Of a DNA stretch of 32,000 nt, positions 1 to 32,000 are shown in pieces. Position 1 is the first letter of the stretch. The number at the start of each line of letters is the position of its first letter. The translations under genes and the position numbers were made by a program. The DNA is taken from assembly GCF_000270205.1 (NCBI RefSeq), contig NC_015913.1:600001-632000 (forward strand), written 5' to 3'. A model generated the notes under the pieces. The model was not told the DNA's origin. It saw only the letters and a program-made list of their open reading frames with translations, and ran no database searches. Source of the DNA: Candidatus Arthromitus sp. SFB-mouse-Japan (GTDB lineage Bacteria > Bacillota > Clostridia > Clostridiales > Clostridiaceae).

Positions 1-189
1 TTAAAAAATGCTTTGGAAAACCTCCCAATTAAATTGAAAACTATAGTCATTTTAAGGTTTTTTGAAGATTTTAAGATTAAGGATATTTCAAATATTTTGG
101 ATATGAATGAGAATACAGTTAAAACTAATTTATATAAAGCATTGAAAATACTTAAAATTAATTTAGAGGAGGAGGGTATTAATGTATAG
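1..189 (+). CDS. ECF-type (sigma-70 family) RNA polymerase sigma factor, C-terminal fragment; 5' end lies outside the window
   Basis: Frame 1 is open from base 1 to TAG at 187-189. It translates to LKNALENLPIKLKTIVILRFFEDFKIKDISNILDMNENTVKTNLYKALKILKINLEEEGINV, which is the region-4 helix-turn-helix pattern of ECF sigma factors. It is absent from the ORF track because it has no start codon in the window. Confidence 0.75.
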   Translation, partial: LKNALENLPIKLKTIVILRFFEDFKIKDISNILDMNENTVKTNLYKALKILKINLEEEGINV

Positions 190-787
190 TGATAAGGATT
201 TAGATTCTTTAAAAGAAGATTATTTAAGTCAAGACTATCCTGATGATTTAAATGAATATGTTATGGGGTGTATTTCTAAACAAGCTATTAAAACATCAAA
301 TAAGTCCAAGAGTATAACTACTTTTTATGTTGGAGTAGCCTTTGCTGTATGCTTATTGCTTGCAATTTTACCAAAAACTCTAAAAAAATATGATACTGAT
401 AATAATCAAATTGTTGATGGGTCAATTGATTCTCATTTATCTAGAATTACCGTTTATGGTGATAATCCTGAAAATAAAAATTCTATAGTAGAGAACGAGT
501 CAATAATTTCAATATATACTATTAATGAAGAAATTACTTTAAAAGATAAGATTTACAATATAGATAAGAATAAGGGTGTTTTGATCGAGTTAAGAGATAT
601 ATTAATTGAAGGGATTGAAAATATAGAGATAGATAATAAGCTGAAAGAAATTTTAATTAATCCTGACACTAAGTTCTTTTTAGGTGAGAGTGGAGATTAT
701 ATTATTTTATCTGAAGATGGCAAAATTGTAATTGATGATATTTTAAGTCACAAAATATTTAAATCTGAGTATGTGTTTAAAAGCTAG
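182..787 (+). CDS. Single-pass membrane protein, putative cognate anti-sigma factor
   Basis: The ATG at 182 overlaps the sigma gene stop by 8 nt (aATGtaTAG), which suggests translational coupling. There is one hydrophobic segment (TTFYVGVAFAVCLLLAILP) after a roughly 45-aa cytoplasmic N-terminus and before a roughly 135-aa extracytoplasmic domain. I recognise no zinc-finger anti-sigma motif, so the call rests on context and topology only. Confidence 0.45.
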   Translation: MYSDKDLDSLKEDYLSQDYPDDLNEYVMGCISKQAIKTSNKSKSITTFYVGVAFAVCLLLAILPKTLKKYDTDNNQIVDGSIDSHLSRITVYGDNPENKNSIVENESIISIYTINEEITLKDKIYNIDKNKGVLIELRDILIEGIENIEIDNKLKEILINPDTKFFLGESGDYIILSEDGKIVIDDILSHKIFKSEYVFKS

Positions 788-816
788 TAATTTTTATTAT
801 TAGCTTTATATTTTTT
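780..816 (+). terminator. Rho-independent terminator after the putative anti-sigma gene
   Basis: Arm 780-790 (aaagctagtaa) pairs with 797-807 (ttattagcttt) over 11 bp, including one G-U pair. The loop is 791-796 and a T-rich run (atatttttt) follows. The TAG stop lies within the left arm. Confidence 0.6.
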
Positions 817-1040
817 CAAAGTTCGGATAACTCCATTGCAAGAAATAAGTTTGAGCATTAAAAATTGATTTGAGTGCAAGTATGAGGAAATGGAGTTAAC
901 CAAACTTAAAAAAAATATATTTTTAGGTAATTTTAGTATTAATATTTAGTTGTTATATATTCTTTATAGGTATGTAAGTTTATATTTTTAGTATTTAAAA
1001 ATACATAATATTTTAATGATTTTTCATTAAATGACATTAT

Positions 1041-1135
1041 TTTTTAATATTTATATAGTTAAGGATACTAGTTTTTAATATTTATTTAATTAAAAGTTCC
1101 TATTTTTAATTTATTAATGATCGTATAATTAAATC
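1041..1135 (+). promoter_or_regulatory. Conserved upstream module of cassette 1: 14-bp direct repeat plus a candidate -10 box; copies also lie upstream of cassettes 2 and 3
   Basis: tttttaatatttat occurs at 1041-1054 and again at 1072-1085, a 31-bp offset. TATAAT is at 1124-1129 (cgTATAAT), with matching TATAAT boxes at 2359-2364 and 3459-3464. No convincing -35 hexamer is present, and conservation across copies reflects duplication rather than independent selection. Confidence 0.3.
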
Positions 1136-1197
1136 ATCAAGTAGGACAAATAAATATTTGATATTGATAGAATAGAATTATTTAGGAGATGTTTAAT

Positions 1198-2169
1198 ATG
1201 TTAAAAGATAAGATTAAGAAAATTGTATCAGTAGTAGCTTTAGGAGCATTAATAACATTTGGAGCAGGGGCTGTAAGCTCTATGGCAACTACTAATAGTG
1301 AAGCACAAATAGTTCAATCATATGGTATGGATTATAGTCACTCTAATTTAGTGAAAGAGATGTTAGATGCAGGGTATATAGATCAAGCGAAGGCGGATAA
1401 TTTTAATAATAATATAAATTCTGAAAGCACACAAATGGAAATAGATAAGACATATGATTTATTTTTAGTTGATTTGAATGTAAAAGAAGGATACTATAGT
1501 GCGGAGTTAGGAGAATTAGGGAAGCTAGTAATAGAGGCAGAGTATTCAGTGGATGGATTATCAGAAGAATTATACAATAGATATATGGATCAATTAGAGA
1601 AAGAAGGATTTTTATCATATAGTTATCCTGATTTAGTGAAAGAGATGTTAGATGCAGGGTATATAGATCAAGCGAAGGCGGATAATTTTAATAATAATAT
1701 AAATTCTGAAAGCACACAAATGGAAATAGATAAGACATATGATTTATTTTTAGTTAATTTGAATGTAAAAGAAGGATATTGTAGTGCGGAGCTAGGAGAA
1801 TTAGAGAAACAATTGATAGAAGCAGATTATGCAGATAATGATGCATTATACAATGAGATATATGTTAGATATATGACTCAATATTATTTAGATAGTGTAA
1901 AAGAGTTGCTAAGTGCAGGTTATATAGATCAAGCGAAGGCGGATAATTTTAATAATAATATAAATTCTGAAAGCACACGAATGGAGATAGATAAGACATA
2001 TGGATTATTTGTAGTTGATTTGAATGTAAAAGAAGGATACTATAGTGCGGAGTTAGGGGAGTTAGAGAAGCAAGTAATAGAAGCAGAGAATTCAGTGGAT
2101 GGATTATCAGAAGAATTATACAATAGATATATGGATCAATTAGAGAAAGAAGGATTTTTAGTTGAATAG
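1198..2169 (+). CDS. Exported 95-aa-module repeat protein, paralog A (signal peptide + 3 modules); function unknown
   Basis: The ORF track gives 1189..2169. AGGAG (1184-1188) abuts the ATG at 1189, whereas the ATG at 1198 has 9-nt spacing, so 1198 is preferred. The N-terminus MLKDKIKKIVSVVALGALITFGAGAVSSMA/TTNSEAQ looks like a cleavable signal peptide. Three modules carry the motifs YIDQAKADNFNNNINSES, EIDKTY.LF.VDLNVKEGYYSAELGELEK and LYNRYMDQLEKEGFL. Confidence 0.8.
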   Translation: MLKDKIKKIVSVVALGALITFGAGAVSSMATTNSEAQIVQSYGMDYSHSNLVKEMLDAGYIDQAKADNFNNNINSESTQMEIDKTYDLFLVDLNVKEGYYSAELGELGKLVIEAEYSVDGLSEELYNRYMDQLEKEGFLSYSYPDLVKEMLDAGYIDQAKADNFNNNINSESTQMEIDKTYDLFLVNLNVKEGYCSAELGELEKQLIEADYADNDALYNEIYVRYMTQYYLDSVKELLSAGYIDQAKADNFNNNINSESTRMEIDKTYGLFVVDLNVKEGYYSAELGELEKQVIEAENSVDGLSEELYNRYMDQLEKEGFLVE

Positions 2170-2199
2170 TTAACCAATTTTAGTGATTAATTATGTTTT

Positions 2200-2230
2200 A
2201 AGGAAGTTTTGTTGTAAAGCTTCCTTTTTT
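2200..2230 (+). terminator. Rho-independent terminator of cassette 1
   Basis: aaggaagtttt gttgt aaagcttcctt forms a hairpin (7 bp, one mismatch, then 3 bp) followed by a T-run. Confidence 0.6.
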
Positions 2231-2432
2231 GCATAGATGATGAATATTTAACAAATTTTCATTAAATGACATTATTTTTTAATATTTATATAGTTAAGGA
2301 CATTATTTTTTAATATTTATTTAATTAAAAGTTCCTATTTTTAATTTATTAATGATTGTATAATTAAATCATCAAGTAGGACAAACAAGTATTTAATATT
2401 AGTAGAATATAATTATTTAGGAGATGTTTAAT

Positions 2433-3269
2433 ATGTTAAATAATGATAATGATAATGATAAGGTTTCAAGTAAAGAAATTAAAGATTTAAATAAAGTAGG
2501 TAAGAGTTTAAGTAAGAAAACAAAGATAGTGTTGTTATCTGTTGGAGTGGGAGCTTTTATTGCGTTAGCAGTATATGGTATATATAAGGGATTAAATAAA
2601 AATATACAAAATGATGTAGCACAAAATATACAAGTTTCTGGAAGTTATCCAAATGAATTTTATAGTGAAAGTGACCGGTATATTGATAGTATTAGTGAAA
2701 TGTTAGATGCAGGATATATAGATCAAACGAAAGCGAATAATTTTATAAATAATATAGACTCTGATGATATAAAATTGGAGATAGGTAAGACATATGATTT
2801 ATTTTTAGTTGATTTAGATGTAAAAGAAGGATACTATAGTGCGGAGTTAGGAGAGTTAGAGAAACAATTGATAGAAGCAGATTATGCAGGTAATGATGCA
2901 TTATACAATGAGATATATAGTAAGTATGAAGAACAGTGGGAAAAAGATTTTGGAGATAGTGGAGATAGTTATGTATCAGATGATTATCCTAGTTTAGTGA
3001 AAGAGATGTTAGATGCAGGGTATATAGATCAAGCGAAGGCGGATAATTTTAATAATAATATAAATTCTGAAAGCACACGAATGGAAATAGATAAGACATA
3101 TGGATTATTTGTAGTTGATTTGAATGTAAAAGAAGGGCACTATAGTGCGGAGTTGGGAGAGTTAGAGAAGCAAGTAATAGAGGCAGAGAATTCAGTGGAT
3201 GGATTATCAGAAGAATTATACAATAGATATATGGATCAATTAGAGAAAGAAGGATTTTTAGTTGAATAG
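2433..3269 (+). CDS. Membrane-anchored 95-aa-module repeat protein, paralog B (N-terminal TM anchor + 2 modules); function unknown
   Basis: The ORF track gives 2424..3269, and the same AGGAG-ATG-n6-ATG arrangement favours the ATG at 2433. The N-terminus is polar and charged (NNDNDNDKVSSKEIKDLNKVGKSLSKKTK). It is followed by a TM segment (IVLLSVGVGAFIALAVYGIY) rather than a cleavable signal peptide, and then by two modules. Confidence 0.8.
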   Translation: MLNNDNDNDKVSSKEIKDLNKVGKSLSKKTKIVLLSVGVGAFIALAVYGIYKGLNKNIQNDVAQNIQVSGSYPNEFYSESDRYIDSISEMLDAGYIDQTKANNFINNIDSDDIKLEIGKTYDLFLVDLDVKEGYYSAELGELEKQLIEADYAGNDALYNEIYSKYEEQWEKDFGDSGDSYVSDDYPSLVKEMLDAGYIDQAKADNFNNNINSESTRMEIDKTYGLFVVDLNVKEGHYSAELGELEKQVIEAENSVDGLSEELYNRYMDQLEKEGFLVE

Positions 3270-3299
3270 TTAACTAATTTTAGTGACCAATTATATTTT

Positions 3300-3330
3300 A
3301 AGGAAGTTTTATTGTAAAGCTTCCTTTTTT
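3300..3330 (+). terminator. Rho-independent terminator of cassette 2
   Basis: aaggaagttttattgtaaagcttcctttttt is the same hairpin as in cassette 1 with one loop substitution. Confidence 0.6.
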
Positions 3331-3532
3331 GCATAGATGATGAATATTTAACAAATTTTCATTAAATGACATTATTTTTTAATATTTATATAGTTAAGGA
3401 TACTAGTTTTTAATATTTATTTAATTAAAAGTTCCTATTTTTAATTTATTAATGATCGTATAATTAAATCATCAAGTAGGACAAATAAATATTTGATATT
3501 GATAGAATAGAATTATTTAGGAGATGTTTAAT

Positions 3533-4528
3533 ATGTTAAAAGATAAGATTAAGAAAATTGTATCAGTAGTAGCTTTAGGAGCATTAATAACATTTGGAGC
3601 AGGGGCTGTAAGCTCTATGGCAACTACTAATAGTGAAGCACAAATAGTTCAATCATATGGTATGGATTATAGTCACTCTGATTTAGTGAAAGAGATGTTA
3701 GATGCAGGATATATAGATCAAGCGAAGGCGGATAATTTTAATAATAATATAAATTCTGAAAGCACACAAATGGAAATAGATAAGACATATGATTTATTTT
3801 TAGTTGATTTGAATGTAAAAGAAGGATACTATAGTGCGGAGTTAGGAGAGTTAGAGAAGCGAGTAATAGAGGCAGAGTATTCAGTGGATGGATTATCAGA
3901 AGAATTATACAATAGATATATGGATCAATTAGAGAAAGAAGGATTTTTATCATATAGTTATCCTGATTTAGTGAAAGAGATGTTAGATGCAGGGTATATA
4001 GATCAAGCGAAGGCGGATAATTTTAATAATAATATAAATTCTGAAAGCACACAAATGGAAATAGATAAGACATATGATTTATTTTTAGTTGATTTGAATG
4101 TAAAAGAAGGATACTATAGTGCGGAGTTAGGAGAGTTAGAGAAGCGAGTAATAGAGGCAGAGTATTCAGTGGATGGATTATCAGAAGAATTATACAATAG
4201 ATATATGGATCAATTAGAGAAAGAAGGATTTTTATCATATAGTTATCCTGATTTAGTGAAAGAGATGTTAGATGCAGGGTATATAGATCAAGCGAAGGCG
4301 GATAATTTTAATAATAATATAAATTCTGAAAGCACACAAATGGAAATAGATAAGACATATGATTTATTTTTAGTTGATTTGAATGTAAAAGAAGGATACT
4401 ATAGTGCGGAGTTAGGAGAGTTAGAGAAGCGAGTAATAGAGGCAGAGTATTCAGTGGATGGATTATCAGAAGAATTATACAATAGATATATGGATCAATT
4501 AGAGAAAGAAGGATTTTTAGTTGAATAG
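3533..4528 (+). CDS. Exported 95-aa-module repeat protein, paralog C (signal peptide + 3 near-identical modules); function unknown
   Basis: The ORF track gives 3524..4528, and the ATG at 3533 is preferred on Shine-Dalgarno spacing. The signal peptide is identical to paralog A. The protein is 49 aa plus 3 x 95 aa when counted from the track start. Confidence 0.8.
   Translation: MLKDKIKKIVSVVALGALITFGAGAVSSMATTNSEAQIVQSYGMDYSHSDLVKEMLDAGYIDQAKADNFNNNINSESTQMEIDKTYDLFLVDLNVKEGYYSAELGELEKRVIEAEYSVDGLSEELYNRYMDQLEKEGFLSYSYPDLVKEMLDAGYIDQAKADNFNNNINSESTQMEIDKTYDLFLVDLNVKEGYYSAELGELEKRVIEAEYSVDGLSEELYNRYMDQLEKEGFLSYSYPDLVKEMLDAGYIDQAKADNFNNNINSESTQMEIDKTYDLFLVDLNVKEGYYSAELGELEKRVIEAEYSVDGLSEELYNRYMDQLEKEGFLVE
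3668..4528 (+). repeat. In-frame tandem repeat, 3 x 285 bp, within paralog C
   Basis: Units begin at 3680, 3965 and 4250 (gatttagtgaaagag...). Unit 1 differs from unit 2 by one synonymous base (gcaggatat vs gcagggtat). Units 2 and 3 are identical up to the point where unit 3 ends in gttgaatag instead of tcatatagttatcct. Confidence 0.95.
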
Positions 4529-4558
4529 TTAACTAATTTTAGTGACTAATTATATTTT

Positions 4559-4597
4559 AAGGAAGTTTTGTTGTAAAGCTTCCTTTTTGTTTTTTAG
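4559..4597 (+). terminator. Rho-independent terminator of cassette 3
   Basis: aaggaagttttgttgtaaagcttcctt forms the hairpin and tttgtttttt follows. Confidence 0.6.
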
Positions 4598-4639
4598 AGT
4601 TTGAAATAATGATAAATTCTAGCTTTGATATACTAATTG

Positions 4640-4648
4640 TGTTAGAAT
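4640..4648 (+). promoter_or_regulatory. Candidate extended -10 (TGtTAGAAT) upstream of the permease gene
   Basis: TG-n-TAGAAT lies at 4640-4648, about 35 nt upstream of the GTG start. The nearby TTGATA (4625-4630) is too close to serve as a canonical -35. The AT-rich background makes false positives likely. Confidence 0.3.
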
Positions 4649-4682
4649 ATTTTTAAATTTGTGTTTAGGAGGTATAGTGTAA

Positions 4683-6041
4683 GTGTTAAATAGTCTGGAA
4701 AAGAGATATGGGTTTTGGACAGCCGTTGCGATGGTTGTAGGGATTGTTATAGGGAGTGGTGTGTTTTTTAAAGCAGAAAAAGTCATTCAAATTACCGATG
4801 GTAATATATACATAGGTATATTTTCTTGGATTGCTAGTGGAAGTATAATGGTTATTTGTGCTTATGCTTTTTCAATTTTAGCAGGACGGTATTCTAAAGT
4901 TAATGGAATTGTTGATTATTCAGAGGCTTCTTTTGGGAAAACATATGGTTATATTGTTGGTTGGTTTATGTCTGTTGTTTATTATCCATCGCTTACTGCT
5001 ATATTGTGCTGGATATCTGCACGATATACGTTAACTCTATTTGGGATCAACATTGGTGCAAATAGTACAGAAGTGTATGTAATAGGTATAATTTATTTAG
5101 TTTTAATTTGTGCTTTGAATATATTTGCTCCGATGTTAGCAGGAAAAATTCAAGTTTCTACAACTTTTATAAAATTAATTCCACTAGTTCTTATGGGAGT
5201 TATAGGTATAATTAAGGGGATTTCAAATGGACAGATAGTACAAAATTTTGTTAGTGTATCAACTGATATTGTTACTTCTAATTCAATATTTGGGGCAATT
5301 GTGGCTACAGCGTTTGCCTATGAGGGTTGGATTGTTGCTACAACTATAAACTCTGAATTAAAGAATTCACGTAAAGATTTGCCTAAAGCTTTGATTGTAG
5401 GGAGTATTTTCATAGTTGTTGTATATACGTTATATTTTATAGGAATCTCTGGACCATTGTCTGTTAATGATTTTATACAAGGTGGAGAAGACTCAATTAA
5501 ACATGCATTTTTTAATATTTTAGGAAATTTTGGAGGAAGTACATTATTTATTTTTGTCATAATTTCTTGTCTTGGAACTTTAAATGGTATGATGCTTGCA
5601 ACTATAAGGGGATTATATTCATTATCGATTAGGGGAATGGGACCATGTCCTAAATTTTTCTCAAAGGTGAGTGAGAAAACTAATTTACCCGTTAACTCAG
5701 GGTTATTTGGAGTTATAATAGTATTCATATGGATATTATTGTGGTATTTAAGTAATAAAGGTTTTTTTGGTCTGTTTTTAGATTTTTCAGAGTTACCAGT
5801 TATTAGTATGTATGCATTGTATATTCCTATATTCTTATGCATGAGTAGGAAACTTGAGGGTTTGAATATATTTAATAAGTATATCATACCTTATGCAGCT
5901 GTAGTATGTTCATTATTTATGATATATGCGACTATTCTTTCTCATGGAATTGTAGCTGTTAGTTTGTATTTTGTATTATTTGTATTTGTGATTGTAGTAG
6001 GATTGATATTTAAAAATGGTTCAAAAAAAGAGAGTCTGTAA
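4683..6041 (+). CDS. Amino acid permease, APC superfamily
   Basis: The 452-aa product is a polytopic membrane protein. Its N-terminal motif FWTAVAMVVGIVIGSGVFF (GSG(I/V)F) is typical of APC transporters, and about 12 hydrophobic segments are visible. The GTG start lies 10 nt after AGGAGG (4667-4672). Confidence 0.85.
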   Translation: MLNSLEKRYGFWTAVAMVVGIVIGSGVFFKAEKVIQITDGNIYIGIFSWIASGSIMVICAYAFSILAGRYSKVNGIVDYSEASFGKTYGYIVGWFMSVVYYPSLTAILCWISARYTLTLFGINIGANSTEVYVIGIIYLVLICALNIFAPMLAGKIQVSTTFIKLIPLVLMGVIGIIKGISNGQIVQNFVSVSTDIVTSNSIFGAIVATAFAYEGWIVATTINSELKNSRKDLPKALIVGSIFIVVVYTLYFIGISGPLSVNDFIQGGEDSIKHAFFNILGNFGGSTLFIFVIISCLGTLNGMMLATIRGLYSLSIRGMGPCPKFFSKVSEKTNLPVNSGLFGVIIVFIWILLWYLSNKGFFGLFLDFSELPVISMYALYIPIFLCMSRKLEGLNIFNKYIIPYAAVVCSLFMIYATILSHGIVAVSLYFVLFVFVIVVGLIFKNGSKKESL

Positions 6042-6053
6042 TCAGACTCTCTT
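6028..6053. terminator. Bidirectional terminator hairpin shared by two convergent genes
   Basis: There is a perfect 11-bp stem, aagagagtctg (6028-6038) with cagactctctt (6043-6053), and a loop taat. An A-run lies upstream and T-rich sequence downstream, so it can terminate both strands. The permease TAA (6039-6041) sits in the loop, and the minus-strand gene's stop (6052-6054) sits in the right arm. Confidence 0.7.
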
Positions 6054-7338
6054 AATATTTTATACCGATTAATTTTATAAGATTTTTAAATTCAGATTCA
6101 CCAACCATTTTAGTTACAATACTCTCAACAGATTTTTTATCATCATTTGTAATTTTAAAATTTTCTTCGTATTCCTTTATCCAGAAATTAAGCCCTTCAT
6201 CATCAGGAGTTCTATTGTACATAACAGCGTATATTTTGGTTATTTTATCTATAGAATTTTGTGAAACCTGTAAGAATTCTTCAGTATTTAATAAATTTAA
6301 TATAAAATCTCTTGCACTTATATTAAAATTAGAAAGTTGAATAAACCAATACTTAAAACCACTTTTATCTAATTCAGTTCTATTTAATGCTGTAGAATAG
6401 GCATTTTCAATATATGATGCAAGTTTCTTTAAATCAATATTAACGATATTTGTTGAAAAATTATTAATTATAAAGTTGTGTAGTTTGTTATCTGTATCCT
6501 GAACGATTAATTTAACATTTTTATATTCTTCATTTTGCTTTAGATTGGTTAATATAAGCTCATTTGTTTCTTTATTTATAACAAAGCTTAAATTAGTATC
6601 AGATAGTTTGGCATCTTTTATTACTAAATCATTTGGCAAAAGAACTTTACCTTGTATGTTGTTGTTATTTTTGCTTAGCTTTATATCAATGTAACTAAAG
6701 TTTTTGTTTACAGTTGTGAATTCATTTAGATTAAACATATGTTGATTATTTTGATCATCTAAAATTGTTAATGTTAAATGTGAATATGTAGTTTCAGGTT
6801 TTAGTGCAAGTAATGTAATAATACCATCTGAAACATCAATTAATAAATTATTACTGGATATACTGGCAGATACTGGATATATGTATGTTGGAAGTACAAC
6901 TTCTCCGCTAAAATTATTTTTATATGAAGAAACTTTTACATCAAGAGATTTGGTAACTTGGCTAGGAGTTTTAAAATCGTTCAGTTTGAATGTATAAGTT
7001 TTATTAGATAAATCGGTTAATTTTATTGAAATATTTTCATATGTGGTTTCAGGTTTTAAGTTATATAATTTGACTTGATTATCAGCGATGTCAATGGATA
7101 GGGAAGTATCAGAAACTTCCGCAGAAGTGAAGTTATATTTATTAATTTCTGGAATTATCACTTTAGCCACTATCATATCGCCTTCATGTATAAAGAATCT
7201 AACATTTAATTTTTCTGATATGTTATATGTACTTTGATTTTCTATTGATAAAGTTTTAATGCCTGTATTAATTATGTTACTTAAAGGAAATAATGCAGTT
7301 GTTGATGCAATTAATAATTTTACAAATGATTTTTTCAT
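6052..7338 (-). CDS. Secreted or surface protein with three roughly 85-aa beta-rich repeats and C-terminal DUF4214-type repeats
   Basis: The signal peptide is MKKSFVKLLIASTTALFPLSNI. Three diverged repeats each end in a shared motif (L.NLKPETTYENISIKL..., LLALKPETTYSHLTLTIL..., LTNLKQNEEYKNVKLIV...F..N.F.T). The C-terminus has two DUF4214-like units (LNRTELDKSGFKYWFIQL....SARDFILNLLNTEEF and MYNRTPDDEGLNFWIKEY). The Shine-Dalgarno sequence GGGGGGA lies upstream on the minus strand. Confidence 0.8.
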   Translation of the reverse strand: MKKSFVKLLIASTTALFPLSNIINTGIKTLSIENQSTYNISEKLNVRFFIHEGDMIVAKVIIPEINKYNFTSAEVSDTSLSIDIADNQVKLYNLKPETTYENISIKLTDLSNKTYTFKLNDFKTPSQVTKSLDVKVSSYKNNFSGEVVLPTYIYPVSASISSNNLLIDVSDGIITLLALKPETTYSHLTLTILDDQNNQHMFNLNEFTTVNKNFSYIDIKLSKNNNNIQGKVLLPNDLVIKDAKLSDTNLSFVINKETNELILTNLKQNEEYKNVKLIVQDTDNKLHNFIINNFSTNIVNIDLKKLASYIENAYSTALNRTELDKSGFKYWFIQLSNFNISARDFILNLLNTEEFLQVSQNSIDKITKIYAVMYNRTPDDEGLNFWIKEYEENFKITNDDKKSVESIVTKMVGESEFKNLIKLIGIKY

Positions 7339-7683
7339 GAAAGAAAATATCCCCCCATTAAATTACAATTCTATAATGTAACTAAAACGAAATTAAATCT
7401 TAAAAAATATTACAATATGATTATATATTAATTAAAAATATATTGTCAATGTATAATTAAGTTTGTGTTTTACTGAAGTTTAGAGTGATATAATTTTCGA
7501 AAATAATGTAATAAAAAATTGAAATTATTTTATATGTGGTAAAATTTTTTATATATATTTTACAATCATTAACAATTTTTATTATTATAGTTATAATTTC
7601 TATTATTTTTAGAAATAATTTTAAAAATATGTTGTATTGGAGGTAATTTTATTTTTGCTAGAATTGTAGATACTGAAAAGCTT

Positions 7684-8751
7684 GTGAATATGGATAATGT
7701 TTGCATAATAGATGTTAGGTCTGAGAATGAATTTAAAAATGGAACGATAAGTGGTGCGATTAATATTCCTATATTGAACAATGGAGAGAGAGAAGAAGTA
7801 GGATTTGTTTATGTTAATAAGAGTGTTCGTGAAGCGAAAAGATTAGCTTTAAAATATGCAGGATATAAACTTGAAGAGATTTTTGATAAAGTTTCTAATC
7901 AGTTTGAAAAAAATAAAGATATAGTATTTTTCTGTGCACGTGGAGGAATGAGAAGTTTAACTATACATAATTTATTTAATTCTATTGGTATAAAAAATTT
8001 TAAGTTGGATATGGGATACAAAGGCTATAGAAAATTTTTGAGAGAGAATTTTGAAAATTATTTAAATAAGATAAGGTTTATTGTAATTCACGGAAAAACT
8101 GGAATTGGAAAAACAAAAATATTAAATGAGTTGAAGGCGCAAGGATATCCTGTTATTGATCTTGAATATGCGGCGAATCATCGTGCTTCATTTTTGGGTG
8201 GAGTTAATCTTGGAGAACAAAATTCCCAAAAAAATTTTGAATCAATAATTTTTCATAATATTTTAGAAATAATCAAGAGAAATAAGCACAATAATCAAGA
8301 GAAAATTAACGTTTTTATAGAGGGAGAAAGTAAGAGGATAGGTAAGATTATTATGCCTGAGTACTTTTTTAAATTTATGAATGAAGGTATTCATGTTTGT
8401 GTAGACTTGCCTGTTAAACTCAGAGTTGAAAATTTGATTGAGGATTATTTGAAAGTTTCACTAAGTGAATTGAATACAAGGAAAATAAATGTTGATAGAG
8501 AGATTTTGGAAGATTTTAGAAAAAATATGACTCTTTTAGATAAATACTCAAGTAAGAATGATATGAAAGAATACAATAATTTATTAGAAAATGGAGAGTA
8601 TGAGAGATTAGCAGAGACGTTGATTAAAAATTATTATGATCCTAAATATTTAAATTCGATGAGTAAGCATAATTTTGAGTTTAATTTCGAGTTAGATTCT
8701 TTGGAGAAATTTTTAAGAGAATTAAAAGATTTATATAAATCATTAGAATAA
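7684..8751 (+). CDS. selU: tRNA 2-selenouridine synthase (rhodanese + P-loop domains)
   Basis: The N-terminal rhodanese region reads IIDVRSENEFKNGTISGAINIPILNNGEREEVG, with the active-site Cys in FFCARGGMRS. A Walker A motif, HGKTGIGKT, follows, and the C-terminus has YYDPKY as in E. coli SelU/YbbB. The true start is probably upstream of the track's GTG (see finding on 7639-7692). Confidence 0.85.
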   Translation: MNMDNVCIIDVRSENEFKNGTISGAINIPILNNGEREEVGFVYVNKSVREAKRLALKYAGYKLEEIFDKVSNQFEKNKDIVFFCARGGMRSLTIHNLFNSIGIKNFKLDMGYKGYRKFLRENFENYLNKIRFIVIHGKTGIGKTKILNELKAQGYPVIDLEYAANHRASFLGGVNLGEQNSQKNFESIIFHNILEIIKRNKHNNQEKINVFIEGESKRIGKIIMPEYFFKFMNEGIHVCVDLPVKLRVENLIEDYLKVSLSELNTRKINVDREILEDFRKNMTLLDKYSSKNDMKEYNNLLENGEYERLAETLIKNYYDPKYLNSMSKHNFEFNFELDSLEKFLRELKDLYKSLE

Positions 8752-8839
8752 ATTAGATATGGATAAAATTAATTTATATGGGAATACTACTAATTAAATT
8801 ATGGGTAATTAATGCTTTAATTTTTTAAGAGGTAGTTTA

Positions 8840-9901
8840 ATGGGGAAAATAATTATTTTTATTATAGGATTATGTTTAATTTTTGGTGTGAACGTTAGTG
8901 CTAGGAGTTTTACTAAGGATGTTAATTTGATTGATATCATTGTATTTGAGAATTTTGAATATAAGGAATTAAAAGATGATTTTTTAAAGCAAGTTGGTAT
9001 TGATGTGAATTATATTACTATTTTTAATAATGCCAAGAAAGAAATTACTGAATCTAATTATAAAGAATTTTTAACTGATTTTCATAATGAATTAATATAC
9101 GATTACAAAGATGTGTTTGGTAAGAAGGTATCTAAAACTAGAAATGTGTATATTTTACCTGAGGATGAATTTAGAAATAGTGTATTTATAAATAGCAAAA
9201 TAAAGATAAAGAATGTATCGGTAGATACTGTTTATAATGATACATCTGCAAATAAAATATTGGTTGGTAAGATATATTCTTCACCTAAATTAGAGGATAA
9301 TAAGGATTGTTATATTATAAAGTTAGATAGAGATAACAATATTATTTGGGGGAAATTGTTTGAAGATTCTAGAATAAATAGATTTAATAAAGTTATAGGG
9401 ATTTTAGATGATGAATATTGCATAATAGGATCAGGATATAGAGAATCAGATTGGACTGATGGATTTATAGCAAGATTTGATGGACTTGGAAACTTGCTTT
9501 GGAGTGGATTCTATGGCTCATCTCATATAGATGATTTTAAGGATGTTGTATCTATAGGAGATGGGGAAGTTATTGTATTAGCTGAAGTTAGCAATCAAGA
9601 CGGAGATGTTAAGACAACAATAAGTATAAATAATCCTTTAAATAAAGATTTGGTATTATTAAAATATAATAATGATGGAGAAATAATTTGGCAAAATAGT
9701 ATAATGAATGAGAATGATTTGTCTGGATTAAAAATTATAAACAACTTTGGTAATATTATGGTAGTTGGTGAAGTTTTAAATTATAAGAACTTAGATAAGA
9801 GAAGAGATATAATTTTATCTACATTTGATTTGGATGGTAAGATGAAATTATGTACAATAATAAATGATTGTGATGAAAATATGTTAAATAAATTATACTA
9901 A
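8840..9901 (+). CDS. Secreted protein with a beta-propeller-like repeat region (SBBP/PQQ-like blades); function unknown
   Basis: The signal peptide is MGKIIIFIIGLCLIFGVNVSARS. The C-terminal half carries a motif recurring every 50-60 aa (DNNIIWGKLF, LGNLLWSGFYG, DGEIIWQNSI, then DLDGKM), each followed by a short strand plus Gly, as in propeller blades. Confidence 0.6.
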   Translation: MGKIIIFIIGLCLIFGVNVSARSFTKDVNLIDIIVFENFEYKELKDDFLKQVGIDVNYITIFNNAKKEITESNYKEFLTDFHNELIYDYKDVFGKKVSKTRNVYILPEDEFRNSVFINSKIKIKNVSVDTVYNDTSANKILVGKIYSSPKLEDNKDCYIIKLDRDNNIIWGKLFEDSRINRFNKVIGILDDEYCIIGSGYRESDWTDGFIARFDGLGNLLWSGFYGSSHIDDFKDVVSIGDGEVIVLAEVSNQDGDVKTTISINNPLNKDLVLLKYNNDGEIIWQNSIMNENDLSGLKIINNFGNIMVVGEVLNYKNLDKRRDIILSTFDLDGKMKLCTIINDCDENMLNKLY

Positions 9902-9917
9902 AGATGTACATAATAAG

Positions 9918-9950
9918 TAGGTATCAGATTTTTCTGGTACCTATTTTTTA
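9918..9950 (+). terminator. Rho-independent terminator
   Basis: taggtatcaga (9918-9928) pairs with tctggtaccta (9933-9943) over 11 bp with one G-U pair. The loop is tttt and tttttta follows. Confidence 0.6.
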
Positions 9951-9964
9951 TTTAGGAGCGTGTA

Positions 9965-11296
9965 ATGATTAATTATGTAAATTATGGAGGAGCTGATGGA
10001 ATAACAGGAGCATGTCATATGATTTGTACAGATTATGGAAATATATTATTGGATTGTGGGATATTTCAAGGTAAAGATATAAAGAAATATTCTAATGTGG
10101 ATTTTTACTTTGATCCATCGAAAGTTGATGCTATTGTTTTAAGTCATGCTCATATTGATCATTGTGGACGGATTCCTATTTTATATAGCATGGGATACAA
10201 AGGAAAGGTTTATGGGACAAAAGCAACAAAGCTTCTTTCAAAAGTTTTGTTAGAAGAGAGCTTAAAAATATATAATTCTTCTGAAGATAGTGATAAATTA
10301 TTTGATGATAAAAGCCTTGATATGTTTATGGAAAATTATGTTGAAATAGGTTATAGAAATAATAGTAAAATTTTAGATAATGTATATGTTGAATTATTTG
10401 ATGCTGGTCATTTGCTAGGTTCTGCCTCTGTTGTATTGAAGATTAAGGATAAATCAATATTTTACAGTGGGGATATAGGTAAATTAAATACTCCTATACT
10501 ACGAGATCCAGAGCAAGTTACTGATGTTGATTATGCAATAATTGAAAGTACTTATGGAAGTTTAGAAGAGCACGAACCGAATGAGTTTTTTGATAAATTT
10601 AAAGAAATTATTATTAATACCTTAATGGAAGGTGGTAAATGTATAATACCAGCTGCTACAGTTGGTAAAATGCAAGAGATATTATATTTGTTGAATGATA
10701 TTTATGAGGAAAATAAATTTGAATATAAAGTTTATATAGATAGTCCTATGTCTGCTAAGATTATAGATATTTATGAAAAGTGTGAAGATATTTACGATGA
10801 AGAGGCTAAATGTAGATTGGACAATGGTGACAACCCTTTATATTTTGATTCACTTAGATATATAACAACTAAAGAGGAATCTATTGAGGTTCAAGAAAAT
10901 AATGAGCCTTATGTTGTTTTAGCCGCAGGGGGAATGTGTGAGGGTGGAAGAATAGTATATCATTTAAGAAAGCAAATTGAGAATTCCATTAATTCTGTTA
11001 TATTGATAGGAAATCAAGCTCAGGGGACATTAGGGTGGAAGCTTAGTAATGGAGTTAAAGATATAAAAATATTTAAAGATAAGCTTAAAGTTAATGCTAA
11101 GATCTTTAATTTTCCAAGTTTATCTGGGCATGGAGATTGTAATAGTTTGGTTAAATATATATCATTTATGGAAGGGAAGCTTACAAAATTATTTTTAGTT
11201 CACGGTGACAGAAAAAGTCAAATAGATTTAAAAAATAAATTGGGTATTTACAATATTGAATACACAAAATTTTTAGAGAAATATACTTTAAAATAG
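9965..11296 (+). CDS. MBL-fold metallo-hydrolase of the beta-CASP (RNA-metabolising) type
   Basis: The HxHxDH motif is present (SHAHIDHCGRIP). The beta-CASP motifs are also present (IIESTYG, LSGHGD, LVHGD), and the 443-aa length fits. Confidence 0.85.
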   Translation: MINYVNYGGADGITGACHMICTDYGNILLDCGIFQGKDIKKYSNVDFYFDPSKVDAIVLSHAHIDHCGRIPILYSMGYKGKVYGTKATKLLSKVLLEESLKIYNSSEDSDKLFDDKSLDMFMENYVEIGYRNNSKILDNVYVELFDAGHLLGSASVVLKIKDKSIFYSGDIGKLNTPILRDPEQVTDVDYAIIESTYGSLEEHEPNEFFDKFKEIIINTLMEGGKCIIPAATVGKMQEILYLLNDIYEENKFEYKVYIDSPMSAKIIDIYEKCEDIYDEEAKCRLDNGDNPLYFDSLRYITTKEESIEVQENNEPYVVLAAGGMCEGGRIVYHLRKQIENSINSVILIGNQAQGTLGWKLSNGVKDIKIFKDKLKVNAKIFNFPSLSGHGDCNSLVKYISFMEGKLTKLFLVHGDRKSQIDLKNKLGIYNIEYTKFLEKYTLK

Positions 11297-11359
11297 AATC
11301 AAAAAATAACATACTTAACAAAAAATACACAAATTATTTAAAAATTATCAATAAAAATT

Positions 11360-11368
11360 TGTTATAAT
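11360..11368 (+). promoter_or_regulatory. Candidate extended -10 (TGtTATAAT) upstream of the PFOR gene
   Basis: TGtTATAAT lies at 11360-11368, about 77 nt upstream of the preferred GTG start. No good -35 hexamer is present. Confidence 0.35.
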
Positions 11369-11444
11369 TTATTAGCGATAAGTTATAAATTCTTCAAAAA
11401 AATGTTCTTAAGTGTTAGGATTAGTATGGAAAGAAGGAATTAAA

Positions 11445-14400
11445 GTGATTAAAAGAAAGACAATGACTGTTGATGGTAATGGTGCTGCAGCATATGTCGC
11501 ATATGCATTTACAGAAATAGCAGCTATTTATCCTATATCACCTTCAAGTGGTGTTGGAGAAAATATAGATGAAATGGCATCACAAGGCAAAAAAAATATA
11601 TTTGGGAGAGTTGTTGACATTGTAGAAATGCAATCAGAGGCAGGGGCAGCAGGTACGGTTCATGGCTTACTACAAGGCGGAACTCTTACAACTACTTATA
11701 CAGCGTCTCAAGGATTATTATTAATGATACCTAATATGTATAAGATTGCTGGAGAGTTGCTTCCAGGAGTGTTTTATGTAACAGCAAGAGCTGTAGCAGC
11801 ACAAGCACTATCTATATTTGGTGATCATCAAGACGTTATGGCAACTAAACAAACAGGATTTTCTTTGTTAGCAGTTAGTGGAGTTCAAGAAATTATGGAT
11901 TTAGCTCCTATTGCTCATTTATCTGCAATTAAAGGGAAAGTTCCATTTCTTGTATTTTATGACGGATATAGAACATCACATGAAGTTCAAAAGGTAGAAG
12001 CATTTGAATACGAAGAATTAAAGAAATTAGTTGATTTTGATGCTTTGAATGAGTTTAAGAGCAGAGCATTAAATCCTGGAAATCCTGTAAGTAGAGGTAC
12101 TGCACAAAACCCTGATATATATTTTCAGGCTAGAGAGGCTGCAAATACTTATTATGAGGAATTACCAAAAATAGTTGAGCAGTATATGGGCAAAATAAAT
12201 GAGCTTACTGGTAAGAATTATAAATTGTTTAATTATTATGGGGCACAGGATGCTGAAAGAATAATAATTTGTATGGGATCTTCTGCAGAGACTGTAGAAG
12301 AAACTGTTGATTATTTGATGTCAAAAGGTGAAAAAGTTGGTGTTCTCATAGTTCATTTATATAGACCGTTTAGTGTTAAGCATTTGTTAAATGAGATTCC
12401 TATGAGTGTCGAGAAAATAGCTGTTTTGGATAGAACCAAAGAGCCAGGATCTCAGGGTGAACCATTATACAAAGATGTTATATCAGCTTTTTATGGAACG
12501 GATAGAAATCCAACAATAGTTGGTGGACGTTATGGATTAGCTTCTAAAGAGATTAATCCTACTCATGTGGTTTCTGTATTTGAATTATTAAAATCTAATA
12601 GTGTAGTTAATGGATTTACTGTTGGTATAGTAGACGATGTTACAAATACTAGTATAGATTTAGTAGATGATGTATTAATAGAGGATTCGGCAATGATTAG
12701 CTGTAAGTTCTGGGGATTGGGATCTGATGGAACTGTTGGAGCTAATAAAATGGCTATTAAAATAATTGGAGATAATACTGATAAACATGTTCAAGCTTAT
12801 TTTGAATATGATTCTAAAAAATCTGGTGGGATAACAATTTCTCATTTAAGATTTGGAGATAGCAGGATTAGATCTACTTATGGAATAGTTAAGGCTGATT
12901 TTGTAGCTTGTCATAATCAGGCGTATATGAGTAAATATGAAACAATTGTTACCGGTGTAAAAAATAATGGTGCATTTTTGTTGAATACATTGTGGACTCC
13001 TGAAGAATTAGAGGAAAAATTGCCTGCACACGTTAAGAGAACGATTGCAAATAATAATATACATTTTTATACAATAAATGCTGTTAAGATTGCTAGAGAG
13101 TTAGGTCTTGGTGGAAGAATTAATATGATAATGCAATCAGCGTTCTTTAAACTAGCGAAAATAATACCTATAGAGGATGCTGTTAAATATTTAAAGGCAT
13201 CTGCAGAAAAAGCATATGGTAAAAAAGGTGAAAAAATTGTAAAAATGAACTTTGATGCTATAGATGCAGGTGTTTCTGCTATAGTTAAAATTGATGTTCC
13301 AGAAAGCTGGAAGAATGCACAGGATATTGATAAAAAAGATGTTTACACTTGTAATTTAGGTAAAACTGATTACGTGAAGAGTATTCTTGAACCAGTAAAT
13401 AAACTTCAAGGAAATACTTTACCTGTAAGTGTATTTAAAGGTAGAGAAGATGGTACATTTGAGCATGGAACTTCTAAGTTTGAGAAGAGAGGTATTGCGG
13501 TTACCGTACCTAAGTGGAATCCTGAGACATGTATCCAATGTAATATGTGTGCGTTTGTTTGTCCACATGCCGTTATTAGACCGTTCCTGTTAACAGATGA
13601 TGAGATGAAAAATGCTCCAGAAGGATATTTATCTGCTGAGGCAAAAGGTATTAAGACAGAAAATAAATTACAATTTTCTATGCAAGTTTCTATAGAAGAT
13701 TGTACAGGATGCGGTAACTGTGTAGATGTATGTCCATCTAAACCAAAATCATTGGAAATGGTTTCTACTGATGGTGAACGTGATAAGCATAAGCAAGAGC
13801 ATTATGATTATTCATTTGATCCAGAAAAAGTTTCTCCTAAAAAGAATCCACTCCCACTTACAACAGTTAAAGCGAGTCAATTCCAAGAACCATTGATGGA
13901 ATTTAGTGGGGCTTGTGCTGGATGTGGCGAGACTCCTTATTCTAAACTTGTAACTCAATTGTTTGGACCAAGAATGGTAGTTGCCAACGCAACTGGATGT
14001 TCTTCTATTTGGGGTGGATCTGTACCAGCTATGCCTTATACTAAAAATAGTGAGGGAAGAGGACCAGCTTGGGCTAACTCCTTATTTGAAGATGCTGCCG
14101 AGTTTGGTTATGGGTTATATTTAGCTTCAAAAAATAGAAGAAACGATAATCTTTCTTTGGCTAATGAATTGATTGAAAAAGGAAATATTTCTTCAGAACT
14201 AAGTGCGTTATTAAAAGAGTGGTGTGAGAATTTTAATAATGGTGATATGACTTTGGAATTGCAAAAGAAAATAGTTCCATTATTAGAGAAAGAATCAGAC
14301 GCTATAGCTAAGAAATTGTTAAATAATAAAGAGTTTTTTGTTAAAACTTCTAATTGGATATTTGGAGGAGATGGATGGGCTTATGATATTGGATTTGGTG

Positions 14401-14996
14401 GTCTAGATCATGTTATTGCACAGAATCAAGATATCAACATTCTAATATTTGATACCGAAATATATTCAAATACTGGAGGTCAATCTTCTAAGTCAACTCC
14501 ATTTGGTGCTATAGCTAAGTTTGCTGCACAAGGTAAGAGAGTCAAGAAGAAAAATTTAGCTGCAATGGCTATGAGTTATGGATATGTTTATGTTGCTCAA
14601 GTATCTTTAAGTGCTGACTTTAATCAAGCATTGAAGGCTATAAAAGAAGCTGAGGCTTATCCAGGACCATCAATAGTAATTGCATATAGTCAGTGTATAA
14701 GTCACGGAATATTGACTGGAATGGGTACAGCTCAAAAGCAAGCTAAGAGAGCTATAGAGGCTGGATATTGGAGTTTATTTAGATATAATCCGGCATTGAA
14801 AGATGAAGGAAAGAATCCATTTATATTAGACTCTAAAGAGCCAACTCAAGACTTTAAAGAGTATATTAAGAGTGAGATAAGATTTAATTCTTTATCTAAG
14901 ATTGTTCCAGAAGAGATGGAAAAAATATTTGATCAAGCAGCTAGAGATGCTGAAGAGAAAAATAAACAATATAGAGATCTTGCTGGTTTAGAATAA
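11445..14996 (+). CDS. nifJ: Pyruvate:ferredoxin (flavodoxin) oxidoreductase, single-polypeptide type
   Basis: The N-terminus MIKRKTMTVDGNGAAAYVAYAFTEIAAIYPISPSS is typical. There are two 4Fe-4S motifs (CIQCNMCAFVCP and CTGCGNCVDVCP) and a TPP-binding region (GGDGWAYDIGFGGLDHV). The ORF track starts at GTG 11412, but the GTG at 11445 sits 6 nt after GAAGGA (11433-11438) and gives the usual N-terminus. ATG 11463 is an alternative start. Confidence 0.95.
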   Translation: MIKRKTMTVDGNGAAAYVAYAFTEIAAIYPISPSSGVGENIDEMASQGKKNIFGRVVDIVEMQSEAGAAGTVHGLLQGGTLTTTYTASQGLLLMIPNMYKIAGELLPGVFYVTARAVAAQALSIFGDHQDVMATKQTGFSLLAVSGVQEIMDLAPIAHLSAIKGKVPFLVFYDGYRTSHEVQKVEAFEYEELKKLVDFDALNEFKSRALNPGNPVSRGTAQNPDIYFQAREAANTYYEELPKIVEQYMGKINELTGKNYKLFNYYGAQDAERIIICMGSSAETVEETVDYLMSKGEKVGVLIVHLYRPFSVKHLLNEIPMSVEKIAVLDRTKEPGSQGEPLYKDVISAFYGTDRNPTIVGGRYGLASKEINPTHVVSVFELLKSNSVVNGFTVGIVDDVTNTSIDLVDDVLIEDSAMISCKFWGLGSDGTVGANKMAIKIIGDNTDKHVQAYFEYDSKKSGGITISHLRFGDSRIRSTYGIVKADFVACHNQAYMSKYETIVTGVKNNGAFLLNTLWTPEELEEKLPAHVKRTIANNNIHFYTINAVKIARELGLGGRINMIMQSAFFKLAKIIPIEDAVKYLKASAEKAYGKKGEKIVKMNFDAIDAGVSAIVKIDVPESWKNAQDIDKKDVYTCNLGKTDYVKSILEPVNKLQGNTLPVSVFKGREDGTFEHGTSKFEKRGIAVTVPKWNPETCIQCNMCAFVCPHAVIRPFLLTDDEMKNAPEGYLSAEAKGIKTENKLQFSMQVSIEDCTGCGNCVDVCPSKPKSLEMVSTDGERDKHKQEHYDYSFDPEKVSPKKNPLPLTTVKASQFQEPLMEFSGACAGCGETPYSKLVTQLFGPRMVVANATGCSSIWGGSVPAMPYTKNSEGRGPAWANSLFEDAAEFGYGLYLASKNRRNDNLSLANELIEKGNISSELSALLKEWCENFNNGDMTLELQKKIVPLLEKESDAIAKKLLNNKEFFVKTSNWIFGGDGWAYDIGFGGLDHVIAQNQDINILIFDTEIYSNTGGQSSKSTPFGAIAKFAAQGKRVKKKNLAAMAMSYGYVYVAQVSLSADFNQALKAIKEAEAYPGPSIVIAYSQCISHGILTGMGTAQKQAKRAIEAGYWSLFRYNPALKDEGKNPFILDSKEPTQDFKEYIKSEIRFNSLSKIVPEEMEKIFDQAARDAEEKNKQYRDLAGLE

Positions 14997-15006
14997 ATTT
15001 AATATT

Positions 15007-15041
15007 AAATGTGAGTTATTTATTAACTCACATTTGTTTTT
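15007..15041 (+). terminator. Rho-independent terminator of the PFOR gene
   Basis: A perfect 12-bp stem joins aaatgtgagtta (15007-15018) and taactcacattt (15024-15035). The loop is tttat and gttttt follows. Confidence 0.8.
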
Positions 15042-15074
15042 GATAGAATAGTTTTTATCATAAAAAATTTTTGT

Positions 15075-15107
15075 AATGTGGGTTTATTTTAACTCACATT
15101 TATTTTT
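15075..15107 (+). terminator. Second, sequence-related terminator-like hairpin directly abutting the nagZ-like ribosome-binding site
   Basis: aatgtgggtt (15075-15084) pairs with aactcacatt (15091-15100) over 10 bp with one G-U pair, and tattttt follows. The arms are near-copies of the 15007-15035 hairpin. Confidence 0.45.
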
Positions 15108-15113
15108 AGGGAG

Positions 15114-16331
15114 ATGGTTTTTATATTAAAAAGGGTTTTGATCCTAGTATTTTTGGGTTTGTTTACTTTGGGTTCTTGCTCATATTACTATAAGAAAGAT
15201 GAAACATATATTTCAGTGAAAGTTAGTGAGCCAGATGAAATATTAGAGAGAATAAATGCTATGAGTTTAGATGAGAAGATTGGGCAATTATTTATAGTTG
15301 GATTTGATGGTGGATCATATTTAACTCAAGAGGATATTTCTCTTATAAGAGATTATAAAGTTTCTGGATTTATATTTTTTAGGAGAAATATTCAAACTTC
15401 TGATCAGGTTGTTAAACTTATTAATGAAATTAAGAGTGTTAATAATGCAGAATGTACTGTTCCGATGTTTCTTTCATTAGATCAGGAAGGTGGGACTGTC
15501 ACAAGACTTCCTGATGAAATTATTAAATTTAATCGTGCACATGATATTGGAAAATTAAATGATGAAAATTATGCTTATGATGTTGCGAAGCTTATGGGTG
15601 AGATAATACATAGTTTAGGGTTTAATATGAATTTTGCTCCAGTTTTAGATGTATATACTAATTCTGAAAATATGGTTATCGGATCAAGATCTTTTTCTTC
15701 GGATAAGGAAGTTGTTGCGAAATTGGGAATAGCTACTATGAACGGACTTAAAGATAATGGCATTATTGCTGTAGGAAAACATTACCCAGGTCATGGAGAT
15801 ACGAAAGAGGATTCTCATTATGAATTGCCTGTACTTGATCATGATTATGAGAGAGTGAAGGGTGTTGAGATTTATCCGTTTAAAATGGCTATAGAAAATG
15901 GTATTGATTCAATTTTAGTATCACATTTATTTTATAAAAATATTGATCCAGAGAATATTGTTACTCTGTCTAAAGTTTTTTTGTATGATATACTTAGGAA
16001 AGATTTAAAATTTAGAGGGCTTGTTATAACAGATGATATGATAATGAAAGGACTTACTAACCATATTTCTATTCCTGAAGCTTGTTTTGAAGCTTTTAAG
16101 GCTGGTGTTGATGTGTTACTTATTGGATCAGGATATCAAAATATCGTAGAATCTATTAATTATATTAAACAATCAGTTTTAAACGGGAAAATTCAGGAGT
16201 TTGAAATCGATAGGAAATTGTATAATATTTTAAGGATTAAACAAAAGTATAATGTAAATAATGACAGTGTATCAAGGATTAATGTTAATGAATTCAATGA
16301 TAAAATAAGAAGTTTAATAGATAAAAATTAA
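15114..16331 (+). CDS. nagZ: Glycoside hydrolase family 3 beta-N-acetylhexosaminidase (NagZ-like), probable lipoprotein
   Basis: The GH3 N-terminal domain motifs LSLDQEGGTVTRL, GFNMNFAPVLDV and GKHYPGHGDTKEDSH are present. The N-terminus MVFILKRVLILVFLGLFTLGSC has a lipobox-like LGSC. The Shine-Dalgarno sequence AGGGAG (15108-15113) abuts the ATG, so the exact start is uncertain. Confidence 0.85.
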   Translation: MVFILKRVLILVFLGLFTLGSCSYYYKKDETYISVKVSEPDEILERINAMSLDEKIGQLFIVGFDGGSYLTQEDISLIRDYKVSGFIFFRRNIQTSDQVVKLINEIKSVNNAECTVPMFLSLDQEGGTVTRLPDEIIKFNRAHDIGKLNDENYAYDVAKLMGEIIHSLGFNMNFAPVLDVYTNSENMVIGSRSFSSDKEVVAKLGIATMNGLKDNGIIAVGKHYPGHGDTKEDSHYELPVLDHDYERVKGVEIYPFKMAIENGIDSILVSHLFYKNIDPENIVTLSKVFLYDILRKDLKFRGLVITDDMIMKGLTNHISIPEACFEAFKAGVDVLLIGSGYQNIVESINYIKQSVLNGKIQEFEIDRKLYNILRIKQKYNVNNDSVSRINVNEFNDKIRSLIDKN

Positions 16332-16419
16332 TAGAAAAATAATATATTTACAAAAAATTCAAATTGTGTTATGATTAACTCATGTCATTGTCATAGTGTT
16401 TTTAAAAGAGGTGAGTTAA

Positions 16420-17004
16420 TTGGCAGTTAAAAGGGAATGGACAGATAGTGAAAAACAAAGTCTTTTAGAACATGTAACTGAGTGTAAGAAGAAAAATATA
16501 ACTATTAAAGATGCGGCGAAACTTTTTTCAAATATGTATCCATATATTACACCAGGGCAGGCTAGGGTTTATTATTATAAATTAATTAATGAAACAGAAA
16601 ATTTTAGAAAGAGATATCTTCAAAGAGTATGGACTAATGAGGAGAATAATATATTATTTGATTATGTGGCAGAGTTTAAAAATAAGAGAAAGATAGAAAT
16701 ATTTGATATGTTATCTGTTAAGCTCAATAGGCATCCAAAAGCTATAGCATCACATTATTATTCTTTGAAAAACAATAGTTATAGGAAAAATGTAAAGTAT
16801 TATTCACAAATAATAAATAATACAAGTCCAAGTAATTTTGGTACTTTGTTTTTTAAAATTAGCAAGATACATGAAATTTATGAAAAGGCTTTAGAGATTG
16901 AATCAATTTTACATAAAGAAGAATCGATCATTGAATTAAAAGTACAATTAAGTGAGGTTTGCAGCAGGATTAATAGTATAGAGCGAAAGATTGTATCTTT
17001 TTAA
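16420..17004 (+). CDS. Myb/SANT-like DNA-binding protein with two repeats (RsfA-like), C-terminal coiled coil
   Basis: It has two Myb-like units (REWTDSEKQSLLEHV...ARVYYYKL and RVWTNEENNILFDYV...IASHYYSL). The C-terminus is helical (ELKVQLSEVCSRINSIERKI). The start is a TTG after the Shine-Dalgarno sequence AGAGGTGA. Confidence 0.5.
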   Translation: MAVKREWTDSEKQSLLEHVTECKKKNITIKDAAKLFSNMYPYITPGQARVYYYKLINETENFRKRYLQRVWTNEENNILFDYVAEFKNKRKIEIFDMLSVKLNRHPKAIASHYYSLKNNSYRKNVKYYSQIINNTSPSNFGTLFFKISKIHEIYEKALEIESILHKEESIIELKVQLSEVCSRINSIERKIVSF

Positions 17005-17016
17005 TAAGTGTTTTTT

Positions 17017-17060
17017 AAAACTTCTAGTTTAAAATTTACTAGAAGTTTTGTTATTTGTTT
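17017..17060 (+). terminator. Rho-independent terminator
   Basis: A perfect 12-bp stem joins aaaacttctagt (17017-17028) and actagaagtttt (17038-17049). T-rich sequence follows. Confidence 0.65.
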
Positions 17061-17149
17061 AAAAGTTAATTGACTAAAATACTTATATGTAATAGAATTG
17101 TTTTGTAAATGTTGAACATTTTAAGTATTAGTACGAGGAAGTGTAAATT

Positions 17150-17365
17150 ATGAAAAAAGTAGATATTTGCGAGAGTAATTTTGCTTTGGGCACAGATAAA
17201 GTTGTAGAAGAATTAGAAAAGTCACAAGAATTTGAAGTTGAAGTTCACGGCTGTTTAGGTCATTGTGGAGAATGTTGTGAAACTCTTTTTGTTTTATTGG
17301 ATGGTGAAATGATTTCAGCAGATTCACCAGAAAAATTACTTGATGAAATAAATAATAACAAATAA
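17150..17365 (+). CDS. DUF1450 (YuzB-like) small Cys-rich protein
   Basis: The 71-aa product carries VDICESNF...VEVHGCLGHCGECCETLFVLLDGEMI. This matches the YuzB-family pattern (C..N near the N-terminus, then GCL.HCG.C). Confidence 0.7.
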   Translation: MKKVDICESNFALGTDKVVEELEKSQEFEVEVHGCLGHCGECCETLFVLLDGEMISADSPEKLLDEINNNK

Positions 17366-17449
17366 CATAATTTTATTTTAATTGTTAACAATATAAATAG
17401 GTACGAAAGTTTAAAATAGGGAGGTGTATTCCTTTTTAGGATAATTATT

Positions 17450-17728
17450 ATGGTGAATGAAGATAAAGATAAAGAATTATTAAATGATGAAGAATTTGAA
17501 CATGAACCAGTGTTTGTTGAATTTGAAGACGAGAACCAAAACACTATAAGGTGTGAGGTTATTGATGGATTTGAATACAAAGATAAAAATTATTGTGTTG
17601 TTCATAATGATGAGGATGGTTCGTCATATGTTTTTAGATTGACTGACGATGATGAGTTAGTTGTACCAGAGGAAAAAGAGTTCGAAGAAGTTGCCGCTTA
17701 TTATGATAGCATGATAGAGGAAGATTAA
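17450..17728 (+). CDS. DUF1292 family acidic protein
   Basis: The 92-aa product is very acidic. The core FVEFEDENQNTIRCEVIDGFEYKDKNYCVV...YVFRL...ELVVPEEKEFEEV matches the DUF1292 pattern. A weak terminator hairpin lies at 17739-17770. Confidence 0.7.
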   Translation: MVNEDKDKELLNDEEFEHEPVFVEFEDENQNTIRCEVIDGFEYKDKNYCVVHNDEDGSSYVFRLTDDDELVVPEEKEFEEVAAYYDSMIEED

Positions 17729-17787
17729 GAACTTTTTTAGGTGTCCTTATTTTAGGGGCACTTTTATTTTACATATTGGGGGATTAA

Positions 17788-18432
17788 ATGAAGTTTGCAA
17801 TATTTGATGTTGATTTAACATTGACAAAGAAAGATACATTTATTGAATTTTATAAATTTTTATGTAAAGAGGATAAGCGGTTTTATGCTTATTTTAATAA
17901 GGCTATTTTTTCAGGTTTGATGTATGTACTTAAAATATATGATGAGAAAAAATCTAAGGAGCAATATTTATCTTTTTTGAACGGGATTCGTGAAGACGTT
18001 TTAAATAGATTTGCGAGAAAATTTTTTTATGAGTATTTGATAAATGAACTTATTTACAGGGATGCTATAATTGAAATTGAAAAGCGTAAGAGTGAAGGAT
18101 ATGTTATAATTTTAATTTCAGCTTCTCCTGAATTTTATTTAAAATACTTTAATGAATTGAGTTGTATTGATTATGTTTTGGGGACAAGATATGAAATTAT
18201 AAATGGATTTTATACGGGTAAGATGATAGGCTTTAATAATAAAGGTAGGGAAAAAGTTTTTAGATTTCGAGAGCTTTTGTTTGAAGAGAAGATAAGGAAT
18301 TATGATTTTGATAGTTCAATAATGTATTCGGATTCTCTACATGACCTCCCTATGTTTAGTATTGTTGGGACTGGTTTTTTGATAAATAGTAATAAAAGGG
18401 TAGATAAATTAATTAATTTGAATTGGAATTAG
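17788..18432 (+). CDS. HAD-superfamily hydrolase, subfamily IB (SerB-like fold)
   Basis: Motif I FAIFDVDLTLT (DxDxT) is present, followed by a helical cap region. Motif II ILISASP and the C-terminal YSDSLHDLPMF (D..D) are also present. Confidence 0.75.
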   Translation: MKFAIFDVDLTLTKKDTFIEFYKFLCKEDKRFYAYFNKAIFSGLMYVLKIYDEKKSKEQYLSFLNGIREDVLNRFARKFFYEYLINELIYRDAIIEIEKRKSEGYVIILISASPEFYLKYFNELSCIDYVLGTRYEIINGFYTGKMIGFNNKGREKVFRFRELLFEEKIRNYDFDSSIMYSDSLHDLPMFSIVGTGFLINSNKRVDKLINLNWN

Positions 18433-19232
18433 TGGAGATGGAATTTAAGTTTAAGAAATTTTTGTTTAATGGTGAGTTAATATCTGAGACAGAATTTAAA
18501 GATTATTATGAGTATCATAAGAAGAACGTTTATGAAGTTATTAGAATTATAAATTCAAAAATATTGTTTTTGAATGATCATATAAGTAGGCTTAGTAATT
18601 CGATTTTGTTAATGTATGGAAATAAAATTAATTTAGATGATTTAATTCCAAATATAGAGAAAGTTATACAAGAAAATGAAATTTTTAATGGTAATATAAA
18701 GATTGAATTTATATTTAAGGATGATAAGGTTAATATATACATTTATCCTATTAGTTTTTATTATCCTGATACACGGTTTGGGGTAACAAGTGTTACACTT
18801 AACATTGAGAGGGATAATCCATATATAAAATCTTATAATTATAGTTTGAAGAAGAAGATGGAAAAGTCTATTGAAGATAATGGTGTGTATGAGGTTTTGT
18901 TGGTTAATAAAGATGGTTTAATTACTGAAGGGAGTAGGAGTAATATATATTTTATTAAAGATGATAGTTTTTTTACTGCACCAATTCATATGGTTTTGAA
19001 TGGAGTTACTCGTATCAATGTAAATAAGATTATACGAAACTTAGGCTTTAATTTATTTGAGAATGCTGTTCATGTTGACGATATAGATAAGTTTGATGCT
19101 TGTTTTCTTACAAGTACGTCGTCAAATGTTTTGTCTATAAATAGAATTAATGATATTCAAATTAATTCGTCTGAAAATAAATATTTAAATATGGTTAGTT
19201 CTTCCTTTGAAAAATATTTAAAAAAAATATAA
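18423..19232 (+). CDS. Class IV aminotransferase family protein (PabC/Dat/IlvE-like)
   Basis: YEVIRIINSKILFLNDHISRLSNS is the fold-type IV N-terminal motif. IKSYNYSLKK holds the candidate catalytic Lys. EGSRSNIYFIKDDSFFTAP....LNGVTR is the C-terminal motif. The track's TTG start overlaps the HAD gene by 10 nt; GTG 18432 and ATG 18438 are alternative starts. Confidence 0.75.
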   Translation: MELVEMEFKFKKFLFNGELISETEFKDYYEYHKKNVYEVIRIINSKILFLNDHISRLSNSILLMYGNKINLDDLIPNIEKVIQENEIFNGNIKIEFIFKDDKVNIYIYPISFYYPDTRFGVTSVTLNIERDNPYIKSYNYSLKKKMEKSIEDNGVYEVLLVNKDGLITEGSRSNIYFIKDDSFFTAPIHMVLNGVTRINVNKIIRNLGFNLFENAVHVDDIDKFDACFLTSTSSNVLSINRINDIQINSSENKYLNMVSSSFEKYLKKI

Positions 19233-19248
19233 TATAATAAAATATTCT

Positions 19249-19293
19249 AGGCTATTTGTGAAATAATAAAAACAAATAGCCTTGAGTTTTTTT
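19249..19293 (+). terminator. Rho-independent terminator
   Basis: A perfect 11-bp stem joins aggctatttgt (19249-19259) and acaaatagcct (19272-19282). The tail tgagttttttt follows. Confidence 0.7.
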
Positions 19294-19344
19294 GTATGTT
19301 TTTGAGATGAATGGGAGTTTATTAAAAGGAGGTCAGTTGTTTTA

Positions 19345-19821
19345 ATGTTTAGGAGTAAGCTTTTGATGTTTAAAGTCGGTAATAGTAAATATGCGTGTAA
19401 TATAAAAGACGTTGATAGGATTATTAAATATGAAAATTTGACGCATGTACCATCAAATCAACCAAGTTTTGAAGGGTTTTATAATCATGAGGGAAGAGTT
19501 ATAAAGATATTTAATTTGTCTAAAAGATTTGGTGTAGAAGATGATCATTCTGTAGATTTAGCACATAAAAAAATAATTATTGTAAAGGATGAGGATATAT
19601 TAGTTGGTATAGTTGTTGATGAGGTTCTAGAGGTTTTTAATTATGGAGATTCAAGTATTAAGACAGAAATTAAGGATGAACTCAATACAATTAAGAAGGA
19701 AAAAGGAAAGTCTATAGATTTACATTATGTTAAAGATATGATTTTGCTAAATGGTGAAATTATTATATATATTTCGATAACCAAAATAATTGCAATAGAA
19801 TTGGAAGAGAGTGATTTATAG
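19345..19821 (+). CDS. cheW: CheW-like chemotaxis coupling protein (longer paralog)
   Basis: The CheW domain pattern is clear: LLMFKVGNSKYACNIKDVDRII...HVPSNQPSFEGFYNHEGRVIKIFNLSKRFG...IIIVKDEDILVGIVVDEVLEV. Confidence 0.8.
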   Translation: MFRSKLLMFKVGNSKYACNIKDVDRIIKYENLTHVPSNQPSFEGFYNHEGRVIKIFNLSKRFGVEDDHSVDLAHKKIIIVKDEDILVGIVVDEVLEVFNYGDSSIKTEIKDELNTIKKEKGKSIDLHYVKDMILLNGEIIIYISITKIIAIELEESDL

Positions 19822-19826
19822 ATTTT

Positions 19827-20318
19827 ATGGATACAAATGTAAATGTTGGAATCGGAGATGTAAGAGTTGGAACATATCCAATGATTTTAGAAACAAGAGG
19901 TTTAGGATCATGTGTTGGAGTTACAATGTATGATCCGACAAAGAAGATAGGTGGTTTAGCACATATTATGCTACCAAATTCTAATCCAGATGAAACATTA
20001 ACAGATTTGACAAAATTGAGGTATGCTAATTATGCTCTACCTTTTATGGTTGGGAAGATGATATTTATGGGTTGTTCTAAAGAAAACATAGTTGGGAAAT
20101 TAGTTGGAGGAGCCTCAATGTTTAGAAAAAAGTCTCCAACTCTTGATATAGGAAAGAAAAATATTGAGGCAGTTAAACAGTTTTTTCATGAAAATTCATT
20201 GTCTATTGTAAGTGAACACATTGAAGGGGTAGTGGGAAGAAGTTTATTTTTTGATTTGAATAGTGGTAAAGTCATTATAAAAATTTATGGGAAAGATAGG
20301 CAAGAATTTGAAATATAG
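19827..20318 (+). CDS. cheD: Chemoreceptor glutamine deamidase CheD
   Basis: The motif TRGLGSCVGVTMYDPTKKIGGLAHIMLP carries the catalytic Cys/His context of CheD. The 163-aa length fits. Confidence 0.9.
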   Translation: MDTNVNVGIGDVRVGTYPMILETRGLGSCVGVTMYDPTKKIGGLAHIMLPNSNPDETLTDLTKLRYANYALPFMVGKMIFMGCSKENIVGKLVGGASMFRKKSPTLDIGKKNIEAVKQFFHENSLSIVSEHIEGVVGRSLFFDLNSGKVIIKIYGKDRQEFEI

Positions 20319-21321
20319 AGATCAAATTATAAAAACAAAACTTATTATATATGATGAATCAAATTTAATGAGAAAACTTGTATATGACAGATTGGCTAAG
20401 GACGCTGGAATAAATATTATAGATATTTTTGATGATTATGATGAAATGAAAAATTTCATCTTGGGTTCAGGCATTGTATTAGATGTAATAATTTTGAATC
20501 AATCGTTTTATGAGAATGGAGATTTTATTAAATATTTATTAGATTTAAAAAATTTTGCTGTTAATTTAATAGTAATATCGAATCTTGATGACAGTACAAT
20601 TTCATTTATAGAGCGAACTGTAGGAGCTGAAAAATTAATATTTATAAGATGTTTAAATAAATCAGGATTAAAAGATATTTTTGACATAAAAGAAAAATTG
20701 ATAGATGTAGTCTATGGAATAAAAAATAGCCGTATTAAGCGTGCTATATTTGATGTGCAAAAAGCTATAGTAATTGCATCATCAACGGGTGGACCAAAAG
20801 TGTTAGAATATATATTTGGGAATTTGGAAACCAAAATAGATATGCCTGTATTTATAGTTCAACATATGCCAGAAGGTCATACGAAACACTTTGTTGATAG
20901 ATTGGGTGAACTTTGTAGTTACAAAGTTTGTGAAGGGAAAAATGGAGAAATTGCAATGGCTAATGTGGTTTATGTTGCACCAAGTGGTTATCATATGGAA
21001 ATTGACAACAAAAAACAGATTAATTTAAACGGTAACAAACCATTAAATAATGTTAGACCATCTGCTGATGCTTTGTTTTGTTCAGCATCTAAGATTTATA
21101 AAAAAGGTCTTTTAGGAATAGTACTAACTGGAATGGGTAGAGATGGTTCTGATGGAATTAGGTATATAAAAATAAATGGAGGGATTACTATAGCTCAAGA
21201 TGAGGGAAGTAGCACTGTTTTTGGAATGCCTAAATCAGCAATTGAAACTGGAATGGTAGATAAAGTTTTATCAAAAGATGAAATATTATTTGAGATTGTT
21301 AAACATTCAGGTAAACTATAG
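20287..21321 (+). CDS. cheB: Protein-glutamate methylesterase CheB with an atypical receiver domain
   Basis: The catalytic domain motifs are intact: VIASSTGGP (Ser), FIVQHMPEGHT (His) and VLTGMGRDGSDG (Asp). The N-terminal REC-like domain reads KLIIYDESNLMRK...LDVIILNQSF, with Asn where the phospho-acceptor Asp is expected. The start is uncertain: the ATG at 20287 has no Shine-Dalgarno sequence, and the in-frame TTG at 20308 is an alternative. Confidence 0.85.
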   Translation: MGKIGKNLKYRDQIIKTKLIIYDESNLMRKLVYDRLAKDAGINIIDIFDDYDEMKNFILGSGIVLDVIILNQSFYENGDFIKYLLDLKNFAVNLIVISNLDDSTISFIERTVGAEKLIFIRCLNKSGLKDIFDIKEKLIDVVYGIKNSRIKRAIFDVQKAIVIASSTGGPKVLEYIFGNLETKIDMPVFIVQHMPEGHTKHFVDRLGELCSYKVCEGKNGEIAMANVVYVAPSGYHMEIDNKKQINLNGNKPLNNVRPSADALFCSASKIYKKGLLGIVLTGMGRDGSDGIRYIKINGGITIAQDEGSSTVFGMPKSAIETGMVDKVLSKDEILFEIVKHSGKL

Positions 21322-21347
21322 AGTATTTTTCAAATGAGGTATTGATA

Positions 21348-22118
21348 ATGTATGATATTAACAGGATTCATGACTATGTTTATAAGGAATTTAATATAAG
21401 ATTAGATGCGTATAAATCTGTTCAAATGAACCGCAGAATTGAAAATTTTATTTCAAAGTTGGAATTTAATACAACAAGTGATTTTATAAGAGAATGTAGT
21501 ATAGATAAGCATTTGCGGGAGGATTTTTTAGATTTAATAACAATAAATGTGACACAGTTTTTTCGAAACTCAGATATATTTTTTAGATTAGAGGAATTAT
21601 TTAAAAAATATATACCTAAAAGAGATGTTTATAGGATTTGGAGTAGTGCTTGTTCCAATGGTTCAGAAGCTTATTCTGTAGCTATGATACTTGAGAATAT
21701 CAATATGCCTAATTATGAAATATTAGCAACAGATATTGATAAAAAGATGTTAAATTATGCAGAAAAGGCTATTTATACAACATATGATTTGCGCAATGTT
21801 TCATCAGAGTATATAGATAAATATTTTAATTTTTTCAATGATAAATTTAAAGTTAAAGATTTTATAAGAAATAAGATAGAATTTATACGGCATGATTTAA
21901 TACTAGATTATTTTCCTAGTTGTTTTGATTTGATACTATGCAGAAATGTTGTTATATATTTTACTAAGGATGAGAAAATGAAGATATATAATAAGTTTTA
22001 TGATTCACTGAATAATAATGGGGTTGTTTTTATAGGGGCTACAGAAAATATTTATGATTACAAACAAATTGGTTTTAATAAATTAGGTACATTTTTTTAT
22101 CAGAAGGTGGTGAAATAA
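21348..22118 (+). CDS. cheR: Chemotaxis protein methyltransferase CheR
   Basis: ITINVTQFFRN and the SAM-binding motif RIWSSACSNGSEAYSVAMIL are present, as is ILCRNVVIYF. The ORF track starts at TTG 21342, only 2 nt after GAGG. The ATG at 21348 has normal spacing. Confidence 0.9.
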   Translation: MYDINRIHDYVYKEFNIRLDAYKSVQMNRRIENFISKLEFNTTSDFIRECSIDKHLREDFLDLITINVTQFFRNSDIFFRLEELFKKYIPKRDVYRIWSSACSNGSEAYSVAMILENINMPNYEILATDIDKKMLNYAEKAIYTTYDLRNVSSEYIDKYFNFFNDKFKVKDFIRNKIEFIRHDLILDYFPSCFDLILCRNVVIYFTKDEKMKIYNKFYDSLNNNGVVFIGATENIYDYKQIGFNKLGTFFYQKVVK

Positions 22119-22119
22119 A

Positions 22120-24222
22120 TTGGATGTTTCACAATACTTGTCAATGTTTCTTGAAGAGTCTATGGAAAATTTATCAAAATTAAATGATTCTCTATTAGAA
22201 CTTGAGCAAAAGCCAGATAATTTAGAAGTTGTTAATGAGATATTTAGAGTTAGTCATACAATTAAAGGAATGTCCGCAACAATGGGATACATGAAAATGT
22301 CTGAATTAACTCATAAGATGGAAGATGTTTTATCTAAATTCAGAGATGGTACTCTTAAAGTTAATAGAGATGTTGTTACGCTTTTGTTTAAATGTCTTGA
22401 TACATTGGAATCTATGATTAATAACATAAGTGATGGTAATAATGATGAAATGGATATTGAGGCTATTGTTGTGGATTTAGCTGGAATTTTGGAAGATAAA
22501 CCAATTGAGAACATAAATGAAACCATAGAGGAAAAGTTGAAACTTGAAGATCATCACATGAATATTATAAATATAGATAAAACTCCTTATTTTGTTTATG
22601 AGATAAAAATTGTTTTAGCTGATACTGTTTTGTTAAAAACTGCAAGAGTATTTATATTTTTTAGAGAGATAGAAAAGTATGGAGATATTATTCATACATT
22701 ACCATCTACCCAAGATATTGAAACAGAAAATTTTGATTTAGAAGTTGACATACTTTATGTAACTATGATGGCCAAAGAGAAACTTCAGGATATTATAAAA
22801 CATATTTCTGAGATAAAGAAGGTTGCTATAAAAGAAATAAATTCTGACAATGTTAAGAAATCTTACGGTAATGAAGTATTTATAAATCTTGAAGAGGCTT
22901 CAGAGAATTTAAAAAATAATATTAAGAGTGATGATGCAAAATCTGAAGAGATATCTCAGGTAAAAAATAACAGAGTAGTTAATGAAGAAAATATAAATAA
23001 AGTTCAAATAAATGCAAATAATAAGGATGTAACTAAAGAAAAGGCGTCTAAATCTAAACAATCTATGTCGATTAAGAAAGGGACACAATCTGTTAGGGTT
23101 GATTTGGATAGATTAGACATGGTTATGAATATGGTGTCAGAGCTTGTGATTCACAGAACAAGGCTTGAGCAGATTAGTAATACATATAATTCTTCAGAGT
23201 TGAATGAAACGCTTGAACAAATTGCTCGGTCTACATCAGAATTACAAGACTTAGTTATGAAAATTAGAATGTTACCATTAGAAGTTGTGTTTAATAGATT
23301 TCCTAGAATGATAAGGGATTTATCTCTAGAACTTAATAAGGATATACAATTCATTATTGAGGGAGCGAGTACTGAACTTGATAGAACTGTTATTGATGAG
23401 ATCGGGGAACCTCTTATACATCTTCTAAGGAATGCAGTAGATCATGGGATAGAAACTAAAGAGAAAAGAGTTGAAGCTGGGAAGAATCCAACAGGGCAAA
23501 TACAACTATATGCTTATCAGGAAGGTACTAAGGCCGTAATTAAAATACGAGATGATGGAAAGGGTTTAGATGTTGATAAGATTAAAGCTAAGGCTGAAAA
23601 GGTCGGTATAAGTACTAATGGAATGTCTGATACAGATATAAAAAATTTGATTTTTTTAGAAGGGTTTAGTACTAATGATAAGGTTACAGATATTTCAGGT
23701 AGAGGGGTTGGTATGGATGTTGTTAAGACAAAAATATCATCTCTTGGTGGAACGATAGATCTTCAAAGTGAAGTGGGTAAAGGATCAACTTTTGTAATAA
23801 AATTGCCATTAACTTTACAAATAATTAAAGCTTTACTTGTTAAAGTTAATGGTGAAACTATGGCGATATCATTAGGTTTTGTAGATAGTGTTATAAATTG
23901 GAAAGAAGATTTGATAAAGAAGAGTAATAATAAGGAAGTTTTATCTTATAGAGATGAGATTATTCCGCTTATACGAATGTCTAAGAAGTTTAGTTTAGAT
24001 AGTGGAATATGTAATTTAAACAATGAGAGTAGTTATATAATTGTTGCTAAAGTTGGAGAAAAAATTGCTGCTCTTTTGGTAGATGATCTTCTTGGTCAGC
24101 AAGAGATAGTAATAAAAAATTTAGGAAAAAGCTTACAAGGATTAAAAGAGTATATAGGAGCAACAATATTGGGAGATGGCCTTGTTACCCTTATAGTCGA
24201 TGTAGCATCAATTATATCTTGA
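22120..24222 (+). CDS. cheA: Chemotaxis histidine kinase CheA
   Basis: The HPt motif is FRVSHTIKGMSATMG and the dimerisation region is VRVDLDRLDMVMNMVSELVI. The HATPase motifs are HLLRNAVDHGIE, DDGKGLD and GRGVGMDVV. A C-terminal CheW-like domain is present. The TTG start lies 9 nt after AAGGTGG. Confidence 0.95.
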   Translation: MDVSQYLSMFLEESMENLSKLNDSLLELEQKPDNLEVVNEIFRVSHTIKGMSATMGYMKMSELTHKMEDVLSKFRDGTLKVNRDVVTLLFKCLDTLESMINNISDGNNDEMDIEAIVVDLAGILEDKPIENINETIEEKLKLEDHHMNIINIDKTPYFVYEIKIVLADTVLLKTARVFIFFREIEKYGDIIHTLPSTQDIETENFDLEVDILYVTMMAKEKLQDIIKHISEIKKVAIKEINSDNVKKSYGNEVFINLEEASENLKNNIKSDDAKSEEISQVKNNRVVNEENINKVQINANNKDVTKEKASKSKQSMSIKKGTQSVRVDLDRLDMVMNMVSELVIHRTRLEQISNTYNSSELNETLEQIARSTSELQDLVMKIRMLPLEVVFNRFPRMIRDLSLELNKDIQFIIEGASTELDRTVIDEIGEPLIHLLRNAVDHGIETKEKRVEAGKNPTGQIQLYAYQEGTKAVIKIRDDGKGLDVDKIKAKAEKVGISTNGMSDTDIKNLIFLEGFSTNDKVTDISGRGVGMDVVKTKISSLGGTIDLQSEVGKGSTFVIKLPLTLQIIKALLVKVNGETMAISLGFVDSVINWKEDLIKKSNNKEVLSYRDEIIPLIRMSKKFSLDSGICNLNNESSYIIVAKVGEKIAALLVDDLLGQQEIVIKNLGKSLQGLKEYIGATILGDGLVTLIVDVASIIS

Positions 24223-24241
24223 AAAATGGGAGGAGAGAGGT

Positions 24242-24847
24242 ATGCTCGAATACTCTGAAGAACAATTAGATATGATGAAAGAAATATCTAATATAGCATT
24301 AGGAAATTCAGCAACATCGTTATCTAATTTGCTTAATGCTAGAATTAATATGTCTATTCCGAATGTTCATATCGAATCTATAAGTGATTTTATAGAGGAA
24401 ATTGATGATGTTGAAGTAATAGGGAAAATTTTGATTTTAAAAGGCGATATAGAGGGAAGTGTTTTATTATTATTTGATATTAATACAGCAAAGAAAATAG
24501 TAAAAGATATAGCTAGTGGGCAATTATTGTTTCAGGATGAGTTGGATGATATAAGAATTTCTTTTATAGAAGAGGTTTGTAATATAGTTGGTTCGACATA
24601 CATAAGAAATGTTGCTGATTGCCTTAATTTAAGAATTGAAATTGAAAGTAGTAGTTTGCTCTACGACAGTCTTACTGCAATTTTATCTTACACATTAATG
24701 GAAGAGGAGCAATTTTATGATGAGATATTAAATATAAATACAGATTTCAAATATGAATTAGATACTGAAATGATGAATGTATATTTTTACTTTGTTCCCA
24801 GAAAGGGTAATTTAAATAAAATCTTTAAAACTGAAAGTCAATTTTAG
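24242..24847 (+). CDS. cheC: CheY-P phosphatase CheC
   Basis: The first site, DMMKEISN followed by 22 residues and then P, matches the CheC-family D/S-x3-E-x2-N-x22-P signature. The second site, SFIEEVCN followed by 22 residues, ends in S instead of P. The 201-aa length is typical. Confidence 0.85.
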   Translation: MLEYSEEQLDMMKEISNIALGNSATSLSNLLNARINMSIPNVHIESISDFIEEIDDVEVIGKILILKGDIEGSVLLLFDINTAKKIVKDIASGQLLFQDELDDIRISFIEEVCNIVGSTYIRNVADCLNLRIEIESSSLLYDSLTAILSYTLMEEEQFYDEILNINTDFKYELDTEMMNVYFYFVPRKGNLNKIFKTESQF

Positions 24848-24858
24848 GAGGAATTACA

Positions 24859-25218
24859 ATGAGTAGAATTTTAATAGTTGATGATGCAGCTTTCATGAGA
24901 ATGATGCTTAAGGATATATTGGAGAAGAATGGTTATCAAGTTATTGGAGAAGCGAGTAATGGTCTTAAGGCTATTGAACTTTATAAAAAAGATAGACCAG
25001 ATGTTGTTACAATGGATATTACAATGCCAGAGATGGATGGTATTGAGGCATTAAGGGAAATTATGAGTTTCGATCCTAAGGCAAATATCATAATGTGTAG
25101 TGCTATGGGTCAACAAGGAATGGTTATGGATGCTATTAAGTCTGGAGCTAAAGATTTTATAGTTAAACCTTTCCAATCAGAGAGAGTTATTGAATCAGTT
25201 AAAAAAGTTTTGGGATAA
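24859..25218 (+). CDS. cheY: Chemotaxis response regulator CheY
   Basis: MSRILIVDDAAFMRMMLKDILEKNGY...DVVTMDITMPEMDG...IVKPF carries the canonical acidic pocket, phospho-acceptor Asp and Lys. The Shine-Dalgarno sequence AGGAGG lies 7 nt upstream. Confidence 0.95.
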   Translation: MSRILIVDDAAFMRMMLKDILEKNGYQVIGEASNGLKAIELYKKDRPDVVTMDITMPEMDGIEALREIMSFDPKANIIMCSAMGQQGMVMDAIKSGAKDFIVKPFQSERVIESVKKVLG

Positions 25219-25227
25219 TTTAAAATT

Positions 25228-25656
25228 ATGCAATTAGTCATATTTAAAATTAGAGAGGAATTCTTTGGGGTTGAGGCTTCAAAAGTTCTAAGTATAAATG
25301 ATATGATGACTATTACAAAGGTTCCTAATGCCCCAAGTTATATTAAGGGACTTATAAATTTAAGAGGAATTATTATTTCACTTTTTGATATTTCTATATT
25401 ATTAAATTTAGATCATCGCTCTTATGATAATGTAAGTTTAAATGATAGTAGTGTAATTATACTTGATATTGAGTTTGAAGAAATTGGGATAATAGTTGAT
25501 AAGGTTGATGAGGTGGTGGATATAGATCCAAATTTTATTAAAAGATCTATAGATACGAAAATTCCATTTGTTAAAGGTGTATTGGAACTCAATTTTAAAT
25601 TAATTACTGTTATAGATATTAATAAATTTGTTCCGAAAGATAGTGGGGTGAATTGA
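25228..25656 (+). CDS. cheW: Chemotaxis coupling protein CheW
   Basis: The 142-aa product reads LVIFKIREEFFGVEASKVLSI....VPNAPSYIKGLINLRGIIISLFDIS, which is the canonical CheW pattern. Confidence 0.85.
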   Translation: MQLVIFKIREEFFGVEASKVLSINDMMTITKVPNAPSYIKGLINLRGIIISLFDISILLNLDHRSYDNVSLNDSSVIILDIEFEEIGIIVDKVDEVVDIDPNFIKRSIDTKIPFVKGVLELNFKLITVIDINKFVPKDSGVN

Positions 25657-25660
25657 GGTT

Positions 25661-26680
25661 TTGGGTGATAATGTATTAAGCCAAGAAGAAATTGATAAGC
25701 TTCTGAAAAGCATTGAGTCTGAAGGTACTTCATATAATAGGTCTAATATTTTGCAGAAGAATGTAAAGAAATATGATTTTAAAAGACCTCAAAAGTTCAC
25801 AAAAGAACATATGAAATCTTTAAGTATCATACATGAAAATTTTACTCAGTATCTTTCGAGTTATTTTGTTTCGGTATTTGGCATTCAGATTAAAGTTGAT
25901 ATTATGTCCACTGAACAAATTACATTTCATGAGTTTATTTTTTCGATGCCTAATCCAACTACAATAGTATCATTTGAGATGCCACCTTTATTTGGAAGTA
26001 TTTTTATGGGATTGGAGTCAGCTTTGTCTGTATTATTATTAAATTCTCTTCTTGGATCCAACGATAGAAAAAATTTGGGAATAATGAGGGAATTTAGTGA
26101 TATTGATAAAAAGATTTTAACTCAAGTATCAAATGAGATACTTAATATAATAAGAGTGTCATGGGATGATATTATAGGTGTTGAACCTAAGTTCATTAAC
26201 TTAGAAACTAATCCATCTACTGTTCAATCAATGGGTCCCAATGAACCAATTTTATTTGTAACTTTTAAGATTGAAATTGAGGGAACGGCATATTTTATGT
26301 ATATTTGTTTGCCTTATATTTCAATAGAGAAGATAGGTGATAAGTTAAATAGAGATTATTTAGTTAAGACAAATACAGAAGAAGAAGTAGAACTTATCAA
26401 GAAATCTATTAGGAAAGAATTGAATAGTGTAAATATAGAGTTAGAAGCTATATTGGATAAAAAATTGATTAGTGTTCAAGATTTCTTATCTCTTCAAACT
26501 AATGATATCATAATTTTAAATAAAAAGTGTAATAGTCCAGTTGAGATATATATTGAGAATAGGTTGATTTTTAATGGAGTATTGGGACTTGTTGGGGAGA
26601 ATAAAGGTGTAAAGATTTTAGATATTTATTATAGTGAGGAGGTTATGAAAAATGGAGAAGGAAAATCAAAACCAGAGTGA
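25661..26680 (+). CDS. fliM: Flagellar motor switch protein FliM
   Basis: The N-terminal CheY-P binding motif LSQEEIDKLL is present, followed by YDFKRPQKF. The 339-aa length fits. The TTG is the only in-frame start upstream of the motif. Confidence 0.9.
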   Translation: MGDNVLSQEEIDKLLKSIESEGTSYNRSNILQKNVKKYDFKRPQKFTKEHMKSLSIIHENFTQYLSSYFVSVFGIQIKVDIMSTEQITFHEFIFSMPNPTTIVSFEMPPLFGSIFMGLESALSVLLLNSLLGSNDRKNLGIMREFSDIDKKILTQVSNEILNIIRVSWDDIIGVEPKFINLETNPSTVQSMGPNEPILFVTFKIEIEGTAYFMYICLPYISIEKIGDKLNRDYLVKTNTEEEVELIKKSIRKELNSVNIELEAILDKKLISVQDFLSLQTNDIIILNKKCNSPVEIYIENRLIFNGVLGLVGENKGVKILDIYYSEEVMKNGEGKSKPE

Positions 26681-27728
26681 TGTAAATCAGACTGAAAATG
26701 GTACGGATCCAATTGTTACTAATGAAGAACGAGATCTTCTTGGTGAAATCGGTAACATTTGTATGGGTAATGCATCAACAAGTTTTTCCAAGTTATTACA
26801 AAAGCCTGTTACGATAACTACTCCTACTGTTGAAGTTGTTAATATATCCGATATAGCTAAAGAGTTTATGCAACCACATATAGCTTTAAAGGTAAAGTAT
26901 ACGAGAGGCATTGATGGAAATAACGTACTTGTTATGAGTATAAGGGATGCTATAATTATTGCTGATATCATGATGGGTGGAGATGGTAAAAATGTTGAAG
27001 ATAGGGAAACGCTAAATGAAATAGAAATAAGTGCCGTTTCTGAGGCGATGAATCAGATGATAGCTTCGTCGGCTACTTCTATGTCTACGATGTTTCAAAA
27101 AACTATAGATATTTCAACCCCAGAAACAGTTATAAGTTATAACAGTAAAGATAGCGAAAAGATATTTGGTAATAGCAATGAGAAAATTATAAAAATAAAA
27201 TTCCAAATGAATGTTGCAGATTTAATTAATAGTAACATTGTGCAGGTCGTGAGTATAGAGACAGGTAAAAATATTATAAATATTATGCTTAATGATCAAA
27301 ATGGATTTAAAGAAGGATCAACTGATCATAGATATGATGATCAAAGTTTGGATAACCAAAATTTGAAAGCAGTTGAGAATTCTAATAATTCAAAGCCGAT
27401 TAAAAATTATGATGTAAGTGATGCTGTTTTGATGCCATTGAGTCAAGGAGCTACACCAGCAACCCCTAATAATATCGATTTAATTTTGGATGTTCCTCTT
27501 GAAATCTCTGTTGTCCTTGGGAAAACGAAGAAGAATGTTGGAGAGATTTTAAATCTAGGTACAGGTTCGCTTGTTGAGCTTGAGAAGTTAGCAGAAGAGC
27601 CGGTTGATATATTAGTTAATGGAAAGCAGATTGCGACAGGAGAAGTTGTTGTTGTTAACGAAAATTTTGGTGTAAGGATCACAGCAATTTTAAGTAATAC
27701 AGAACGGGTTAAAAACTTAAATTTATAG
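26652..27728 (+). CDS. fliY: Flagellar motor switch protein FliY (CheC-like domain + FliN domain)
   Basis: Both CheC-type sites are intact (DLLGEIGN-x22-P and SAVSEAMN-x22-P). The C-terminal FliN domain reads LDVPLEISVVLGKTKKNVGEILNLGTGSLVELEKLAEEPVDILVNGKQIATGEVVVVNENFGVRI. The Shine-Dalgarno sequence is GAGGAGG at 26636-26642. The gene overlaps fliM by 29 nt. Confidence 0.85.
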   Translation: MEKENQNQSDVNQTENGTDPIVTNEERDLLGEIGNICMGNASTSFSKLLQKPVTITTPTVEVVNISDIAKEFMQPHIALKVKYTRGIDGNNVLVMSIRDAIIIADIMMGGDGKNVEDRETLNEIEISAVSEAMNQMIASSATSMSTMFQKTIDISTPETVISYNSKDSEKIFGNSNEKIIKIKFQMNVADLINSNIVQVVSIETGKNIINIMLNDQNGFKEGSTDHRYDDQSLDNQNLKAVENSNNSKPIKNYDVSDAVLMPLSQGATPATPNNIDLILDVPLEISVVLGKTKKNVGEILNLGTGSLVELEKLAEEPVDILVNGKQIATGEVVVVNENFGVRITAILSNTERVKNLNL

Positions 27729-27788
27729 TTATTTAGTTTTTAACTTTTTTTATATAAAAATATACCTATGTTTATTATATTGGAGGTA

Positions 27789-28205
27789 ATGAGTTTGAAC
27801 AAAGAAGTTAATGGTATAATTCTTAATCAAATTAAATTATTTGACACTTTACAAAAATATTTGGAAGAGCAAAAAGAATTTATAAGGAACAATAAATTGT
27901 TTGAACTTGATGGGATATCGTTTAAAATTAATAATGTTTGTAAGAGTATTGCAGATGAAGAGGTTAAGCTGAGAAAATTATTAAATAATGAGTATATTAA
28001 AGATTTTGTTATGAAGAACAAAGATGATAAAGAATTATATGAAAGCTATATACTTCTTGTTTCTTTAGTTGAAAAGATAAATTTGATTAAGGATGATAAT
28101 AAATTTCTTATTAAAAAATCATTGAGCTTTACAAACAAACTGTTATCTTCTATTAATAAGAATGCAAATCAACCTAATGTTTATACGAGGAAACCTAATT
28201 ATTAA
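27789..28205 (+). CDS. Small helical protein, FlgN-like flagellar chaperone by position
   Basis: It lies immediately upstream of flgK, as flgN/yvyG does in Bacillus and Clostridioides. It is helical and rich in Leu, Lys and Glu. The ORF track's ATG at 27768 precedes the GGAGG at 27782-27786. In-frame ATG 27789 (2-nt spacing) or TTG 27795 (8-nt spacing) is more likely. Confidence 0.45.
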   Translation: MSLNKEVNGIILNQIKLFDTLQKYLEEQKEFIRNNKLFELDGISFKINNVCKSIADEEVKLRKLLNNEYIKDFVMKNKDDKELYESYILLVSLVEKINLIKDDNKFLIKKSLSFTNKLLSSINKNANQPNVYTRKPNY

Positions 28206-28241
28206 ATTTAATTGTTGTTTCTAGAAAGGGGGCGTTTTATT

Positions 28242-29978
28242 ATGGCAGGTTTGTTTAATACTCTTAATATTTCTAAGCGTGGTATAAATGTTATGCAGGC
28301 AGGTCTTAATGCAACTTCTCATAATATTAGCAATGCATCACGAACAGATTATACAAGACAAAGGATAAGAGTTGAGGCGTCCTCACCATTGACGACTGTT
28401 GGGAGTGCTGGTCAAATTGGAACTGGTGCTCAGGTTGCAATGGTTGAGAGGGTTAGAAATACTTTTTTAGATTATCAGATTAGAAATGAAAATTCATCAC
28501 TTGCAGATGCAAACGTTCGCCAAAATGTTTTATCTGAAATAGAGAGTCTTGTTAATGAAAGTGGCGATAAAGGACTTAGTAAGATGTTTGATAAGTTTTT
28601 TGACAGTTGGCAGGATTTGTCAAAGAATCCATCTGATATTAATACGAGAAATATTGTTTTGCAAGAAGCATCCAATATGGCTACAGAGATAAATCGTATT
28701 TATTCAAAACTTCAAGAATCAAAGGGTGATGTAAATGATACGATTAAAAATTCAGTCGTTGAGGTTAATTTAATTCTTAATGAAATAAATGAGCTTAATC
28801 AAAAGATACAAGAAATTTCTATGGTTGGGAATCAACCAAATGATTTAATGGATAAAAGAGATGCTCTTCTTGATCAACTCAGTGGTAAGATGGGAATATC
28901 ACTTGAGAATAAAAAAAATAATGGAATTAATGTTACTGGGAAAGATATAGCATTAGGGAATTTGGTAAGCAGTAAAGAAGGAGAAGGTGATTTAAGATTA
29001 ACATATATAGAAGAAATTGAAGTAAATGGACAAGGTGCTTTTCCTAAAAGTGTAGTGATAACTTATTATAAGAATAATGATTCAAGTGATCCGAATAATA
29101 GAGCTACCCTTGAAATAGAGAACATGAGTGAGAAAGATTTTAATGATCTACAAAAGAATAGAATTGTTTTATCGAATAAGGAAGGAAATCTTATTGATAA
29201 AGCAGGGAAGGAAATTACAAATCCTCAGGTCAACGCAAATAATTTCTCATCGCTTAGTCTAAGCACTGGAGAACTTGGAGGTCTCCAAAAATCCCATGAT
29301 GAACTCGATTCTTTTATAAATCAATTAAATCAATTGACGAAGTCTATTGTTTTTTCCCTAAATGCTGTTCACAGTGGTAAAACAGATGCTGCTACGGATA
29401 ATTTGCCATTTTTTGTAAACTCCGATGGTGGAGATGAAAATTCTATAACTGCAGGTAATATTTCTGTGAATACTACTCTTTTAGATGATCCCATGAAATT
29501 AAAAGTCAGAAAGAATGATCATATGTTCGATGATGCTACTCAGAATACTATTGATGGACAAGGTGACGGAGATAGAGCTTTGGCTATTGCATCTTTGAGA
29601 GATAAATTGTTTAACATCTCTGATATTGGGAAAACTATTAATAGCAGAGAAGATTTTTTCAATCCTAATAAGGGCGGAAGCGAGCTTATTAATAATGGAC
29701 TTGACATCAATAGTGCAAAAAGTGGGACAAAGATTGAATCACAATATAAAAATATGGTGACAACTGTTGGTATAAGATCACAAGAAGCAGCTAGGGAAGC
29801 AGATAATTTTGAGGATTTGGTTTATAATCTTGAAATTTCTAGAATGAGTGTTTCTGGGGTTTCTCTTGATGAAGAAATGAGTAATCTTATAACTTTTCAG
29901 CATGCTTATAATGCGAGTGCTAGAGTTATTTCTACAGTTGATAAGTTATTAGATGTTATTATAAATGGATTGATGTAG
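28242..29978 (+). CDS. flgK: Flagellar hook-associated protein 1, FlgK
   Basis: The N-terminus MAGLFNTLNISKRGINVMQAGLNATSHNISNA and the C-terminus SLDEEMSNLITFQHAYNASARVISTVDKLLDVII are the conserved FlgK terminal helices. The ATG at 28242 lies 9 nt after AAAGGGGG. The track's upstream extension from 28212 is unlikely. Confidence 0.9.
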   Translation: MAGLFNTLNISKRGINVMQAGLNATSHNISNASRTDYTRQRIRVEASSPLTTVGSAGQIGTGAQVAMVERVRNTFLDYQIRNENSSLADANVRQNVLSEIESLVNESGDKGLSKMFDKFFDSWQDLSKNPSDINTRNIVLQEASNMATEINRIYSKLQESKGDVNDTIKNSVVEVNLILNEINELNQKIQEISMVGNQPNDLMDKRDALLDQLSGKMGISLENKKNNGINVTGKDIALGNLVSSKEGEGDLRLTYIEEIEVNGQGAFPKSVVITYYKNNDSSDPNNRATLEIENMSEKDFNDLQKNRIVLSNKEGNLIDKAGKEITNPQVNANNFSSLSLSTGELGGLQKSHDELDSFINQLNQLTKSIVFSLNAVHSGKTDAATDNLPFFVNSDGGDENSITAGNISVNTTLLDDPMKLKVRKNDHMFDDATQNTIDGQGDGDRALAIASLRDKLFNISDIGKTINSREDFFNPNKGGSELINNGLDINSAKSGTKIESQYKNMVTTVGIRSQEAAREADNFEDLVYNLEISRMSVSGVSLDEEMSNLITFQHAYNASARVISTVDKLLDVIINGLM

Positions 29979-29997
29979 TTGTTAGGAGGGCATGATA

Positions 29998-30969
29998 ATG
30001 AGAATTACAAATGGTATGACCAATCGGAATTTTAATTATAACCTTCACAAAAATCTTACAAGGATGAACAAGATAGATAATCAATTGAATACAGGAAAAG
30101 AGATTAATAAGATTTCCGATGATCCAGCAAAGGCTTCAAAGATTATGCGTCTTAAAACTGATATCGCAAAGAATGCTCAATACAATAAAAATATTGTTGA
30201 TGCGACCAATCATCTTGATGTTACAGATAAGGCATTAGAGCAAGCTAATGATGGACTTCAAAAAATGAGGGAACTTTTGGTTAGTGCGGGTAATGCAACT
30301 TATGGGTCAGATGAGAGAGCTGCACTAAAAGAAGAGATATCTCAACTTGTGAATAAAATGGGAGATATTTTAAATACAACTTTTGACGGGAAATATATAT
30401 TTGGTGGTGAAAGAATTGATCAAAAGCCTGTAGAAATATCAAAAGATCCAATTAGTGGCAATATTAAGCTTGATTATAATGGAAAAAATGGTCAACAAAT
30501 AACGCAAGTTGAACTTGATCAAATTAAACATCCACTTGAAATGGAAATTTCTTCTGGTGTAAAGATTGATTATGGAGTTAATGCAATTCAAATGTTGGAA
30601 TTTAAGGATAAAGATGGAAATGATATTAATCTTATGGAGAGTTTCGGTGAAATTTTGCAAAATTTAGATGCAACAGATGAAACAGCTTATAAAAAACTTA
30701 TAACAAAAAATTTGGAACAAATTGACAATGCACTTCAAAATATTTCAAATATTAGGGGTCAAATTGGTTCAAAACAAAACAGAATGGAAGATGCACTGGA
30801 AAGAAATGAAGAAGAAAAATTTAATATTAAGGAAATTTTATCGAGTATTGAAGATATAGATTTTGCAGAAAAAACAATCGATTATGTAACAGCTATGACG
30901 ATGTATACGGCTTCACTTCAAGCAAGTTCAAAGATAATGCAACCGTCATTGATCGATTATTTAAGATAA
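29998..30969 (+). CDS. flgL: Flagellar hook-associated protein 3, FlgL
   Basis: MRITNGM...GKEINKISDDPAKA is the flagellin-like N-terminus. The C-terminus has IEDIDFAEKTIDY..ASLQASSKIMQPSL. The ATG at 29998 lies 7 nt after AGGAGGG. The ATG at 29992 is only 1 nt after it. Confidence 0.88.
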   Translation: MRITNGMTNRNFNYNLHKNLTRMNKIDNQLNTGKEINKISDDPAKASKIMRLKTDIAKNAQYNKNIVDATNHLDVTDKALEQANDGLQKMRELLVSAGNATYGSDERAALKEEISQLVNKMGDILNTTFDGKYIFGGERIDQKPVEISKDPISGNIKLDYNGKNGQQITQVELDQIKHPLEMEISSGVKIDYGVNAIQMLEFKDKDGNDINLMESFGEILQNLDATDETAYKKLITKNLEQIDNALQNISNIRGQIGSKQNRMEDALERNEEEKFNIKEILSSIEDIDFAEKTIDYVTAMTMYTASLQASSKIMQPSLIDYLR

Positions 30970-31073
30970 ACTTGATTGTATATATTTTTTAAACAGGATA
31001 ATAATAATATTAAAAATATTTTTAAAAAGTATTTTAAATTTTTTAATTTTTGAATTTAGGAGGAATTTAATCA

Positions 31074-31481
31074 ATGGGAGAGCAAATGGTTTTAAAAAAT
31101 GGTAGTGTAGTATTTGAAAAAGGGTTACCTGGATTTGATGGGCTTAAAAATTTTGAATTGGCGGCATTAGAGCAAGTTGGATTTTTTAATTTAAGTTCTT
31201 CTGAGCAGGAAAATATTTCTCTTCTATTAATTGATCCATATATTTATTTTCCTAATTATGAAATAGAAATTGATGATAATACAACAAAGAGATTAGGAAT
31301 AAAAGATGCAACTGATGTTTTAGTTTTAAGTGTTGTAACATTAAATGATGATGTAGAAAAAATAACTGTGAATTTAAGAGCTCCTATAATTATTAATCTT
31401 ACAACTGGAAAGTGTGAGCAAGTAATATTAGATAGAGAAGATTATTTGGTTAGACAATCATTAGTAGTCAAAAGAGGGTGA
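31074..31481 (+). CDS. fliW: Flagellar assembly factor FliW
   Basis: VVFEKGLPGFDGLKNFEL and NLRAPIIINLTTGKCEQVIL match the FliW signature regions. The Shine-Dalgarno sequence is AGGAGG at 31058-31063. Confidence 0.9.
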   Translation: MGEQMVLKNGSVVFEKGLPGFDGLKNFELAALEQVGFFNLSSSEQENISLLLIDPYIYFPNYEIEIDDNTTKRLGIKDATDVLVLSVVTLNDDVEKITVNLRAPIIINLTTGKCEQVILDREDYLVRQSLVVKRG

Positions 31482-31488
31482 TTTTTAA

Positions 31489-31713
31489 GTGTTAGTTATT
31501 TCGCGTAAGAAAGAGGAGAGTTTATTCATTGGAGATGACATTGAGATAAAGGTTGTGAAGATTGAGGACAATTGCGTTAAACTAGCAATAGAAGCTCCGA
31601 AAGAATTAAAGATTTTAAGAAAAGAGCTTATACAAGATATTAGTTCCCAAAACAAAAAATCTGTTTCTTCTAATATGATTGACGTTATTTCTAAGATTGA
31701 TAATCTAAAATAG
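31489..31713 (+). CDS. csrA: Carbon storage regulator / translational repressor CsrA
   Basis: [47 protein letters not shown] is the canonical CsrA sequence. It uses a GTG start and encodes 74 aa. Confidence 0.95.
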
Positions 31714-31757
31714 GTAGGTTTATATAATTATTATTTGAAAATAGGTAGGTAATATTT

Positions 31758-32000
31758 ATGTTAAACGCAAGGGATACTTATAAGAACAGCAGTATTAACA
31801 ATGTGTCGAAAGAAAAGCTCTTGATTATGTTAGTTGAAGGTGGAGTCAAGTTTTGTAAAATTGCAAAACTTGCCTTTAAAACTAATAATTTAAAAGAGAT
31901 TCATACGAACTTGGTTAAAGCTCAAGATATTTTTTATGAGCTAATGATAACATTAGATACTGAAAAAGGTGGGGTTTGGGCAGAAAACCTAAAAAGTATA
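31758..32000 (+). CDS. fliS: Flagellar export chaperone FliS, N-terminal part; 3' end lies outside the window
   Basis: The ATG at 31758 opens a frame that runs to the window edge. The product MLNARDTYKNSSINNVSKEKLLIMLVEGGVKFCKIAKLAFKTNNLKEIHTNLVKAQDIFYELMITLDTEKGG aligns by eye with B. subtilis FliS (YQQNSVNTATPGELTLMLYNGCLKF...NLIKAQNIIQEL). It is not in the ORF track because no stop codon falls within the window. Confidence 0.8.
   Translation, partial: MLNARDTYKNSSINNVSKEKLLIMLVEGGVKFCKIAKLAFKTNNLKEIHTNLVKAQDIFYELMITLDTEKGGVWAENLKSI

Follow-up and report, generated by a model that had tools for sequence, protein, structure and literature searches.

Do the repeat proteins encoded beside an ECF sigma factor of Candidatus Arthromitus, the mouse segmented filamentous bacteria (SFB) that live as a gut symbiont, answer to that sigma factor, or do they form a system of their own? 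The initial annotation of the window (the whole stretch of 32,000 nucleotides analyzed; all features described below lie on its + strand) had reported a sigma/anti-sigma pair, a spacer of about 400 bp and three same-strand cassettes. We recovered this layout: ~410 nt separate the anti-sigma candidate from the first cassette, and three open reading frames follow in tandem on one strand, each cassette comprising a promoter module, a gene for a predicted exported protein with two or three acidic modules of ~95 aa, and a terminator. The amino-acid permease gene beyond them (4683..6041; AA_permease_2, E 1e-48) is outside the cassette system. An assembly artefact was rejected as the source of the array, which two mouse-SFB assemblies (L001 and L002) carry in near-identical form, with 99.8% identity across it and one 285-nt module as the sole difference.

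The window opens in the 3' end of the sigma gene (1..189; 62 codons, region 4; Sigma70_r4_2, E 1e-13). ECF factors were defined as proteins of ~170-200 aa that have regions 2 and 4 only and pass the TIGR02937 superfamily model. The complete 173-aa protein of L001 matches both Sigma70_r2 and Sigma70_r4_2 and scores 62.3 bits with TIGR02937 (cutoff 42.9), which places it among the ECF (group 4) sigma-70 factors. Its best-scoring model is SigV (NCBIfam NF053879), at 157.5 bits in mouse and 157.8 bits in rat, below the curated cutoff of 190 for the SigV equivalog. The next gene (182..787; 201 aa) starts 8 nt inside the end of the sigma gene and encodes a candidate anti-sigma, predicted to bind the sigma factor. 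It has the generic layout of a membrane anti-sigma: an overlapping downstream gene, a cytoplasmic N-terminal domain, one transmembrane (TM) span (residues ~45-63; Kyte-Doolittle maximum 2.48) and an external C-terminal domain, here ~135 aa of no recognized type. The pair first described from the sequence is therefore borne out by the full-length sigma protein and by the overlapping single-TM gene downstream. The anti-sigma candidate had no domain match in Pfam, matched the RsiV model (NF052658) weakly over residues 7-62 only (E 5e-4; 19.5 bits, cutoff 250), gave an unusable AF2 model (pLDDT 37) and belongs to a family of only three protein clusters, all SFB-like.

The sigma operon is preceded by a sigmaA-type promoter (TTTACT-18-TGaTATAAT) and probably ends at an AT-rich hairpin with a U-tract (780..816; dG -11.8 kcal/mol, z -4.7). 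Counterparts of this hairpin occur in rat, in L005 and in a chicken SFB relative, making four lineages in all, with differing arm sequences. Next to it lies an inverted repeat (819..907; dG -21.5, z -3.35) with 19-nt arms (2 mismatches) and a ~50-nt loop. Its arms are invariant across mouse, rat and L005, the element is confined to the sigma locus, and it matched no Rfam family.

The three cassettes are built alike. The regulatory module of cassette 1 (1012..1197) carries 31-bp repeats at 1033, 1064 and 1095, then CTATTT (1100-1105), an 18-nt spacer, TATAAT (1124-1129) and AGGAG (1184-1188). Gene 1 (SFBM_0549; 1198..2169) encodes 323 aa, 100% identical to database protein P0001, with a signal peptide and three modules (1336-1620, 1621-1881, 1882-2166); a 12-bp stem followed by a T-run forms the terminator (2200..2231). 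In cassette 2, a regulatory module (2247..2432; repeats at 2268, 2299 and 2330; TATAAT 2359-2364) precedes gene 2 (2433..3269; 278 aa, clusters P0004 and P0006), with a TM anchor and two modules (2676-2981, 2982-3266), and a terminator (3300..3331). In cassette 3, the regulatory module (3347..3532; repeats at 3368, 3399 and 3430; TATAAT 3459-3464) matches its cassette 1 counterpart at 99% identity; gene 3 (SFBM_0551; 3533..4528; 331 aa, P0026) has the gene-1-type signal peptide and three near-identical modules of 285 nt (3671-3955, 3956-4240, 4241-4525; TRF period 285, 3.0 copies, 99%), and the terminator lies at 4559..4590. Translation of all three genes probably starts at the second ATG, 9 nt past AGGAG, in agreement with the 323-aa database entry for gene 1.

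The claim that each cassette has its own upstream module and terminator held up. The upstream module (300 nt) occurs in three copies at 71-99% identity, and terminator-like hairpins follow the cassettes three times against 0.5 expected. Within the promoter module, with its 31-bp phased repeats, TATAAT and fixed 18-nt spacer, three occurrences of the string CTATTT-N18-TATAAT were observed across the window (0.08 expected). Among 39 loci it occurred in only 7, each site just upstream of family genes by gene coordinates, and a 56-nt extended version behaved in the same way across 44 loci. Sequence conservation of this kind, our basis for assigning promoters, regulator sites and terminator function, supports the view that the cassettes are autonomous transcription units with their own promoter and terminator.

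The initial annotation had gone further and suggested that a dedicated envelope-signalling sigma factor controls the cassettes. In a fuller form of this model, an envelope signal would free the sigma from the membrane anti-sigma, and it would then drive all family promoters, those at other loci included, in trans. ECF sigmas often adjoin their targets, and sigma and cassettes are adjacent in three lineages (mouse, rat and L005), although only in these rodent-type SFB among the lineages examined. A single operon, sigV-rsiV-oatA-yrhK, provides an example of such neighbors in B. subtilis (PMC4105308). Also consistent with sigma control, the cassette -35 block GTTaCTATTT is conserved, is not sigmaA-like and stands at a fixed distance from the -10, and the anti-sigma and module families both seem SFB-restricted. 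However, a terminator lies between the sigma operon and the cassettes, the -10 is a perfect TATAAT in all lineages, and two of the three mouse cassettes have a CGT ahead of it, but this CGT is not conserved. The ECF promoter consensus consists of a -35 AAC and a -10 CGT spaced by 16-17 nt and usually occurs upstream of the sigma operon as well. AAC-N14-18-CGT, a general consensus that may not be that of this sigma, was found upstream of no cassette in six lineages and not upstream of the sigma operon in three, so that there is no sign of autoregulation, and the sigma operon promoter has nothing in common with that of the cassettes.

Comparison of loci also argues against this reading. Conservation of the promoter module extends to all three locus types (sigma, RecJ and PNP), and at the latter two, family genes carry it with no sigma within 8-10 kb. 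Conversely, in the chicken relative the anti-sigma gene, and hence presumably the pair, is present but no cassette lies at that site. Of the proposed neighborhood, then, adjacency stands in mouse, rat and L005 and fails at the two sigma-less loci and in the chicken relative. The initial annotation had named independent transcription and unconserved synteny as grounds for abandoning sigma control; transcription looks independent and synteny is partly conserved, so these grounds are present in part. Control of the cassettes by the adjacent sigma is not supported by these data, and we regard regulation in trans by this sigma as conceivable but unlikely.

If the cassettes are separate from the sigma operon, how did they come to lie beside it? 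In the chicken relative (L006) the permease gene begins 106 nt past the anti-sigma stop with no cassette between, which suggests that the permease was probably the ancestral right-hand neighbor of the anti-sigma gene. In rat, a single cassette with one module lies at the sigma locus and a family gene with four modules at the RecJ locus; the PNP locus carries family genes in L003 and L036-38. Finished mouse-SFB genomes also differ in module number; some of the copy-number variants come from short-read assemblies, which probably collapse repeats. Within the window, cassettes 1 and 3 share promoter and signal peptide at 99% identity, and last modules are 95% identical.

Such changes could indicate a contingency or antigenic-variation locus, in which the repeats of an immunogenic surface protein change rapidly under host IgA and T-cell pressure. 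Among finished mouse-SFB genomes, gene 3 encodes either 331 aa, as in the window, or, in L001 and L002, 236 aa with two modules, and gene 1 either 323 aa, as in the window, or 418 aa (in SFB-mouse-NL). Shared segments form a mosaic among modules, and the proteins are predicted to be exported by a strongly immunostimulatory symbiont. Yet any one strain has modules of 88-99% identity, with mostly synonymous-biased differences (dN/dS 0.24-0.41), so that little antigenic diversity is generated, and an invertase, a silent-cassette architecture and a simple-sequence switch are all absent. Nor do the locus tags coincide with those of published Th17 antigens: gene 3 carries SFBNYU_010290, while a literature search recovered SFBNYU_003340 as the sole antigen tag. 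A second antigen tag, which we take to be SFBNYU_004990, had no match in that search. We therefore consider antigenic variation improbable, somewhat more so than sigma control.

The eight modules in the window (3+2+3) are 285, 261 or 306 nt long and 76-99% identical in DNA. As initially expected, the module is acidic (pI 4.08, net charge -15) and helical, with an all-helical AlphaFold model of five helices (pLDDT 94.7). Between lineages the dN/dS of the family is 0.15-0.31, indicating that it is under purifying selection. Export was judged by inspection, from an n-h-c pattern with small residues at -3 and -1 or from an uncleaved signal anchor. Genes 1 and 3 begin with MLKDKIKK-IVSVVALGALITFGAGAV-SSMA followed by TT, an n-h-c signal peptide with cleavage predicted by eye after SSMA. 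Gene 2 begins with a Lys-rich stretch of 30 aa and then a single TM anchor (residues ~32-50, by eye and Kyte-Doolittle). Kyte-Doolittle maxima of the cassette-protein N-termini are 2.1-2.45. The cassette proteins, which end in ...EKEGFLVE, are thus predicted to be exported, in keeping with what had been read from the sequence at first. Searches of the window proteins for wall anchors (LPXTG, SLH, CWB2, LysM, choline-binding) gave no Pfam match at E<=1.

The module had also been described as falling outside recognized families, and profile searches and Foldseek on the model likewise gave no valid match. Single modules yielded nothing significant in Pfam, no valid match in NCBIfam and no match among PDB sequences, and the fold had no Foldseek match in PDB or BFVD. 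Among 5.8 billion sequences the family comprises 8 database clusters; a phmmer search with a single sequence returned 11 matches from 1.84 billion representatives, and a profile search only 7 small clusters, consisting of one named SFB protein, known family members and unnamed short metagenome fragments. All family clusters with a source name or readable genomic context are SFB or SFB-like, so the module family appears restricted to SFB.

Least probable of the alternatives, and very unlikely, is that the module falls within BrxL_N of BREX or DUF2680/YckD, both known domain families, and is hence not novel. BrxL_N (PF20442) scores 32.8 and 31.9 bits on whole proteins, over its cutoff of 28.2, and P0001 carries PF20442 as a precomputed database label, but matches occur in only 3 of 14 modules and no single module is significant alone (14.6 bits, E 0.03), so the whole-protein score is a sum over repeats and BrxL_N membership was rejected. 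BrxL is a cytoplasmic Lon-like ATPase domain, a compartment at odds with the predicted export of the cassette proteins, and no BrxL structure was among the Foldseek PDB matches. DUF2680 (PF10925) weakly matches 9 of 14 modules (best E 5e-4), and two divergent members reach its cutoff of 25 (P0014 with 27.3 bits, P0005 with 25.0 bits), but the window proteins score below it (24.2, 19.0 and 22.0 bits). The alignment spans only ~30 residues, its site shifts by member, from the GYIDQAKAD hairpin in mouse to the EGYYSAELGELEK hairpin in P0014, and DUF2680 is itself without known function.

Taken together, we think it reasonably probable that the locus consists of a separate sigma/anti-sigma operon and autonomous, SFB-restricted cassettes for functional extracellular proteins, in an array that recombines. 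The SigV-like operon would be an independent unit with its own sigmaA-type promoter and terminator, followed in the ancestral order by the permease gene, as in the chicken relative; in rodent-type SFB, three tandemly duplicated transcription units would have been inserted between anti-sigma gene and permease. Each conserved promoter module (~170 nt) contains three direct repeats resembling GAYAYTAnTTTTTAAT in 31-bp phasing, the proximal one over the -35; the 18-nt spacer that follows is variable, whereas the TATAAT after it is invariant. The module would act as a sigmaA promoter dependent on a trans-acting DNA-binding regulator. After a leader of ~60 nt with AGGAG, the ORF starts with a predicted Sec signal peptide in genes 1 and 3 and with an N-terminal membrane anchor in gene 2, and continues with an acidic, Tyr-rich domain of five helices and ~95 aa in 2-3 copies; a predicted intrinsic terminator closes the cassette. 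The array would expand and contract as cassettes, and also 285-nt modules, recombine unequally with one another. From restriction to SFB and purifying selection we infer a functional extracellular protein, released or membrane-tethered. It would most likely serve as a non-enzymatic scaffold, for binding or for structure, on the bacterial surface or at the interface with the host. For SFB biology the cassette family offers a lead of modest interest.

Among known systems, BrxL_N resembles the family only in the summed HMM score of three-module proteins, above the gathering threshold; BREX genes are absent from the SFB neighborhood, the predicted compartment differs and there is no structural match. 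DUF2680 proteins, YckD-like and found in Firmicutes, are short, exported and all-helical, as the SFB proteins are predicted to be, and share with the SFB module a helix-Gly-x-(I/Y)-(T/D/S)-x-E/Q-x-A-helix hairpin motif, but with ~30 of 95 residues aligned, on either of two internal hairpins, whole-domain homology is without support. The sigma operon is closest to the lysozyme-sensing SigV/RsiV systems of Bacillus subtilis, Clostridioides difficile and Enterococcus faecalis (ECF30): SigV is the model that the full-length sigma resembles most (157.5 bits), the order of sigma and overlapping single-pass anti-sigma is common to both, and the N-terminal 56 residues of the SFB anti-sigma are weakly RsiV-like. 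Unlike those systems, the SFB sigma falls short of the 190 bits set for a SigV equivalog, the anti-sigma has 201 aa rather than ~285 aa and no detectable RsiV extracytoplasmic lysozyme-binding domain, and the operon lacks a co-transcribed cell-wall-modifying target such as oatA or pdaV and a recognizable ECF-type autoregulatory promoter. Gram-positive bacteria also have surface or secreted tandem-repeat proteins, such as the streptococcal alpha C/Rib family, whose repeat number varies by recombination. Like these, the SFB proteins have a predicted signal peptide followed by long identical repeats (285 nt, 99%, in gene 3) and differ in repeat number from strain to strain. In contrast, the SFB proteins have no LPXTG, SLH, CWB2 or other wall anchor, their repeats are five-helix bundles rather than Ig-like domains, one paralogue (gene 2) is N-terminally membrane-anchored, and SFB duplicates entire cassettes, promoter and terminator included.

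Three open reading frames follow the anti-sigma factor candidate on the same strand: gene 1 (1198-2169), gene 2 (2433-3269) and gene 3 (3533-4528), each given from its second ATG. This codon, 9 nt downstream of the first, is the likelier start because an AGGAG box abuts the first ATG, and it fits the 323-aa database entry. Genes 1 and 3 correspond at 100% identity to SFBM_0549 and SFBM_0551, and the window belongs to the mouse segmented filamentous bacterium (SFB) Candidatus Arthromitus. The initial annotation had claimed three tandem cassettes, and this architecture was confirmed: every gene has its own copy of a 300-nt upstream module (copies 71-99% identical) and is followed by a terminator with a 12-bp stem (three found against 0.5 expected). 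Together the proteins contain eight repeat modules (3+2+3) of 285, 261 or 306 nt, and gene 3 is a 285-nt triple repeat that is 99% perfect. Since the array in two other mouse-SFB assemblies is 99.8% identical, differing by exactly one module, it is real and not an artefact of one assembly.

The cassettes share sequence in segments. Promoter, signal peptide and first module are 98-99% identical between cassettes 1 and 3, and the last module and terminator are ~95% identical between cassettes 1 and 2. Module number also varies between finished genomes: gene 3 encodes 331 aa in SFB-mouse-Japan and NYU versus 236 aa in Yit and SU, and gene 1 encodes 323 aa versus 418 aa in NL. The earlier description was of an amplified, recombining set, and the array probably evolves through unequal recombination. 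In at least five independent mouse-SFB metagenome contigs (L040-L044), one 141-aa, one-module gene replaces the 3.4-kb three-cassette array (compared with window 1639-4238). In short-read assemblies this single gene is most likely the product of repeat collapse, and metagenome copy numbers at the array are therefore unreliable.

The family occurs at a minimum of three kinds of locus. Locus A has the order sigma/anti-sigma, cassette, permease, with three cassettes in mouse SFB, one in rat SFB and at least one in the SFB-type contig L005. At locus B, the family gene lies between an Enc34-like gene and a 76-aa gene followed by RecJ, as seen for rat RATSFB_0409 and in L034; the divergent L004 is placed here provisionally, its short contig showing the convergent, conserved 76-aa gene. 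At locus C, found in L003 and L036-38, the gene follows dNK and PNP. In rat SFB, locus A holds a single module and locus B holds four; all eight modules of mouse SFB are at locus A, with no other copy detected.

Several neighbours of these loci were characterised in passing. The 76-aa gene of locus B directly follows the family gene in convergent orientation (rat L039 9432-9662, L034 4273-4503 and L004 1862-2092, all on the minus strand); its copies are 67-78% identical and have no Pfam match. Database protein P0015, a chimera that joins it to a module, is a misassembly. An ORF of 76-97 aa upstream of sigma is not the same gene, as 13-25% identity rules this out. Two genes downstream at rat locus B lies a PAS-HisKA histidine kinase (L039 11570-13228) with no adjacent response-regulator gene, which may be the counterpart of SFBM_0504, a proposed sporulation-initiating kinase (PMC3158464). 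The permease at locus A (4683-6041, 452 aa) is intact in the window and split by single indels in two other mouse-SFB assemblies (13201-14558 in each; 365+77 aa in L001, 43+397 aa in L002), reflecting either sequencing errors or strain-specific pseudogenisation. Beyond it, on the minus strand (6052-7338), a 428-aa protein, called as 385 aa in L001, has an N-terminal signal-like segment, a C-terminal DUF4214 domain (E 5e-9) and, by eye, three internal repeats of ~90 aa with a weak fn3-like signal. Rat locus B terminates with a 1438-aa fn3/DUF4214 protein, and the 428-aa protein possibly belongs to another SFB surface-protein family.

Upstream sequence is readable at six family loci, and at five of these, spread over all three locus types, a promoter module accompanies the family gene; none is evident ahead of the genes in L036 (locus C) and L004. 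The module combines an invariant TATAAT with a T-CTATTT block, also invariant, across a spacer whose length is fixed at 18 nt but whose sequence varies; direct repeats of GAYAYTAnTTTTTAAT in 31-bp phase (TRF period 31, two to four copies) lie upstream. In the window the phased repeats span 982-1110, 2261-2345 and 3361-3445, with the proximal copy lying over the -35 position; in cassette 1 they start at 1033, 1064 and 1095. Against an expectation of 0.08, the window holds three matches to CTATTT-N18-TATAAT. Among 39 loci the motif is present in only 7, by gene coordinates just upstream of family genes, and extending it to 56 nt gave the same pattern across 44 loci. Such phasing would suit a regulator that binds along one side of the double helix. 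Because a perfect -10 is combined with phased repeats reaching -35 and with no sigmaA-like -35, the cassette promoter is best read as an activator-dependent housekeeping promoter.

The first gene of the neighbouring operon is represented in the window by its last 62 codons (1-189), which encode a sigma-70 region-4 protein. The complete gene, read from the sister genome L001, encodes 173 aa and passes the ECF superfamily model; SigV is the closest model for the full-length protein, at 157.5 bits under an equivalog cutoff of 190. The anti-sigma candidate (182-787) overlaps the sigma stop by 8 nt and has a single hydrophobic span, which upholds the identification of an ECF sigma/anti-sigma pair. 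It has no Pfam domain, its resemblance to RsiV is weak and confined to the first ~56 residues, and an AlphaFold2 model built from three sequences was unusable (pLDDT 37). A sigmaA-like promoter, TTTACT-18-TGaTATAAT, belongs to the sigma operon and is kept in L005. Directly after the anti-sigma stop, a hairpin and U-tract (780-816; dG -11.8, z -4.7) are common to mouse, rat, L005 and the chicken relative with differing arm sequences, and the sigma operon probably ends here.

Between this terminator and cassette 1 lies an inverted repeat of ~90 nt (819-907; also L035 9571-9660 and L005 1422-1510). Its 19-nt arms, AAGTTCGGATAACTCCATT and AATGGAGTTAACCAAACTT, are unchanged in mouse, rat and L005, whereas the loop has diverged; the fold (dG -21.5, z -3.35) has no T-tract. 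Rfam gave no family for this hairpin or anywhere else in the window, and the repeat is not present at loci B or C or in the chicken relative. It might represent an sRNA or an operator, or be a scar left by insertion.

The initial annotation had proposed that the sigma factor is dedicated to the cassettes and controls them. Adjacency does hold in mouse, rat and L005, but the proposal of control is weakened by the intervening terminator, by the cassettes' own promoters and by loci B and C, where no sigma gene was found within 8-10 kb. The usual ECF promoter signature is AAC...CGT. A search for AAC-N14-18-CGT upstream of every cassette and of the sigma operon found none, although the SFB sigma may recognise a different motif; nor was any motif found to be shared between the sigma-operon and cassette promoters. 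Regulation of the cassettes in trans by the neighbouring sigma factor is unlikely. Dedication also finds no support in the chicken SFB relative Candidatus Dwaynia gallinarum, where the permease begins 106 nt after the anti-sigma ortholog (44% identity) with nothing between. Given this lack of a cassette, the simplest history is insertion into an ancestral backbone: sigma/anti-sigma-permease would have come first, the cassette would have been inserted and then amplified in mouse SFB, and the ECF pair would be a neighbour of the cassettes through insertion.

The proteins are predicted to be exported, as first suggested. By inspection, genes 1 and 3 begin with an n-h-c signal peptide (MLKDKIKK / IVSVVALGALITFGAGAV / SSMA); by inspection and hydropathy, gene 2 begins with 30 Lys-rich residues followed by one transmembrane helix, and its product would be membrane-tethered and face outwards. 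The module was expected to be acidic and largely helical, and it has a pI of 4.08, a net charge of -15 and ~8% Tyr; AlphaFold2 on a 14-module alignment predicts a five-helix domain (mean pLDDT 94.7). It also stands outside recognised families: a single module had no significant match in Pfam, a profile search of PDB sequences returned nothing below E 0.5, and Foldseek of the model against PDB and BFVD returned nothing below E 1. BrxL_N (PF20442) exceeds its threshold over the whole protein by summing over repeats (14.6 bits, E 0.03 per module), and HTH_24, PhoU and similar full-protein matches were dismissed on the same grounds. DUF2680/YckD is the sole recurring weak signal, seen in 9 of 14 modules and reaching the cutoff in two divergent members. 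The match covers ~30 residues, a helix-Gly-turn-helix hairpin present twice per module, and this likeness is a lead rather than a classification. Two misleading public annotations are corrected: the PF20442 tag on SFBM_0549, a false positive from repeat summing, and the name "Delta-1-pyrroline-5-carboxylate dehydrogenase" on the four-module allele of SFB-mouse-NL, AID44497.1 (P0020).

Exhaustive single-sequence phmmer over 1.84 billion representatives found 11 proteins, and an indexed search of 5.8 billion sequences found 8 clusters. A profile including the most divergent member retrieved only 7 small clusters: a single named SFB protein, members of the family known from the other searches, and short unnamed fragments from metagenomes. 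All named matches are from mouse or rat Arthromitus; metagenome contigs with family genes resemble the rat SFB genome, or one another, in gene neighbourhood. Scans of contig collections with the module profile and promoter pattern gave no matches and are uninformative on distribution, mouse and rat SFB sequences being apparently absent: the 28-base promoter pattern is exact in JGI contigs L041 and L043 yet had zero matches in the metagenome collection, and the closest match to the permease in the genome collection is only 66% identical. Between lineages, dN/dS of the module core is 0.15-0.31, and the module is therefore functional coding sequence under purifying selection. SFBNYU_003340 was the only Th17-antigen tag found in the literature; SFBNYU_004990, matched to no paper, is presumably a second. 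Gene 3 is SFBNYU_010290, and by locus tag the family is not among published Th17 antigens. No paper found mentions SFBM_0547-0551, and the family is undiscussed in the SFB genome paper (PMC3158464) and a 2026 comparative paper (PMC13153320).

We favour, with somewhat better than even confidence, a mechanism in which each cassette is an autonomous transcription unit, multiplied by tandem duplication and driven from a private promoter through a putative DNA-binding regulator, and the array is reshaped by unequal recombination. The products would be extracellular proteins restricted to SFB, two of them released and the third tethered to the membrane, with a non-enzymatic, acidic domain of five helices as building block. 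Their export signals and composition, together with their restriction to one lineage, point to an extracellular role, such as binding scaffold, surface matrix or host interface. A more specific proposal is quite improbable as a whole: that the module is a new SFB-only extracellular domain amplified in mouse SFB beside a SigV-like envelope-stress system as an inducible host-interface factor, expressed via the 31-bp-phased promoter. Such a factor could bind cationic host antimicrobials (lysozyme, defensins, RegIII) or act as a decoy for them, or it could serve in adhesion or as part of a matrix, with the neighbouring ECF sigma possibly acting on a non-canonical promoter.

SFB are textbook Th17- and IgA-inducing commensals. 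To our knowledge they are not genetically tractable, and the list of their known host-facing proteins is very short. This lineage-restricted, strain-variable family and its sharply defined private promoter offer candidates for surface or secreted factors and for a dedicated regulatory circuit in work on SFB-host interaction. The ECF pair belongs to a known kind, of which it is an ordinary member, and an exported tandem-repeat protein with recombinational change in copy number is likewise familiar; what is new here is the domain, the amplification of whole cassettes and the phased-repeat promoter.
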